A stretch of 64,000 bases of DNA from an uncultured Planctomycetota bacterium. Its GTDB lineage: Bacteria; Planctomycetota; Phycisphaerae; SM23-33. The translations under genes were made by a program, and so were the position numbers. The stretch is from contig CAITIS010000057.1 in the NCBI GenBank assembly GCA_903892515.1, forward strand, positions 143,067 through 207,066, in the 5' to 3' direction. Shown here one piece after another: positions 1-64,000 of the stretch (positions are counted from its first letter, which is position 1; each line of letters starts with the position of its first letter). The notes below the pieces were generated by a model. The model ran no database searches and was not told the DNA's origin. It saw only the letters and a list, made by a program, of their open reading frames with translations.

Positions 1-1
1 G

Positions 2-586
2 CTTGAAGACCCGATCGAGTACATGTTTCAGCACCAAAAGAGCGTCATCGAGCAGCGCGAAATCGGCCTGGACAGCGTAAGTTTCGGCTCGGCATTGCGG
101 CACGTGGTGCGGCAGCGCCCTGACGTTGTGCTTATCGGCGAGATGCGGGATTTGGAGACGGTGTCGGCCGCCCTGACGGCGGTGGAGACGGGGCATCTGG
201 TGCTGGCCACGCTGCACACCAGCTCGGCCGTGCAGACGGTGGACCGGATCATCGACATCTTCCCGGCCGCCCAGCAGGCCCAAGTGCGCGTGCAGTTGTC
301 GAGCTGCCTGCAAGGCATCACCTGCCAGCGGCTCTTTCGCGACGCGTTGAATCACGCCCTGGTGCCGGCGGCGGAAATTCTCGTGCCGACGCAGGCCATT
401 CGCCGGGCCATTCGCGACGGCGAGACGCACCTGCTGACCAGCATGATCGAGACCGGCAAAACCCTGGGCATGCAGACGATGGACATGGCCATGAGCGACC
501 TGGTGCGGACCGGCCGGATCAACGCCCAGGACGCCGTGTTGTTCGCCCAGGACCCTGAAAAGATGCGCCGCCACCTGGCGGCATAG
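2..586 (+). CDS. pilT: Type IV pilus retraction ATPase PilT/PilU family, 5'-truncated by the window edge
   Basis: Frame is open from base 2: LEDPIEY (Asp box), RQRPDVVLIGEMRD (Walker B), ETGHLVLATLHT (His box), AIRRAIR, GMQTMD; directly upstream of pilC. Confidence 0.9.
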   Translation, partial: LEDPIEYMFQHQKSVIEQREIGLDSVSFGSALRHVVRQRPDVVLIGEMRDLETVSAALTAVETGHLVLATLHTSSAVQTVDRIIDIFPAAQQAQVRVQLSSCLQGITCQRLFRDALNHALVPAAEILVPTQAIRRAIRDGETHLLTSMIETGKTLGMQTMDMAMSDLVRTGRINAQDAVLFAQDPEKMRRHLAA

Positions 587-597
587 GAGGCGCAGAT

Positions 598-1830
598 ATG
601 CCGCGCTTTGCGTATCAGGTTCGAGACAATCGAGGCAGTTGCAGCAAGGGCGTGCTGAAGGCTCCCAACGCCGATGATGCCGCTCGCCAACTCCGCAGCG
701 ACGGCGGCGTGATCCTGGAACTCCAGGAGCAGCGTCCCGGCGCCGCGCCGGCCGGTGCGCCCAAGAGCGTGGGGCTGTTCGGCCCGCCGCCCGTCAAGCG
801 CGACGACATCATCTTCTTTGCCAACCAGTTGGCGATCATGGTCGATACCGGCGTGCCGTTGTCGGATGCACTGGACGCAATCTATCAGCAGACCACCAGC
901 CTGGGCTTACGGGCCGTGCTGGAGGATGTGAACGAGCAGGTGCGGGGCGGCATGGAATTCTCGCGGGCACTGGCCCGGCATCCCAAGTCCTTCGAGCAGT
1001 TGTTCGTCTCGATGGTGCGGGCCTCCGAGGCCACCGGCACGCTGGGCAAGATGCTCCAGCGCGTGGCCGGGTACTTAGAGCAGCAGCGGCAGTTGCGCAA
1101 GCGGGTCAAGGGCGCGATGGCGTACCCGGTGATGATGCTGGTCTTCTGCATCTTCATCGTGGTGGGCATGCTGATCTTCATTTTGCCGCGATTCGAAAAG
1201 ATCTACGCCGGCAAGAAGGCGGCGCTGCCCGTCCCGACGCAGTTTCTGCTGTCCGTCAGCAACGGCTTGATCAATCACTGGGGACTCATCCTGGGCCTGC
1301 TGGTCGCCGCCATCGCGGGCATCATCGTGGCCGCCAGGACCGACAAGGGCAAAGACTGGGCCGACGCCGTGCGACTGAACACGCCCATATTGGGCAACAT
1401 GGCGCGCAAGGCCGCGTTGGCGCGCAGCCTGCGCACCCTGGCCACCATGGTCGCCAGCGGCGTGTCCGTGCTGGAGGGGTTGGACATCACCAGCGAAGTG
1501 GCCGGCAGCCTGCGTTTCGCCCGAATGTGGCGCGGACTGATCGATGAACTTAAGCAGGGCAGCGCCCTGGCCGATGAGCTGTACGACTGCAAGCTCATGC
1601 CTCAGAGCATTACGCAGATGGTGGCGGCCGGCGAGCGCACCGGCAAGCTGGGCACCGTGCTGGATCGCGTGGCCACATTCTGCGAGGAGGATCTCGATAT
1701 CACCATCCGCACGGTCACCAGCTTCATCGAACCCGTGATGATCATGATCATGGGCGTGGTGGTCGGCGGCATTGCCATGGCGCTACTGTTGCCTGTCTTC
1801 TCGATCTCCAAGGTGATGGCAGGCCGGTAG
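598..1830 (+). CDS. pilC: Type IV pilus / T2SS inner-membrane platform protein (PilC/GspF)
   Basis: MPRFAYQVRD start, FANQLAIMVDTGVPL, two GspF repeats, GERTGKL, IEPVMI; AGGAGG RBS. Confidence 0.93.
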   Translation: MPRFAYQVRDNRGSCSKGVLKAPNADDAARQLRSDGGVILELQEQRPGAAPAGAPKSVGLFGPPPVKRDDIIFFANQLAIMVDTGVPLSDALDAIYQQTTSLGLRAVLEDVNEQVRGGMEFSRALARHPKSFEQLFVSMVRASEATGTLGKMLQRVAGYLEQQRQLRKRVKGAMAYPVMMLVFCIFIVVGMLIFILPRFEKIYAGKKAALPVPTQFLLSVSNGLINHWGLILGLLVAAIAGIIVAARTDKGKDWADAVRLNTPILGNMARKAALARSLRTLATMVASGVSVLEGLDITSEVAGSLRFARMWRGLIDELKQGSALADELYDCKLMPQSITQMVAAGERTGKLGTVLDRVATFCEEDLDITIRTVTSFIEPVMIMIMGVVVGGIAMALLLPVFSISKVMAGR

Positions 1831-1920
1831 GGCGAGCGAAATACTTACGGGCTGACGCAGGGCTTGGCGGCGGTTGCATCGCCCGAGCCTGGCGAATTCG
1901 CCCAGACAGTCTTACTAGGG

Positions 1921-1972
1921 GCGGGAGTCAGTGGCGGCGCTGTTTGGCCAAGACTGGCTCCCGCTTTTGTTT
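1921..1972 (+). terminator. Probable intrinsic terminator of pilT-pilC
   Basis: GCGGGAGTCAGT...ACTGGCTCCCGC stem followed by TTTTGTTT. Confidence 0.55.
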
Positions 1973-2157
1973 TGCGCCCTTCCCGCCAGTGCGATCAGCA
2001 ATAGACCACAAAGGCACGAAGGCCGGATCACAAAGGTCACAAAGAGAAACCGGGATGCATTCGTGAACAGGTTTGCAGTGTCATGCTCGCGTGGCTCTGT
2101 GTTCAGGCTTCTGATAGTCGAGCATCGGTGACCGCCCATTGGGTAGTGTGGGCATGC

Positions 2158-2325
2158 AGCCCGAAGGGCTGAAAGGCTACAGCCTGGGGCAACGCCCCAG
2201 GTGAAGATGCGTTGCCCAGCCAAGCCCTGAAAGGGCGCGACAGGCAAAGCTATCCCGCCTTTCAAGGCCGAAAGTTCGGCATCTCTGACAACCCAGGGCG
2301 GCGCCTCGTCTTGGCTTGGGCTAGA
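2158..2325. repeat. REP-like palindromic element, 'GCCCTGAAAGGGC...ACCCAGGGCGGCGC' family
   Basis: Related copies at about 4950-5145 and, more diverged, about 14118-14300. Confidence 0.65.
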
Positions 2326-2453
2326 GCGGCGAGGTTTGTGTGTGTATATGCATCGGTTGGCACAGGCCTTCCAGCCTGTGCGGCACAGCCTGAAAGGCCG
2401 TGCCACCTGTAGCCATGCAAGCCTAATCGGCTCTCAGGGGTCCGGCAAAGTCA

Positions 2454-2489
2454 TTGACGTGAGAACTGCCGAAACGTACAATTGGTACG
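2454..2489 (+). promoter_or_regulatory. Sigma70 promoter with overlapping palindromic operator for the TA operon
   Basis: TTGACG-N17-TACAAT; CGTAC-AATTG-GTACG inverted repeat over the -10, typical of type II TA autoregulation. Confidence 0.7.
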
Positions 2490-2513
2490 AACAAGCAGAT
2501 TGGAGCGTGTCTC

Positions 2514-2756
2514 ATGACAACTGTGCCTATCAGTGAAGCCCGCGAACACTTGTCCGACCTGGGCAATCGCGTGTCCTTGCGCGGGGAACGCGTGGTTGTG
2601 GAGCGGCGGGGCAAGAACCTGTTTGCCCTGGTCCCGGTGGAAGACGTGGAATTGCTGGAACGGCTGGAAGATGTGCTGGATCTCGATGCGATTCGCGCCG
2701 CCAAACACGAGCCCACGATTTCCCTGGCCAAACTCAAGAAGGAACTCGGTCTGTAG
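2514..2756 (+). CDS. Phd/YefM family antitoxin
   Basis: MTTVPISEAREHLSDL...GERVVVERRGK...ALVPVED, acidic C-terminus; its stop abuts the toxin ATG. Confidence 0.9.
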   Translation: MTTVPISEAREHLSDLGNRVSLRGERVVVERRGKNLFALVPVEDVELLERLEDVLDLDAIRAAKHEPTISLAKLKKELGL

Positions 2757-3020
2757 ATGTCGTATCGCGTGGAAATCAAAAAGTCGGCACAGAAGCAGGT
2801 TGCCGCCTTGGCGCGAATCGACCAGCGGCGGGTGATTGCCGCCATCGCGGGCTTGGCCGATGTTCCGCGGCCAGAAGGGGCGCGAAAGATCGTCGGGGCT
2901 CAGGATGCTTATCGGATCCGAGTCGGCGACTACCGCATTGTGTATGAGATTGTCAAGCGAGTCTTGACCGTTTACGTCGTTCGTGTCGCGCATCGTAAGG
3001 ACGTCTACAAAGGGTTGTGA
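2757..3020 (+). CDS. RelE/ParE family toxin
   Basis: MSYRVEIKKSAQK...PRPEGARKI...YRIRVGDYRIVYEI...VAHRKDVY. Confidence 0.92.
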   Translation: MSYRVEIKKSAQKQVAALARIDQRRVIAAIAGLADVPRPEGARKIVGAQDAYRIRVGDYRIVYEIVKRVLTVYVVRVAHRKDVYKGL

Positions 3021-3094
3021 TGGCCTCAGGCCAGCGAGTGCGCCTCGGCTCGGAAGAGTGTGGCGTGCTCAGGCGAATCTGGTCTAATGCGGCC

Positions 3095-4414
3095 ATGACT
3101 TCTCAAGACGCTACTCTCTACGGCAGTACCTTTGCGTGTCCGTGCGGCAAGACTCATACCATCCGGCCTGAGCGCATCATCTACGATCGCGACGCGCTGA
3201 CGCAGCTGGGTCCGCTGGCCCGGCAGCACGCCAAGGGCGATTCGGCGTCGGTGGTGTATGACGCCCGCACCGCCGCCGTGGCCGGAGTCGCGGCCGCCGA
3301 TGCACTGGCCGGAGAGGGCTTTCGCGTCAAGCGCGTGCTGCTGGCGGACCCCAAGCCCGGCCACAGCCCCGTGTGCGACGACCTCACCTTTGCCACGCTG
3401 ACGCAGCAGGTGGGCTGGGCCGACGTGATCGTGCCTGTGGGCAGCGGCGTGATCAGCGACTTTGGCAAGATGCTGGCCGACGAGCGGAAAGTGGCCTCGA
3501 TCTGTGTCGCCACAGCCGGCAGCATGAACGGTTACGCCTCGGCCAACGTGGCGCTGACGGTAGGGGGGCTAAAGACGCTGCTGCACTCCAACGCCGCCGC
3601 GGCAGTGCTGGCCCGCCCGGATGATATCGCAAACGCCCCATACGAAATGACCGTCGCGGGCTTAGGCGACGTGCTGGCCAAGCCGGTCAGCTCGGCCGAC
3701 TGGCGGATGAATCACCTGCTCTTTGGCGATTACTACTGCCAGCGTTCCGTGGACCTGATCGCGCAGATCGAGCCGAAGTACCTCAACGACCCGCTGGGCA
3801 TTCTCGCCCGCCGGCCTGAGAGCATCGCGGCGCTGTTCGAGGCGCTGCTGCTGACGGGCGTGGCCATGACCATGGCCGAGAGTTCCGCCCCTGCCAGCGG
3901 CGGCGAGCACATGATCTCGCACACGCTGGATATGAAGAGCCACCTGCTGGGCCGCCAGCACGATCTGCATGGCCGGCAGGTGGGCGTGGGCACAACGCTG
4001 GCGGCCGAGATCTACCGGCGGGTGCTGGCCATCGACAGCCCGCGCTGGCGGCTGTCCGATCGCGGCGTGGACGGGGGCTTCTGGGGCCCGCTGGCCGATG
4101 CCGCCCGACAAGAGTATCAAGCCAAGGTGCCGCGACTTGGCCGGGCCGTCGAATCGCTGAGTCACGGCGGCACGTGGGATGCCCTGCGGAGGGAGCTTTC
4201 GCCCATGCTGCACGGGCCAGAGAAAATCCACAACTGCCTGGCGCAGGCACGCGGGGCGACGAAGGCGGCCGACCTGGGCTGTACGAAAGACCTGCTGCTG
4301 GAGTGCCTGCTGCATGCCCACGAATTCCGCAGCCGCTTCACGATACTTGACCTGGCCATCCTGGCCGGCGTGCTGCCCGGACAGGCAGGCGAGATCGTCG
4401 AGCAGTGGGCGTAG
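3095..4414 (+). CDS. sn-glycerol-1-phosphate dehydrogenase (EgsA/AraM-like)
   Basis: N-terminal CPCGKTH, VGSGVISDFGK, TAGSMNGYAS, AGLGDVLAK, SAPASGGEHMISH, LHGRQVGVG. Confidence 0.8.
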   Translation: MTSQDATLYGSTFACPCGKTHTIRPERIIYDRDALTQLGPLARQHAKGDSASVVYDARTAAVAGVAAADALAGEGFRVKRVLLADPKPGHSPVCDDLTFATLTQQVGWADVIVPVGSGVISDFGKMLADERKVASICVATAGSMNGYASANVALTVGGLKTLLHSNAAAAVLARPDDIANAPYEMTVAGLGDVLAKPVSSADWRMNHLLFGDYYCQRSVDLIAQIEPKYLNDPLGILARRPESIAALFEALLLTGVAMTMAESSAPASGGEHMISHTLDMKSHLLGRQHDLHGRQVGVGTTLAAEIYRRVLAIDSPRWRLSDRGVDGGFWGPLADAARQEYQAKVPRLGRAVESLSHGGTWDALRRELSPMLHGPEKIHNCLAQARGATKAADLGCTKDLLLECLLHAHEFRSRFTILDLAILAGVLPGQAGEIVEQWA

Positions 4415-4509
4415 GTAGGTCAAGTGTCGCGGGCGTCTCGCCCGCGCAAGCAATGCCGCGGTACTGATGGTCCCCAAACGCGGGCGAGACTCTCGCAGCC
4501 CAAGGGCGC

Positions 4510-4545
4510 AAAAAAAGGCCTCCACCGGTAGCCGATGGGAAGCCA
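4510..4545 (-). terminator. Intrinsic terminator on the minus strand
   Basis: Minus strand GGCTTCCCATCGG-CTA-CCGGTGGAGGCC-TTTTTTT. Confidence 0.75.
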
Positions 4546-4686
4546 TTTAGAAGAACCCTTTACGTTGATGGGGTTGGCTCACATACCGGCCAGTGGCTGG
4601 TACTGATTCGCCATCCTCGAACGGGTTGTCGGTTCTTTATAATCGCTTCTCTGTCGTGCTTGGCAGAGGCAAAGTTCGTGTCGCTA
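4510..4686 (-). ncRNA. Candidate stand-alone structured small RNA
   Basis: TATAAT at 4697-4692 (minus), nested hairpins, T7 terminator, no convincing ORF; family not recognised. Confidence 0.35.
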
Positions 4687-5233
4687 TGTGTATTATACCC
4701 GCGACTGTTTGAACTATCGGACAGCGCTACGCAAAGCTTGAATTGTCAGCGGCTTGGAGATGCGATTTTTCTTCGGGGCTCTTTGGCGGCGGGCGCAAGA
4801 GGGCCCGATGCTCGCGCACAACACATTTTGCGGACCGTACTTCCCACAATTCGCCGCGGGCCCGCCTCGGCAAGCAACGGGGCAAACCTACGGACAAGTC
4901 CCGCACAATGATCCTCAGATAAAACGACCCCGAGGTCAGAAACCACGCGAGCCTGAAAGGCTCAGAGAATACAGCCCAGGGCAAGCGCAGCGACGCCCTG
5001 GGTTGGCAGGGTGTGACGACTCAGCCCTGCAAGGGCGGGAGAGCTTTGCCTCTCGCGCCCTTTCAGGGCTGAGTCCAAGAGATATCGTCACCCAGGGCGG
5101 CGCTTCGCTCTGCCCTGGGCTGTATTGTGCCAGCCCTTCGGGCTGAGGAGACGTGACTTAGGGCCCATCGGGAAGCCCATGTGTCGGGAAGCCCATGTGT
5201 CCGGGCTGCCCATCTGTCCACCCGCCGTACGCC

Positions 5234-5360
5234 CTAGCAGCCCGTTGAAGAACGTAGCACGGGCGTCTCGCCCGTGGTTCAACAACGCGAAAGTGGCCGA
5301 AATACTCATGGGCGAGACGCCCATGCTACAACGCCAGGCACTTCTTCAACGGGCTCCTAG
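5234..5360. mobile_element. MITE-like element with terminal inverted repeats enclosing a REP doublet
   Basis: CTAGCAGCCCGTTGAAGAA ... TTCTTCAACGGGCTCCTAG (18/19 inverted), internal GCACGGGCGTCTCGCCCGTG and CATGGGCGAGACGCCCATG hairpins. Confidence 0.6.
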
Positions 5361-5428
5361 GCGCTGCGGGTCTGTATGGCGGAAGTCTCCTCTCGGCGAT
5401 CTCCGCGCTCTCGGCGGTTAATCTCTTC

Positions 5429-7510
5429 TTACGCCCGCAGCTCGGCAGCCAGGCGTTTTTGCGCCGCTGCCAGCACTTGGGCGACGAACGCGTCGGCCTG
5501 CTCGTGTCGCAGCGTTTCGGTGGCGGAGCGATACGTCAGCGTCAGTGTCAGCGACTTCTTGCCCGGCGGCACCTGCTTGCCGCGATACGTGCCGACGTAA
5601 TCCAGCTCTTCCAACTCCGGCTGATTCAGGGCGCGGATCGTCTCGGAGAGTTCCTTCCACGTGACGGCCTCGTCCAGCAGCAGCGACAGGTCGCGGCGGA
5701 TGGGCGGGAATTTCGGCAGCGGGCGATACTTCCACGACATCTCCGCCACGGCCAGCAGGGGCTCTAGCCGAACCATCGCAGCCGAGCAGGGCTGCTCCAG
5801 CCCGTAATAATCCAGCGCCGCCTGGCTGATCATGCCGATGTGCCCAGCCGGCTTGCCGTCGATGGTGAAATTCGCCGCCGCCCCTTCTGCCAAGCCTGCG
5901 ATTTCGGCCGGCGTCACATCCAGCCGCGCCGTGGGCGAAAGCTGGGCCAAGGCCGAGTCCAGCGCGCCGCGAATGTGCGTGGCGCTGCGCTGGCTCAAAA
6001 TGGCCAGGCCGGTGTATTCGTCGGGCAGGTCGTCGGCGGTGGCGTGGGGCTTGGGCGGGAACACGGAGGCGATCTCGTACAGGTTCACGTCGGTGTTGCC
6101 CACGTCCTGGTTATTCTTGGCCACGCGCAGCAGCGAGCACAGCAGCGTCGGCCGGAGCACGTTGTTGGTCTTGCGGACGCGTTCGTCCACGCAAATCGGC
6201 TGGGCGAACCCGAACAAGCCCGCCTCAGCCGGATCGCAGAAGGTGAAGGTCATGGCCTCGTCGAACCCCGAGGACTCCATCGCCCGCCGCAGCCGGCCAC
6301 GCAGCACCTCTTGCCGCGAGGGCCCGACCACGCGATGCGTCAGCCGGTCGTACAGCGGAATCTTGTCCAGCCCATGCAGGCGGCAGACTTCTTCGATCAG
6401 GTCGATCTCGCGCGACAGGTCGGCGCGGTGGCTGGGGATGGTGCACACGATCTTGCCGGCGTCCATTACGGGCGAAAGGCCCAGGCTCTGGAGCAGCTCA
6501 AGCTGCCGCTCGGCCGGCACGTCGATGCCCAGGATCTTGTTCGTTCGCTCAGGCCTTAGCGCCACCTTGGCGGGCGCGAAAGGCGTGGCCCAGACATCCA
6601 CGACGCCTTCGGCCAGCTGCGGGGGCAGTTGAAAGGTTGCACCTATTGCTCCGCGTTTAGTGGGAACATGGTCAGCCAGTTGCCCGCCGGCCAGTTGCAG
6701 GATGAGTTGGCAGGCCCGGCGCGAGGCGATCTCGACGCCCACGGGATCGACGCCACGCTCGAAACGGTAGCTCGAATCGCTCAGCAGCCCGAGGTTGCGC
6801 GAGGTCTGGCGGATGCTCATGGGATCGAACCGGGCCGATTCCAGCAGGACGTTGACGGTTTTGTCGCCGATCTCGCTCTCCAGCCCGCCCATGATGCCCG
6901 CCACGGCCACGGGGTGCGCGGCGTCGGCGATGACGAGCATGGCCGGATTCAGTTCGCAGCGCGAGCCATCGATGCTGACGATCTGCTCACCGGCTTTGGC
7001 GCGGCGGACGACGATGCGGCCTTCAGAGAGCCGGTCCATGTCGAACGAGTGCAGCGGCTGGCTGTATTCGAGCATGACGTAGTTGGTCACGTCGACGATG
7101 TTGTTGACGCTGCGCAGGCCGACGGCTTGCAGGCGATCGACCATCCACGCCGGCGAGGGCCCCACGCGTACGCCGCGGATTACGCGGGCGGTGTATCGCG
7201 GGCACAGGTCGGCATCGAGCACCTGCACGCTGGTCAGTTCGGCCGCGGTGGGCTTGGCCGCCTTGAGGCCCGACAGGTCCGGCTGGCTGAGCGGCAAGCC
7301 CAAGGCCGTGGCCAGTTCGCGGGCGATGCCCACGTGGCCCAGGCAGTCGGGGCGGTTGGAGGTAACGTCGAGGTCAAAGACCACGTCGGCGTCGGTCTCG
7401 TCAATGGCGTCGCAGACCAGCCCGATGCGCGTGAGCACGTCGGCGATCTGCTGGGCCGAGTGAGAACCCAGATTCACGTAATCCGTCAGCCAGTTCAGTG
7501 AAACCTTCAT
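5429..7510 (-). CDS. pheT: Phenylalanyl-tRNA synthetase beta subunit (short form lacking the tRNA-binding OB domain)
   Basis: MKVSLNWL, DVTSNRPDCL, B3/4 (NNIVDVTNYVMLEYSQPLH, RFERGVD), B5 (REIDLIEEV), C-terminal FDX-ACB (RRDLS...GKKSL). Confidence 0.97.
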   Translation of the reverse strand: MKVSLNWLTDYVNLGSHSAQQIADVLTRIGLVCDAIDETDADVVFDLDVTSNRPDCLGHVGIARELATALGLPLSQPDLSGLKAAKPTAAELTSVQVLDADLCPRYTARVIRGVRVGPSPAWMVDRLQAVGLRSVNNIVDVTNYVMLEYSQPLHSFDMDRLSEGRIVVRRAKAGEQIVSIDGSRCELNPAMLVIADAAHPVAVAGIMGGLESEIGDKTVNVLLESARFDPMSIRQTSRNLGLLSDSSYRFERGVDPVGVEIASRRACQLILQLAGGQLADHVPTKRGAIGATFQLPPQLAEGVVDVWATPFAPAKVALRPERTNKILGIDVPAERQLELLQSLGLSPVMDAGKIVCTIPSHRADLSREIDLIEEVCRLHGLDKIPLYDRLTHRVVGPSRQEVLRGRLRRAMESSGFDEAMTFTFCDPAEAGLFGFAQPICVDERVRKTNNVLRPTLLCSLLRVAKNNQDVGNTDVNLYEIASVFPPKPHATADDLPDEYTGLAILSQRSATHIRGALDSALAQLSPTARLDVTPAEIAGLAEGAAANFTIDGKPAGHIGMISQAALDYYGLEQPCSAAMVRLEPLLAVAEMSWKYRPLPKFPPIRRDLSLLLDEAVTWKELSETIRALNQPELEELDYVGTYRGKQVPPGKKSLTLTLTYRSATETLRHEQADAFVAQVLAAAQKRLAAELRA

Positions 7511-7672
7511 GGTGCGTTCCTGCGATCAAGGGCCTTGTGGCGCGTCGCGCCATGTGCATTCCTGCTCACGGCAAGCAGGCGTATCGTATCGCCGGAGGGC
7601 GGGTTTGGCCAATACGAAGAGGCCCGGGGAAATGTGAACGCGGCAGGCGTGGGGGGCGGAGCCGGAGTATTT

Positions 7673-7765
7673 GTAGGGTGGGCCGGAGCCCCGAAAGGGC
7701 GAGTCCCACCGACGGTCGGCTGACCGTCCGGTGGGGCTCGTCGCTTCGCTCCTCGGCCCACGCTA
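7673..7765. repeat. GTAG-type REP doublet
   Basis: GTAGGGTGGGCC...GGCCCACGCTAC; related copy at about 19661-19716. Confidence 0.6.
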
Positions 7766-7773
7766 CAAGAGTC

Positions 7774-8100
7774 CTACATACCGGTCGGAGGCGTTGGCGG
7801 CGTGGTCGTGGTGCTGCTGCCGGCGCCGCACTGGCGGTCGCGGATATCCACCAGCACGTCCAGGATGCGGAAGATCACGATGATCAGCTCGCACTGCACG
7901 CGAATGACGATCGGGCCGACCAGCAACACGATCAGCCCTGTCAATACCATGCCCCCGCCCCCGCCGGAGTGGCTGGCCAAGCCGCCGATAATGCCGATCA
8001 ACCCCGAGACTGTTGTGATCACGACGCCGATCCAGAACAGCACCTGGATGATGACGGGGGTAATCATCTTCTTGAAGCTGCAGCATTCCTGTAAGTTCAT
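7774..8100 (-). CDS. Small membrane protein, DUF4282-like
   Basis: SFKKMITPVIIQVLFWIG...IRVQCELIIVIFRI; two TM helices; AAGGAA RBS before ATG 8100. Confidence 0.8.
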   Translation of the reverse strand: MNLQECCSFKKMITPVIIQVLFWIGVVITTVSGLIGIIGGLASHSGGGGGMVLTGLIVLLVGPIVIRVQCELIIVIFRILDVLVDIRDRQCGAGSSTTTTPPTPPTGM

Positions 8101-8173
8101 AACGTTTCCTTTCACTTGGTTGGCGAATTGTAGAAGTGTAGCGCTATGATAATCCACGCAACGTCCGGCAAAT

Positions 8174-9082
8174 TCAAGCGATAAGTGAATCGAACACTGG
8201 CTCGACGGCGATGTTTTCGAGCCGCTCAGCTGAGATAACGCGGACATTCTGGCCACGCGGGGCGAAGTGAATCGGGCTGGTGGGGCCGAAGATGGCGACG
8301 GTCTTGGCCCCGATGGCCGCAGCCAGGTGAGATGGGCCGCTGTCGTTGCCGACGAAGCCGGCGCACTGCGCCAGCACGCCGGCCAGAACCTCCACAGGCG
8401 GGCAGGACAGCAGGGGAGCGTCGCCCGCCAAGGCCGCGATCTTTTCGGGCCCCCACCAATCAAGTTCCGTCGGGCCGACGAGCCAGAGCACGGCATGCCG
8501 CTGCGCCAGCCCGCGGGAAAGCTCGGCGAACCTGTCCATGGGCCAGCATTTGCTGCCGGCCCCGGCCCCGGGATGAATGACGAAGAGCTTTCGGCCGGGT
8601 GCCACGCCGGCGCGACTAATCTGCTCACGGGCCAGCGCTTGCCAGGTGCGCGGAACTTGCCAGTGCGGCGGCGGGGCGAAGGGCACGTTCACTTGCTGCG
8701 CCCAACACTCGACCAGATGGCCGGGGAAATTCGACGGCGGGCGGATCGGCAGGAAATGGGCTCTTGCAGCCTGGGTAATTTCGATCAGCCGCAACCGGGC
8801 AGCGGGGGCATCGCCGGCAAAGCAACTGATGAGGCAATCGCAGTGGCCAAGACGATCTTTCAAGCCTGCCATCTGATTGGGCTCAGGATCGGCTGACCGG
8901 AACAGCTCGTGCATGGGCAGGGATTCAAAGTCGCTGGCCGCAGCGACGACGCCCAGCCCGTGCAGCAGCCGGCCCTTCTCTCGGCCAGCGACCAGGCGGA
9001 CGCATCCGCCCAGCCCTTGCAGGAACTGGCCAAACAAGATCACGTCGCCCAACGCACCGGGATGGATGGCCAGGATTTCCAT
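8174..9082 (-). CDS. Glycosyltransferase family 9 (LPS heptosyltransferase-like)
   Basis: IHPGALGDVIL, IHPGAGAGSKCWP, FVGNDSGPSHLAAAIG, IFGPT. Confidence 0.9.
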   Translation of the reverse strand: MEILAIHPGALGDVILFGQFLQGLGGCVRLVAGREKGRLLHGLGVVAAASDFESLPMHELFRSADPEPNQMAGLKDRLGHCDCLISCFAGDAPAARLRLIEITQAARAHFLPIRPPSNFPGHLVECWAQQVNVPFAPPPHWQVPRTWQALAREQISRAGVAPGRKLFVIHPGAGAGSKCWPMDRFAELSRGLAQRHAVLWLVGPTELDWWGPEKIAALAGDAPLLSCPPVEVLAGVLAQCAGFVGNDSGPSHLAAAIGAKTVAIFGPTSPIHFAPRGQNVRVISAERLENIAVEPVFDSLIA

Positions 9083-9143
9083 TGGTTGAAACGGGTGCCC
9101 CAAGTGGGTGCCATAGTTTGAAACGGCTGCCATAGTTTGAAGC

Positions 9144-9425
9144 GGGTGCCATAGGTTGAGCCGCGCCGTTGCGGCTCTACCTATGTGGTGCGTCCGCGTA
9201 GGCAGCCCCGCCTTCGCCAGACGGCGCGAAGCCGTGTCAGCCTATGGCACCCATGCTGGCTCTACCTATGCGGTGCGTCCGCATAGGCAGCCCCGCCTTC
9301 GCCAGACGGCGCGAAGCCGGGTCAGCCTATGGCACCCATGCTGGCTCTACCTATGTGGTGCGTCCGCATAGGCAGCCCCGCCTTCGCCAGACGGCGCGAA
9401 GCCGGGTCAGCCTATGGCACCCATG
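9144..9425. repeat. Dispersed palindromic element (GGGTGCCATAGG...CCTATGGCACCC) with three tandem 85-bp units
   Basis: Units start at 9173, 9258, 9343; other full or partial copies at about 10396-10562, 15955-16021, 21150-21259, 25835-25925, 28479-28663, 42185-42230. Confidence 0.85.
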
Positions 9426-9464
9426 ATTGAAGACTGACCAGCTAGTCGCGCCAGGCCTGGCCGC

Positions 9465-10250
9465 CTACCGCAGCGTCCGCAGGAATTTCGTGATGCGATT
9501 GAGCACCGCCACTTCGTCGCCGTCTTTGCCTTCGTACTCCACGGACAGGAAGCCGCGGAAGCCGGCCTTCGCCAGGATGCCGTGAATCCGTCGCCAATCG
9601 AATTCGTCGTCGGTGCCGTCGGGGTTGACGTTGAAGAACTTGGCATGCACGATGGCCGCGTGCGGGGCGCAGCGCTCGTGGCTGCGATACGTCTCGGGCC
9701 CGACGTGGCTGGTGGGCGGGAAGTTTCCCGTATCCATCGTGAGCTTGAGATACGGGCTACCCACGTCGCGGTGCAGGCTGAGCACCTGGTCGGCCGTGGT
9801 GCCGCCGTGGTTTTCCAGGCTCATGACGATGCCGCGTTTCTCGCCAATGGCCGCGATCTCCTGCATGGCCTGGCGGACCTTTTCGTACAGCTCCGGCCCG
9901 CCGGCGTCGAGTTCCTGCCCGCTGCCGCAGAAGAACCGCACCAGTGGGGCGCCCAGGAATTCGGCCACCTCTACCCAGCGGGCGATGGTCCGCACGTGCT
10001 CTAGCCGCTTCTGGTCGTCCGCAACCGTCAAGTGCCCGCCGGCGGAGAGCATGGCGATGGTCAGGAAGCGATCAATGCACGCCTTCTTGATCTGTCGCAG
10101 GTAGTCAATTTCAGTCGAGGGGAAGTGCCCGCCCAGCAGTTCGACGCCGTCCAGCTCGTTGGCGGCACAGGCGTCCAGAAAGCCCAGCTGGTCCATCTGC
10201 TTGGCGTCGATGGCGCGGTGATAACTCCAGGAACTGCACGAAATCTTCAT
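9465..10250 (-). CDS. Sugar-phosphate isomerase/epimerase (xylose isomerase-like TIM barrel)
   Basis: DGVEL, LENHGG, MDTGNF, HAKF, GFLSVEYEG metal-binding pattern; AAGGAG RBS. Confidence 0.85.
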   Translation of the reverse strand: MKISCSSWSYHRAIDAKQMDQLGFLDACAANELDGVELLGGHFPSTEIDYLRQIKKACIDRFLTIAMLSAGGHLTVADDQKRLEHVRTIARWVEVAEFLGAPLVRFFCGSGQELDAGGPELYEKVRQAMQEIAAIGEKRGIVMSLENHGGTTADQVLSLHRDVGSPYLKLTMDTGNFPPTSHVGPETYRSHERCAPHAAIVHAKFFNVNPDGTDDEFDWRRIHGILAKAGFRGFLSVEYEGKDGDEVAVLNRITKFLRTLR

Positions 10251-10603
10251 GCGTCGCTCTCCTTGGTGAACGGGCGTAACGTAGCAACGCGAGTGATCGG
10301 GGGCAAGGGGGTAGGACAGCGCGGGGCGTTGTTAGCGGTGGCGCAAAGCCGCAAGCGGCCGTGCCGCGGGTGGTGCCACACATGGGTGTCACATGGGTGC
10401 CATAGGTTGAGCCGCGCATGGGTGCCATAGGTTGAGCCGCGCTGTTGCGGCTCTACCTATGTGGAGTTTCGGCTGCGAAGCGTCGGTTCACACGGAGCGC
10501 CCGCATAGGCAGCCCCGTCTTCGCTGGACGGCGCGAAGCCGTGTCAGCCTATGGCACCCATGATGAAGCCGTGTCGGCCTACGGCGCCCATGCCACGGGC
10601 AAG

Positions 10604-11374
10604 CTACTTTGTCGCCCCGGCCATCAGGTATGACGCCGGCGCCGTGCCATGCCAGTGCTGGAGCCAGAAACGCATCATGACCTCGGGATGCCGTTCGTGG
10701 CCAACGCCGGGCAGTTCTTGCTGGTCCACCACGAAACCGGCTGAGCGAAGATAGTCGACGGCGTCACGCGACTGCGGCTTGATGGGGCCGGGGTCGGCCT
10801 CGCCCCAGTACACCATGACCGGCGTCTCCAAGGCCTCGGGCGGATACCAGTCCTCGATGGCCTTGCGGTTGAAATTGCAGCTCCGCGCCACCACGCAGGA
10901 AAAGACATCAGGGTGCCGGAGCCCGACGAAATACACCGGGAAGCCGCCGCCCGAAAAGCCGGTGATCAGGACGTTGTGGCGGTCGATGTTGTACAGGTAG
11001 TTCAGGTGTCCGATGATGCCCATGATGATCTTTTCATCCTGGAGCATCGCGCCCACTGAGCCGTTGCCCAAAATGCCGTCGGTGCCCACCAGCTTGGGGC
11101 AGATCAGGATGCAGCCATGCTGCTCGGCCAGCATCTTTAGCTCGCGCACCTGCGAGTCGGCCGGGTCGAAGGGCACCGTGCCGTGGCAGCTGACGATCAC
11201 CGGGGCCGGGCGATTGCGATTGTACGCCGTCGAGACGTACAGGTAGTAGCCGCTGCCGGTGACCGGGTCGCTCAGGAGTTTTTCGGGCACGGGAGTGTTC
11301 TGCGGCTGGGGCACGGGACAGCCCGACACCAGCAGGGTCAACATAACTAGAAGGACGAGGGTTACATCACGCAT
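10604..11374 (-). CDS. Lipoprotein alpha/beta hydrolase (esterase / PHB-depolymerase-like)
   Basis: Lipobox LVSGC, PAPVIVSCHG, nucleophile GFSGG, GEAD and GVGH triad residues. Confidence 0.75.
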   Translation of the reverse strand: MRDVTLVLLVMLTLLVSGCPVPQPQNTPVPEKLLSDPVTGSGYYLYVSTAYNRNRPAPVIVSCHGTVPFDPADSQVRELKMLAEQHGCILICPKLVGTDGILGNGSVGAMLQDEKIIMGIIGHLNYLYNIDRHNVLITGFSGGGFPVYFVGLRHPDVFSCVVARSCNFNRKAIEDWYPPEALETPVMVYWGEADPGPIKPQSRDAVDYLRSAGFVVDQQELPGVGHERHPEVMMRFWLQHWHGTAPASYLMAGATK

Positions 11375-11567
11375 GCGGCGCAGGTTCCTCAAAAAGTTCC
11401 AGCCACGCTTTCGGGCTCAACGCCACCTGAAGGCATGGCTGCACGAACGTATTGTAGAGAATCTATCGGCTCGAAACAATGCTCGCGCTTAGCCAACCCC
11501 GCCACCGCGCCGGATATGTTCGATTTGGGATGTTACGGAGAGGTTGCTAAAACTCTTCTCTGACTGG

Positions 11568-11635
11568 AATGGCGGGTTTTCTAACCTGCCATCTCTCGTC
11601 AGTGGGGACGTGGCGGGTTGGGAAACCCGCCACGC
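11568..11635. repeat. REP doublet (TGGCGGGTT-N-AACCYGCCA)
   Basis: Two hairpins, TGGCGGGTTTTCTAACCTGCCA and TGGCGGGTTGGGAAACCCGCCA. Confidence 0.55.
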
Positions 11636-11769
11636 GAAAAGCTGTTTGGGCAGTGACTCCACCCCGCTGCCTCCTCTTCGTCTTTTCCTTCGTGCCCTTT
11701 GTGAGGCCGTTTCTTCGTGCCTTTGTGGTGGGTTGTCTTCCCTACGCCCTAATCCCTACACCCTGCATC

Positions 11770-12753
11770 CTACTGGTGTATTTCCACCACGTTCTTGTCG
11801 TGCAGCACGTCGCTGCGCTGGACGCGCTGGCCTTCGAACCAGCCGTCGCCCCAGATGCGGGCGAAGGTCATGATCTCGGGCAGGTCGCGGTGGACGGCGC
11901 TGGCCAGTTCCTCGACCGTCGAGCCCAGCGGCAGGATGTACGGCCTGTCGAAGTCGGCCGGCTTGCCCGGCTCCTTGGTGTAGATGCGGATGACCGACAG
12001 CAGCTGCCACAGCCGCGCCCGCAGAACGTCGAGCCCCTGGCCGCTGGCGGTGCTGATGGCGATGATCTCCAGCTTGTTATCGAAGAGTTCGCGCAGCACC
12101 TCGATGTCGCCTTCGCTGGCCAGGTCGAGCTTGTTGGCGATGACTATGGCCGAGCGGGCGTTGGGGTTGGCCACGTCCAGTTCGGCCACCGGCACGCTCT
12201 TGAGTTCGACGCCGCGCTCGGTCAGCACCGAATGCATCATGTCGGCCTGTTCCAGGCAGTCGGCCGAGGCGTCCACCACGATGCCGATGATGTCGGCAGA
12301 GCGGATCGTGCCCAGCAGCCCGCTAGGGATATTGTCAACCGTCATGGGCGGGGTATCGACCAGCTGAATCTGCACGTCCTCAAAGGGCCACATGCCCGGG
12401 GCAGGCAGGGCGGTGGTGTAGGGATAGTCGCCCACCTTGACCGGTGCGTTGGTAGTGACGGCCACGATGGAACTCTTGCCCGTGTTGGGCGGCCCGGCCA
12501 GCACGACCTGCCCGGCGCCGCTCTTGGGGACGTGAAAGTGGTCCACGGTGCCCTTGGCGGCGGGCTTGCTGGCCATGTCCTTGCGCAGCTGGCTGATCTT
12601 GCGTTTCAGCTCGGCCTGCATCTTCTCCGAGGCCTTGTGCTTGGGGATGGTCTGGAGCATGGCCTGGAGGGCGTCGAGCCGTTCCTCGTCGGTCGTGGCC
12701 GACTTGTACCGCGCTTCGTTCTTCTGATACTCTGGGGTGAGATTTGCCGCCAT
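11770..12753 (-). CDS. DRG/OBG-family GTPase with C-terminal TGS domain
   Basis: MAANLTPEY, TIPKHKASEK, G1 GPPNTGKS, G2 YPYTT, G3 DTPP, G4 NKLD, IRIYTK...TGS. Confidence 0.85.
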   Translation of the reverse strand: MAANLTPEYQKNEARYKSATTDEERLDALQAMLQTIPKHKASEKMQAELKRKISQLRKDMASKPAAKGTVDHFHVPKSGAGQVVLAGPPNTGKSSIVAVTTNAPVKVGDYPYTTALPAPGMWPFEDVQIQLVDTPPMTVDNIPSGLLGTIRSADIIGIVVDASADCLEQADMMHSVLTERGVELKSVPVAELDVANPNARSAIVIANKLDLASEGDIEVLRELFDNKLEIIAISTASGQGLDVLRARLWQLLSVIRIYTKEPGKPADFDRPYILPLGSTVEELASAVHRDLPEIMTFARIWGDGWFEGQRVQRSDVLHDKNVVEIHQ

Positions 12754-12849
12754 GCGGACATTATAAGGATGGCAGCGGCAGGCACAACCGCGTTTGCGCC
12801 AGCGGCCGGAAGTGGGTGGGGCAACAGCCTGATTTGGGTGGCACGCCTT

Positions 12850-13122
12850 GGGTGGCATGGTCACCCTGCTTTTGGGGTGACCATGTTAAGTAACGCAAAA
12901 CGGATTCACCGCCGAGACCGCAAAGCCCGCGAAGCTGAAATGTTTCAAAGAGGCCTGGTGCCATGCCTTTACGTGTACTCGCGGAAAGGCATGTTCGCCG
13001 GAGCGTGATCCGAATTGGGTGCCATGGCAGGCCCGAGCAACGTGGCCGCTGGACGCCGCGGCCACGGCACCCTGGCAGCACGTCTCAACATGGTCACGCC
13101 AACGAAAGCGTGACCATGCCAC
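12850..13122. repeat. Cluster of REP-like hairpins (GGTGGCATGGTCAC...GTGACCATG and ATGCCTTTACGTGTACTCGCGGAAAGGCAT families)
   Basis: Same motifs recur at about 19847-19878, 26613-26647, 28712-28812, 42241-42275. Confidence 0.7.
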
Positions 13123-13168
13123 CCGTCAAAACGCGGGCGAGCGCCCGCGACACTTATTCAACGGCCTG

Positions 13169-13312
13169 CTACGGCTTGGCCTTGCAGCACTTCTTGGCCA
13201 CGGCCATGCCGATCATAAAGACCAGCGTAATGCCGATGGCATGAATGACCCACCATCCCCAATTCAGGAACTGGATGGGCTGGGGCACGACAACGCCGAG
13301 CATGTCAGTCAT
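13169..13312 (-). CDS. Small membrane protein, 47 aa (not in ORF track)
   Basis: MTDMLGVVVPQPIQFLNWGWWVIHAIGITLVFMIGMAVAKKCCKAKP*; GAAAGGAAG RBS; GC-ending codons; one TM helix. Confidence 0.65.
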   Translation of the reverse strand: MTDMLGVVVPQPIQFLNWGWWVIHAIGITLVFMIGMAVAKKCCKAKP

Positions 13313-13452
13313 GGTTCTTCCTTTCTCTCAAAACCTGTCGAAACGGGTCGAGCGTCCGGTTCGCTGCATAAGATGAGTCACTGCCGAATCATAGGCACCG
13401 ACGGCCTGCCGGCAACGGGCAGACCGCTGGCGACATGAGAAAGGAAAGACGC

Positions 13453-13884
13453 GTGGCACTCGGAAAACTTCATCTGCTCGTGCTGCACTTCCCGGTGGCG
13501 CTGGTGCTCACGGTGGCTTTGGCGGACGTTATCTGGCTGCGCTGGCGCAAGCCGATCTTCCAGTTGGCTGGATACTTCTGCCTGCTGCTGGGGACGCTGG
13601 CGTGCATCCCGACCATGGCCACCGGGCTGATGCTGATTGACACGCTGAAGTTCACGCCCGAGGAGGCCAGCCTGGCCGAGACGCATGAAACGCTGGGGAT
13701 CATGACCGTGATGGTGGTGGTGCTGGCGGCCGTGGTGAGAGCCTGGCGGAAGAACAAGCTTTCGGGCATGTGGGCCTGCGCGTACGGCTTGCTCATCGCG
13801 GGATCGGTCGCCCTGGTCGGCGTGACGGCCCACTACGGCGGATTGCTGGCCTTCGGGAAGGACTACCTTTCGGGCATTCTGTAG
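13453..13884 (+). CDS. Membrane protein, DUF2231-like (His-ligated, possibly heme-binding)
   Basis: LHLLVLHFPVAL, ATG, HETLG, TAHYGGLL; four TM helices; GTG start after AAGGAA. Confidence 0.75.
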   Translation: MALGKLHLLVLHFPVALVLTVALADVIWLRWRKPIFQLAGYFCLLLGTLACIPTMATGLMLIDTLKFTPEEASLAETHETLGIMTVMVVVLAAVVRAWRKNKLSGMWACAYGLLIAGSVALVGVTAHYGGLLAFGKDYLSGIL

Positions 13885-14531
13885 ATTCGCGTGGCAGGAC
13901 GGGCAGGAGGCTCAGTCAGTCGATGAGAAACGGTTTCATAATCTGACCCGTGACGAATTGGACTCGTGACTAATTGGACCCGTGACTAATTGGACCCGTG
14001 GCACAGCCGCCCTCGGCTGTGGATCTTGCCGCCTAGTCGACGTCTTTTCACGCGGCTCGCACCCGAGGGCGGGCGCGAGTCGCACCTGCAACCGACTCTG
14101 CCATCGTGCCGCTTGCCAGGCCCGAAGGGCCGGAACGATTGTAGAGGGGGGCGTGAGCCCCCGGAATCAGGCCCAGAACGTATAGCCCCGAAGGGGCGGC
14201 ACTGGCGGTCTACTCTGTCGCCCCTTCGGGGCTCGAATGTCCAAACGTCGCTGCCGGGGGCTCACGCCCCCGGCTACAATCGTCACGCCCCTTCGGGGCT
14301 CTACTGCAACCGGGTTTTGCTGCAATCAGGTTTTGCTGCAATCGGGGCTCTGTTGCAGCCGGTCTACGCTGCAACGTGCTGAAATGCGTTGTCAGTTGCA
14401 CCTTCCCCAGACCAACCGGCCATCGCGTCCGCTGATTCATTGACTCGCCCAGGAACCAGGAACCAGGAACTAACAACTAACAACTACTCACCATGGCCTG
14501 CGACCTGCGACCTACGACCTATTCCCTGCCG

Positions 14532-15077
14532 CTAAAACAGCTCGAAGATCGACTGGCTTTTCACGATGGCGCGTTCGTCGGGGAAGGCGTGGTACGTGAA
14601 GACGTGGAATTGCCGGGTGCGCGTCTCGAAGTCCAGGTACGTGAAGGGGGAAAGGTCGCCCACCGACCACTGCGGGAAGGAAATATAGATTCCCGTGCGG
14701 TGGGCCTGCTCGGTCAGGTCGGCGTGGCTGCGGGCGAAGGTGCGGGGGCTCATGCGTTCGACCTGGACGTTGACGAGGTAGCGCAGGCCGGTGATGAGAT
14801 CGACGCGCCGGCTCTTTTCGCCGCGCAAGGCCAGACTCAGCAGGCGATTGCGGGCCGGTAGCCGCTCGGGCCGGTCCGAGACGATCTCCGTCAAGACCCC
14901 TTTTTGCCGGTCGTAAAAGCCGATGCTGTGGCCTGAGCCCGTCACCAGGATCTGGGCCTCGTAATATCGCCGCCGGATCGTCTGGGTGTGGTAGATGTCG
15001 AACAGCTCCGGGTGCAGAGGCCGGCTGTACAAGAGAAAGCGCAGACTGCTGACGCGTTGTTTCTGTTCCGTCGCCAT
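14532..15077 (-). CDS. Conserved protein, DUF2617-like
   Basis: LYSRPLHPELFDI...TYHAFPDERAIVKSQSIFE. Confidence 0.65.
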   Translation of the reverse strand: MATEQKQRVSSLRFLLYSRPLHPELFDIYHTQTIRRRYYEAQILVTGSGHSIGFYDRQKGVLTEIVSDRPERLPARNRLLSLALRGEKSRRVDLITGLRYLVNVQVERMSPRTFARSHADLTEQAHRTGIYISFPQWSVGDLSPFTYLDFETRTRQFHVFTYHAFPDERAIVKSQSIFELF

Positions 15078-15167
15078 GTCACCTGTGGATTATACCGAGC
15101 CGGCCACGGGCAGGGTCAGTGCGGAAAGGCGGAATCGGTGATTTCGGCGCGGAAAGGGGCGGAAGGA

Positions 15168-15245
15168 AGGTCGGAGGTCGGAGGCCGGAGGCCAGAGGCC
15201 GGAGGCCAGAGCTGAGGTCCGAGGTCCGAGGCCGGAGGCCTGAGC
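15168..15245. repeat. Heptamer tandem repeat (GGAGGYC)
   Basis: Other simple-repeat tracts at about 14450-14525, 15280-15338, 17255-17430, 19485-19615, 22085-22140, 31510-31590, 33722-33758, 58841-58968. Confidence 0.8.
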
Positions 15246-15425
15246 GCGGGAAGGTCAACCATTCTCATTGCGCCCCGCGTTCGACGAGTCCACGAGTTCA
15301 CGGACTCACGAGTTCACGGATTCACGAACCCACGAATTCCTTCCCCGCCGGTTCGCTTGCCGGCCATTTTGTGTTATGGTTTTGCCCTTAACGAATCGCA
15401 CTCGAATCCCTGGGAGTATTCACGA

Positions 15426-15944
15426 ATGACGACCGAAGAACTGGCCAAGCGGGTCAAGGCCGTGGCGTATCTGGAAGGCGACTTTCTGTTGCGCAGCGGC
15501 AAGCGGAGCCGTTTCTACCTGGACAAGTACCTCTTTGAGACCACGCCGGACATCCTGGCGGAGATGGGCCGGCGGATGGGCGCGTTCGCGGGCGATGCCG
15601 ACATGATCGCCGGGCCCGAACTGGGCGCGGTGGCCCTGGCGGCGGCAACGTCCATGGCGACGGGCAAGCCCTTTACCATCGTGCGCAAAGCCGCCAAGGA
15701 GTACGGCACCAGCAAGCTCATCGAGGGCACGCCGGTGGCGGGCAAGAAGGTGCTGCTGGTGGAAGACGTCGGCACCACGGCCGGGGCTGCTCTGGAGGCG
15801 GCCAAGGTGCTGGTGGCGGCCGGTGCGACCATCACGCGGCTGGTCTTCGCCATCGACCGCATGGAAGGCGCCCGCGAAAACGTCCAGGCCGCCGGGTATG
15901 AATTCCAGGCCGTCCTGAACGCCAAAGACCTGGGAATCAAATAG
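15426..15944 (+). CDS. pyrE: Orotate phosphoribosyltransferase
   Basis: GDFLLRSGKRSRFYLDK, IVRKAAKEYGT, PRPP loop LLVEDVGTTAG. Confidence 0.93.
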   Translation: MTTEELAKRVKAVAYLEGDFLLRSGKRSRFYLDKYLFETTPDILAEMGRRMGAFAGDADMIAGPELGAVALAAATSMATGKPFTIVRKAAKEYGTSKLIEGTPVAGKKVLLVEDVGTTAGAALEAAKVLVAAGATITRLVFAIDRMEGARENVQAAGYEFQAVLNAKDLGIK

Positions 15945-16077
15945 TCGCGCAACGGCTGCCATAGGTTGAGTATCCAAGGGTGCCATAGGTTGAGCCGCGC
16001 TGTCTTGCGGCTCTACCTATGCCTAACGCACCCTATGCGTACCGCCGCGGCGCGGACCTGCGGTATAATATCCAGCC

Positions 16078-17238
16078 ATGAGGACAGCGCTATCCTGCCT
16101 GATGGTTCTTGCCCTGGCCGGGGCTGGTCTGGCCCAGACCAGCCAGAAGGCCAAGCTGCCGCTCTGGCAGCGCATCAATCAGGTCATCGACGTTCCGGCC
16201 ATTGCGAACATGCCGCTGGAGAAGGCGCTCCAGCAGTACGCCCGCGAGTGCCGTCTCAACTTCGCCATCGATTGGCAGGCCCTGCGGCTGGCCGGCGTGA
16301 CCAGCCAGAAGCCCATCAGCGTCCCCGGCGGGAAGATGTCGATCGCCCAGATGCTGGACCTGGCGGCCCGCTCGGCCTCTGCCGGCAACACCGGCCTGGC
16401 CTGGCGCGTGGTGGGCGAGGAAATCTTCATCAGCACGCAGATGCGCGTGCTGCTGGCCAACCAAATGGGCTCCTTGCCGATCTTCGCCACGCCGCCTTCC
16501 ATGACGGCTGGGGCAACCAGCCGGCCGGCCGGGCAGTCCGCCCGCTCCGATCGCTCCGACGGCGGTAAAGAAATCAGCTTTGACAATCTCCCGCTCAGTG
16601 CCGTGCTGGACAATTTTCGCGACACCTCGAAGGTGAATTTCCACGTGAACTGGCGCTCGCTGGAATTGGCGGGAATCACGCCTGACACGCCGGTGACGCT
16701 GAAGGTTCGCGACGTCTCGATTGCCCGCGGCATGGACCTGGTCTTCGACGGCATCAACGCCGGCAAGGACAGGATGAGCAGCGTGTACTGGATCGTGGAC
16801 GAGGGCGTGGTGGAAATCGCCAGCGGCCTGGCCCTGAGCAACACCGTCAAGACCAAGGTCTTCGAGGTCGGTGACTTGCTGATGAGCCTGCCGAGATTCG
16901 ATGCCCCCGGCGTGGGCGGCTCGGGCGGGCTGAGCAATGGCAGCACCGGCGGCGGCGCTGCCGGGACGTCCTCGGGGGGCGGTTCGAGCGGAACCAGTTC
17001 GAGCGGTTCGCCGGGCCGATCGGGCGGCTCCTATGGCGGCGGCGCATCGGGAAGTTCCGGCACATCGGGCGTCGGTCAGCAGCCCGGCGACACGCTGATC
17101 GCCGTCATCAAGGAATCCATCGGCCCGGACATGTGGCAGCCCACGGGCAAGGGCGACGTGAAGCTGCGCGGCACGCAGTTGATCATCACCCAGACGCCGC
17201 TGGGCTTTAAGCTGATGGAGCAGGCCTTCCGGCGATAG
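16078..17238 (+). CDS. Secreted protein with repeated STN/secretin-N-like domains, no secretin beta-barrel
   Basis: Signal peptide; two repeats (IDWQALRLAGV / VNWRSLELAGI); Gly/Ser linker; IKESIGPDMW...LIITQT N3-like end. Confidence 0.6.
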   Translation: MRTALSCLMVLALAGAGLAQTSQKAKLPLWQRINQVIDVPAIANMPLEKALQQYARECRLNFAIDWQALRLAGVTSQKPISVPGGKMSIAQMLDLAARSASAGNTGLAWRVVGEEIFISTQMRVLLANQMGSLPIFATPPSMTAGATSRPAGQSARSDRSDGGKEISFDNLPLSAVLDNFRDTSKVNFHVNWRSLELAGITPDTPVTLKVRDVSIARGMDLVFDGINAGKDRMSSVYWIVDEGVVEIASGLALSNTVKTKVFEVGDLLMSLPRFDAPGVGGSGGLSNGSTGGGAAGTSSGGGSSGTSSSGSPGRSGGSYGGGASGSSGTSGVGQQPGDTLIAVIKESIGPDMWQPTGKGDVKLRGTQLIITQTPLGFKLMEQAFRR

Positions 17239-17500
17239 CAGCGAGCATCCACATCCACATCCACAGATTTCGCAGATTTCGCAGATTCCAGAGATTTCTC
17301 TCTGTGTCATCTGCGGAAGCGTTTCGACACTCGCACGCGTCACGCACCAGTGACGGCACAGCGGCATCCACAGATTTCGCAGATTCCACAGATCTCTCTC
17401 TGCGTCATCTGTGTAATCTGCGGAAGCGTATCGGCACGCTGGCCGTTGCTTCTTGCGGGCGGGCCTCCTAGCATACAGCCACTCTTTCAAGGAAATCTCC

Positions 17501-19480
17501 ATGCCCATGCCATCAATCCCCGTGCGACAGGTCCACTTGGATTTTCACACCAGCCCGGACATCACCGGCATCGCCGCGGATTTCGACCCGGAGCTTTTTG
17601 CCGACACACTGGCCAAGGCCCGCGTCAACTCGGTGACGTGTTTCGCCCGCTGCCATCACGGCTGGCTGTACTATGACAGCAAGAACGACCCCGCCCGGCG
17701 GCACCCGCACCTGAAGCGCAACCTGCTCGTCGAGCAGATAGACGCACTTCACGCCCGCGGCATTCGCACGCCCATCTACACCAGCGTCCGCTGGGACGAC
17801 CTGACCGCCCAGCAGCATCCCGAGTGGCTGTGCCTCACCGCCGATGGCGCCATCAGCGGCACCAGGCCGTACGAGCCGGGCTTCTACCGCGACCTGTGCG
17901 TCAACACGCCGTACGTTGACTTCCTCAAGGCCCACGTTCGCGACATCTTCCAGAGCGTCCCGGCCGTTGATGGCATGTTCTTCGACATCGTTTCCGTGCG
18001 AGACTGCTCCTGCGCGCATTGCCGGCGCGAGATGCTTTTCCGCGGCATCGACCCATCGAACGCCCCGCAGCGGCTGGCGTTCGCACAGGAGGTCGTCGAT
18101 CGCTTCCGGCTGGACATGACGCAATTCGTCCATCAACTCAGCGGCGATTGCACCGTCTTCCACAACGCCGGCCACGTGGGGCCATCGATTCGCACGTCCA
18201 TCGACGCCTTCACGCACCTGGAGTTGGAATCGCTGCCCTCGGGCGGCTGGGGCTATCTGCACTTTCCGGTGTCGATGCGGTATGCCCGCACGCTGGACAA
18301 GCCCTGCCTGGGCATGACCGGCAAGTTCCACACCAGTTGGGGCGACTTCCACTCTTTTAAGAATCGCGCCGCCCTGGAATTCGAGTGCTTCCACTCGCTG
18401 GCCCTGGGTGCGGCCTGTTCCATCGGCGATCAACTTCACCCCTCAGGCGCTACCTGCCAGGCCACGTACGACCTGATCGGCTCGGTGTACGCCCAGGTCG
18501 AGAAGAAGGAGCCCTGGTGCGTCGGGGCGGCAGCGCGGACCGAGTTGGCGGTGCTGACGCCCGAACGCGGCAGGGGCGGGCTGCCTGAATCCATCAAGGG
18601 GGCCGTGGCCGTGCTGGGGGAGTTGCGGATGCAATTCGACATCGTGGACGCCCTGGCGGAGTTTTCGCGCTACAAGTTGCTGGTGCTGCCCGACGAGGTG
18701 GCCGTCGATGAGGCCTTGGCCCGAAAGCTGGATGCGTACGCGCGGGCGGGCGGCAAGCTCATCGCCAGCTACAAGTCGGGCTTGGACGCCGAGGGCAAGA
18801 GCTTTGCCGGCGAGTACTGGCCGATGGCGTACAAGGGCGACGCGCCGTTTAGTCCGGACTTCATTATGCCCGGGCCCAAACTGGCCAAGGATCTGCCGCA
18901 GGTGCAGCACGTGATGTACCTGCAAGGCCTGGAGGTCCAGGCCGCCCCCGGCAGCGAGGTGCTGGCCGACGCGTACGCGCCGTACTTCAACCGCACCTGG
19001 AGGCACTTCTGCTCGCACGCGCACACGCCCTCGTCCAATAAGAAGGCATACCCAGCCGTGCTGCGCCGCGGCGGCGTCATTTACTTCATGCACCCGATCT
19101 TCCGGCAATATCAGGACAAGGCCCCGCGCTGGGTCAAGCAGATGCTGTCAGCCGCCCTTGACCTGCTCATCGGCCCGGCGCTGGTGCAGGTGGCTGGGCC
19201 ATCGACGCTGCTGGCGAGCCTGATGCGCCAGGACCAGCCTGGCCGCGACGTGCTGCACCTGCTGCATTACATCCCGCAGCGCAAGTGCCAGTCGTTCGAT
19301 ATCGTGGAGGACGTGATCCCGCTATACGAGCTGACCTGCTCAGTGGCCGTCGATGCACCGATCAAGAGCGTCACCTGCGTGCCCCAAGGGGAGAAGCTGA
19401 AGTTCGCGCAGAAAAACGGCAGAGTGGAGTTCGTCCTGCCCAAGTTGGAAGGGCATCAGATGGTTGAGATGCAGGGATGA
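17501..19480 (+). CDS. Glycoside hydrolase (GHL6/GH151 alpha-L-fucosidase-like) with beta-galactosidase trimerisation domain
   Basis: RQVHLDFHTS, FARCHHGW, DGMFFD, ELESLPSGGWGY, GMTGKFHTSWGDF, CSIGDQLHP. Confidence 0.75.
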   Translation: MPMPSIPVRQVHLDFHTSPDITGIAADFDPELFADTLAKARVNSVTCFARCHHGWLYYDSKNDPARRHPHLKRNLLVEQIDALHARGIRTPIYTSVRWDDLTAQQHPEWLCLTADGAISGTRPYEPGFYRDLCVNTPYVDFLKAHVRDIFQSVPAVDGMFFDIVSVRDCSCAHCRREMLFRGIDPSNAPQRLAFAQEVVDRFRLDMTQFVHQLSGDCTVFHNAGHVGPSIRTSIDAFTHLELESLPSGGWGYLHFPVSMRYARTLDKPCLGMTGKFHTSWGDFHSFKNRAALEFECFHSLALGAACSIGDQLHPSGATCQATYDLIGSVYAQVEKKEPWCVGAAARTELAVLTPERGRGGLPESIKGAVAVLGELRMQFDIVDALAEFSRYKLLVLPDEVAVDEALARKLDAYARAGGKLIASYKSGLDAEGKSFAGEYWPMAYKGDAPFSPDFIMPGPKLAKDLPQVQHVMYLQGLEVQAAPGSEVLADAYAPYFNRTWRHFCSHAHTPSSNKKAYPAVLRRGGVIYFMHPIFRQYQDKAPRWVKQMLSAALDLLIGPALVQVAGPSTLLASLMRQDQPGRDVLHLLHYIPQRKCQSFDIVEDVIPLYELTCSVAVDAPIKSVTCVPQGEKLKFAQKNGRVEFVLPKLEGHQMVEMQG

Positions 19481-19909
19481 ACGGAAGGTCATAGGTCGTA
19501 GGTCATAGGTCGTAGGGAAGAAGAAACAGAGGAGACAGAAGAGACAGAAGCGGCAGAAGAAACAGCAGCAGAAGCGGACGCGGCAGCAGAAGCAGCAACA
19601 GAAGCAGAAACGGCAATTTGCCGCAGAGGCGCACAGAGCGCGGAGAAGTTTCAACCATATGTAGGGTGGGCCGAATCCTGTAGGGTGGGCCGAGGAGCGA
19701 AGCGACGAGTCCCACCACGGGCAGCGGCGTCGCAGGGCAGGCCTGCGCAGGCTTGGGTGCCGTGGTTTGCGAGTGCAGCGAGCAACCACGCCCGACGCGG
19801 ATGACGGCAGGGCATGTTGATCGGCCTGGCCCCAGGAGGCGGCCCGCATGCCTTTCCGCGAGTACACGTAAAGGCATGGCATCTGGCGATGCCACCCAGC
19901 CATTGATGG

Positions 19910-20890
19910 CTACTTCCGCCGCCTCACCATCGCCATTCCGGCCAAGGCCAGAAGTGACAGCGTGGCGGGTTCGGGCACGGGCGTCAGCAGGAACGCACCC
20001 ATGCTGCCGTAGCCGACAATCTGGCCGCTGTCGTTGATGGCGGTAGCTTGTACGAGCGTCCAGCCGGAAGCGGGGTCGATGAGACTGTTTAGGTCGGTCA
20101 TCTTTCCATCGCCGTAGATAAAGGCGCGTGTAGAGTTGACGCCAGGGACCGTGTCAGAATCGCCAACGACTTGCCCCTCGTTATTGATGCAGTAAGCTTC
20201 GCTGTACGTTCCGCCCAGCGTTCCAAGCCCTGTTACCGTTCCGTTGCTGCATAAGAAGGCAATACTGGGCTCCATCGTGCCGACAATCTGCCCGGCGTCA
20301 TTGATCCCCCAAGCGTAGCTCCAGGCACCGTCGAACAGCGATCCCAGGTCGGTGGTGGCCCCATTCTCGCGGAACATTGCGCGTGTCGGTGTGACGGACG
20401 AACCGACAACTTGGCCGGAGTTGTTGATACTGACAGCGTTGACCGTGTTGACGCTCGGCCAGAGGCAGTCTGCCTGGCCGTCGCTGTACAGGCATGCGTA
20501 GAGGGATCCGTCTACGACTGCGGTTCCGACAATGCTGCCCGCATTGTTGATGCTATAGGCGCAGCCGAGCGACCCGCCGGACAAAGTGCTCATCATAATG
20601 CCGTTGCTGTACAGGAATGGGTGTCCGCCGGACTCCCCAACGACCTGCCCCAGATCATTGATGCCCCAGGCTCGGCTATCGGAACTCAAGTAAGTCATAG
20701 TGCCACTGGTGTAGAGAAACGCTTGGCCCCAGTGATCGGGCGTAATGGAATAGCCGACAACCTGCCCCGAATTGTTGATGTCCCAAGCGTAGCCTTGGCC
20801 AAGGCCCGTGACCGTGTAACGCACTTCACCGAGCGCAACCGATGCGTAGATCGCCACAGCCGCTGCCAGAATCGCCCATGTGCTCCGCAT
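19910..20890 (-). CDS. Extracellular HAF-repeat protein with PEP-CTERM sorting domain
   Basis: Signal peptide, repeated A.GINxxGQVVG, C-terminal VPEPATLSLLALAGMAMVRRRK. Confidence 0.92.
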   Translation of the reverse strand: MRSTWAILAAAVAIYASVALGEVRYTVTGLGQGYAWDINNSGQVVGYSITPDHWGQAFLYTSGTMTYLSSDSRAWGINDLGQVVGESGGHPFLYSNGIMMSTLSGGSLGCAYSINNAGSIVGTAVVDGSLYACLYSDGQADCLWPSVNTVNAVSINNSGQVVGSSVTPTRAMFRENGATTDLGSLFDGAWSYAWGINDAGQIVGTMEPSIAFLCSNGTVTGLGTLGGTYSEAYCINNEGQVVGDSDTVPGVNSTRAFIYGDGKMTDLNSLIDPASGWTLVQATAINDSGQIVGYGSMGAFLLTPVPEPATLSLLALAGMAMVRRRK

Positions 20891-20998
20891 GATCGTTGCT
20901 CCGTTCTACTCAGAATGCGCAGACTCTCACCCGTGAGCACGATTGAGCGAACGAACCTCCGAAGGGCATAAATGTAGATAGGCCCCGACAACAGCTTA

Positions 20999-21026
20999 AC
21001 TCTACCACGAATTCCCACCTTGTCAA
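20999..21026 (-). promoter_or_regulatory. Sigma70-type promoter for the PEP-CTERM gene
   Basis: Minus strand TTGACA-N16-TAGAGT. Confidence 0.5.
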
Positions 21027-21378
21027 CCTCCGACAAGGCCGGGTGGCATGGCGGGTGGCATGGTCAGGCCATCCTTTGGCCTGGCCATGTTTCGACCTTC
21101 TGCATGGCCAGCCCCAAAGCGGGCTGGCCATGGCACCCGGCGCAACGCTGGGTGCCACTGGCTGGCACGGCTTCGCGTCTGGCGAAGGCGGGACTGCCTA
21201 TGCTGGACGCCTCGCATAGGTAGAGCTGCCAGACGGCGCGGCTCAACCTATGGCACCCATCACGCGGACACGCCTGCCCGCCCTGCGGCTACCTCGGCTA
21301 GAATCCGGCCATTTTCGGGCGATTTCGCTTGACAAACTGCCTTGAGTATGTTTTCTAGACATCAGATATATCGCATCA

Positions 21379-21529
21379 CGGGGATGCCTGAAGGGAAGTT
21401 CACGCCCAAAAGGAGCTTGTCATGGCTTATTGGATGGACCTGTATCAATTCCTGCTCAGCCCGGAGATGACGCCGGCCGTGAGGCAGAGGTTCAGCTGGG
21501 AGCGCTGAACGGCATGCCTGCACGTCCCG
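21379..21529 (+). ncRNA. Candidate 6S-like rod-shaped RNA (alternatively the mRNA of a 28-aa peptide at 21422-21508)
   Basis: 5'/3' pairings GGGATG/CGTCCC, GTTCACGCCC/GGGAGCGCTGAAC, TCATGGCT/GGCCGTGA; TTGACA at 21329. Confidence 0.4.
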
Positions 21530-21897
21530 CTACTCTTGGGCCAACGAGGCCGCTGCCGCCAATAAGCGGCGTCGGGGCCCTTTCGCCCATAAGCGCCCCC
21601 ATGCGCACACCCCGCGCCGCAACCACGTTCGCAACCTGGCAGTGCCGACCGTCAGCGACGCGGAACATCATGGGGCCAAGATATATCGCACTGGGAGCGG
21701 AACGTTACGAATCGTGCCCAATGGTTCCGAACCGTTCCGTTTGGTTCCGTTTGGTTCCGTTTCGTTCCGTTTGGTGCCGCTTGGTTCCCAATCGTTCCCA
21801 ACGGTTCCAGGTTGTTCCGTCAGGTTCCGCGTGGTGTCGGCCCGACGTGGTTGCTTCGCTTCGCTGCGCAAACCACGGCACCGGCTGCATGAGCATG

Positions 21898-21938
21898 AAA
21901 AAGGCCGGCGGATCGTTGACCCGCCGGCCCTTTATTTC
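21898..21938. terminator. Bidirectional intrinsic terminator downstream of pheS
   Basis: AAAAA-GGCCGGCGG-loop-CCGCCGGCC-CTTTATTT. Confidence 0.7.
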
Positions 21939-22144
21939 ACCGTATTATCCCTTGAATCCCCTGCATCACTGCTCCGTCGTTCGGCCCCGTCCGCAGAACC
22001 TTCGCAACAGCGCGAAGAACCTGCGGACCCTACCGAGTGCGGCGAAGAATCTGGGGACCCTACCGAGTGCCTGTCGTTCGCATTTCCCCTACGCCCTACG
22101 CCCTACGCCCTATGCCCTATGCCCTACGCCCTATGCCCTGCCGC

Positions 22145-23131
22145 TCAGAACTGCTGCAGGAATCGCACGTCGTTTTCGAACAGCAGGCGGATATCCGGAA
22201 TGCCGTACTTACGCATGACCATGCGTTCGATGCCCAGGCCAAAGGCAAAGCCTGTGTACTTTTCGCTGTCGTAGCCGACGTCGTCCAGCACGTTGGGATC
22301 GACCATGCCGCAGCCGCCCAGTTCCACCCAGGCTTTCCGGCCATCGTCGAAGTGGAACAGCACGTCCAACTCGGCCGAGGGCTCGGTGAAGGGGAAGAAA
22401 CTTGGCCGCAGCCGCGTCGTGATGTCGGGCCCGAAGTACGCCTTGCAGAACTGGTCGAGGCAGGTCTTCAGGTCGGCCATGGTCACGCCCTCATCGACGT
22501 ACAGGCCCTCGACCTGGTGGAACATGAAGCTGTGCGTGGCATCGACGGTGTCAGGCCGATACACCCGGCCTGGGGCGATGATCCGCACCGGCGGAGACTG
22601 GCTCTCCATCACGCGGATCTGCACGGTGGAGGTCTGGCTGCGCAGCATCACCGACGGGCTGATGTAAAAGTTGTCCAGTTCGTCGCGGGCCGGGTGCGAG
22701 GGCGGAATGTTCAGGGCGTTGAAGTTGTGCCGCTCGTCCTCGACCTCGGGCCCATAGGCGGTGGAAAAGCCCATCCGCCCGAAAATCTCGTTGAGTTCGG
22801 CCACGGTTTGCGTGATGAGGTGCTGATGGCCGATCCGGCTGGCCTCGCCGGGCAGGGTGACGTCGGTCACGGGTCCGCGTTTGACGGTCGAGACCGTGGC
22901 CTTGCGGGCCTCGAAGGCCGAAGAAAGGGCCTGCTTCAGATCGTTGGCCAGTTTGCCGTACTCGGAGCGGTGCTCAGGTGGGATTTCCTTGAGCTTGCCC
23001 ATGGCGGCCTTGACCGCGCCCTTGGCGCCCAGCCAGGCGATGCGCCAAGCTTCGAGCGCATCGTCCCTGACCTCTGCCAGTTGGGCGAGGGCCTGATCGC
23101 GCAATTTCTGGAGATCGTCCAGGTTGGCCAT
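22145..23131 (-). CDS. pheS: Phenylalanyl-tRNA synthetase alpha subunit
   Basis: NFNALNIPPSHPARD, LRSQTSTVQ, DATHSFMFHQVEGL, RPSFFPFTEPS, GFAFGLGIER. Confidence 0.98.
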   Translation of the reverse strand: MANLDDLQKLRDQALAQLAEVRDDALEAWRIAWLGAKGAVKAAMGKLKEIPPEHRSEYGKLANDLKQALSSAFEARKATVSTVKRGPVTDVTLPGEASRIGHQHLITQTVAELNEIFGRMGFSTAYGPEVEDERHNFNALNIPPSHPARDELDNFYISPSVMLRSQTSTVQIRVMESQSPPVRIIAPGRVYRPDTVDATHSFMFHQVEGLYVDEGVTMADLKTCLDQFCKAYFGPDITTRLRPSFFPFTEPSAELDVLFHFDDGRKAWVELGGCGMVDPNVLDDVGYDSEKYTGFAFGLGIERMVMRKYGIPDIRLLFENDVRFLQQF

Positions 23132-23403
23132 GACCGTCCTCGGATCGCGTGCGTCTTCGTCTCACAGCCGCCCTCGGCTGTGAGTGGGTGCCGCGCCTTG
23201 CAGGTGTGTGTCGCACGGCTGCAAACACCGCAGCCGTGGCACCCGGCAATGGGCGTCTGGGCATGGCCAGCCCAAGACAGCGGGCTGACCATGGCACCCG
23301 AAATCGATCGCACCGGGAAGCGCGGGCAAGCCTGCCCGCTCTACGGTGCTCGATCAATAGCATGGTCATCCTGAGTACAGGACTGGCCATGCCACCCGGA
23401 TAC

Positions 23404-23787
23404 TTACCGAATCACCGCGGCCTTGGCGTAGCTGGGGGCCTTGTCGCGGGCGATGGCGTAGATCTTATCGAAGGCGGCGGGGTCGGCAATGGCCACTTCC
23501 GAGAGCATCTTGCGGTTGAGTTGGACGCCCGCTTCGTTGAGGGCGGCCATAAACCGGCTGTAGGTCAGGCCGCGAGCGCGGCAGGCGGCCGAGATGCGGG
23601 TGATCCACAGCCCGCGGAAATCGCGCTTCTTCGTGCGGCGGTCGCGCGTGGCGTTCTCGCCGGCGTGCATGAGGACCTGGATGGCAACGCGGTAGCGGCG
23701 ACTGCCCGCACCCACATGACCACGGGCCTTTTTGAGGACTTTCTTGTGCTTGCGCGTCTTGACGACGCCGCGTGTGGAACGTGGCAT
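23404..23787 (-). CDS. rplT: 50S ribosomal protein L20
   Basis: RHKKVLKKARG, RDRRTKKRDFRGLWITRISAA, LNRKMLSEVA. Confidence 0.97.
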   Translation of the reverse strand: MPRSTRGVVKTRKHKKVLKKARGHVGAGSRRYRVAIQVLMHAGENATRDRRTKKRDFRGLWITRISAACRARGLTYSRFMAALNEAGVQLNRKMLSEVAIADPAAFDKIYAIARDKAPSYAKAAVIR

Positions 23788-24000
23788 AACTCAAACTCCC
23801 TTCGGCCGGTGGACAGCCCCGAATTTCGGGACCCGTTCTTTCCCACGCAGGCCGGTATAAAAGGGCTTCCTGGTGCGGGTGCCACTGCTGCGGCGTTTGC
23901 AGCAGTGAACTCGTTGCACTGCGAACTTCGCAGCGTTTTCACCAGGCGCGGGCGAATTTGCCCGCCGTACCGCTTGCTTCAGCAACTCGCTGAAGAAAGC

Positions 24001-24198
24001 TTAGCCCAGACCCAGCAGCTTCTTGGCTGCCTTTTCAAAACTCTTGTTCAGCATGATCTTCTTGCGCAGGCCACGCAGTTGGCCCGAACTCTTGGCCGAC
24101 TTGAGGTGGCCACGCGAGGGGCGGCTCATCTTGATCCTGCCATTGGCGGTCACTTTGACGCGCTTGGCGACGGACTTATTCGTCTTTTGCTTCGGCAT
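24001..24198 (-). CDS. rpmI: 50S ribosomal protein L35
   Basis: MPKQKTNKSVAKRVKVTANGRI; upstream of rplT. Confidence 0.95.
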   Translation of the reverse strand: MPKQKTNKSVAKRVKVTANGRIKMSRPSRGHLKSAKSSGQLRGLRKKIMLNKSFEKAAKKLLGLG

Positions 24199-24453
24199 GC
24201 CGACTTACCTTTGTCTTTCAAAACCATCATACGACCAGGCCGGCCAACGCGGCCCAGCCCTTCCGCTTGTGGCAACAGCATCTCCACCGGGGCGGAAAAG
24301 ATCCGTATTCTAGCGACTCGCCCGACGGAGGCAAGAGGATTTTCTCCGGCCGTGTGGCGCCATTTTGTCGTGCCTTGTCCGCGCCCCGAGGCGGCTTGGC
24401 CTTGCTCTGGGCGGTCCGTAAAGGGTATTCTAGGGCTTTACAGTCGAGGTTCC

Positions 24454-25785
24454 ATGACCGGAATTACACTCCAGCAGATTGCCCAGGCCGGCGTAGTGGG
24501 TTCGGGCGGGGCGGGTTTTCCCACCCACGTCAAACTCGCCGCCAAGGCCGACACCGTCATTATCAACGCTGCCGAGTGCGAGCCGCTGTTGCATAAGGAT
24601 AAGGAAGTCCTGCGCCGCTTTGCCCCTTCCGTGCTCTCGGGCCTGGCCGCGGCGATGGAACTTACCGGCGCCACGCAGGGCATCATCGGCATCAAGGAAA
24701 AGTACCACGACCTGATCGAGACGCTCACGCCCATGCTGCAAGGCGGCACGCGCATCAAAGCCCTGCCCGACGCCTACCCAGCCGGCGATGAGTTCATCCT
24801 GGTCTATGAAGTTCTTGGCCGGGTGATTCCGCCGGGCGGCATTCCGCTGCACGTCGGGGCCGTGGTGATGAACGTCGAGACCGCGTACAACGTGGCCCAG
24901 TCGCCGCGCCAGGCCGTGGTCGAGAAATTCGTATCGGTGGCCGGCGCGGTGGCCAGCCCGATGACGCTGCGCGTGCCCGTGGGCGTAAGCCTGGCCCAGT
25001 GCATTGCCGCCGCGGGCGGGACAACGGCCGAACACCCGGTGCTGATCGTCGGCGGCGTGATGATGGGGCGGATCGAAGATAACCCCAGCGCCGTGGTGGA
25101 CAAGACTACCGGGGCGGTGATCGTGCTGCCGGCGGATCATTATGTAGTGCGGCGGCATCGGCGGACGTGGAGCCACGCCGCCCGCATTGGCCGAAGCGCC
25201 TGCGACCAGTGCAGCTTCTGCACCGAACTGTGCCCGCGGTACCTGCTGGGACATCCCATCCAGCCGCACCGGGCCATGCGCAGCCCGGGCTTTAACAAGG
25301 TCGGCCAGGCCGACGTGACGGGCACGCTGTTCTGCTGCGAGTGCAACCTGTGCAGCATGTACGCCTGCCCTGAGGACCTCGACCCGCGCAGCGTCTGCGG
25401 CCAGAACAAGCGCCGGCTGATGGGCGAAGGCACGAAGTGGCCCGACGCGCCGTTCAACGGCACGCGGCCTGACCTGCTGATGAAGAACCGCAAGGCCCCG
25501 ACGGCCCGGCTGATACGCAAACTGGGCTTGAGCGGGTTCAACAACGTCGGCCCGCTGACCGAAGAATTGCTGTCGACGCGGCGCGTGGGCATCAAGCTCA
25601 AGCAGCATGTGGGCGCGCCCTGCCAGGCCACCGTGGCGGTGGGGCAGAAGGTCGCGCGTGGCCAGGTCGTCGGCGAGCGGGCCATGAGCGAGGGCAAGCC
25701 CGCCCTGGGCGCCCCCGTGCATGCGTCCATCGACGGGGCGGTAACGGCCATCACTGACGGCGTCATCTGGATTGAACAGCGGTAG
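24454..25785 (+). CDS. pduS: PduS/RnfC-like flavin Fe-S oxidoreductase (BMC-associated)
   Basis: AGVVGSGGAGFPTHVK, INAAECEPLL, YPAGDE, SLBB, CDQCSFCTELCP and CCECNLC...CP clusters, KQHVGAP...HASIDG. Confidence 0.85.
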   Translation: MTGITLQQIAQAGVVGSGGAGFPTHVKLAAKADTVIINAAECEPLLHKDKEVLRRFAPSVLSGLAAAMELTGATQGIIGIKEKYHDLIETLTPMLQGGTRIKALPDAYPAGDEFILVYEVLGRVIPPGGIPLHVGAVVMNVETAYNVAQSPRQAVVEKFVSVAGAVASPMTLRVPVGVSLAQCIAAAGGTTAEHPVLIVGGVMMGRIEDNPSAVVDKTTGAVIVLPADHYVVRRHRRTWSHAARIGRSACDQCSFCTELCPRYLLGHPIQPHRAMRSPGFNKVGQADVTGTLFCCECNLCSMYACPEDLDPRSVCGQNKRRLMGEGTKWPDAPFNGTRPDLLMKNRKAPTARLIRKLGLSGFNNVGPLTEELLSTRRVGIKLKQHVGAPCQATVAVGQKVARGQVVGERAMSEGKPALGAPVHASIDGAVTAITDGVIWIEQR

Positions 25786-26003
25786 GCGTGGCCGCGTTAG
25801 GTATTGAGTTGCGTCAGGCATTGAATCGCGTCAGGACATAGATAGAGCCGCAAGACGACGCGGCTCAACCTATGGCACCCTTGCCGGCTCAACCTATGGC
25901 ACCCGCGTGTGAAAGATGGGTGCCATGGTCTGACTCGACCGAGCCGAAGGCGAGATTGAGGCTGACCATGCAAGACGATAAGTTCGCTTCTGAAGGTGAA
26001 TGA

Positions 26004-26564
26004 ATGAGTAATCAGCGATCGATCGGTGCGATTGAACTGTCCTCTGTGGCTGTGGGCTATCGGGTGCAGGATGAACTGCTCAAGGCCGCGACGGTGGAGA
26101 TCGTCATCGCGCGGACGATCTGCTCGGGCAAGTACCTCATCGTCTATACCGGTGGGGTCAGCGATGTCCGCTCCGCCACCGACGCCGGCCTGCGGGCCTC
26201 CGGCGAGGCCATTATCGACCACCTGATCCTGCCGACGGTGCACGAGTCGGTCTTTCCGGCCTTGACGCAGTCGGTCGTGCTCAACGAAAAGAACCCGCAG
26301 GCCCTGGGCGTCGTCGAGAGCTTCTCGGGCGTCTCGATCATCGCCGCCGCCGATGCCGCCGCCAAGGCCGCCGATGTCCAACTCTTCCGCATCCACGTGG
26401 CCATGGCGCTGGGTGGCAAGGGATTCTGCCTCATGACCGGCACGCTGGCCGACGTGACCTCAGGCGTAGCCACCGCCGCCGATGAAGTCCGCAAGCGCGG
26501 CCTGCTGGTCAACGACGTAGTCATCGCCCAGCCCAGCCGCGAACTCTTTGCCGAGTACGTTTGA
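26004..26564 (+). CDS. pduT: Tandem-domain microcompartment shell protein (BMC-T, PduT-like)
   Basis: IGAIELSSV...DELLKAA, TICSGKY (Fe-S ligand Cys), second domain AADAAAKAA...LGGKG. Confidence 0.88.
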   Translation: MSNQRSIGAIELSSVAVGYRVQDELLKAATVEIVIARTICSGKYLIVYTGGVSDVRSATDAGLRASGEAIIDHLILPTVHESVFPALTQSVVLNEKNPQALGVVESFSGVSIIAAADAAAKAADVQLFRIHVAMALGGKGFCLMTGTLADVTSGVATAADEVRKRGLLVNDVVIAQPSRELFAEYV

Positions 26565-26799
26565 ACGGCAGGGCGTAGGGCATAGGGCGGAGGAAAGAGA
26601 AAAGACGTCCGCAGGGTGGCATGGTCACGCTGTTCGCGTGACCATGTGAGGACGCATCACGCAACCCTGCGCTCTGCGCCGAATCAGGTGCCGTGGCTTG
26701 CGAGTGAAGCGAGCAACCACGTTCGCACACGGGGGCACGCGTCCCGAATCGTTCCCCACGGTTCCAATCGGTCCATCGTATAATTATTCACGTCTCATA

Positions 26800-26843
26800 T
26801 TGACAAAAATATCTCATGGTGTATCATTACTGTAGTGATACAC
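26800..26843 (+). promoter_or_regulatory. Sigma70 promoter with overlapping 25-bp palindromic operator
   Basis: TTGACA-N16-TATCAT; GTGTATCATTAC-T-GTAGTGATACAC (11/12 inverted) over the -10. Confidence 0.75.
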
Positions 26844-26860
26844 TAAAGAAGGAGATGCCC

Positions 26861-28456
26861 ATGGGCAAGAAGCCACACAGCCGAAACGGTGCAGGTCAGT
26901 CAGCCAAGGGTTCTTTCAGCCAAGTCGCTAAGGCCCCCTCGGCCAGCGTCGCGCTGGCCAAGTCCGAGCCGGGCGGTTCGCCCAAGCAGGATCTGTTGAC
27001 CATGGAAGAGGCCATCGACCAGCTCAAGACCACCAGGCCGTCGTTCTATCGCTGGTTGCGCGAGGGCAAGATCAAGGGTTTCAAGATCGGCCGGCAGTGG
27101 CGGTTCGAGCGGCAGGACATCGAACGGTTCTTGCAGGGGCTTGGCCCGCGGATCGACCTGCCCGTCAGCCCCGCGCCGCTGGTGCGGCAGTTGGAGGCGA
27201 AGCTCGCTGCCGTCGGCAAGCGCGTCGAGGCGGGACGTTTTCCCGACGATCCCGTGGCCGACGCGGTCTATCTGATGATCGCCCTGGCCTATCACCAGCG
27301 GGCCAGCGACATCCACATAACGCCGCAGTACGAATCGGGCGCGTGGTCGGCCGTCATGCGAACTCGCATCGACGGCGTGCTGCACGTGCAGGCCCAGGCC
27401 GACATCCGCCTGCTGCCGGCGCTAATGGAGCGCTGGAAAAGCCTGGCGGCCATGAGCGGCTTGGACAAGAACATGCCCCAGGATGGCCGGATGACCGTCA
27501 TGGTCGAGGGCACGGAAGCGGATCTTCGCACGTCGATCCTTCCGGCCCAAGGTGGCGAGGCGTTGACGGTGCGGCTGCTGCTGCGGCTTCAGGATCTTCT
27601 GACCTTCGACTTGAACAAGTTTGGCTTCGATCCGGCCGACCTGAAGCGGATCATCGAGGCCGTGCATGCCCCGCACGGCGTCATCGTCTGCAATGGCCCC
27701 TCGGGCAGCGGCAAGACCACGACGCTGTACGCCTGCCTGTCGATGCTGGCCGGGCCGGAGATAAAGACCCTGAGCGTCGAAGACCCGGTGGAATACATCC
27801 TGCCCTGGGTGACGCAAGTCTCGGCGAATTTCCAGGTCGGCCTGGGCTTTGCCCGCGCGGTGCGGGCTTTCCTGCGCTCCGATCCTGACGTCATCATGGT
27901 CGGAGAGATTCGCGACCTGGAGGTACTGGAGACCTGCATCCAGGCGGCCATGACGGGGCACTTGGTGATGACGCAACTTCACGCCACGGACTCGGCCTCG
28001 GCCTTGCGTCGGATGGTTGAGATCGGCTGCAAGCCTTTCATGGTCAGCGACGGCGTCCGGCTGGTCATTTCGCAGCGGCTGATTCGCCGGCTGTGCACCA
28101 AGTGCAGCAAGCCCGTGACGCTATCGGCCGAGGAAGAGGCGATGGTGGCCGAAGGCGCGGTTAGTGGCGGCTTGGCCTTGGCGACGCTGCCGCGCGAGTT
28201 CCGCCAGCCTGTGGGCTGCCCCGAGTGCGCGGGCACCGGGTATCGCGGCAGAGCGGTGGTGGCCGAGACGCTCAAGATCAGCGGCGCGATCGCCAAAGCA
28301 TTGCGTGACGAGGCCAACGTGGACGATCTACGCCGCTTGGCCATCTCCGAAGGCATGACCACCATGCGGGCCGACGGCATCCGCAAGGCCGCCCATGGCT
28401 TCACGTCGCTGCGCGAGGTGCAATGGGTCTGCGGCGCGGTCTGGGAAGGCAAATAA
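26861..28456 (+). CDS. Excisionase-like HTH fused to a PilB/GspE-family ATPase
   Basis: LLTMEEAIDQLKTTRPSFYRWLREGKIKGFKIGRQWRF; ASDIHI, RIDGVL, PQDGR, GPSGSGKT, VEDPVE, DPDVIMVGEIRD, TGHLVMTQLH, CxxC...CxxC. Confidence 0.88.
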   Translation: MGKKPHSRNGAGQSAKGSFSQVAKAPSASVALAKSEPGGSPKQDLLTMEEAIDQLKTTRPSFYRWLREGKIKGFKIGRQWRFERQDIERFLQGLGPRIDLPVSPAPLVRQLEAKLAAVGKRVEAGRFPDDPVADAVYLMIALAYHQRASDIHITPQYESGAWSAVMRTRIDGVLHVQAQADIRLLPALMERWKSLAAMSGLDKNMPQDGRMTVMVEGTEADLRTSILPAQGGEALTVRLLLRLQDLLTFDLNKFGFDPADLKRIIEAVHAPHGVIVCNGPSGSGKTTTLYACLSMLAGPEIKTLSVEDPVEYILPWVTQVSANFQVGLGFARAVRAFLRSDPDVIMVGEIRDLEVLETCIQAAMTGHLVMTQLHATDSASALRRMVEIGCKPFMVSDGVRLVISQRLIRRLCTKCSKPVTLSAEEEAMVAEGAVSGGLALATLPREFRQPVGCPECAGTGYRGRAVVAETLKISGAIAKALRDEANVDDLRRLAISEGMTTMRADGIRKAAHGFTSLREVQWVCGAVWEGK

Positions 28457-28862
28457 TGTTCTGGAAGCACGCTTTACTGGGTGCCATAGGTTGAGTCGGC
28501 AAGGGTGCCATAGGTTGAGCCGCGCTGTCTGGCGGCTCTACCTATGCCGGGGGTGCCGTGGCCGCGGCGTCCAGCGGCCACGCCGGTAGTGCTATGCTTG
28601 ACGTCGGGCATAGGCAGTCCCGCCTTCGCAAGAAAGCGCGAAGCCGTGCCAGCCTATGGCACCCAGCTATGCCACCTACCCATGACCCACCTGTGGCATC
28701 CACCGCTCCAGTGGGTGGCATGGTCACCCTTTCGTTGGGGTGACCATGTGTGGACCCGCTAAGGGAACTTTTCGTCTGAACATGGTCACGCGAACAGCGC
28801 GACCATGCCACCCAGCTATGCCACCCGTCCCAGGGAAGAATACTGCCGTCGCGGGCGCAAGT

Positions 28863-28889
28863 TAAACCATCTCGCAAAACTTCCGATAA
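28863..28889 (+). promoter_or_regulatory. Sigma28 (FliA)-type promoter
   Basis: TAAA-N15-TCCGATAA. Confidence 0.65.
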
Positions 28890-28933
28890 TAGACTTTGGG
28901 TCAAGATCGGGCTTCCGGAGAGGAAGTCACTAG

Positions 28934-29773
28934 ATGATGGTTAGTGCTCTCGCTACGTCTGCGGGCGTCCTGGTGGACGCTCTGACAGGTCGGCCCAGGC
29001 TGCGCGCAGCCGGGTGCGAGGTAATTCATCTGCGCCTGGCGCTGCCCGGTGGGCCCATGGCGTTCCATCTGGCTGCGCCGGAGCGGCCGGTTCGCCTGAG
29101 CGAACTGGTCCCCGTGTGCCGGTACCTGTCGAGTCAGATCATGCAATCCGCCGTGCACGATGCCGGCGCGACCGGCGAGAGCGTCGCCTGCCGCAAGGGC
29201 TGCTCGGCCTGCTGCCACTATCTCGTGCCGCTGTCGGTGCCCGAGTCCTTATGGTTGTACGAGCACGTCCAGGCCTTGCCGTCGGCGCGGCGCCGCACGG
29301 TCATGCGGGCTTTTACGGTTGCGGCCGCAAAGCTGTTTTCCGGCGGCCGGTTGCCCATGCTTTCCAGCCAGGACAGCCAGAGCGAAGAAATCGGCCGCGT
29401 TTCTGAGTGGTACCGGGCGCTGGATTTGGCCTGCCCGCTCCTGCGCGAGCACCTGTGCTCGGTCTACGCCACCAGGCCGCTGGCGTGCCGCGAGCACGTG
29501 ATGCTGACCGATCCTTCGGGCTGCACCAACCCTTCGGCCACGGCCGGGCAGCGGGTGATCATGCCCGCGAGCCTGGTGAATTGCCTGGCCGAAGTGACGG
29601 CCGAGCTGGAGCAGCGGCCGATCGAGTCGGTCCTGCTGCCCCTGACGATGCACTGGGTGCGGGCCAACCTGGGCCGATTCCGCCACACCTGGCCGGCGCC
29701 GCTGCTGGTGAAGATGCTGGCAGAACGCCTCACCGCGGCTGTGAGGGCGGCTGAAGCTTCCGGCAAGCTGTAA
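28934..29773 (+). CDS. YkgJ/FliB-like CxxxCxxCC cysteine-cluster protein
   Basis: CRKGCSACC, CPLL....CSVYATRPLACR. Confidence 0.8.
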   Translation: MMVSALATSAGVLVDALTGRPRLRAAGCEVIHLRLALPGGPMAFHLAAPERPVRLSELVPVCRYLSSQIMQSAVHDAGATGESVACRKGCSACCHYLVPLSVPESLWLYEHVQALPSARRRTVMRAFTVAAAKLFSGGRLPMLSSQDSQSEEIGRVSEWYRALDLACPLLREHLCSVYATRPLACREHVMLTDPSGCTNPSATAGQRVIMPASLVNCLAEVTAELEQRPIESVLLPLTMHWVRANLGRFRHTWPAPLLVKMLAERLTAAVRAAEASGKL

Positions 29774-30015
29774 GGTGGGGGCACCTCTTCTCATTCCTTC
29801 TTCTGTTAGCCCGGCAGGGCGTCTGAAAGTAGCCCCGTCCCGCAGCGTAGCAAGGGCGGGGTAGCGTGTTCAACATAGCCCCGAAACCGGAAACTTCAAG
29901 ATTCTGTGGCCCGTCTTGACCGCAGATATGGGTGCGGGACGCTCGGATTGCCCCACATGTTGGGTTTTGCGGCTTGGCTAGGGGGTAGCCCCTAAGGATT
30001 TTCTTCCCACTGCCC

Positions 30016-30042
30016 TCAAGTTATCCAGCTTCACATCGACAA
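30016..30042 (+). promoter_or_regulatory. Sigma28-type promoter of fliC
   Basis: TCAA-N15-ATCGACAA. Confidence 0.6.
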
Positions 30043-30131
30043 TGACCCGTAGAAGACACGGCCCATGGGCCGAGCGTGGCTAAAACGCATGCTGCGGAGC
30101 CTGCACCACGCGGGTAAAAGTGGAGAAGAAC

Positions 30132-31307
30132 ATGTTATCGATCAAGAACAACATGATGTCTGCGAACGCTGCACGGCACTTGGGCATTAACTATGATTCG
30201 CTGGCCACGTCAGTCGAAAGACTGTCTTCCGGCCTGCGTATCAACTCGGCCAAGGACGACGCCGCCGGCATGGCCGTCAACGAAGGCATTCGTGCCGACG
30301 TGGCCACGCTGCAGCAGGGCTCACGTAACGCTCAGGACGGCATCAGCATGTTGCAGACCGCTGAAGGCGCCATGTCCGTTATCGACGATAACCTGGTCCG
30401 CATGAAGGAACTGGCCGAGCAGGCCTCGACCGATTCGTATTCGGCGCCCCAGAAGTCCATCATGAACCAGGAATTCCAGCAGCTGTCCGCCGAAATCACG
30501 CGTATTGCCAACTCGACGTCGTTCAACGGCATCACCATGCTGAACAGCACCAGCACCATGGCGATCAACGTCGGGTCTGCGCAGACCATCGACGTCACCT
30601 GCCAGAAGATGGACGCGACCACCCTGGGCGTGGGCTCCACCAAGTCCACCGCCACGCTGCTGGCTGGCGTGGCCGACGCGACGAACACCGGCTTCATCAC
30701 GACGGCTGACACCAACTCGCTAACGATCACGTTCCAGGGCGAGTCCGCCATCGTGGTGAATTGGTTGACCGCGTCCGGCAACACCGGCGCCACCAGCCTG
30801 AACACAGTCGTCAGCCAGATCAACAGTGCCTCGCGGGCGGTCAGCGGCTATGACGCCGCAGCGGCCGTGTTCGACAACGCCTCGGGCCTGTACAGCCTGC
30901 AGCTCAAGGCCAAGGATGGCGGCGTCAAGACCATCACCATCGCGAACTCGGGCGCTGGCAGCCTGGCCACCGCCAACTTCAATAAGGTGACTGGCACGAC
31001 CGCCCTGGACATCACAAGTTCGGTCAATGCCGGCCAGGCCCTGACTAACCTGTCCGCCGCCATCAACACCAAGGACACGTACCGCGCGTCCCTGGGCTAC
31101 ATGATGAACCGTCTGCAGTCCGCCGTTCGCGTTGTGGACATTCAGGCGGAAAACCTCAAGACGGCAAGTTCGCGTATCAGTGACGTTGACGTTGCCACCG
31201 AGATGGCGAACATGACCCGCACGAACGTGTTGGCCCAGGCCGGCATCTCCATGTTGACGCAGGCCAACAACATGCCGCAGATGGCGACGCAGTTGCTCCG
31301 CGGCTAA
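30132..31307 (+). CDS. fliC: Flagellin
   Basis: ERLSSGLRINSAKDDAAG, RASLGYMMNRL, SRISDVDVATEM, QAGISMLTQAN. Confidence 0.98.
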   Translation: MLSIKNNMMSANAARHLGINYDSLATSVERLSSGLRINSAKDDAAGMAVNEGIRADVATLQQGSRNAQDGISMLQTAEGAMSVIDDNLVRMKELAEQASTDSYSAPQKSIMNQEFQQLSAEITRIANSTSFNGITMLNSTSTMAINVGSAQTIDVTCQKMDATTLGVGSTKSTATLLAGVADATNTGFITTADTNSLTITFQGESAIVVNWLTASGNTGATSLNTVVSQINSASRAVSGYDAAAAVFDNASGLYSLQLKAKDGGVKTITIANSGAGSLATANFNKVTGTTALDITSSVNAGQALTNLSAAINTKDTYRASLGYMMNRLQSAVRVVDIQAENLKTASSRISDVDVATEMANMTRTNVLAQAGISMLTQANNMPQMATQLLRG

Positions 31308-31392
31308 GTGATGTAAGCGTAATGCAGGCCCGGCGTAGAACCCTTTAGCGGTTCGCACCCGATCCGACCCAACGTCAGGGCCTGAAAGAACG

Positions 31393-31452
31393 GCAGCCAC
31401 AGTGGTGAACATGGACCTCAACCCGTCCTCCACCTCTGTGGCTGTCTTTGTT
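31393..31452 (+). terminator. Probable terminator hairpin after fliC
   Basis: GGCAGCCACAG...CTGTGGCTGTC-TTTGTT. Confidence 0.5.
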
Positions 31453-31466
31453 GCGCCCAAATCGCC

Positions 31467-31493
31467 TCAAGTCCTGGGCGTCTGTAACGACAA
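31467..31493 (+). promoter_or_regulatory. Sigma28-type promoter of fliD-fliS
   Basis: TCAA-N15-AACGACAA. Confidence 0.55.
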
Positions 31494-31610
31494 TAGAAGC
31501 AGAAGCGAGTTCTTAGTTGTGAGTTCCTAGTTGGGAGTCCTTGTGCGGGGCCCGGCCCCCTAGGAACTAAGAACTAGGAACTAAGAACTCGCCGAGCGAA
31601 GGACGGCAGA

Positions 31611-33344
31611 ATGTCAACCATAACCAGCGGCATCAGTTCTCTGAGCGGCTCGTCCGGAATGGCCGGCGTGTTTTCCGGGATCAATACCGACACGCTGGTC
31701 CAGCGGGACATGGCCATCGCCCAGATTCCGATGAGCGAACTGACCACGCAGAAGCAGACGATCACCAGCAAAGAGACGGCCCTGAGCGACCTGACCGCGC
31801 AGGTCAAGGCCGTCCAGGCCGCCGCCGACCGGCTGCGGAGCGCCGCTGGCCTTCGTGCCACCACCGTCAACGTCTCGGACACGACCGTTGCCACCGCCAC
31901 ATCTACCGGCGGGGCGTTGAGCGGCTCGCACACAATCGTGGTGGGCGGGTTGGCGACGGCCAAGCGGCAGGTACATGGCGGCGTGGCAGCCGTGGACACC
32001 AAGGTCGGCGCCGGCGCCTTTAGCTACACGTACAAGGCCGGGCAGGCCGATGCCGTCACGCGCACGGTCTACACCACGGCCGATAGCACCGTGACGGACT
32101 TGCAGAACCTCATCAACAACGACGCCGGCAACCCGGGCGTGACGGCCAGTATCCTGAACTACAATGACGGTTCGGGCGGGCAGTATCACCTGGTGCTGTC
32201 GGGGCATGACAGCGGCTCGACGTTCAACGCTGTCGTGAACGACACAGCCACTACCTTGGATGGCTCCAACGGAACAGTGGATTTTCGCCAGGCGTCATTT
32301 TTGGAGACGCAGCAGGCCCAGGACGCCAAGATTCGCGTGGACGGCTACCCGGTCGATCCTGCCTGGATGACGCGTAGCAGCAACAGCATCACCGACGTGA
32401 TTCCCGGCCTGACGCTCACTCTCCAGAAGCTTGGCACGACCAACGTGACGGTGTCGCAGGATACGAACAGTTTCAAGAACAACCTGCAAAGCCTCGTGAC
32501 GGCGTACAACGCCGCGCAGGCCAAGTTTGCCCAGTACACCGGCTACGACACTGCGACCAAGACCAGCGGCTTGCTGCAGGGCGACTCCGTCACTAACAAC
32601 ATGCTCTTCCAGTTGCGGGCTCCGCTGACGGCGATGGCCAGCGGCTTTGTGCAGGGAACGGATTCTTTCCTCGGGCCGGCCGACATCGGCATGAGCGTGG
32701 ACAAGAACGGGCAGCTTGCCATTGACCAGGACAAACTCAGCGCGGCGCTGACCAAGAACTACGACGGCGTGCTGAACCTGGTGGGCGCCCAGTGCAGGGG
32801 CATGTCCAGTGATTCGCACATCCAGTTCAACTCCGCGGCGTTAGTGACGACCAGCGGGGCGTACCAGGTGGAGATCGACTTTACCGATGGCGTGCCATCG
32901 GCCGCTCGGATTCGCAAGGCCGGCGAGACGGAGTGGCGAACGGCCGAGATCTCAGGCACCACCATCACCGGCAAGACGGGCAGCCCGGAACAGGGGCTGT
33001 CGCTGACGGCGGTGTGGGATGGCACTAGCACGACGCAGACCGCCACGGTCAACGTGCAAAAAGGCTTTGCCGGCGCGGTATACGACAATGCAAACCTCAT
33101 TCTTGACCCTGTCTCGGGCACGATGACCAGCAAGAAGAAGCAGTATGACGACGCGCTGGCGCAGGTCGGCAAGCAGATCGACAGCGAACAGGCCAGACTC
33201 GATCAGCTCCAAGTGACGCTAAAGGCTAAGTATGCCCGCATGGAAACGACGTTGACGCAGTTGGATTCCTTCCGGGCGGCGTATGCCTCGCTGACGGGCA
33301 CGACCTCGAGTTCCTCCAGTTCATCAAGCTCTTCCAGCTCCTAA
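31611..33344 (+). CDS. fliD: Flagellar filament cap protein
   Basis: GVFSGINTDTLV, QQAQDAKIRVDG, RSSNSITDVIPGLTLTL, KAKYARMETTL. Confidence 0.93.
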   Translation: MSTITSGISSLSGSSGMAGVFSGINTDTLVQRDMAIAQIPMSELTTQKQTITSKETALSDLTAQVKAVQAAADRLRSAAGLRATTVNVSDTTVATATSTGGALSGSHTIVVGGLATAKRQVHGGVAAVDTKVGAGAFSYTYKAGQADAVTRTVYTTADSTVTDLQNLINNDAGNPGVTASILNYNDGSGGQYHLVLSGHDSGSTFNAVVNDTATTLDGSNGTVDFRQASFLETQQAQDAKIRVDGYPVDPAWMTRSSNSITDVIPGLTLTLQKLGTTNVTVSQDTNSFKNNLQSLVTAYNAAQAKFAQYTGYDTATKTSGLLQGDSVTNNMLFQLRAPLTAMASGFVQGTDSFLGPADIGMSVDKNGQLAIDQDKLSAALTKNYDGVLNLVGAQCRGMSSDSHIQFNSAALVTTSGAYQVEIDFTDGVPSAARIRKAGETEWRTAEISGTTITGKTGSPEQGLSLTAVWDGTSTTQTATVNVQKGFAGAVYDNANLILDPVSGTMTSKKKQYDDALAQVGKQIDSEQARLDQLQVTLKAKYARMETTLTQLDSFRAAYASLTGTTSSSSSSSSSSSS

Positions 33345-33358
33345 TAGGACGCAATACC

Positions 33359-33718
33359 ATGGATGGCATCGCAGCTTACCAGGAAATAGGGATTCTGACG
33401 CAGACGCCGGGCCGGCTGGTCGTGATGTTGTACGACGGCGCGCTCAAGGCCTTGCGGCAGGGGATTATCGCGATCGAAGAAAAGGACTTCGAGCGCAAGG
33501 CCAAGTGCTTTGGCAAGGCCATTGCGATCATTCACGAACTCAACGGCGCGCTGGACATGCAGGTCGGCGGCGAGCTCGCTGACAACCTCCGGCGGCTGTA
33601 CCTGTTCATGATCGACCGGCTCAACGACGCCAGTGTCACCCTGGACACCAGGTCTATTGAACGCGTCATTACGCTGTTGGACGAGTTGAACGGCGCCTGG
33701 AAGGAAATCGCTTCGTAA
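33359..33718 (+). CDS. fliS: Flagellin chaperone
   Basis: TPGRLVVMLYDGAL, ELNGALDM.GGELADNLRRLY, AWKEI. Confidence 0.95.
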   Translation: MDGIAAYQEIGILTQTPGRLVVMLYDGALKALRQGIIAIEEKDFERKAKCFGKAIAIIHELNGALDMQVGGELADNLRRLYLFMIDRLNDASVTLDTRSIERVITLLDELNGAWKEIAS

Positions 33719-33911
33719 AGCAGGCCGGAGGTCGGAGGCCTGAGGCCTGAGGCCGGAGGGGTGCCACACCTGCGGAGTATGCAGGTGTGCGGGCTGATCT
33801 CACGGCAAACGTCGCAGCCGTGGCACCTGGCCGGAGAGACTCCCCCCGCACGCGTGCAACCAGTTGCACGCCCTACGCCCTACAGCCTACCCCCTATGCC
33901 CTGCCTCTATC

Positions 33912-34412
33912 TCACATGATGATTCGCCCGGCGGAATCCGTCTCCAGCCGGGTGATGCCGGGGTGCTGAAACTCCAGATCTTGCAGAATGTGGCTTTGCC
34001 GCCTGACGGCCGACTGGGCCATGGCCAGCTTGTGCGCCATTACGTCCCTGCTGGAGACCATTCCCGCCACCGCGTTGTTGTCCACGATGGGCAGGTGCCG
34101 AATGTGGTGCTGGGCCATCATGCGTTCGGCCTGATCCAGGTCGGTCTGCGGCGTGCAGGTATGCACGTTCTTGACCATGATGTCGGCCACGGGGGTCTTG
34201 GCGGGGTTGAGGTTCGCGGCCACCACTTTGCCCAGGACGTCGCGTTCGGTCACGATGCCTAGCAGGTGGTTGTCGCTTCCCAGCACGACCAGGCTGCCGA
34301 TTCCATGCTTGGACATGAGTTGGGCCGCGGCCACAACGGTGTCGGTGAGAGTAATGGAGACAAGCGTTGCATCGCGTTTGACCAGTCGTTCGATACGGCT
34401 AACGGCTGCCAT
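33912..34412 (-). CDS. CBS-pair protein
   Basis: M.KHGIGSLVV...GIVTERDV, IRHLPIVD...GMVSSRDV. Confidence 0.88.
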   Translation of the reverse strand: MAAVSRIERLVKRDATLVSITLTDTVVAAAQLMSKHGIGSLVVLGSDNHLLGIVTERDVLGKVVAANLNPAKTPVADIMVKNVHTCTPQTDLDQAERMMAQHHIRHLPIVDNNAVAGMVSSRDVMAHKLAMAQSAVRRQSHILQDLEFQHPGITRLETDSAGRIIM

Positions 34413-34454
34413 GATCTTCTCGCATTCACGGATTGCACCCGGGACCCAAGGTGA

Positions 34455-34482
34455 ACATCGGCCCGCCAAGGCAGGCGGTTGA
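34455..34482 (-). promoter_or_regulatory. Sigma28-type promoter of the CBS gene
   Basis: Minus strand TCAA-N16-GCCGATGT. Confidence 0.45.
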
Positions 34483-34539
34483 GTTGCGCCGGTAGTGGTC
34501 GGCCTGATTTTCCGAGTGCGGGGATTTCCGAGGGCTGCT

Positions 34540-34566
34540 TAAGGGGCGTCGCGCACTGGTCGATAG
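34540..34566 (+). promoter_or_regulatory. Sigma28-type promoter of the che operon
   Basis: TAAG-N15-GTCGATAG. Confidence 0.55.
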
Positions 34567-34749
34567 CTAGCACGTCGGAATTAGGGTTGCGAGCCAAGGC
34601 GGTGCGCCGATGGTTCGCGGTTGTGCATGGTATTATCTGGGCGTGTCGGGCAAGGCCAGCACTGGCCTTGGCGGCGCGCGTCGTTTCTGCCTGCAGGGCC
34701 GTCCCGGCCCATGTCTGGGCCTGTACTTTCCCTCCAATCGAGGAACACG

Positions 34750-35190
34750 ATGATGGAAATCCGCGCATTGGTCGTAGACGACTCCGCCATCATGCGAAAG
34801 CTGGTGATGCGGTCGCTGGTGGAGAGCAAGATGGCGCTGTTCCTGTTCACCGAGGCCAAGGACGGGCAAGACGCGGTGTCCCAGTTCGACGTCGAGAACA
34901 CGGACATGATCTTCGTGGACTGGAACATGCCCAACATGACGGGCATCGAGATGGTGCATGAGATCCGCGCCCGCCAGAAGCGGCACGTGCCGATCGTGAT
35001 GATCACCACCGAAAGCACCATGGCCAGGGTTGAAGAGGCGCTGGCCGCCGGCGGTGTCGATTCGTATGTCATCAAACCTTTTACCCCCGACGTGGTGCGG
35101 CAGAAGGTCGAGCCGCTGCTGGACAAGATGGCCGAGGCCAAGAAGGCCGGCGGAAGCTTCTTCAGCAAGCTGGCGGGAAAGTTGTCTTAA
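34750..35190 (+). CDS. cheY: CheY-like response regulator
   Basis: LVVDDS, DWNMPNMTG, MITTE, IKPF; extra C-terminal tail. Confidence 0.88.
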   Translation: MMEIRALVVDDSAIMRKLVMRSLVESKMALFLFTEAKDGQDAVSQFDVENTDMIFVDWNMPNMTGIEMVHEIRARQKRHVPIVMITTESTMARVEEALAAGGVDSYVIKPFTPDVVRQKVEPLLDKMAEAKKAGGSFFSKLAGKLS

Positions 35191-35225
35191 CCCGACCCAA
35201 CGTTCTCCAACAAGGAATTGCGAGT

Positions 35226-35735
35226 ATGGAAACGGCGGTACAAACAGAAAAGGGGAGTCTCTTAATGCATAGCGATTGCGTTCCAGAGGCGGTCATTTCG
35301 GTCTTTGCGGCCACATGTGGCACGGCGGTAGCTCCCGACCCGTCATCGGCGGATGAAGCGTTCGCCGACAGCACCGTCATGGCCGTCATCTCGCTGGTTG
35401 GCGAAGTGGAGTGGACGTTGTTCCTGGACTTGCCCGCCCCCAGCGCCTGCCTGCTGGCGGCCAAATTTGCCGGCTTTGAGATTCCCTTCGACAGCGCCGA
35501 CATGGGCGACGCCATTGGCGAACTGGCCAACATCCTGGCCGGTGACATCAAGGCCCGCCTGGATAGCCGCGGCGTTCGCGCCGACCTGTCCCTGCCCAGC
35601 GTGCTGCGCGGCGAACACGTGAACCTTGTGCTGCAAAAGGGCCTGCCACGCAATAAATGGCTGTTCGCCTGCCCGGCCGGCAAGATCCGCGCCGGCATCG
35701 TGGCCGGCCGACAGGTGCTCGGCGCAAAGGGCTAG
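35226..35735 (+). CDS. cheX: CheX-family phosphatase
   Basis: DAIGELANILAG (ExxN), LSLPSV. Confidence 0.85.
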   Translation: METAVQTEKGSLLMHSDCVPEAVISVFAATCGTAVAPDPSSADEAFADSTVMAVISLVGEVEWTLFLDLPAPSACLLAAKFAGFEIPFDSADMGDAIGELANILAGDIKARLDSRGVRADLSLPSVLRGEHVNLVLQKGLPRNKWLFACPAGKIRAGIVAGRQVLGAKG

Positions 35736-35771
35736 CAGCAATACCGCTGCCTGGCCACGGAGTCAGAGTCT

Positions 35772-38420
35772 ATGAGCGACATGCAGAAGAATCTCGACCT
35801 GCTGGCGGACCTCAGTTCGCGGCTGATCGGCCTGGACGTGGCCGACAAGCCGGCGATCATTGCCGCCGGCGCCGATCTGGAGGCACTGAAAGCCTCTTGC
35901 GCAACCGTCGCGCCGGCCTGTGCGTACCTGAAGCTGGCCTTGGACACTCTTCAGGCGGCGTATCAGGAGGAACTGGCCCATCCGCATCCGGCCATGCTGG
36001 TGGCGGCCCGGGCGATGACGCTGGCTCTTGGCCATGTCCGCGCCGGCACCGAGCGAATTCCCGCCCCGGACCACGCCGAACTCGACGCCTTGGCCACGGC
36101 GGCCAGGCAATGCCGGGTCGATGCCAAACCAGCCAAGTCGCTGGACCTGCGAACGATCCTGAATGGCTTGGCGGCGCGATTCATGATTATCAGCTCCGAT
36201 GACGCCCAGGGCCTGTCGGGCTTTCACGGCGAACTGGTGAAGTTGTGCTGCCAGGCCACAGGCGACGCGCAGGTGGCCGCGGCTTTGGCCCAGGCTGCGG
36301 GGGCGTTGGTCGGCGTTGTGACTCAGACGGCCACCTCGGCCGATGACGCGATCGCCTCGGCATCGGCCCACCTCGAATCGGCCATGCAGGCTGCGGAATC
36401 CGAGCCGGTGCAAGAGGCCGGCGAGGCGGAGTCTGCGGAGGCTTCGCCACTCAACGATGCAGAGATCGAGCCGCCGCTGGCATCGGCCGAACCACTTGCG
36501 GCCGCCCCTTGCGAACCGGCGGCCCCAAAGGTTGATGCGGCCAGCGTTGTCGCCTCCAGCCAGCCCGCGGAACCGCCGGCAAACAGCGCTGGCAAAGCGA
36601 TTGCCGCCGTGGTCAGCACCCAAGCCAGGATTCTGCCCGCCGACGCGGACACGGAGTTGATCAAGGAATACATGACCGAGTCGTTGGAGCACATCGCCGC
36701 CGGCGAGGTCGCGCTGCTGTCGCTGGAGAAAGACCCTGCCCAGGCCGAGCCGATCAACGTCATCTTCCGCGCATTCCACACTATCAAGGGCACCAGCGGT
36801 TTCATGGGGCTGGAGGACATCCAGCGGCTGGCCCACGTGGCCGAGAGCCTGCTCGATCGCGCCCGCACGGGCGAGATTCAGGTGGTGGGCGTCCACGCCG
36901 ACCTGTCGCTGCGGGCCTGCGACATGCTGCGAAGCATGATCCAGGGGCTTGAAGGCTTGAAGCCCGGCGACCCGATCACGATTCCCGAGGGCCTGGCTGA
37001 GTTGACGGGGCAGTTGAAAGACCCCACAACCGCTGCACCGCAAGCGCCTGACCGGCTGAGACTGGGCGACATCCTGGTGGCCCAGGGCAAGGTCGAGCGG
37101 ACCGCGGTAGAAGAGACGGTGCAGCAGCAGGGCTCGGCGCTGCTGGGCGAGGCCCTGGTCCGCGACGGCAAGGCCGGGGCTGCCGACGTGGTCAAGGCGC
37201 TGCGGACGCAGAAAGAGGCCTCCGGCCAGCCGGCGGGCGAATCGGCCATCCGCGTGAACACCCAGCGGCTTGACCAGGTCATAGACACCATGGGCGAGTT
37301 AGTGATCGCGCACGCCATGGTCGCGCAAGACCCGATGTTGCGCAGCCGCAGCCAGGAATATGCCCAACTGGCGCGGAACATCGCCCATGCCAGCAAGATC
37401 ATTCGCGAGTTGCAGGACCTGAGCATGTCGCTGCGGATGGTGCCGCTCAAGGCCACCTTCCAGAAAATGGCCCGGTTGGTGCGCGACGTGGCACGCAAGT
37501 CCGGCAAGCAGGTCGAACTTGTCACCGAGGGCGAGGACACCGAGATCGACCGCAACATGGTGGACATGCTCAACGACCCTCTCGTCCACATGATTCGCAA
37601 CGCCGTCGATCACGGCGTTGAGGCGCCCGAGGTCCGCCAGCAGGGCGGCAAGAACCCCACCGGCACCGTTACGATCCGGGCCTACCACTCGGCCGGCAGC
37701 GTCGTCATCGAGCTGCGCGACGACGGCAAGGGACTCGACCGCGAGAAGCTGCTGAAGAAGGCGCGCGAGCGCGGCCTGGTGGCCGACGGCTCGGAACTTA
37801 GCGATCGCGAGGTCTTTGAACTGATCTTCGCGCCGGGCTTTTCGACGGCAGAGGTGGTCAGTGACGTCTCAGGCCGGGGCGTGGGCATGGACGTGGTGCG
37901 GAAGAATGTGCAGGCCCTGCGCGGGCAGGTGGACATTGCCTCGACGCTGGGGGCCGGTTCGCTGTTCACGGTGCGGCTGCCGCTGACGATGGCGATCATC
38001 GACGCGATGGTCGTGCACGTTTCCCGCGAGCGATACCTGCTGCCCATCGTCTCGGTGGAGCAGAGTTTCCGCCCCAAGGCCGGGGCCATGTCCACGGTGG
38101 TGGGCAAGGGCGAGATGGTGAGGTTGCGCAACGAACTGCTGCCGGTCCTGCGGCTGCACAAGCTCTTTGGGCTTACCGGCGCGGTGGAAGACGCTTCGGC
38201 GGGGCTCATGATCGTCGTGCAGGCGTCCGGCGGCCGGTGCGCCATACTGGTCGATGAACTGCTGGGCCAACAGCAGGTGGTGATCAAGTCGCTGGGGCGT
38301 TCGTTGGCCAACGTGCCGGGCGTGGCCGGAGCGGCCATCCTGGGCGACGGCAGGGTGGGATTGATTCTCGAACCGGCGGCGTTGACATCCGCCGGCCGGT
38401 CGGATGTACAGGCGGCGTAG
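35772..38420 (+). CDS. cheA: Chemotaxis histidine kinase
   Basis: Hpt IFRAFHTIKG, dimerisation LDQVIDTMGELVI, HATPase HMIRNAVDHG/DDGKG/GFST/GRGVGMD, CheW-like C-terminus. Confidence 0.96.
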   Translation: MSDMQKNLDLLADLSSRLIGLDVADKPAIIAAGADLEALKASCATVAPACAYLKLALDTLQAAYQEELAHPHPAMLVAARAMTLALGHVRAGTERIPAPDHAELDALATAARQCRVDAKPAKSLDLRTILNGLAARFMIISSDDAQGLSGFHGELVKLCCQATGDAQVAAALAQAAGALVGVVTQTATSADDAIASASAHLESAMQAAESEPVQEAGEAESAEASPLNDAEIEPPLASAEPLAAAPCEPAAPKVDAASVVASSQPAEPPANSAGKAIAAVVSTQARILPADADTELIKEYMTESLEHIAAGEVALLSLEKDPAQAEPINVIFRAFHTIKGTSGFMGLEDIQRLAHVAESLLDRARTGEIQVVGVHADLSLRACDMLRSMIQGLEGLKPGDPITIPEGLAELTGQLKDPTTAAPQAPDRLRLGDILVAQGKVERTAVEETVQQQGSALLGEALVRDGKAGAADVVKALRTQKEASGQPAGESAIRVNTQRLDQVIDTMGELVIAHAMVAQDPMLRSRSQEYAQLARNIAHASKIIRELQDLSMSLRMVPLKATFQKMARLVRDVARKSGKQVELVTEGEDTEIDRNMVDMLNDPLVHMIRNAVDHGVEAPEVRQQGGKNPTGTVTIRAYHSAGSVVIELRDDGKGLDREKLLKKARERGLVADGSELSDREVFELIFAPGFSTAEVVSDVSGRGVGMDVVRKNVQALRGQVDIASTLGAGSLFTVRLPLTMAIIDAMVVHVSRERYLLPIVSVEQSFRPKAGAMSTVVGKGEMVRLRNELLPVLRLHKLFGLTGAVEDASAGLMIVVQASGGRCAILVDELLGQQQVVIKSLGRSLANVPGVAGAAILGDGRVGLILEPAALTSAGRSDVQAA

Positions 38421-38519
38421 CGGCTCTGTGTGCGAACGTAGTTGGGCATTGATGGGGCAGGCTTCGTGCCTGGGCTGCACAGTCTGAAAGGCTGTGCCAC
38501 CTGACGCCCATGCCACGAG

Positions 38520-39434
38520 ATGGAGGAACGCGTGTTCCGTTCAACGCGATCGAGTGAAGAAAACGTCGCACTGCTGGCCAAGTCGCCGTCGCAACGCATC
38601 GACGAGAGCGACGTTCTCGGCCCGCAGCTCAGCGACGCGATGTTTGAAGAGATCAGCACGCTGGTCAAGAGCATCTGCGGCATCAACCTGCACGAGGGCA
38701 AGAAGCAACTGGTCAAAGCCCGGCTCAACAAGCGGCTGCGGGCCACCAACCTGCCCACGTACGAGGCCTATCTGGACCATGTTCGCTCTGACGTCAACGG
38801 CGACGAGTTGACGGTCATGCTGGACTCGCTCTCGACCAACCTGACGCAGTTCTTCCGCGAGCCCAAGCACTTTGAGCACCTTCGCGGCACCGTGCTGCCC
38901 GAGGTCGTGCGCCGGAGGAGCCAGGAGCGGCAGATCCGCATCTGGTCGGCAGGTTGTTCGTCGGGCGAAGAGCCATATTCCATCGCAATCGTGTTGCGCG
39001 AGCACCTGGGCAAGAGCGACTGGAACGCGGCCGTGCTGGCGACGGACCTGTCCACGCGCATGCTGCACCGGGCCAAGCAGGGCGTGTACGAGTCAATGCG
39101 TCTGCGCGACGTGCCCGCCGGGCTGCTGTCCAAGCACTTCCAGCTCATCGAGGCCCGGCCCGCGCGGCGGTACCAGGTGGCGCCGGAGGTGCGGCAGATG
39201 GTGCACTTTGCGCGGCTCAACCTGATGGAGCGTTGGCCGATGCACGGGCCGTTTGACGCCATCTTCTGCCGCAACGTGATGATCTACTTCGACAAGCCCA
39301 CGCAGGAGCGGCTGGTGCAGCGGTTCTGGGAGATTCTGGCCCCGGGCGGCACGCTGTTTTTGGGGCATTCGGAGAGCCTGGCCGGCGTGAAGCATCGTTT
39401 TCACTACATTCAACCGACGGTGTACAACAAATGA
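38520..39434 (+). CDS. cheR: MCP methyltransferase
   Basis: TNLTQFFRE, IWSAGCSSGEEPYSIA, FCRNVMIYF, GHSESL. Confidence 0.96.
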   Translation: MEERVFRSTRSSEENVALLAKSPSQRIDESDVLGPQLSDAMFEEISTLVKSICGINLHEGKKQLVKARLNKRLRATNLPTYEAYLDHVRSDVNGDELTVMLDSLSTNLTQFFREPKHFEHLRGTVLPEVVRRRSQERQIRIWSAGCSSGEEPYSIAIVLREHLGKSDWNAAVLATDLSTRMLHRAKQGVYESMRLRDVPAGLLSKHFQLIEARPARRYQVAPEVRQMVHFARLNLMERWPMHGPFDAIFCRNVMIYFDKPTQERLVQRFWEILAPGGTLFLGHSESLAGVKHRFHYIQPTVYNK

Positions 39435-39958
39435 GTGTACTGTGCCAACATTCCGATCAGGCGGGCGCCAAGGTGGTCGTCGGCGTGGCGGACATGAAAG
39501 TGTCGGATCGCCGCGGCGACGTGCTGGTCACGCACGCACTGGGCAGTTGCCTGGGCGTGGCGGTGTATGACCCCACGGCGCAGGTCGGCGGGCTGCTGCA
39601 CGTCATGATGCCATCCTCCGAAGCCAATCCGGAGAAGGCCGCCGCCAATCCGTACATGTTTGTGGATACCGGCGTGCCCGCGTTCTTCCGCGCCCTCTAT
39701 GCAGCCGGCGGCATGAAGGGACGCCTGCAGGTCCGGGTGGCCGGCGGGGCGGCCTCGCACAGCGGCAGCGCGGGTGGGGGCGAGGACTACTTCGCCATCG
39801 GCAAACGCAACTTCGTGATGCTGCGGAAGATCTTCTGGAAAAACGGCATCTTGATCCGCGGCGAGGACGTCGGAGGCAGCCAGCCCAGAACGATGTACCT
39901 GGAAATCGGCACCGGGCGGGTGTGGCTGCATAGTGGCGGGATCGAAAAAGAACTTTAG
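39431..39958 (+). CDS. cheD: Chemoreceptor glutamine deamidase
   Basis: THALGSCLGV, GGLLHVMMP, IGKRN, EDVGG. Confidence 0.94.
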   Translation: MSVLCQHSDQAGAKVVVGVADMKVSDRRGDVLVTHALGSCLGVAVYDPTAQVGGLLHVMMPSSEANPEKAAANPYMFVDTGVPAFFRALYAAGGMKGRLQVRVAGGAASHSGSAGGGEDYFAIGKRNFVMLRKIFWKNGILIRGEDVGGSQPRTMYLEIGTGRVWLHSGGIEKEL

Positions 39959-39999
39959 ACGCTGCCGGGCCCGAGCCTGAGCGAGCGAGAGGTGAGAAA

Positions 40000-40375
40000 A
40001 TGGCCCTGAACGTATTGGTTGTGGATGATTCGGCGGTGGCGCGAAGCATGATGATCCGGACGCTGCGGATGTCAGGCCTGCCGCTGGGCGAGGTTTTCCA
40101 GGCTGGCAACGGCCAGGAAGGCCTGGCGGCGCTGGAACAAAACTGGGTCGATCTGGTGCTGGTGGATATCAACATGCCCATCATGGACGGCGAACAGATG
40201 CTCAGCGCCGTCCGCAACAATCCGCTCTGGAAGGATCTGCCCGTGATCGTGGTCTCCACCGAGGGCAGCCAGACTCGCATCGAGCGGCTGCGATCCGAAG
40301 GCGCCAGCTTCGTGCATAAGCCGTTTACGCCCGAAATCGTTAGTTCCATTGTGCTTGAACTGACAGGAGTGGCCC

Positions 40376-40386
<11 letters not shown>
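40000..40386 (+). CDS. cheY: CheY-like response regulator (second copy)
   Basis: VVDDS, DINMPIMDG, VSTEG, HKPF. Confidence 0.85.
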
Positions 40387-41970
<1,584 letters not shown>

Positions 41971-42601
41971 CGCTGGCCGCGCCGGAGGAACGGGCCGCCG
42001 ATAGCGACGCTAACCACAAAGGCACAAAGAAGCGCCGCCACAAAGGGCACAAAGAACAGGCGAAGACTTCGAACCGGTTTCATACCCGGTTTGCCTCGTG
42101 GCACAGCCGCCCTCGGCTGTGGTCTTTGGTCGCCGGGCGTCTCGCCCGCGCGGGCAGTCTTGCCCACCTTACCTCGCCGACGCTGGCATAGGTAGAGCCG
42201 CAGGACAACGCGGCTCAACCTATGGCACCCATAGCCGGATGGGTGGCATGGTCACGCTGTTCGCGTGACCATGTGAGGATCTTCCACGCGGAGGACCTTC
42301 CACGCGGCGCTGCGTCTCCCCGTCTTCGTGGCACAGCCGCCCTCGGCTGTGGCTGTTGCGGCCAGATCAATGTCTTCTCGCGCGGTTTCACGCCCGAGGG
42401 CGGGCGTGCCACGGGTATGAAATCAGTTCTCACATTGGCTTCATGTCCTTCGTGGCTTTTCGCATTCTCGGCCTTTCTCTGTGCCTCCGTGGCAAAAGCT
42501 GTTGCCTTGTTCCGCGCCCCCGTTTTGTTTTGGCGTTTTCGTCATTGCGTGCCACAATGTCGCCTGGAGTGACGGCTGACAGATCGGCCAGGAGGCGCCT
42601 C

Positions 42602-44401
42602 ATGACGGAGCGGCTGTACACAATACATCAGGTGGCACGGATGCTCGGCGCCGACACCCGCGAAGTGGCCCAGTGGATGCAGAAATCCTGGCTGCCGTTT
42701 CGCCGGCTGCCGGAAGGCACGCTGAGAATTTCCGAGACCAACCTCATCGAATTCCTCAAAGGCCAGGGCATCGACATCCGCGATGTGCTGGGCCCCAATG
42801 CGCCGCAAACCGGCGATCTTGTGGACACCCCCGCGCCAACCACGCCGGAGCGCCCATCCGAGCGGCCGATGGCGCCGGCCCGGCCGGAGTTGGTGGCACA
42901 GGCGGGAATCGGGAATCGGGAATCGGGAAGCCGGAATCCGGAAGTCGGAATCGGGAGTCGGGAATCGGGAAGCTGGAAATCGGAAGCCGGAAGCCGGAAT
43001 CTGGAATCCGGGGTGCAGGGTCGGGCAACGACCGTGACACCGTCTGAGGCCGCGGCGCCCGTCTTGGCCATCGAAGCGAAAGATACGATCGAGGATTTGG
43101 AGGCGGCGGAACTCCGCGCCGAGGACGAGCTGGCCGAGTTGAAGAATGAATCCCGAGTGACGGAAGAATCCCCAGCGCCGGCCGGCGAAATCCAGGCCGC
43201 ACGCGTCGGGTCGGAAACATCTGGGCAGACCGCCCCGACGCCCGGCGACGCCGCGGCGCAACTGGCCCAGGCCATCTTCCGTGAAGCCCTGGCGCGAAAC
43301 GCTGAAGAGATCCACCTCGATGCCGACGGATCGGGGCTGAATCTGCGCATGCGCATTGACGGCGTGCTGCAAGGCCGCGGCGCGCTTCAGGGCCGACTGG
43401 ATGCTGCCGTGGCTCCGCAGCTTTTGGCACACCTGAAGTTTCTGGCCGGAGTGGACGTTTCATCCCGTGGCTTGCAGCGGGGGCGATTCTCCAGCCTGCT
43501 GGATGGCTCGGCCCAGGAGTTCGAACTCATCGCTTGCCCGGTCCGTCACGGCGAACGGCTGACGCTGCACGTGCTGGACAGCCAACGTGGCCTGATGAGC
43601 TTGGCCGACCTTGGCTTGGAGAGCGCCGACGAGCGACGGCTTCGCGGCCTGCTGCGGACGGCGGGGGCGATGATCCTGCTGGTCGGGCCGCCGCGGAGCG
43701 GCAAGAGCACGACGCTGCGGGCGATGGTGGCCGACCGGGCCGATCCGTCGCGCCTGGTGGCGCTGCTGGAGGCGGGCCCAAGTGCATTCGTGCCCGATGT
43801 TGCCCAGGCCACGGTCGATGCGGCGGCGGGTTTTGGCATGGCTTCGGCCGTGCAAGCCTTCGCCGCCCAGGACGCGGACATGATCGCTGCTTGCGACGTG
43901 CCCGATGCCGCCACTTGCGCCGAACTGCTCAGGAGCGCCCAGGCCGGTGCGACGGTGCTGGCAGCGCTGAATGCCCCCGACTGCGTGGCGGGCCTGGGGC
44001 GGTTGTGGGAAGTCGGTCTGGAGCGCTGGGCGACGGCGGCGAGCCTCTCGGCCATCATCACGCAGCGGACGCTCCGGCGGCTTTGTCCGGAGTGCCGGCG
44101 GCCGGTCGTGGCGGCAGAGATCCCGCCGCGCTGGGAGGCGATGCTCGAAGGCCGCGGCCCGATCTTCACGGCCTTAGGGTGCGAGCGGTGCGGCAAGAGC
44201 GGCTACTCTGGCCGGACGGGCGTATTCTCGATCCTCCATGTAGATTCTGCGTTGGGGGCGATGATCCGCCACGGCGCCGACGCGCAGGCCCTGGCGGACG
44301 CCGCGACGAGCTTTGAGTCGCTCGTCCAGGCCGGCCTAAAGAAGGTGCTGGCCGGCGAGACCTCGCTGGAGGAGTTGGATCGCGTGCTGCCGATGGCGTA
44401 G
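42602..44401 (+). CDS. Excisionase-like HTH fused to a degenerate PilB/GspE-family ATPase
   Basis: LYTIHQVARMLG...W...LP...GTLRI; AEEIHL, RIDGVL, Walker A GPPRSGKST, CPEC...CERC, GYSGRTG; Walker B and His box altered. Confidence 0.82.
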   Translation: MTERLYTIHQVARMLGADTREVAQWMQKSWLPFRRLPEGTLRISETNLIEFLKGQGIDIRDVLGPNAPQTGDLVDTPAPTTPERPSERPMAPARPELVAQAGIGNRESGSRNPEVGIGSRESGSWKSEAGSRNLESGVQGRATTVTPSEAAAPVLAIEAKDTIEDLEAAELRAEDELAELKNESRVTEESPAPAGEIQAARVGSETSGQTAPTPGDAAAQLAQAIFREALARNAEEIHLDADGSGLNLRMRIDGVLQGRGALQGRLDAAVAPQLLAHLKFLAGVDVSSRGLQRGRFSSLLDGSAQEFELIACPVRHGERLTLHVLDSQRGLMSLADLGLESADERRLRGLLRTAGAMILLVGPPRSGKSTTLRAMVADRADPSRLVALLEAGPSAFVPDVAQATVDAAAGFGMASAVQAFAAQDADMIAACDVPDAATCAELLRSAQAGATVLAALNAPDCVAGLGRLWEVGLERWATAASLSAIITQRTLRRLCPECRRPVVAAEIPPRWEAMLEGRGPIFTALGCERCGKSGYSGRTGVFSILHVDSALGAMIRHGADAQALADAATSFESLVQAGLKKVLAGETSLEELDRVLPMA

Positions 44402-44786
44402 CGGTTCGCCAGCTTCCGGTGGTGTGGGTGCGGTGGTCGCGGCGTCCAGCTGCCACGCGGGAGAGACCGCAACTGTCGGGTCGTCCGGCTTCCGTCCGCA
44501 GAACCCGCTCGCGTACTCGCGGAACCTGCGGACCCTACTTGGCTGCTTGACTGCGCGTCATCAAGACGGCCGAGAACTCATGGGCGAGACGCCCATGCCA
44601 CGCTGATCAAATCTGCTGATGGAATCGCGTTCGATGCGGAAGAATCTTCCGCTTGAGCAGGAAACTCCTTCCGGTTTGCCACCGCCTCGCAAGCTGCACG
44701 GTGCGGGCGACGTCCACACTTCTGCTGCATGCAACACGCTGGCCGGCATGACGTTGCCGCTGCGGGCGCGTCGTTCATTCCGCCTT

Positions 44787-44801
44787 TGGCACGATCATTG
44801 C
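44787..44801 (+). promoter_or_regulatory. Sigma54 -24/-12 promoter of the fliK-flg operon
   Basis: TGGCACGATCATTGC. Confidence 0.75.
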
Positions 44802-44817
44802 ATTAAGACATGCCGGA

Positions 44818-46548
44818 ATGATGCCGACATGCGTCAGTTCGACGACCCTGCCCAAGGCGGCCGGAGCTGCGCCGACTTCGACCTCGCTGGTCGATGCGGT
44901 CGCGCCCCAAGCCAACGCTGGCGCGGGTGGCGACTTCCAGGCCGTGCTGAACGCGCTGGCCGGCGGGGCGAAGGCTGCGACAACTCCCGCTGACACAGCC
45001 GCTGAATCGGCAGGCAACGCGGCGACCCCGGCAACCGCGACCGGCGAAACCGTCGCCCCAGCAACCTCGGCGGCACTGGCTGCGGCAGTGGCCGCGTATG
45101 CAACCGGCGCTTCGGAAGCCCAGGACGCCGCCGCGGAAAAGCCCGCCGACGTGGCCCATCTGGCGGCCCTTGCGTCCGCCCGCCAGCCGGAAGACGCAAC
45201 ACCGGACGCGCCGGCGACGAGCAAGCCTGACAAGAACGCCCCTCCAGCCAAGCCGACGAACGGCCGAGCTGCCGCACGCCGCGCGGCGAAAGCTTCGAAC
45301 CCTGAGGCTCAAGCCCAAGCCCAAACGAACGAAATGCCGGACGATGCCCGCGTCGTCATGGCCGCTGGCACGCCTGCGTCCGTGGTTGTGGAAGTGGCCA
45401 CGACCGCCTCAAGCGACGCGAGCACAGCCCCGGCCTCGGGCCAGTCAAACAGCAAACAGACGCAGACCGTTTCGCCGCTCTCCGGCGGATCGCTTCACCT
45501 GCCAGCCGTGCCGACCGCAAAGGCCGACGTGTCGCAGCGAGCAGGATCAACGCAATCGCAGCCCGCGCAAAGTGACGCCACTGTCGCGCCCGCTTCGGCG
45601 GCCGTCAGCGCAGCGGGGCAGAACTCCGCCGCGCCAGTCGAGCCGGAAAACAAACAACAGACTGCCGCGCGAAGCGATGCCGCAACCGCCCGCACTGAGC
45701 AGCCCTCGGCCGCTGCGGCGACTGAGCAGCGTCCACCTACAAGTACGCAGCCATCGGTCACCGCCTCGGGCGCGCAGCCATTCGCTGCCGCGGTTGCCAA
45801 TAGCGTCCGGCCCGAAGCCTCAGCGCAGCCGGTTGACGCCGACGCGCAGGCGATGAATACCGAAACCCCAGCCGTGATGGGCGCAGTCAAGAGTGGCCAC
45901 GCCACCAATCCTGATGCAGTTCAAGGGACGCGTGGGGCATCGAGCGAGCGTCGCAGCGGCCGGGCGACCGCGATTGACGCGCTACTGGCCGATGGCCGCG
46001 GGCGTCTCGCCGAAGATGCCGGGCCGGCCGAAAAGCTGGCCGCCGCCGATGCGCCGCAAACGCCGGCTCGAACCGACCGCCAAGCCTTGGTGGACCAGAT
46101 CGTCACCGGCCTGCGGGCCAGCGCCATCCAGCGAGACAAGTCCATCACCGTGCAGTTGCATCCGGTGGAACTGGGCTCGGTTCGCCTGACGGTGCGGGAC
46201 GACGGCGGCGTGCTGCGAGGCCACCTGGAAGTGGCCAACCGCTCCACGCTGGACGACGTGCGAGCCGAGACCCCGGCGCTGCTGAACCGGCTTAACGAGA
46301 GCGGCGTTCCGCTGCACCGGATCGACGTGGTGGTGAGTGCGGGCCAGTCTTCCAGCACGGCCAGCCATACCCCCAATGACTCGCGCGGCGCCTTGTCTCA
46401 GCAGCCACAGGAACAGGGCCAGCGTCAGGCCATGAACCAGAGCGCCTCCGGCGCGCTGGGCCTGCGGGCCGCCGAGCCGGTCTCGGTTCCAAGTGCCAGT
46501 GAAACCAGCGTCGCCGGTCCAGCCGGCGGCCTTAACGTGTGGATGTAA
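44818..46548 (+). CDS. fliK: Flagellar hook-length control protein
   Basis: Ala/Pro/Ser/Thr-rich low-complexity body; C-terminal QLHPVELGSV; precedes flgD. Confidence 0.85.
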   Translation: MMPTCVSSTTLPKAAGAAPTSTSLVDAVAPQANAGAGGDFQAVLNALAGGAKAATTPADTAAESAGNAATPATATGETVAPATSAALAAAVAAYATGASEAQDAAAEKPADVAHLAALASARQPEDATPDAPATSKPDKNAPPAKPTNGRAAARRAAKASNPEAQAQAQTNEMPDDARVVMAAGTPASVVVEVATTASSDASTAPASGQSNSKQTQTVSPLSGGSLHLPAVPTAKADVSQRAGSTQSQPAQSDATVAPASAAVSAAGQNSAAPVEPENKQQTAARSDAATARTEQPSAAAATEQRPPTSTQPSVTASGAQPFAAAVANSVRPEASAQPVDADAQAMNTETPAVMGAVKSGHATNPDAVQGTRGASSERRSGRATAIDALLADGRGRLAEDAGPAEKLAAADAPQTPARTDRQALVDQIVTGLRASAIQRDKSITVQLHPVELGSVRLTVRDDGGVLRGHLEVANRSTLDDVRAETPALLNRLNESGVPLHRIDVVVSAGQSSSTASHTPNDSRGALSQQPQEQGQRQAMNQSASGALGLRAAEPVSVPSASETSVAGPAGGLNVWM

Positions 46549-46557
46549 GGAGCGAAT

Positions 46558-46953
46558 ATGGCCAGTGCACCTGTGGGCAGCGTCGAGTCCGCCAGTAAGC
46601 TTCAGATCGACTATCTGAACTTGTTGGTGACCCAGCTGAAGAACCAGGATCCGACCAATCCGGTGGACAACAGCCAGATGACCAGCCAGCTGGCGCAGAT
46701 TTCGCAACTCCAGCAGATGGAGAATCTGAACAGCAACTTTTCCCAGGTTCTGGAATCGACCCAGATCATGCAGGCCAATGAGTTGATCGGGCGTCAGGTC
46801 AGCTACATGCCCTCGGGCAGCAGCACCGCGACATCGGGGCTGGTCAGCGCAGTCACCATCGACAACAACGGCGTGAGCGTCCACATCGGGAAGGATAGCG
46901 TCCCCGTGAGCAGCCTTACGTCCATTCAAGCGTATCAAAGCAACGCGCATTAG
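46558..46953 (+). CDS. flgD: Flagellar hook capping protein
   Basis: LLVTQLKNQDPTNPVDNSQMTSQLAQ, LIGRQV. Confidence 0.94.
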   Translation: MASAPVGSVESASKLQIDYLNLLVTQLKNQDPTNPVDNSQMTSQLAQISQLQQMENLNSNFSQVLESTQIMQANELIGRQVSYMPSGSSTATSGLVSAVTIDNNGVSVHIGKDSVPVSSLTSIQAYQSNAH

Positions 46954-46967
46954 CGGAAAGGATAGTC

Positions 46968-48617
46968 ATGAATAGTGCACTACTAGCCGGCGTTTCGGGT
47001 TTGCAGGCATGTCAGAAGATGCTGGACGTGGCGGGCAACAACCTGGCCAACGTGAACACCAACTCGTTCAAGTCCAGCCGCGTGGTTTTCTCCGACGTGC
47101 TGGGCGAGACCCTGCGCGAGGCATCGGCCCCCACGGCCACCAGCGGCGGCACCAACCCGGTGCAGACGGGCGCCGGCGTACGCGTGGCCGGCGTGGACCG
47201 CAACATGCAGCAGGGCACCATCGTTGACACCGGCCAGCCGCTGGACATGGCCATCGACGGCAACGGGTATTTCGTGCTGAACGATGGCCGGGAGAGCGTG
47301 TACACGCGCGTGGGTTCGTTCGCCGTGGACTCGCAGAACTACCTGGTCGATCCCAGCACGGGCTTTAGGGTGCAGCGGACGGGTTCTGAGGGCGTGGCCG
47401 ACGGCTTCCAGTCCGGCACCAGCACCGACATCCAGATTCCCTACGGCAAGGCCCTGCCGGCCCAGGCCACCAGCAGCGTTACGCTGGCGGGCAACCTCAG
47501 CGGCGATGCCGTGGAGGAGACCACCGCCGTCCTGACGGGCGGCACGCAGTACAAGGCCGGTGGCGTGGTGGCCTCCGGCGCCACGCTGCTGAAAGACCTC
47601 GACGGCGTCGCCACGCTGACCGCCGGCGACAAGATCAACATCACGGGCTCTGCCGCCGACGGCACGGCCGTCAACGTCAGCTACACGATTGCCGACCCGA
47701 CCATCGCCACAGTCGGCGACCTGCTGGCCGCCATCAACGGCGCCTTTACCGGTTCGACCGCGACCATGAGCAACGGCGAATTGACGCTGACCGACAATGC
47801 GGCCGGTTACAGCCAGACGGATATCTCCCTGAGCTACACCGGCGCGGGCAGCTTCACCATGCCGCCGTACTTCAAGATGACCTCGGTGGGCGGCGAGGCC
47901 AACAAGAACGTGGACATCGGCGTGTATGACTCGCAGGGCACGCTGCACACCGCGTCGGCCTCGTTCGTCAAGACCAAGACGCCCAACGAGTGGGACCTGG
48001 TGCTGACCTCGGTGACGGGCGACGTGGCCAATATCGTCGACCGGCGGATTAAGGGCCTGACCTTCCTGACCAATGGAGCCTTTGGCGGCATTGGCGGGGC
48101 CTCGCCGGACAAGAGCTCGCTGACCATCACCTTCGGCAACGAGCCGACCACGCCGCGCGAGGTCCAGTTCAAACTCGGCACGGTGGGCGAGTCCGACGGC
48201 TTGAGCCAGTTTGGCGGCGGCTTCACCGTCGCTCCCAACGGCCAGGACGGGTATGCGGCCGGCTGGCTGTCGGACGTGTCGGTGAACCAGAACGGCGTGC
48301 TGACGGGCGTGTTCACCAACGGCGTCCGCCGCGACCTGGCGGCCCTGCAAATCGCCACCTTCCAGAACCCCGCCGGCCTGAGCAGCACTGGCAACAACTA
48401 TTTCACGACCTCCACCAACTCGGGCGACCCGACGATCAGCAAGGCCCAGGCCGGTTCGGCAGGCTCCTTGCGTGGCGGCGCCCTGGAGAAGAGCAACGTC
48501 GAAATGGCCATCGAGTTTGTGAACCTGATCGAGGCCCAGAGCGGTTTCCAGGCCAACGCCACGACCATCCGCACGACCTCGGAGATGTTGCAGCAACTGT
48601 CCAACCTGATCCGGTAA
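46968..48617 (+). CDS. flgE: Flagellar hook protein
   Basis: GNNLANVNT, DMAIDGNGYF, YTRVG, LEKSNV...QANA. Confidence 0.95.
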   Translation: MNSALLAGVSGLQACQKMLDVAGNNLANVNTNSFKSSRVVFSDVLGETLREASAPTATSGGTNPVQTGAGVRVAGVDRNMQQGTIVDTGQPLDMAIDGNGYFVLNDGRESVYTRVGSFAVDSQNYLVDPSTGFRVQRTGSEGVADGFQSGTSTDIQIPYGKALPAQATSSVTLAGNLSGDAVEETTAVLTGGTQYKAGGVVASGATLLKDLDGVATLTAGDKINITGSAADGTAVNVSYTIADPTIATVGDLLAAINGAFTGSTATMSNGELTLTDNAAGYSQTDISLSYTGAGSFTMPPYFKMTSVGGEANKNVDIGVYDSQGTLHTASASFVKTKTPNEWDLVLTSVTGDVANIVDRRIKGLTFLTNGAFGGIGGASPDKSSLTITFGNEPTTPREVQFKLGTVGESDGLSQFGGGFTVAPNGQDGYAAGWLSDVSVNQNGVLTGVFTNGVRRDLAALQIATFQNPAGLSSTGNNYFTTSTNSGDPTISKAQAGSAGSLRGGALEKSNVEMAIEFVNLIEAQSGFQANATTIRTTSEMLQQLSNLIR

Positions 48618-48633
48618 CACAAGGGTTAACGCG

Positions 48634-49764
48634 ATGTATGGCGTTGTGAACATACTGGCGACTTGGCCGCTGGCTTCCTCGGTGAAAGCCCGCTGGCAAG
48701 GCATGAAGACATGGGCGCCCGATTCGAGCGTGCCGGACTGGCTGATCGTGCTGGGCGTGGCCGTGGTAGGTATCGGGGCCGCCAGCCTGGGTTGGTTCTG
48801 GATCTCCCGGCTGCGGCGCGCGCGGGCGGAGTTCCGCGACAGCGCCGGTAAGATCGGCCTGACCGAGACCGAATGCAAAGCACTGCTGAACCTCGTTCGC
48901 CTGGCCAAGCTGAAGGACCCGCTGGCGATCTTCACCTCCGCCGAGGCGTTTCGCGTCGGCCAGGAAGCGTTCCTCAACAGCCCGTCCATGCAGACGGCCC
49001 CGTCCAACGTCATCGAGGGCACGGGGCGGTTCCTGTCCGGGCTGCGCGAGAAGATGAAGTACGTCCTGTCCGAAGAGGACAGTCGCAGGAGCATCGGCGA
49101 CACGCGGCGGATTCAGCCAGGGGCGACACTGTCGATCCAGACGCCCAAAGGCGCCATGCTGGGCGCCACGTTGCGAATCAACCAGCTTAACGGCCTGGAG
49201 GTCGAGACGGAATCCGCCGGCCCGCTGGCGGTGCGCCAGAACGTAACGGTTCGTTTCGCGGATCCCCTCAGCACGTGGGAGTTCACCAGCGTCGTCACCA
49301 TGGTCAGCGGCACGACGGTGAGGTTGACGCATTCGACTAACTTGCACTTCCTGAGTCGGCGGCGCTACCCGCGCGTGCAGATTCAGCGGCCGGCCAGTGC
49401 GGCCGAGCTTCCGTTTGTAGGCGAGTCGCATCAGCGGCCGGAGTTCGTGCCGGCCGAACTGACGGAAATCGCCGGGCCGGGAATGCGGCTCAAGGCCCCG
49501 CTGCACCCAGCCGTGGGAGACCGGCTGATGGTCGTGGTGAATTTCGATGAAACCAGGAATGTCTCCTCCGTCGGCACCGTTCGGCGGATCGTGTCGGACG
49601 AGCCTGCGGTATGCGAATTCGCTGTCGAACTCAGCGGGCTTAGCCGAGAGGAACTGACCGAACTGGTGCGCGAGACGAATCAGGCGGCGTGCGAGGCGGC
49701 CGGCAAGTCCGGCGCGCCCAAGGTGGAACTTCGACCCAGCCAGGCCGAAGCGGTGAGGAGTTAG
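48634..49764 (+). CDS. Membrane-anchored PilZ-domain protein (YcgR/flagellar-brake-like)
   Basis: N-terminal TM; RRRYPRV followed by EIAGPGM; lies between flgE and flgF. Confidence 0.7.
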   Translation: MYGVVNILATWPLASSVKARWQGMKTWAPDSSVPDWLIVLGVAVVGIGAASLGWFWISRLRRARAEFRDSAGKIGLTETECKALLNLVRLAKLKDPLAIFTSAEAFRVGQEAFLNSPSMQTAPSNVIEGTGRFLSGLREKMKYVLSEEDSRRSIGDTRRIQPGATLSIQTPKGAMLGATLRINQLNGLEVETESAGPLAVRQNVTVRFADPLSTWEFTSVVTMVSGTTVRLTHSTNLHFLSRRRYPRVQIQRPASAAELPFVGESHQRPEFVPAELTEIAGPGMRLKAPLHPAVGDRLMVVVNFDETRNVSSVGTVRRIVSDEPAVCEFAVELSGLSREELTELVRETNQAACEAAGKSGAPKVELRPSQAEAVRS

Positions 49765-49765
49765 C

Positions 49766-50485
49766 ATGGCCGACATGATCCAGTCCGTCGGGCCGGCGCT
49801 GCAGGCGTTGAGCCAGCAGTTTGACACCATCACCCAGAACTTGGCCAACACCAGCACCATCGGCTACAAGCGGGCCCGCACCTCCTTGGTGCAGAGCCTC
49901 ACCGACGACATGGCGGCGGGCGCGCCCGCCGGCAGCGTGACGGGGCTGGGCGGCATCGACTTTTCTCCGGGCAGTCTGGCCCAGACCGGCGCCCCGCTGG
50001 ACCTGGCCATCGAAGGCAAGGGCTTCTTCGTCATCGAGACGCCGCAGGGCAAGCGGTACACCCGCAACGGCAGCTTTCGCCTGGGCCCCACCGGGCAGCT
50101 CGTGGATTCACTGGGCGAGATGGTCGGCGGCGAGGACGGAGCTTTGACCATCCCCCCTGGCACGCCGGTTTCGAAGATCAGCGTCTCGCGCGACGGCGTG
50201 ATCATGGCCGACAAGGCCAAGGTGGGCAAGCTGTCGATCGTGGACTTTACCGATCCCAAGGTGCTGCAAAACGTGGGCGGCGGCTTCTTCACTGCCCCCA
50301 GCTCCGCCGACCCGATCACGACAAAAGCCGTGCTTCATCAGGGCTACCAGGAGTCATCCAACGTCAACGGCGTGGAGGAACTGGTGGGGCTCATCACGGT
50401 TTCGCGGATGTACGAAGCGAACATTCACATGTTGCAGACCAATGACGACGGCAGCAAGAACCTGCTGAAGTTGGCCATGGAGTAG
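49766..50485 (+). CDS. flgF: Flagellar basal-body rod protein
   Basis: QNLANTSTIGYK, DLAIEGKGFF, YTRNG, ESSNVN, RMYEAN. Confidence 0.88.
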   Translation: MADMIQSVGPALQALSQQFDTITQNLANTSTIGYKRARTSLVQSLTDDMAAGAPAGSVTGLGGIDFSPGSLAQTGAPLDLAIEGKGFFVIETPQGKRYTRNGSFRLGPTGQLVDSLGEMVGGEDGALTIPPGTPVSKISVSRDGVIMADKAKVGKLSIVDFTDPKVLQNVGGGFFTAPSSADPITTKAVLHQGYQESSNVNGVEELVGLITVSRMYEANIHMLQTNDDGSKNLLKLAME

Positions 50486-50583
50486 CTGCGTGACGCGGGT
50501 TCTTGCCCGCGCGTGGTCCACAGCTGAGGGCGGCTGTGCCACGAAACACAGTCGAGCGTGGCTGTGCTACCAAGGAGATTGCG

Positions 50584-51372
50584 ATGTTGAGAGCGTTTTC
50601 GACGGCCGCTACGGGCATGACCGCCCAGCAGATGATCGTGGACACGATCGCCAACAACCTGGCGAACATGAACACGGTGGGCTTCAAACGCAGCCAGGTC
50701 GATTTTCAGGACCTTATGTATCTCAAGCTGCAGGAGGCCGGGCGCGAGGTGGCGTCGGGCGTGACCGCCCCGACTGGCTTTGAGGTCGGCAGCGGCGTCC
50801 GTCCGGCCTCGACCTTGAAGGTGTACACGCAGGGCGAGATGGACAACACCGGGCGAGACTTGGACATCGCCATCGAGGGCGACGGGTTCATCCAGGTGAG
50901 CAATCCCGGCGGCGGCACGCGGTACACGCGCGACGGCAGCCTGCGGATCAATGCCACCGGCAACCTGGTGACCAGTTCGGGCTATATCGTCGAACCGGCT
51001 ATCACCATTCCGGTCAATGCCCGCTCGATTAGCATCGGCAAGGACGGCACCATTTCGGTCTTCACTGACCAGAACACTACGGCCACCACGGTTGGCACGT
51101 TGACGCTGGCGCGTTTTCCCAATCCATCGGGCCTGTCCAATGAGGGTGGAAACTTGCTGGTTGAGACGCCGGCCAGCGGCACGCCGACCATGGGCACGGC
51201 TGGGCAAACCGGTATCGGCACCATCCAGCAAGGGTTCCTGGAGCGGTCCAACGTCCAGATGGTGACCGAGCTGGTGAACATGATTACGGCCCAGCGGGCG
51301 TACGAGATCAACTCGCGGGCCATCACCGCCGGCGATCAGATGCTCCAGACGGCCAATCGGCTGGGAATGTGA
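50584..51372 (+). CDS. flgG: Flagellar distal rod protein
   Basis: ATGMTAQQ...ANNLANMNTVGFK, YTRDG, LERSNVQMVTELV, QRAYEINS. Confidence 0.95.
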   Translation: MLRAFSTAATGMTAQQMIVDTIANNLANMNTVGFKRSQVDFQDLMYLKLQEAGREVASGVTAPTGFEVGSGVRPASTLKVYTQGEMDNTGRDLDIAIEGDGFIQVSNPGGGTRYTRDGSLRINATGNLVTSSGYIVEPAITIPVNARSISIGKDGTISVFTDQNTTATTVGTLTLARFPNPSGLSNEGGNLLVETPASGTPTMGTAGQTGIGTIQQGFLERSNVQMVTELVNMITAQRAYEINSRAITAGDQMLQTANRLGM

Positions 51373-51633
51373 TGTAGTGTCAGACAGGAATCTTAGAACG
51401 GTGAATTGCAGAACAGCGCTGCTGCTGCCGTGTAACAGGCCGGCCCTTCAGGGCCGGTACCAAAGACGCCCCCACCCCCTGCCCCTCCCCCGCGGGGGCG
51501 AGGCTCGACGGGCGAGGTGGTCGTGTTGCCGCGGGGGAGGGGTGAAGAAGGACGCTGGCAATGAACCCCGGCTAAAGCCGGGGCCTGTTACACGACGGCG
51601 GAAGGTTGAGACGCTGGGGTGCTGCACAAGGAC

Positions 51634-52635
51634 ATGATTATGAAACGAAACATCACAGGGATCGTGCTGGTGCTGGCGGGCTTGGCGGCGATGGCCGGGG
51701 CTGCCGATCAGCCGACCGTAAAGATTTACGTGCCGCGCAACGTCACCGTCAACGGCGGGGCCATGTCGCTGGGCACGCTGGTCATGGTCGAGTGCGAGGA
51801 CCCGGCCTTGGCGGCCAAGGCGTCGGCGGTGGAGATGGGTCGGCTGCCCCAGCCGGGCGAGACGATCCCGATCAACCGCACCACGATTCTGTCGCGCCTG
51901 GCCTCCTGCGGCATCGAGACCGCACACGTCACGATCAGCGGGGCCGACGCCGTCAGCGTCGGCATTCAGCAGGCCACCATCACGCCCGAGCAGTTTATGC
52001 ACTCCGCCGATGCCTACCTGGCCGTCAACGCCCCCAACAAGGACAGCATTCACTGGCGTTGCACCCAGCCGCCCGGCGAGCTGGTGCTGGGCCTGCCGCA
52101 GGACGTCCAGCTCGAGGCGAAGATCCTCACCGATGCGTCCTTGGTCTCAGCTTTGAAGGTCCAGGTCCGCGTGCTGAGCGGCGGCAAGGAAGTGGCGACG
52201 CGCGAGTTCTATTACAAGCCCATGTACCTGAGCCGCCGGGCCGTGGCCAAGGAGACGCTTACCGCCGGCAGCATCCTGTGCGACGCCAACATCACGATGG
52301 AAACGGCAGAGGCCGAAACTAAGGCCGCCGAGGATGACGTGCCGGTGCTGGGCTCAGCGGCGGTGCGGACGATCCAGGCTGGCGAAGTCATCCACACCAG
52401 CATGACGACAACCAAGCGGCCCAATCCCAAGGAACTGCTGGTGCGCTGCAATCAGCCGGTTTCGATCCGGCTGGCGGGGGCGGGCTTTGCCCTGTCGGCG
52501 CTGGGCACGGCCTTGCAGGATGGCCGGGTCGGCGACCTGGTAAAAGTCCGCAACTCAGACACGCAGCGAATCATTACGGCCCGCGTGACGCCCCAGGGCA
52601 ACGTGGAACCGATTATCGAGGAGGCATGCAAATGA
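51634..52635 (+). CDS. flgA: P-ring assembly chaperone
   Basis: Signal peptide; C-terminal ALQDGRVGDLVKVRNSDT. Confidence 0.88.
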   Translation: MIMKRNITGIVLVLAGLAAMAGAADQPTVKIYVPRNVTVNGGAMSLGTLVMVECEDPALAAKASAVEMGRLPQPGETIPINRTTILSRLASCGIETAHVTISGADAVSVGIQQATITPEQFMHSADAYLAVNAPNKDSIHWRCTQPPGELVLGLPQDVQLEAKILTDASLVSALKVQVRVLSGGKEVATREFYYKPMYLSRRAVAKETLTAGSILCDANITMETAEAETKAAEDDVPVLGSAAVRTIQAGEVIHTSMTTTKRPNPKELLVRCNQPVSIRLAGAGFALSALGTALQDGRVGDLVKVRNSDTQRIITARVTPQGNVEPIIEEACK

Positions 52636-53246
52636 AGATCATTCTGGCATTGACGATGGCAGCGGCATTGGCGGTGGGTCAGACGGCGCGGGCGGATTCT
52701 ATCTGGCTGAGGGCGACGGCCGCGGCCGTGAGCCCGACCTCCGACAACACGGCCCGGCGCGTCGGCGACACCATCAGCATCGTGGTCAACGAGCGCAGCG
52801 TCATCAACAACAACGCCGAGCGGAACATGGAGAAGAAGTCCGACCGCTCGCTCAAGACCGCCGGCAACGTGCAGTGGAGCGGATCCAACACCCAGGCAGT
52901 GGGCTATAGCGCCGACATGAGCAGCTCGGGCGACACGAAATTCGACGGCACGGCCAAGTATCAGAATGACCGGCAGGTGACGGACACCGTTACGGTCACC
53001 GTCGAAGATGTGCTGCCCAACGGCAACTTAGTGGTGCTGGGCTGGCGGCAACGCGACATCGACGGCGACAAGGAACTCATCCAGATCAGCGGCATCGTCC
53101 GGCCCATCGACGTGAGCTTTGAAAACATGGTCCGCAGCGATCAGGTGGCCGACTTCCGCATGGTCTACCACTACAAGGGCAGGGATTCCAACTTCACCAA
53201 ACCCAACTGGCTGGACTCGATCTTGAACGTAATCAGCCCGTTCTAG
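52632..53246 (+). CDS. flgH: Flagellar L-ring protein
   Basis: ARRVGDTISIVVNE, VLPNGNLVVLG, SGIVRPIDV, SDQVAD. Confidence 0.92.
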   Translation: MKIILALTMAAALAVGQTARADSIWLRATAAAVSPTSDNTARRVGDTISIVVNERSVINNNAERNMEKKSDRSLKTAGNVQWSGSNTQAVGYSADMSSSGDTKFDGTAKYQNDRQVTDTVTVTVEDVLPNGNLVVLGWRQRDIDGDKELIQISGIVRPIDVSFENMVRSDQVADFRMVYHYKGRDSNFTKPNWLDSILNVISPF

Positions 53247-53355
53247 AGTTGGTTTCATAACTGTGGCACGGGCGTCCCGCCCGTGAGTAAGCATCGTCAA
53301 GGAAGCGGAACAACTCATGGGCGAGACGCCCATGTCACATGATCAGCCCGTTCTA
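53247..53355. mobile_element. REP doublet inserted with a 14-bp direct repeat of the flgH 3' end
   Basis: ATCAGCCCGTTCTA at 53232-53245 and 53342-53355 flank GGCACGGGCGTCCCGCCCGTG / CATGGGCGAGACGCCCATG. Confidence 0.65.
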
Positions 53356-53429
53356 ACGGCGGTTGCAGCAGGCTTTGAGGCCTGGCACGGGCACGGCATG
53401 GAAGGCTGTGCCAAGGAAGGCAGGACGTG

Positions 53430-54524
53430 ATGCGACGGATCGCAGTACTGACGATGCTGGTGGCCGCGATGTTGAGCGGGCAGGCCCGCGGCGAGCGGAT
53501 CAAGGACATCGTGGACATTCTGGGCATCCGGTCCAACCCGCTGTGGGGGTATGGCCTGGTGATCGGGCTCAACGCCACGGGCGACAACTCCAAGGCCAGC
53601 CAGCGCGCCTTGGCCAATACTTTGCGGCGGACAGGCCTGATCCTGACACCTGACGATGTGAGCAGTAAGAATATCGCCAGCGTGCTGGTCATGGCCGATC
53701 TGCCGCCCTTTGCCCGCGTCGGCGGCACCATCGACGTGAATGTCTCGACCGTGGGCAACTGCTCGGGCTTGCAGGGCGGCACGCTGCTGATGACGCCCCT
53801 GATGGGCGCCGACGGCCAAGTGTACGCCGTGGCCCAGGGGCCCGTGAGCGTGGGCGGGGCCTTCTCGGTGACGGGCCAGTCCGCCACGGTGACGAAGAAT
53901 CACACCACGGCCGGCACGATTCCCGGCGGGGCCACCGTCGAACGCGAAGAAATCGCCACCTTCATCAAGAATGGCCAGCTCGCCCTGCAGCTGCGCAACG
54001 CCGACTTCAGCACCTCCGAGCGCATCGCCCAGGAGATCAACAAGGAAATCCCCAACGCGGCCTATCCGGTCGATTCAGCCTCGATCAAAGTCGATCTGCC
54101 CAAGGGCATGACGCCGGCGCAGGTGCCCGGCTTCATCGACCGCATCACCAACCTCAGCGTGCAGGTCGATTACGTGGCCACGGTGGTCGTCAACGAGCGG
54201 ACGGGCACGGTCGTGGTCGGCGAGAACGTGGGTATTTCGACGGTGGCGATCTCGCACGGCAATCTCTCGATCATTACTCAGGAAAAGGACATGGTCAGCC
54301 AGGCCAACCCGTTCTCTGAGCGGGGCAAGACCGAGAAGGTCCACCGCACGGACATTTCGGCCAATGAGCAAGGCGGCTCGATGCACGTGATGCAGCGGCA
54401 GGTGTCGGTGGCGGAGTTGGCGCGAGCCCTGAACGCGATGGGCCTGAGCCCGCGCGACATCGTGGCGATTTTCGAGGCGCTGCGTCAGGCCGGGGCGCTG
54501 CAGGCACAGCTCAAGGTCATCTAG
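53430..54524 (+). CDS. flgI: Flagellar P-ring protein
   Basis: RIKDI, GYGLVIGLNATGD, LQGGTLLMTPL, NERTGTVV, AGALQA. Confidence 0.96.
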   Translation: MRRIAVLTMLVAAMLSGQARGERIKDIVDILGIRSNPLWGYGLVIGLNATGDNSKASQRALANTLRRTGLILTPDDVSSKNIASVLVMADLPPFARVGGTIDVNVSTVGNCSGLQGGTLLMTPLMGADGQVYAVAQGPVSVGGAFSVTGQSATVTKNHTTAGTIPGGATVEREEIATFIKNGQLALQLRNADFSTSERIAQEINKEIPNAAYPVDSASIKVDLPKGMTPAQVPGFIDRITNLSVQVDYVATVVVNERTGTVVVGENVGISTVAISHGNLSIITQEKDMVSQANPFSERGKTEKVHRTDISANEQGGSMHVMQRQVSVAELARALNAMGLSPRDIVAIFEALRQAGALQAQLKVI

Positions 54525-54532
54525 GAGATCTC

Positions 54533-54910
54533 ATGAGCGGACTATCCATCGGTGCTCTAAATCCTGTCTCGCCGGCGACGGACCTGCCAAACCTGGCGGC
54601 GCCTCAACCCTCGGCCCCCAGCAAGATGCCGCTGGACGCCAAGGCCATGGACGCGGCCAAGAAGTTCGAGTCGGTCCTCGTCAACCGCCTGGCCCAGGAA
54701 ATGAAACGCACCATTCCCCAGTCCGGGCTGTTGAACACTTCGGCCACCGACCAGTACCAGGACATGTTCTGGAGCCAGTTGGCTGACGAGATCGGCAAGA
54801 AGGGCGGCCTGGGCCTGGCCAAGCAGATCTACAAGCAGATCGCCAAGACTGACGCTTCAGCCGGAGCGGACGGGACCTCGGCCACAGAGATGCTGGGAAC
54901 GCTGAAATGA
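54533..54910 (+). CDS. flgJ: Rod-binding protein (FlgJ N-terminal domain only, no muramidase)
   Basis: AAKKFESVLV...MKRT, GGLGLAKQIYKQ. Confidence 0.82.
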   Translation: MSGLSIGALNPVSPATDLPNLAAPQPSAPSKMPLDAKAMDAAKKFESVLVNRLAQEMKRTIPQSGLLNTSATDQYQDMFWSQLADEIGKKGGLGLAKQIYKQIAKTDASAGADGTSATEMLGTLK

Positions 54911-55425
54911 TTATGCCGCGCACCATATCGCCCCAGGCGGTCGATGACCTGCTGCGGGCGCTGGATGACGAGATCGCATTGCTGCGGGAGCGGCGCGGGC
55001 TGCTGGTGCAGCTGTACGATGCCACCATTGGCCGCAATGACCGCGTGATGGAGTCGCTGCTGCTCGCGATGGAGCAGGTCGAGAAGCGGCAGCTGCAGAC
55101 GGATCGAATTCTGCAACTCTTGCGGCGGCGATTGGCTGCGGAGATGCCCTGCGCCCAGGAGGAGTTTGGGCTGTCAAAGCTGGCCAAGGCGCTGAGCGAC
55201 GAGCAGGCGGCGTCGGTGCGGGACAAGCGCGAGCAGATCATAGCCCTGGTAGGCCACGTGCGCCAGGAGCATCTTCGGACGAGTCTGTTGGTGGCGGAGT
55301 GCGCCCGCATCAATCGCACGTTGCTGGGGGCGTTGTTCCCCGGCGACCAATCCTGTGTCACGTATGGCGCGGGCGGCACGAGCGTCTGGAAGGGCTCGGC
55401 CACCCTCTTGGATACGGAACGCTAA
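54907..55425 (+). CDS. flgN: FlgN-like export chaperone
   Basis: Coiled-coil protein between flgJ and flgK, C-terminal TYGAGG. Confidence 0.7.
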   Translation: MIMPRTISPQAVDDLLRALDDEIALLRERRGLLVQLYDATIGRNDRVMESLLLAMEQVEKRQLQTDRILQLLRRRLAAEMPCAQEEFGLSKLAKALSDEQAASVRDKREQIIALVGHVRQEHLRTSLLVAECARINRTLLGALFPGDQSCVTYGAGGTSVWKGSATLLDTER

Positions 55426-57384
55426 ATGAGCGGTTTTTCCATCGGCATTTCGGGTTTGTCCGTCGCCCAGGGCGCTATCGACCTGATCGGCACGAACATG
55501 GCCAACGCCACCACCGAAGGCTACCACCGGCAGGACCCGGTAATCTCGTCGCTGGACTTTGCCACTGGCAAGGTGGTTTCCGGCGGCGGCGCCGAGATCA
55601 CGGCCGTGACGCGTTCGGTGGACAAACTGCTGGAACTGGAGATCACGCGCCAGCAGACCTCGCAGGCGCAGACGAGCGAGGAACTCGAGAGTCTCCAGAC
55701 CATCGAGTCTGCCTTTGGCGACATGCAGACCAATAAGCTTGATGCCGCCATCGGCACGTTCTTCGAGGCCCTGCGGCAGTTGGCGGCCCAGCCCGACAGC
55801 CAGCCCTTGCAGCAGCAGGCGGTATGGGACGCCGACGCGGTGACGCAGCAGTTCCACACCATGTCGACGTTTCTGTCCGACCTTGCCGCCAGCACCAGCG
55901 CCAAGCTGCCCGACCTGGTTACGCAGGTCAACGACCTGGCCAATCGCGTGGCCAGTTTGAATCAGCAGCTCAACAGCATGGGCATAAAGGGCGCTTCGGC
56001 CAATCTGCTGCGCGACCAGCGTGACCAGGCGGTGCAGGATCTTGGCAAGCTGTGCGAGATCCAGACGGTGGTCCGGCCCGGCGAAGAGGCCGTTGACGTG
56101 ATCGCCTGGGGCGTGCCGCTGGTTTCGGGAGCCATCGCCTGGAATCTGTCGGCCGGCGTGGACCGCCAGACCGGCGAAATGAACGTGCAAATCAAGAGCA
56201 GCGCCAGCATCATCAATAATCCGGTCGGCGGCCAGATCGGCGGGCTGTTGACCGTACACAACAAGGATCTGGTGGATCTGCAGAGCCAGCTGGACAAGGC
56301 CTGCCAGGCCATCATGGACGGCGTGAACGAGCAGCACGCCCAGGGCACCAGCGCCGATGGTCCTTTCACCGACCTGCTGGGCGTTGCCCGACTGCCGGGT
56401 GCGATTGGCTCGTGGGCCGACGATGTCCAGGCTGGTACGCTGTACGTTCGCGTGGTGGACAAGACCACCGGCGGGTCTGCGCGCACCGCCATTGCGATCG
56501 ACCCGGCCACTGACACCATGGCGAGCGTGGCGGCCAAGATCGACGCCCTGGACCACGTGCAGGCGTCGGTCAGCGGCGGGGCGTTGCACATCCAGGCCGA
56601 CCTGGGGTATGGCTTTGACTTCATGCCCGCGCTGGACGGCGGGCCTTACCACGACAACCTCTCGGGCACGTCCAAGGCCACGGTCAGCGGCCAGTACGCC
56701 GGCCAGAGCAACGAGTTGTTCAGCTGCACCGTCAAGGGCTCGGGAGATGCGAGCGTGACGGGCGGCCTGAGCTTGGAGGTCAAGAACCAGGCTGGCGACA
56801 TCATCAAGACCTTCGTTGTCGGCCAAGGGTATGCCGCGGGCGATCCGCTGGACCTTGCCAACGGCGTGGTGCTGTCGCTGTCGAGCGGCACGCTGAACAA
56901 TGGCGACACGTTCACGGTTCAGGCCCTGGCCACGTCGGACGAGGCGGGCTTTCTGGCGGCGGCCGGGCTGAACGCATTCTTCGTGGGCAACTCGGCCGCG
57001 TCGGTGGCGGTGCGGCCTGACCTGCTGCGCGATCCGAGCCAATTGGCCGTGAACATGCAGTCAAACACGGACGGCGGCAATGCCGCCGCGCTGGCGGCTG
57101 TGGGCGACAAGGCCATGGACAGCCTGGGCGGATTGGACTGTCGCGAGTACGTGCGGCAGTTCATTACGGGCATCGGCCAGAAGATCTCCGGGCTGCTGAG
57201 CCGCCAGACCGGCACCGAGGCCGTGCTGAATATGCTGGCCTCCCAGAGGGAAGGCGTCAGCGTCGTGGATGTCAACGAAGAGGCCGCCAAGCTGATGGCC
57301 TTCCAGCGCATGTACCAGGCGATGGCCAAGCTGATCGGCGCCCAGGACAACATGCTGCAGGTGCTGGTCGAGACGGTCCGGTAG
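55426..57384 (+). CDS. flgK: Hook-associated protein 1
   Basis: NMANATTEGYHRQ, LRDQRD, VDVNEEAAKLMAFQRMYQA. Confidence 0.95.
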   Translation: MSGFSIGISGLSVAQGAIDLIGTNMANATTEGYHRQDPVISSLDFATGKVVSGGGAEITAVTRSVDKLLELEITRQQTSQAQTSEELESLQTIESAFGDMQTNKLDAAIGTFFEALRQLAAQPDSQPLQQQAVWDADAVTQQFHTMSTFLSDLAASTSAKLPDLVTQVNDLANRVASLNQQLNSMGIKGASANLLRDQRDQAVQDLGKLCEIQTVVRPGEEAVDVIAWGVPLVSGAIAWNLSAGVDRQTGEMNVQIKSSASIINNPVGGQIGGLLTVHNKDLVDLQSQLDKACQAIMDGVNEQHAQGTSADGPFTDLLGVARLPGAIGSWADDVQAGTLYVRVVDKTTGGSARTAIAIDPATDTMASVAAKIDALDHVQASVSGGALHIQADLGYGFDFMPALDGGPYHDNLSGTSKATVSGQYAGQSNELFSCTVKGSGDASVTGGLSLEVKNQAGDIIKTFVVGQGYAAGDPLDLANGVVLSLSSGTLNNGDTFTVQALATSDEAGFLAAAGLNAFFVGNSAASVAVRPDLLRDPSQLAVNMQSNTDGGNAAALAAVGDKAMDSLGGLDCREYVRQFITGIGQKISGLLSRQTGTEAVLNMLASQREGVSVVDVNEEAAKLMAFQRMYQAMAKLIGAQDNMLQVLVETVR

Positions 57385-57399
57385 CACCAGGAGAAGCCG

Positions 57400-58839
57400 A
57401 TGAGCGGTTGGATGTCCGTTTACCGAAACATGATCACTGCCCTGCAGACGCACACCGCCGCGATCTCGCGTTTTCAGGAGGAGGTCTCCAGCGGTTCGCG
57501 GATCAACCGGCCCTCGGACGACCCCAACGCGGCTTGGCGGGTGATGAACCTGCAGGACCAGGTTCGCTCGCTCGACGCCTTCAATACCAACCTTCAGACG
57601 GTGACGGGCAACCTGGAACAATCCTCCAGCATCCTGCAGGAAATATCTGACCAACTGATTTCGGCCAAGCAGTTGATGACGCAGGCCGCCAGCGGCACGG
57701 GCGGGCAAACCGCCCAGGCGCCGATCGCCGAGGAGATCAACTCGATCCTGGAACAGGTCGTCAGCCTGGCCAATACCAAGTCCACCTCGGGATACCTCTT
57801 TGGCGGCGACAAAGGCGAGGTCGCGCCATACGCCATCGAGCGTACCGGCGGAAGCATCAGCAGGATCACCTACCAGGGCAGCAGCCTGGCCGGAGCCGTG
57901 CCGGTCGCCCCCGGCGTCTCGGACATGGCCTCGCTGGTGGGCTCGGACATCTTCAGCAGCAGCGAACGGAAGACGCCGGTGTTCCTGGGCCAAACCGGCG
58001 CCGCCGCCGGCAGCGGCACCTCCAATATCATCGGCAGCGTGTGGCTGAGCGTGCAGCACGTGCAGACGCAGTACCTCGACACCAGCGCCACCGGCGTATT
58101 GGCCGGCAATAGCTCCGCCAGCGGCGACACCATTGTCGGCAAGGGCCATTCCGTCACGATCGACGGCGTAGCCAAGACCATTAAGCTCGATGACGGCCCA
58201 GCCGTTTCGTACACCGTCGGCGGCGCCGATTTACAGCTCCACAACGCCGCGGGCGACAAAGCCTACGTCAACGTTTCAGGCATCAACCCCGCCCTGGCCG
58301 GCCAGGTCAAGGTCGCCATCACCGCCTCAGCCAAGCTGTCCATCGGCAGCTCGGCCAACTCGGTCACCGTTACGAATTTCCCGACCAACATGGCCGTAAC
58401 CGACAGCCAGACCGGAAAGGTGCTGTACGTCAATGCGCAGGGCCTGACCCGCATCGGCGCCGAGCCGGTCACGGCCACAGGAACGTTCGACATGTTTCAA
58501 AGCCTCATCGACGAACGCGACCTGCTCAAAAACACCCGAAACATCGACGCGACTACGCAGAGCGACCTGCTGACAAAGGCCGCCGATGCGATGGACGTGG
58601 TCATTCATGGCACCACCGAGCACCTAGCGGCCGTGGGCAGCCGGCTGCAGGCCATGGACAGCCTCAAAACCAGCCTGAGCAACCTCAAGAGCGGCGCTAC
58701 GGACCAGATCAACACCGTGGAAGAGGCCGACGTGGCCCAACTGGCCGCCGACCTGGCGCGCGAGCAGACCCTGTACCAAATGGCGCTCCAGACCTCGGCC
58801 CGGATGCTCAACCTGTCGCTGCTGGATTACATCAAGTAA
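57400..58839 (+). CDS. flgL: Hook-associated protein 3
   Basis: SSGSRINRPSDDP, GYLFGG, YQMALQ...LSLLDYI. Confidence 0.95.
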   Translation: MSGWMSVYRNMITALQTHTAAISRFQEEVSSGSRINRPSDDPNAAWRVMNLQDQVRSLDAFNTNLQTVTGNLEQSSSILQEISDQLISAKQLMTQAASGTGGQTAQAPIAEEINSILEQVVSLANTKSTSGYLFGGDKGEVAPYAIERTGGSISRITYQGSSLAGAVPVAPGVSDMASLVGSDIFSSSERKTPVFLGQTGAAAGSGTSNIIGSVWLSVQHVQTQYLDTSATGVLAGNSSASGDTIVGKGHSVTIDGVAKTIKLDDGPAVSYTVGGADLQLHNAAGDKAYVNVSGINPALAGQVKVAITASAKLSIGSSANSVTVTNFPTNMAVTDSQTGKVLYVNAQGLTRIGAEPVTATGTFDMFQSLIDERDLLKNTRNIDATTQSDLLTKAADAMDVVIHGTTEHLAAVGSRLQAMDSLKTSLSNLKSGATDQINTVEEADVAQLAADLAREQTLYQMALQTSARMLNLSLLDYIK

Positions 58840-59164
58840 GCGGGAATCTGGAATCGGGAGTCGGGAATCCGGAATCCGGAGAACCGGAATCCGGAATCGG
58901 GAAACCGGAATCGGGACTCCAGCTTTGTCTTTGTTCCCGATTCCCGCCTCCCGATTCCCGCTTCCCGCTTGTTGACCCCGTACGATTCCTGGCTGCTACC
59001 GCGTCTGAATCCTCGACGCAGATGCGTCAAAACCTGACGCTGCTGCTAGAACGTGGGTGCAAAGACGTCTCCGGCGCTGCCTCACTGGGTGTTTCTCACA
59101 TGGAGATGCATTCGGCACGGGGTTTGCTCTGGACGTAATCGGACAAGTACGAGGAGCGATCTGA

Positions 59165-59872
59165 GTGAAGCATTGGGCCGTCAAAACGAACAAGCTCGAA
59201 AGCGAGTTGGAGCAGCAGCACGCGGCGCTGGAGGAACTGGGCGACCGCTGTTTGCAGGATGATAAGCACGCGCTGGCGCGCAATTGCTTTGAGGCCGCTC
59301 GGAAGCTTTCGCCGCAACGTCCGATTCCGTATCTGCGGCTTGGCACGCTGGCGGCGCGCGACGGCGACCTGGCCGAGGCGCAGCATTGCTTTGAAACCGC
59401 CAGGCGGCTCGATGCCGATTGTGCCGAGGCCTATGGCGGCTTGGCGATGATTCACCAGCAGCGGCGCGAATACTCAGCCGCTTTCGAGATGTACCTGAAA
59501 TGCCTCGAACGCGACGTGGACAACCTGGTGGCGTTGCTGGGGCTATTCCAGACATCCTGCCAGATGGGCACGTTCGGAAAGATCATCCACTTTCTGGAGA
59601 TCTACCTGGCCAAGCACGCCGACGACGTGTCGGTGATCTTCTGCCTGGCCTCGCTGTACGTTAAGGAAGGGGACCTGCCGCGAGCCCAGGCGTTTCTCCG
59701 CCGCGTCGTGGCCCGCGAGCCGGACAAGATCGAGGCCCGGGAACTTCTCGACGAGGTTGAATCCGAGCTGGCGCTGGCCCGCCCGGCGTACGCACCACGC
59801 AATCAGGAGTTGGCCACGTGCCGACAGGAAGTCATACCACTGACGATCAGGGCAAGCTTCTCACAGGCATAG
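59165..59872 (+). CDS. TPR-repeat protein
   Basis: Repeated A..CFE.A..L.P/D helices; GAGGAG RBS with GTG start. Confidence 0.78.
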   Translation: MKHWAVKTNKLESELEQQHAALEELGDRCLQDDKHALARNCFEAARKLSPQRPIPYLRLGTLAARDGDLAEAQHCFETARRLDADCAEAYGGLAMIHQQRREYSAAFEMYLKCLERDVDNLVALLGLFQTSCQMGTFGKIIHFLEIYLAKHADDVSVIFCLASLYVKEGDLPRAQAFLRRVVAREPDKIEARELLDEVESELALARPAYAPRNQELATCRQEVIPLTIRASFSQA

Positions 59873-60147
59873 AAGAAACCTTGAGCGAACAATTAAAGCT
59901 TATCGCCGCGGGCGATACTCCAGGCGCCCAGCAACTCATGCCAAAGCTGTCTGGCCTGCTGGCGAGCTACGATCATGCGAACGCGCAAGTGCATGCCGCC
60001 CAGTGGAAACGGGTGAGGAAGCTGTACAGGACGGTCGTGGCCACGATGGCGTGCGAATTCGAGAACACGAAAAAGGAACTGTCCCGCCTTACGCAGCGGC
60101 GAGGAAAAGTTGCTATGTATTATCGGGGGCAACGGAACTTTCTTTAA
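59818..60147 (+). CDS. Small helical protein, possibly FliT/FlgN-like chaperone
   Basis: CAGGAG RBS with GTG start; helical pattern ending GKVAMYY; flagellar context. Confidence 0.5.
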   Translation: MPTGSHTTDDQGKLLTGIEETLSEQLKLIAAGDTPGAQQLMPKLSGLLASYDHANAQVHAAQWKRVRKLYRTVVATMACEFENTKKELSRLTQRRGKVAMYYRGQRNFL

Positions 60148-60383
60148 GGAAATCCACTAGGTCTTGCCGAAATTCTGCGTACGGCCATTGCTAAATTGGC
60201 CTGTCGTCGAGCTTTGTGCTTGGCGCGAGAAACGCGGAGTGCGGTAGCGACTATCGATTCGGTAGTGGAGATGGCCCCTGTCCCAGCAGCAAGGATGCTG
60301 CCGGGGCGGCGGGTGAGTAGCCAGTAGCTTGGCTAGCCGAATTGAGGTGTTGCTTCCGTCCAGTCTGAATGCTGGAGGCAAGG

Positions 60384-61481
60384 ATGCCTGTTACGTTATC
60401 TGCTGCCACGTCTGTCGATACCGACGCACCGCCAACGCAATCCTATTCACCAGATGCGCAGGCCAACCCTGCCCGGTTTTTTGCCGGCGCGGCGGAACTG
60501 TCGGCCGGTCTGGTAGGGCAGAGCCCTGCCATGCGGCAGACCCTCGATCTTATTCGCGTGCTGGCGCAAAACCAGTGCAGCTCAGTGCTGATCCTGGGCG
60601 AGACGGGCACGGGCAAGGAATTGGCGGCCCGGGCCGTTCATGCCTGGCAGGGCAAGCCTGCGGAAAGCTTCGTCGCCATCAATTGCGCGACCATGACCGC
60701 CGGCCTGTTTGAGAGCGAACTGTTTGGCCACGTGAAGGGCGCCTTCACCGGCGCCGATCGCGACAAAGTGGGCTTGCTGGAATTGGCCCAGGGCGGCAGC
60801 ATCCTGCTGGATGAGATCAGCGAAATGTCCGTGGAGTTGCAGGCCAAACTGCTGCGGGTCTTGCAGGAGCGGGAATTCCGGCGCGTGGGCGGGACTAAGA
60901 GCGTGCGTTTCGACGCCACGGTCATCGCTTCGAGCAATCGCGACCTGGAGACCGAAGTGGCGCAAGGCCGCTTCCGCCGCGACTTGTATTATCGCCTGAC
61001 TGTGCTGCCCATCCAGATGCCGCCGCTGCGTCACCCCGACCGTAGTTCAGACATTCCGCTGCTGGCGGAGTACTTCCTGGCCACCTCGCCGCTGCCCAAA
61101 CGCGTCGGCATCACCGGCCTGTGCGAATCGGCCATGGAAAAGCTGCTCGACCACGACTGGCCGGGCAATGTGCGCGAGCTCAAGAACGTCATCGAGCGGG
61201 CCATCCTGCTGGAGAGCGGCCCGGAGATCTCCGAACGCAGTGTCGTCCTGTGCCAGTGCGAAGAAATCAGTCACGACCTCCCGGGCAAACCCGCCTCCGA
61301 AGGCAAGCGGGAGTTTTCGCTGGAAGCGGCTGAACGCGAGTTCATCCTGCGGGCCCTGAACGAGACGGGCTGGCAGCGGACGCACGCCGCCACCTTGCTG
61401 GGCATCAGCCGGGCGACCCTGCACGCCAAGCTCAAGCGCTACGAGATGGCCTCTCCCCTCAGCCAGGCGCAGGCGTCGTAG
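60384..61481 (+). CDS. Sigma54-dependent activator (AAA+ plus Fis HTH) with no N-terminal sensor domain
   Basis: GETGTGKE, ESELFGHVKGAFTGA, LLDEI, WPGNVREL, AATLLGISRATLHAKL; GGAGG RBS. Confidence 0.93.
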   Translation: MPVTLSAATSVDTDAPPTQSYSPDAQANPARFFAGAAELSAGLVGQSPAMRQTLDLIRVLAQNQCSSVLILGETGTGKELAARAVHAWQGKPAESFVAINCATMTAGLFESELFGHVKGAFTGADRDKVGLLELAQGGSILLDEISEMSVELQAKLLRVLQEREFRRVGGTKSVRFDATVIASSNRDLETEVAQGRFRRDLYYRLTVLPIQMPPLRHPDRSSDIPLLAEYFLATSPLPKRVGITGLCESAMEKLLDHDWPGNVRELKNVIERAILLESGPEISERSVVLCQCEEISHDLPGKPASEGKREFSLEAAEREFILRALNETGWQRTHAATLLGISRATLHAKLKRYEMASPLSQAQAS

Positions 61482-61830
61482 AAAGCAGGGCCAATATCGC
61501 TCTGCCGCAAGTCATGCGATGCCATCCATCATCCGCATTCGGCCGCACTCGCGGCTCACACTCTCTCAATGTAACTGAGCTGCGTTCAAGGCACATGGCC
61601 GCTGGACTCCGCAGCCATGGCACCCAATGCGTAGGGCGTGCAACTCGTTGCACGCGGCCTGCGGACGAGCCCGGCCACCCACCAAGCGTGTCTGAAAATC
61701 ATCCCGCCCCTGACTAACTTTCGTACACACCTCGATTTCTCCCTGCGCCTGAGCCTTTCGTTGACGCGATGAAAGCCCCGATCCCGCCTGCTTTGGCGGC
61801 TGATTTGTGGCCGCAGGTGGTTTTCCGATC

Positions 61831-61845
61831 TGGCACGGTGCTTGC
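61831..61845 (+). promoter_or_regulatory. Sigma54 -24/-12 promoter
   Basis: TGGCACGGTGCTTGC, about 60 bp upstream of ATG 61906. Confidence 0.75.
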
Positions 61846-61905
61846 AAAGCGTTTCGTCGAGAGTGCGCAGGCGCGGTCCGCGCCCTCGTTGAAGACCAGA
61901 TCGTT

Positions 61906-64000
61906 ATGGCAGAAACAGAAGGACAACCTCGACCCGAGCCAGCTCCCGCCAGCCAGGCCAACGCTGCGCCAGCCGGGGCCGCGGCGCCGACCCCGGCCAT
62001 GGGCGATCAAGCTGCCTCGACGCCCGCGCCGGCACAACAGGCTGCCGCGCCGGTGAGCGAGGTTGAGAGCATTCCGGGCGTTTCGGCTGAGGATTTGGCG
62101 GCCTTGTCCGCCTGGCAGCCGCCGACCGAGGCGTCACAAGCCCAGGCCGCCGCCGATCAAGCCGCTGCCGATAAGGCACTCAGCGCCGCCACCCCGGCGG
62201 CCAAGAAACGCTTTTCGACCGTTCACATCCTGCTGGCGGCAAACACCGTCGTGCTGGTGATTCTGGCCTTGTCCAGTGCCGGTGTGCTGCCCAAGCATGC
62301 CCACGAGCCGGCCAGAGCGTTGGCCGGGCCGACCATTGTGTATGTGAGCAGCGCCCCGGCCTCGGCGCCGTCGGCGACTTCCGCCCCGGCCCCGGCCTCC
62401 GCCCCGGCCGCTGCGACCATCGCCGGCACGTGGAAACAGGCCGAAGACGCCTTCACCGCCAATGATCCCGTTCGGGCCAGCGGCATCTATCGCCACATTC
62501 TTGAAACCTCCCAGCAAGTGCCTGACCCCGTCGTGGCCGAACTGCTTCACCTGCGGATCGGCCAGTGTGCCGAGCGAAACGGCGCCGCCGCCGAGGCCAT
62601 GCGGGAACTCACCCCTCTGACGCATAGCGCGTATCCGCTGATCCGCGTGCTGGCGAATTCCCATTTGGCTGAGCTGCTGTGCGAGCAGTCCCAGCCACAC
62701 CAGGCTCGCATGCATGCGTATGCGGCCTTGTCGCACCTGGCCCTGCTGGATCACCCCACGCTGCTGGAGGCCGACTGCGATTTCGTGCTGGCCAAGGCCC
62801 TGACACAGGAGGTGCTGGCCTGCTTCGACGAAAGTCCGACGCTGCTGTGGCCCGGCCGGAGCAAGTCCGACCCGCTGGCAGGGCTCAGCGAAGAGCAGTT
62901 GCGGCATACCGTGCAACAGGGCGCCGATGCCCTGAGTTCGGCCGTGCTGGGCATTAAGATGGACCGTTCCACCGGCCAGAGCAGCGCCAAGGCCTGGACG
63001 ATCCAGTGCGCCCAGTCGAGCCTGGAAGACCTTCTTTCGCAACTCTCGATGTCAGCCGATATGCCGCTGGAATGGTGCGGCGTGGCCCCGGCGGCCCGGC
63101 AGCGGACCGTCTCACTCTTTTGCCGCGACGCATCTGCCCAGCGAATCGTCGAGGCCGCCTGCGGCTCAGCGGGCCTGGTGGCCAGGTTCCTGGGAGACAG
63201 CATCGTTGTCTCAGATCCGCAGACTTGCCTGACAGCCGCCGAACGCCGCGAGTTACTGCACAAGGAAGCGACGGCCGCATGGTGGCGATTCGCCCTGCGG
63301 CACCCCGAAGATCGCCGCAACGTGCAGGCCCATACCTGCCTGGGCGCGTTGATGGAATGTGCCGGCGACGCCAACGGCGCCGTGGGCGAGTATCAATTCG
63401 TTGCCAAGACGTACTCGCGTGAGAGCGAGGCCGCTGCCGCCCTGATGGCGTGCGTGCGGCTGAAGGTCAAGATGAAGGACTTCGCCGGCGCGCAGCAGGA
63501 TCTGATGTCCATTCTGGACAGCTACCCCGACTGCCCGCACCTCGACGAGGTGTACTCGACGCTGGGCCAGGCCCGGCTGGCGGAAAACCAAGTCGACGAA
63601 GCCATGATGGTCTTCCACAAGCTGTACTTCCTGGACCTTTCGCCCGAGAGCAAGGCTGTAGCCTGTCTGGGCTTGGCCAAGGCGTGCTTCCTCAAACAGA
63701 ACGATGACGAGGCCTGCCAGTGGCTGTCGCGATACCTTCCGGGCGCGCGGACGCGCAAGGATGTCCACCTGGTCGAAGGCTATCTGCTGCTGGGCCAAGC
63801 CGAGGGCCGGCGCGGGCATGCCGCCGCCGCGGTCAAAGCCTACACCGAAGCGCTGGCGCTGGACCCGCCCAAGGCCCAGCGGATCGAGGCTCAGTTCGAA
63901 ATTGCCCGCGTTCAGATGGGGCAGGGCAATTACGTTCCGGCCATCGGGGCGGCCTCGGGCATCGACCCGGCCGACCTGACGCTGGCCCAGACTCGCGACC
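61906..64000 (+). CDS. Large membrane-anchored TPR-repeat protein, 3'-truncated by the window edge (absent from ORF track)
   Basis: MAETEGQPRPEPA..., Ala/Pro-rich N-terminus, TM KKRFSTVHILLAANTVVLVILALS, TPR-like helices; frame appears open to 64000. Confidence 0.8.
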   Translation, partial: MAETEGQPRPEPAPASQANAAPAGAAAPTPAMGDQAASTPAPAQQAAAPVSEVESIPGVSAEDLAALSAWQPPTEASQAQAAADQAAADKALSAATPAAKKRFSTVHILLAANTVVLVILALSSAGVLPKHAHEPARALAGPTIVYVSSAPASAPSATSAPAPASAPAAATIAGTWKQAEDAFTANDPVRASGIYRHILETSQQVPDPVVAELLHLRIGQCAERNGAAAEAMRELTPLTHSAYPLIRVLANSHLAELLCEQSQPHQARMHAYAALSHLALLDHPTLLEADCDFVLAKALTQEVLACFDESPTLLWPGRSKSDPLAGLSEEQLRHTVQQGADALSSAVLGIKMDRSTGQSSAKAWTIQCAQSSLEDLLSQLSMSADMPLEWCGVAPAARQRTVSLFCRDASAQRIVEAACGSAGLVARFLGDSIVVSDPQTCLTAAERRELLHKEATAAWWRFALRHPEDRRNVQAHTCLGALMECAGDANGAVGEYQFVAKTYSRESEAAAALMACVRLKVKMKDFAGAQQDLMSILDSYPDCPHLDEVYSTLGQARLAENQVDEAMMVFHKLYFLDLSPESKAVACLGLAKACFLKQNDDEACQWLSRYLPGARTRKDVHLVEGYLLLGQAEGRRGHAAAAVKAYTEALALDPPKAQRIEAQFEIARVQMGQGNYVPAIGAASGIDPADLTLAQTRD

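Follow-up and report, generated by a model that had tools for sequence, protein, structure and literature searches.

A PilB/GspE-type ATPase with an N-terminal excisionase-like helix-turn-helix and a palindrome conserved within its gene's promoter, found mostly in Planctomycetota and neighbouring phyla

The window analysed here was a 64,000-nt stretch of DNA from an uncultured Planctomycetota bacterium. Its forward strand carried an open reading frame at 26816-28456, in which the coding sequence of a helix-turn-helix (HTH)-bearing PilB/GspE-type ATPase (531 aa plus stop) occupied positions 26861..28456. The sequence AAGGAG, a ribosome binding site, was seen at 26849..26854, 6 nt upstream of the ATG at 26861. 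The product began with a basic, low-complexity and variable tail (aa 1-44, 26861..26992), which was followed by a winged HTH domain of the HTH_17 or excisionase type (aa 45-93, 26993..27139), a linker (aa 94-129, 27140..27247) and the PilB/GspE core, which consisted of the N2 domain and the C-terminal ATPase domain (aa 130-520, 27248..28420).

The core matched the Pfam family T2SSE (PF00437) with an E-value of 1.6e-100 over profile positions 6-368 of 370. The initial annotation described an intact motor, and all of its motifs were located: Walker A GPSGSGKTT (aa 279-287, 27695..27721; G279, G282, G284, K285 and T287 invariant), the Asp box EDPVE (aa 307-311), Walker B DPDVIMVGEIRD (aa 341-352), the His box TGHLVMTQLH (aa 365-374), and the tetracysteine zinc motif C412/C415/C453/C456 (28094..28228), whose four cysteines were invariant. 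Across 27 aligned relatives with 44-62% overall identity, these motifs were invariant or nearly so, the catalytic Glu of Walker B included. The tetracysteine zinc motif is a mark of assembly rather than retraction ATPases. The closest solved relatives were PilB of Myxococcus (3jc8, E 6.5e-84), PilB of Geobacter (5tsg), PilF of Thermus (5it5) and GspE of Vibrio (4ksr), with E-values ranging from 6.5e-84 to 1e-72. The alignment to 3jc8 started at about aa 85, and those to the other three at aa 128-139. In NCBIfam, both equivalog models were matched below their cut-offs, namely PilB (TIGR02538) at 368.9 bits vs 675.65 and GspE (TIGR02533) at 368.1 bits vs 630.25. Since the PilB model aligned only from its position 177 onward and the GspE model only from 106 onward, the N-terminal third of the canonical enzyme was missing. 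The best explanation of these sequence features was that the gene would encode a catalytically competent, stand-alone hexameric ATPase of the PilB/GspE type.

The replacement of the N1 domain by an excisionase-type HTH, which the initial annotation had proposed, was borne out by family searches. The HTH matched HTH_17 (PF12728) at aa 45-93 with an E-value of 3.3e-13 and 50.1 bits (Pfam cut-off 27) and the excisionase domain TIGR01764 with 41.8 bits (NCBIfam cut-off 28.8), and a Pfam search of the protein detected no N1-type family (MshEN or GSPE_N1E) at E<=0.1. In the alignment of 27 relatives, the HTH was the best-conserved region of the protein, with F62, Y63, R64, W65, R67, K75, G77, R78, Q79, W80, R81 and F82 invariant, which spoke against the earlier concern that it might not be folded. 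An ESM Atlas model of the exact protein was available (pLDDT 0.82, pTM 0.73). A PDB search for solved structures similar to the HTH gave a best E-value of only 0.29; the weak matches 6ama and 6amk, named 'putative DNA-binding protein' in the database, were presumably BldC-DNA complexes. The preceding tail varied in length and sequence among the 27 relatives. For 49 clade members, some of them with crudely assigned start codons, the charge of the tail was counted over at most the 40 residues preceding the HTH, and the medians were 7 K+R vs 2 D+E.

The HTH was separated from the N2 domain by only 36 residues, and G93, P96, P106, L107 and L111 were conserved in and around this linker. Some cousins of the gene were split, with an HTH gene of 106-116 aa translationally coupled to the ATPase gene. 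For the pair from one such cousin clade (L163), rather than for the 531-aa protein itself, a complex was modelled. It scored 0.66 vs 0.00 for the best control, with at least 61% contact agreement between runs and a partner pLDDT of at least 69; in a reference set, 51 of the 78 solved complexes attained this mark, as did 2 of the 108 mismatched pairs. In the predicted interface, the post-HTH helix packed onto the ATPase's first helices, and the HTH was left free. Transferred from this split cousin, the model suggested that the linker of the fused protein is probably a helix that docks on the N2 domain. The window also contained a second HTH-T2SSE paralog, located within a flagellar/chemotaxis cluster, that kept the HTH and had lost the Asp-box, Walker-B Glu and His-box residues. 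The retention of the HTH in such cousins with a dead ATPase hinted that regulation, and not motor work, was perhaps the main selected function of these fusions.

The fusion was confirmed as a genuine and widespread family. The initial annotation had allowed for a chimera unique to this assembly; however, PF12728 and PF00437 occurred together in all 120 of the best relatives listed in a database search. In 80 metagenome loci the alignment spanned the HTH and as much of the ATPase as the contig contained, the exceptions being 5 split forms. The N-terminal module fell into 375 clusters at 50% identity (E<=1e-10), and the family was found mostly in Planctomycetota and neighbouring phyla. Of 300 genomes sampled from the phylum, 14 carried the gene, each as a single copy, and it was likewise present in 5 of 40 near-relative genomes. 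The stretch itself was recovered in four DNA sequencing runs of one study. In a tree, the clade of this gene stood apart from 9 canonical paralogs encoded in its genome. On viral contigs the family was not found; the 54 loci retrieved there matched in the HTH part alone, at up to 43% identity, and carried a generic HTH_17 only. A full-length alignment was discarded as a query against genome contigs, as it was swamped by ordinary PilB genes that matched from about aa 129. Likewise, the 68-nt inverted repeats flanking the gene were considered as the ends of a cassette and turned out to be a REP-like element with 339 matches dispersed over the genome.

The sole sigma-70-like site in 26500-29000 was located directly upstream on the same strand. 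It consisted of a -35 hexamer TTGACA (26800..26805) and a -10 hexamer TATCAT (26822..26827) separated by 16 nt, with 11 of 12 consensus matches. The transcription start was placed by these consensus hexamers alone, since the sequencing-run search listed no RNA run containing the stretch. The -10 hexamer doubled as the left half-site of a putative operator, the inverted repeat GTGTATCA-N9-TGATACAC (26819..26843), which we propose as a target for the protein's own HTH. The core of the repeat, TATCA-N9-TGATA at 26822-26840, began 39 nt before the ATG, and it was the only exact copy in the 64-kb window. The presence of a palindrome in the gene's own promoter was a new result of this analysis.

The palindrome recurred upstream of related genes. 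A core with at most one mismatch preceded the gene in 34 of 49 clade loci (best upstream match exact in 18, with one mismatch in 16, two in 8, three in 5 and four in 2), whereas the 616,862 other positions in those loci contained 1 exact and 8 one-mismatch copies. In a set of 14 independent genome loci, the corresponding figure was 10 of 14 (6 exact, 4 with one mismatch, 3 with two and 1 with three), vs none of 39,285 background positions with one mismatch or less. Thus, 15 of the 49 clade loci and 4 of the 14 genome loci had two or more mismatches to the core, and the site counts overstated the support because the relatives do not represent independent cases. In an alignment of 42 sites, a TTGACA-like hexamer stood immediately before the palindrome, which filled the 17 nt that separate TTGACA from a TAyAyT -10 element; a third TGA half-site was usual about 10 bp downstream, as a direct repeat of the second. 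The promoter in the window differed from most of these, since its palindrome overlapped the -10 hexamer and the likely start of transcription instead of filling the spacer.

Sequence comparison showed that the palindrome tracks the recognition helix of the HTH. With the canonical helix T[TS]RPTFYRW, it was found at one mismatch or less in 39 of 49 loci, compared with 6 of 31 loci with a variant helix. The genome of 4.89 Mb contained one exact core site (0.65 expected), and this was the copy before the gene; one-mismatch sites numbered 25 vs 25.8 expected, and in a PWM scan of the same genome nothing exceeded the reversed-genome null. In another genome (G039) the sole exact site also preceded the ortholog, and in a further one (G066) this was true of one of 7 exact sites. 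Across five genomes besides that of the window, there were no recurrent sites beyond each gene's own promoter. A single genomic site in the gene's own promoter pointed to autoregulation without a regulon. Of the transcriptional role suggested by the initial annotation, only a narrower version was thus supported, by the conserved palindrome in the gene's own promoter and its single occurrence in the genome.

The gene always stood alone, and PilC/GspF was never adjacent to it. Neither the window nor any of 5 genome loci had a T2SSF gene beside the ATPase, and platform and pilin families were absent from the neighbour families common to at least 3 of 86 loci, where Pfam names were given to representatives of some families. 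One of the 5 genome loci had a gene with a prepilin motif at a distance of 2.3 kb. No regulator, integrase, phage or competence gene was a conserved neighbour in the window, the 5 genome loci or the 86 loci. Synteny was confined to sub-clades (RadC, ABC/MacB, sulfatases), with no neighbour conserved throughout the clade. The pilT and pilC genes noticed earlier at a distance of about 25 kb were indeed located upstream of the ATPase gene, at 23-586 (interrupted by the window start) and 598-1830, respectively. However, this pair adjoined a canonical PilB of its own (a 655-aa frame), which argued against a link to the HTH-ATPase. The suggested tethering of DNA to a pilus or uptake machine was similarly disfavoured, since pilus, platform and competence genes were not conserved neighbours of the clade.

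Our preferred interpretation, which we hold slightly more probable than not, is an ATPase that represses its own synthesis in a manner akin to type Ia ParA or BirA. In this protein a basic tail and a winged HTH have taken the place of the N1 docking domain, and the HTH would be sequence-specific. Its heads would bind the inverted repeat TATCAtaa-N5-ttaTGATA, usually together with the third TGA half-site, and because the repeat lies inside the strong sigma-70 promoter of the gene, the protein would repress its own synthesis. The post-HTH helix would fix the head onto the N2 domain of the motor. By analogy to type Ia ParA, whether the heads occupy the operator may depend on the nucleotide that the hexamer carries or on its engagement. 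We infer that it is the protein's own HTH, rather than another protein, that binds the palindrome, and that binding would lead to repression of transcription. As a default guess, the partner of the motor would be a type-IV-filament or secretion system encoded elsewhere.

A different view of the protein is a dedicated, ATP-dependent transcription regulator in which the PilB-like hexamer acts as a sensor or switch and which controls further genes through sites so degenerate that our scans would miss them. It would agree with the HTH being the most conserved part of the protein, with a lone gene that has no adjacent platform gene, and with the paralog in the flagellar/chemotaxis cluster that kept its HTH despite dead ATPase motifs. 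We nevertheless consider it unlikely, because the genome had one exact site, near-matches occurred at the chance level, the PWM scan found no excess above the null, and the five other genomes lacked recurrent additional sites. Moreover, the catalytic and zinc-motif residues were all invariant, as in working assembly ATPases. If instead the palindrome belonged to another regulator, the HTH and the basic tail could serve as a general anchor of the ATPase on DNA or the nucleoid, or contact a protein. The K/R-rich tail suggests non-specific DNA affinity, and HTH_17 is used in many contexts (14,526 proteins at E<=0.001). This seemed quite unlikely to us, given that no regulator gene was ever a conserved neighbour and that the palindrome accompanied the canonical helix far more often than the differing one. 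Since the site is unique in the genome, such an owner would have to be a one-target regulator, and it would have to travel together with a patchily distributed ATPase gene.

The possible work of the motor raised two further alternatives, of which one concerned a missing secretion ATPase. The same contig carried, about 126 kb further downstream, a T2SS-like cluster (gspF-G-H-K and a pilM-like gene) with a platform gene, pseudopilins and GspK, but without a T2SSE gene, and the HTH-ATPase belonged to a small number of assembly-type ATPases that lacked their own platform gene. It could thus be the missing motor of this cluster, a role compatible with autoregulation. However, orthologs of the cluster's GspK (42-51% identity) occurred in at least 12 relatives in which our query found no HTH-ATPase, so that the two do not co-travel, and the protein lacks the N1 domain, which in canonical systems binds GspL/PilM or c-di-GMP. 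The cluster was therefore set aside as a partner for want of co-occurrence, and we regard this role as very unlikely. More improbable still was a DNA-handling motor, with the HTH loading the hexamer on DNA for competence-like uptake or translocation. A divergent comEC gene was adjacent in a cousin HTH-ATPase clade (5 of 6 loci with sufficient upstream sequence), RadC was encoded no more than 2.6 kb upstream of the gene at 5 loci in its own clade, and the protein had a weak NCBIfam match (E 0.0054) to the archaeal branch-migration ATPase PINA. PINA acts on DNA, so relatives of this fold can do so. On the other hand, the comEC-linked clade grouped with canonical paralogs across a quick tree from the clade studied here (SH-aLRT 99) and had no palindrome, comEC of the same genome was located on a different contig, and a sole specific site exactly on the gene's own promoter is a signature of autoregulation. 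A candidate competence gene in the window (15357-15944), initially taken for ComFC, was identified as PyrE.

Autorepression could also take a more dynamic form, which we put forward tentatively as a doubtful extension. The PilB-type hexamer might shuttle between its single chromosomal operator and its working site, such that free, idle motors would use two or three of their six HTH heads to silence the promoter, whereas engaged or ATP-cycling motors would release it. If true, this would be the first ATPase of the secretion/pilus family to signal its own occupancy directly to transcription. In a bolder version, the palindrome-loaded ring might act on DNA itself.

Compared with PilB, GspE and PilF, the protein shared the N2 domain, the C-terminal ATPase core, all motor motifs and the tetracysteine. 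It differed in that N1 (MshEN or N1E) was replaced by a basic tail and HTH_17, that it scored about half the equivalog cut-offs (369 bits vs 676 and 630), that its gene was never adjacent to platform, pilin or PilM/GspL genes, and that a palindrome was present in its own promoter. With HTH_17/excisionase proteins (MerR-like; Xis/AlpA-type) it had the signature ..Y.W...G.i...k.Gr.WRF in common, but here the domain came with a 400-aa motor ATPase, either fused to it or encoded by a coupled gene. Unlike excisionases, it had no adjacent integrase or recombination module and was not found on the viral contigs searched; thus, it did not qualify as a directionality factor. BldC/excisionase-type proteins bind DNA head-to-tail, and the third half-site, which directly repeats the second at a distance of about 10 bp, was reminiscent of this mode.

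Several known regulators offered partial parallels. Type Ia ParA (P1 ParA, F SopA), BirA and PutA carry an N-terminal HTH and repress their own promoters through palindromic operators, and in type Ia ParA the nucleotide state selects between the repressor and the motor role. However, type Ia ParA is a deviant Walker-A dimer, whereas the protein described here had the unrelated fold of a PilT/GspE-type ASCE hexamer; there was no operon partner gene, and nucleotide gating would be purely conjectural. Sigma-54 enhancer-binding proteins of the NtrC/FleQ type are likewise ring ATPases with several HTH domains, but they belong to the AAA+ class, carry a Fis-type HTH at the C-terminus and work on sigma-54 promoters. 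The present protein had a T2SSE fold and an N-terminal HTH, and its proposed target was a near-consensus sigma-70-type promoter where an activator is not needed. In MerR-type activators the operator also lies between -35 and -10, as in the 42-site alignment, yet their spacer is over-long (19-20 bp), compared with one of 17 nt in the majority of relatives and of 16 nt in the window. They also possess a C-terminal coiled coil and an effector domain, and Pfam detected no MerR C-terminal domain here.

The assembly ATPases that serve type IV pili and type II secretion are commonly seen as motors of the cytoplasmic membrane only, under the control of N-terminal domains that bind c-di-GMP or partner proteins. 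In the present family, the control domain would be a DNA-binding head, for which a target of 19-21 bp can be identified in the gene's promoter. We found no paper in the open literature connecting HTH_17 or excisionase domains with PilB/GspE, and the passages of a 2024 PilB review (PMC11656802) that matched our search terms did not mention an HTH-bearing PilB. The combination of an intact motor ATPase with a DNA-binding head that most likely represses its own gene thus seems undescribed for this motor family. One protein and one site make a simple and directly testable system for how a motor ATPase can be connected to gene expression, and this system could show whether, as in type Ia ParA, DNA binding is gated by the nucleotide state. 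A range of related architectures carry the ordinary 'GspE/PilB' label in databases, namely the split two-gene, comEC-adjacent, Clp_N-fused, GNAT-fused and dead-ATPase forms. It was somewhat surprising to see an HTH so strictly conserved for one site per genome.

The HTH-ATPase gene (window 26861-28456, +) lay in a reading frame that was open at 26816-28456 on the forward strand. The ribosome-binding site AAGGAG (26849-26854, +) preceded the ATG at 26861, giving a product of 531 amino acids. Pfam placed HTH_17 (PF12728, E 3.3e-13, above the cut-off) at aa 45-93 and T2SSE (PF00437, E 1.6e-100, profile positions 6-368 of 370) at aa 130-520, with no N1-type domain among the Pfam matches of the protein. 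It also exceeded the cut-off of the NCBIfam excisionase domain model, and it reached only about half of the cut-offs of the PilB and GspE equivalogs, which aligned to it from model positions 177 and 106 on, respectively. The Walker A motif, Asp box, Walker B motif, His box and four cysteines were all present and were invariant or nearly so in an alignment of 27 relatives. Thus, the initial annotation, which described an intact motor with an HTH instead of the N1 domain, was confirmed, and pilT and pilC were indeed located about 25 kb upstream (window 23-1830). The strict conservation of the ATPase motifs suggested that ATP turnover matters for this protein.

The core of the HTH-ATPase was that of a PilB/GspE-type assembly ATPase, and its best solved relatives were Myxococcus PilB (from about aa 85) and Geobacter PilB, Thermus PilF and Vibrio GspE (from aa 128-139). 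However, three defining features of working PilB/GspE genes were missing here: an N1 domain, a score above the equivalog cut-offs and a linked platform gene. The head was a bona fide domain of the HTH_17/excisionase type but had no recombination context; the nearest solved sequences to it were marginal (E 0.29). A search of open-access literature did not find the HTH_17-PilB/GspE architecture, and an HTH-bearing PilB was not mentioned in the relevant passages of a 2024 PilB review (PMC11656802). The corresponding ESM Atlas clusters carried only automatic names.

It had been considered that the fusion might be a chimera unique to this assembly, and this was not the case, since it recurred in protein, metagenome and genome searches. 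Namely, both Pfam domains were present in all of the 120 best matches of the protein search (46-63% identity), the few named ones among them coming from Phycisphaerae, Planctomycetota, Lentisphaerae and Hydrogenedentota. When metagenome contigs were scanned with an alignment restricted to the N-terminal part, 80 loci were kept, and in tblastn the match continued from the HTH into the ATPase up to the contig limit in all but five split forms. The N-terminal-module profile matched 375 clusters (50% identity) at E<=1e-10 and 50 at E<=1e-30, many short fragments included. The gene was patchy and single-copy: a search of 40 near relatives recovered it in 5, and one of 300 genomes drawn evenly from the phylum in 14; the family was not found in the viral contigs scanned. 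The stretch carrying it was present in four DNA sequencing runs, all from a single lake study. In a quick maximum-likelihood tree built from 74 rows of the ATPase core, the protein belonged to a clade of 49 rows (SH-aLRT 99) that stood apart from nine canonical paralogs of its own genome and from the other HTH-bearing clades. Thus, the HTH-ATPase was a family rather than an assembly chimera, and represented a genuine variant among the secretion ATPases, one that is widespread and uncharacterised.

T2SSE had 19 matches in the genome, which also carried about ten platform genes. The HTH-ATPase gene itself stood alone. A PduT-like BMC shell gene was located 296 nt upstream and a gene for a CxxCxxCC protein 477 nt downstream, followed by a large flagellar and chemotaxis cluster. 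The shell gene, of the tandem-BMC type, and an RnfC/PduS-like flavoprotein gene occupied window 24430-26564, with no further microcompartment genes in view around them. At five orthologous genome loci the neighbours were unrelated and a platform gene was absent, and clustering of the ORFs flanking 86 loci (1,752 in all) revealed no common neighbour across the clade. Inverted copies of REP-like intergenic repeats (window 25837-25904 and 28479-28546; 26611-26654 and 28773-28816) flanked the shell and ATPase genes together. They were dispersed elements, with 339 and 103 blastn matches on 64 and 42 contigs, rather than the ends of a cassette.

Upstream DNA of the clade members shared the pattern cTTGACA-TATCATAA-N5-TTATGATA-yAyT-(r)TGAy, followed by an AAGGAG ribosome site. 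Across 42 aligned sites, the inverted repeat occupied the 17-nt spacer between the TTGACA -35 and the TAyAyT -10 and overlapped the first two bases of the latter; a third half-site, TGA, stood about 10 bp past the second (columns conserved in 35/42, 29/42 and 32/42 sites). The sole promoter-like site within 26500-29000 of the window was TTGACA (26800), 16 nt and TATCAT (to 26827), and this -10 formed the left arm of the inverted repeat GTGTATCA-N9-TGATACAC at 26819-26843. For scoring, only the core TATCA-N9-TGATA was used, taking the best match per locus by mismatch number. Among the 49 clade loci, 18 had no mismatch, 16 had one, eight had two, five had three and two had four. The 16 loci of other HTH-ATPase clades had none with up to two mismatches (11 with three, five with four); the background common to both sets was nine sites with at most one mismatch (one exact, eight with one) per 616,862 positions. 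Fourteen later genome loci, which took no part in motif definition, showed zero mismatches in six, one in four, two in three, three in one and four in none, and their background contained no core with at most one mismatch in 39,285 positions. Moreover, such a core accompanied the recognition helix T[TS]RPTFYRW at 39 of 49 loci and a variant helix at 6 of 31, counts that omit two anchor-less loci and include relatives that are not independent. The core motif thus tracked the recognition helix of the HTH.

The HTH-ATPase might govern a wider regulon through degenerate sites, but neither core counts and a PWM scan of its own genome nor core counts in five other genomes made such a regulon visible. 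The only exact core in the 64-kb window was also the only one in the 4.89-Mb genome (0.65 expected), one-mismatch cores were at the chance rate (25 seen versus 25.8 expected), and the PWM scan gave nothing over the reversed-genome null. Elsewhere, the sole exact core of G039 preceded its ortholog, as did one of seven in G066; G016 and G105 had no exact core (their own sites carried two and one mismatches, respectively), and the single one of G174 lay elsewhere in the genome, its own site having two mismatches.

A role in DNA uptake may be considered too, since comEC was divergent beside cousin-clade HTH-ATPases at five of six loci with enough flank (L167, L170, L171, L177 and L183; 36-38% identical to the query). 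These comEC genes (Competence plus DUF4131) were immediately upstream and shared 59-66% identity. However, that clade was separate on the tree and lacked TATCA-N9-TGATA, and the comEC of the window's own genome was on another contig. The HTH-ATPase could also be the motor for a T2SS-like cluster on the same contig (L261, G000:C57:296038-304429, outside the window), which had no ATPase gene and so could need one; its GspK ortholog, though, occurred in at least 12 relatives where the HTH-ATPase gene was not found. This cluster comprised gspF, gspG, gspH, a gspK carrying HHH_3, a PilM_2-like gene and a further gene, and adjoined a XerC/D-type integrase gene.

Since the palindrome was positioned on the promoter, occurred once per genome and travelled with a patchy, neighbour-less gene whose invariant HTH was the sole constant feature of the locus, self-repression was the simplest account. 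The HTH heads would bind the palindrome in their own promoter, and the HTH-ATPase is thus predicted to shut down its own synthesis. By analogy, whether the heads occupy the operator might depend on the nucleotide bound by the ring or on its engagement; type Ia ParA, BirA and PutA are the analogues invoked for such state-dependent binding. This putative autoregulatory site is concrete and testable.

The five split metagenome loci (L159, L161, L162, L163 and L168) had a separate gene of 106-116 aa, encoding the HTH plus a helix, and an N1-less ATPase gene as its partner. At four of them the HTH-gene stop overlapped or abutted the ATPase ATG (ATGA or TAAATG), L162 being less clear, and at four of five the ribosome site for the ATPase gene was within the HTH gene. 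Some split forms had TATCA/TGATA-like repeats of their own at the promoter. The L163 pair scored 0.66 in the complex test (median of three runs) versus 0.00 for the best control; the mark of this test was met by 51 of 78 solved complexes versus 2 of 108 mismatched pairs. At least 61% of contacts agreed between runs, and partner pLDDT was at least 69. In the model, the post-HTH helix (residues 76-99) packed on the first ATPase helices (residues 15-34, 50 and 61-71), and the HTH itself stayed free. The counterpart of this helix stretch in the window's protein, linker aa 94-129, was conserved among the 27 aligned relatives and may dock similarly, if the model of this cousin-clade pair carries over.

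Several related architectures were seen alongside. Between cheB and fliK in the flagellar/chemotaxis cluster there was a second HTH-T2SSE fusion (window 42356-44401, +; probable start 42557 or 42602), with an HTH_17 match below threshold (aa 87-137 in the long frame, E 4.9e-4), an acidic, Pro-rich linker of about 170 aa and then a T2SSE core. Walker A and the four cysteines were retained in this core, whereas the Asp box, the Glu of Walker B and the two histidines of the His box were gone. Loci L179 and L181 encoded Clp_N (two repeats)-HTH_17-T2SSE proteins of 633 and 656 aa, and P0032 was a 794-aa form with an extra GNAT acetyltransferase. Four proteins (P0232, P0241, P0229 and P0250; 280-556 aa) had four to six tandem HTH_17 modules close to the HTH-ATPase head. 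Separately, flgE and flgF of the flagellar cluster had between them a gene for a PilZ-domain protein (window 48634-49764, +), possibly a YcgR-like brake.
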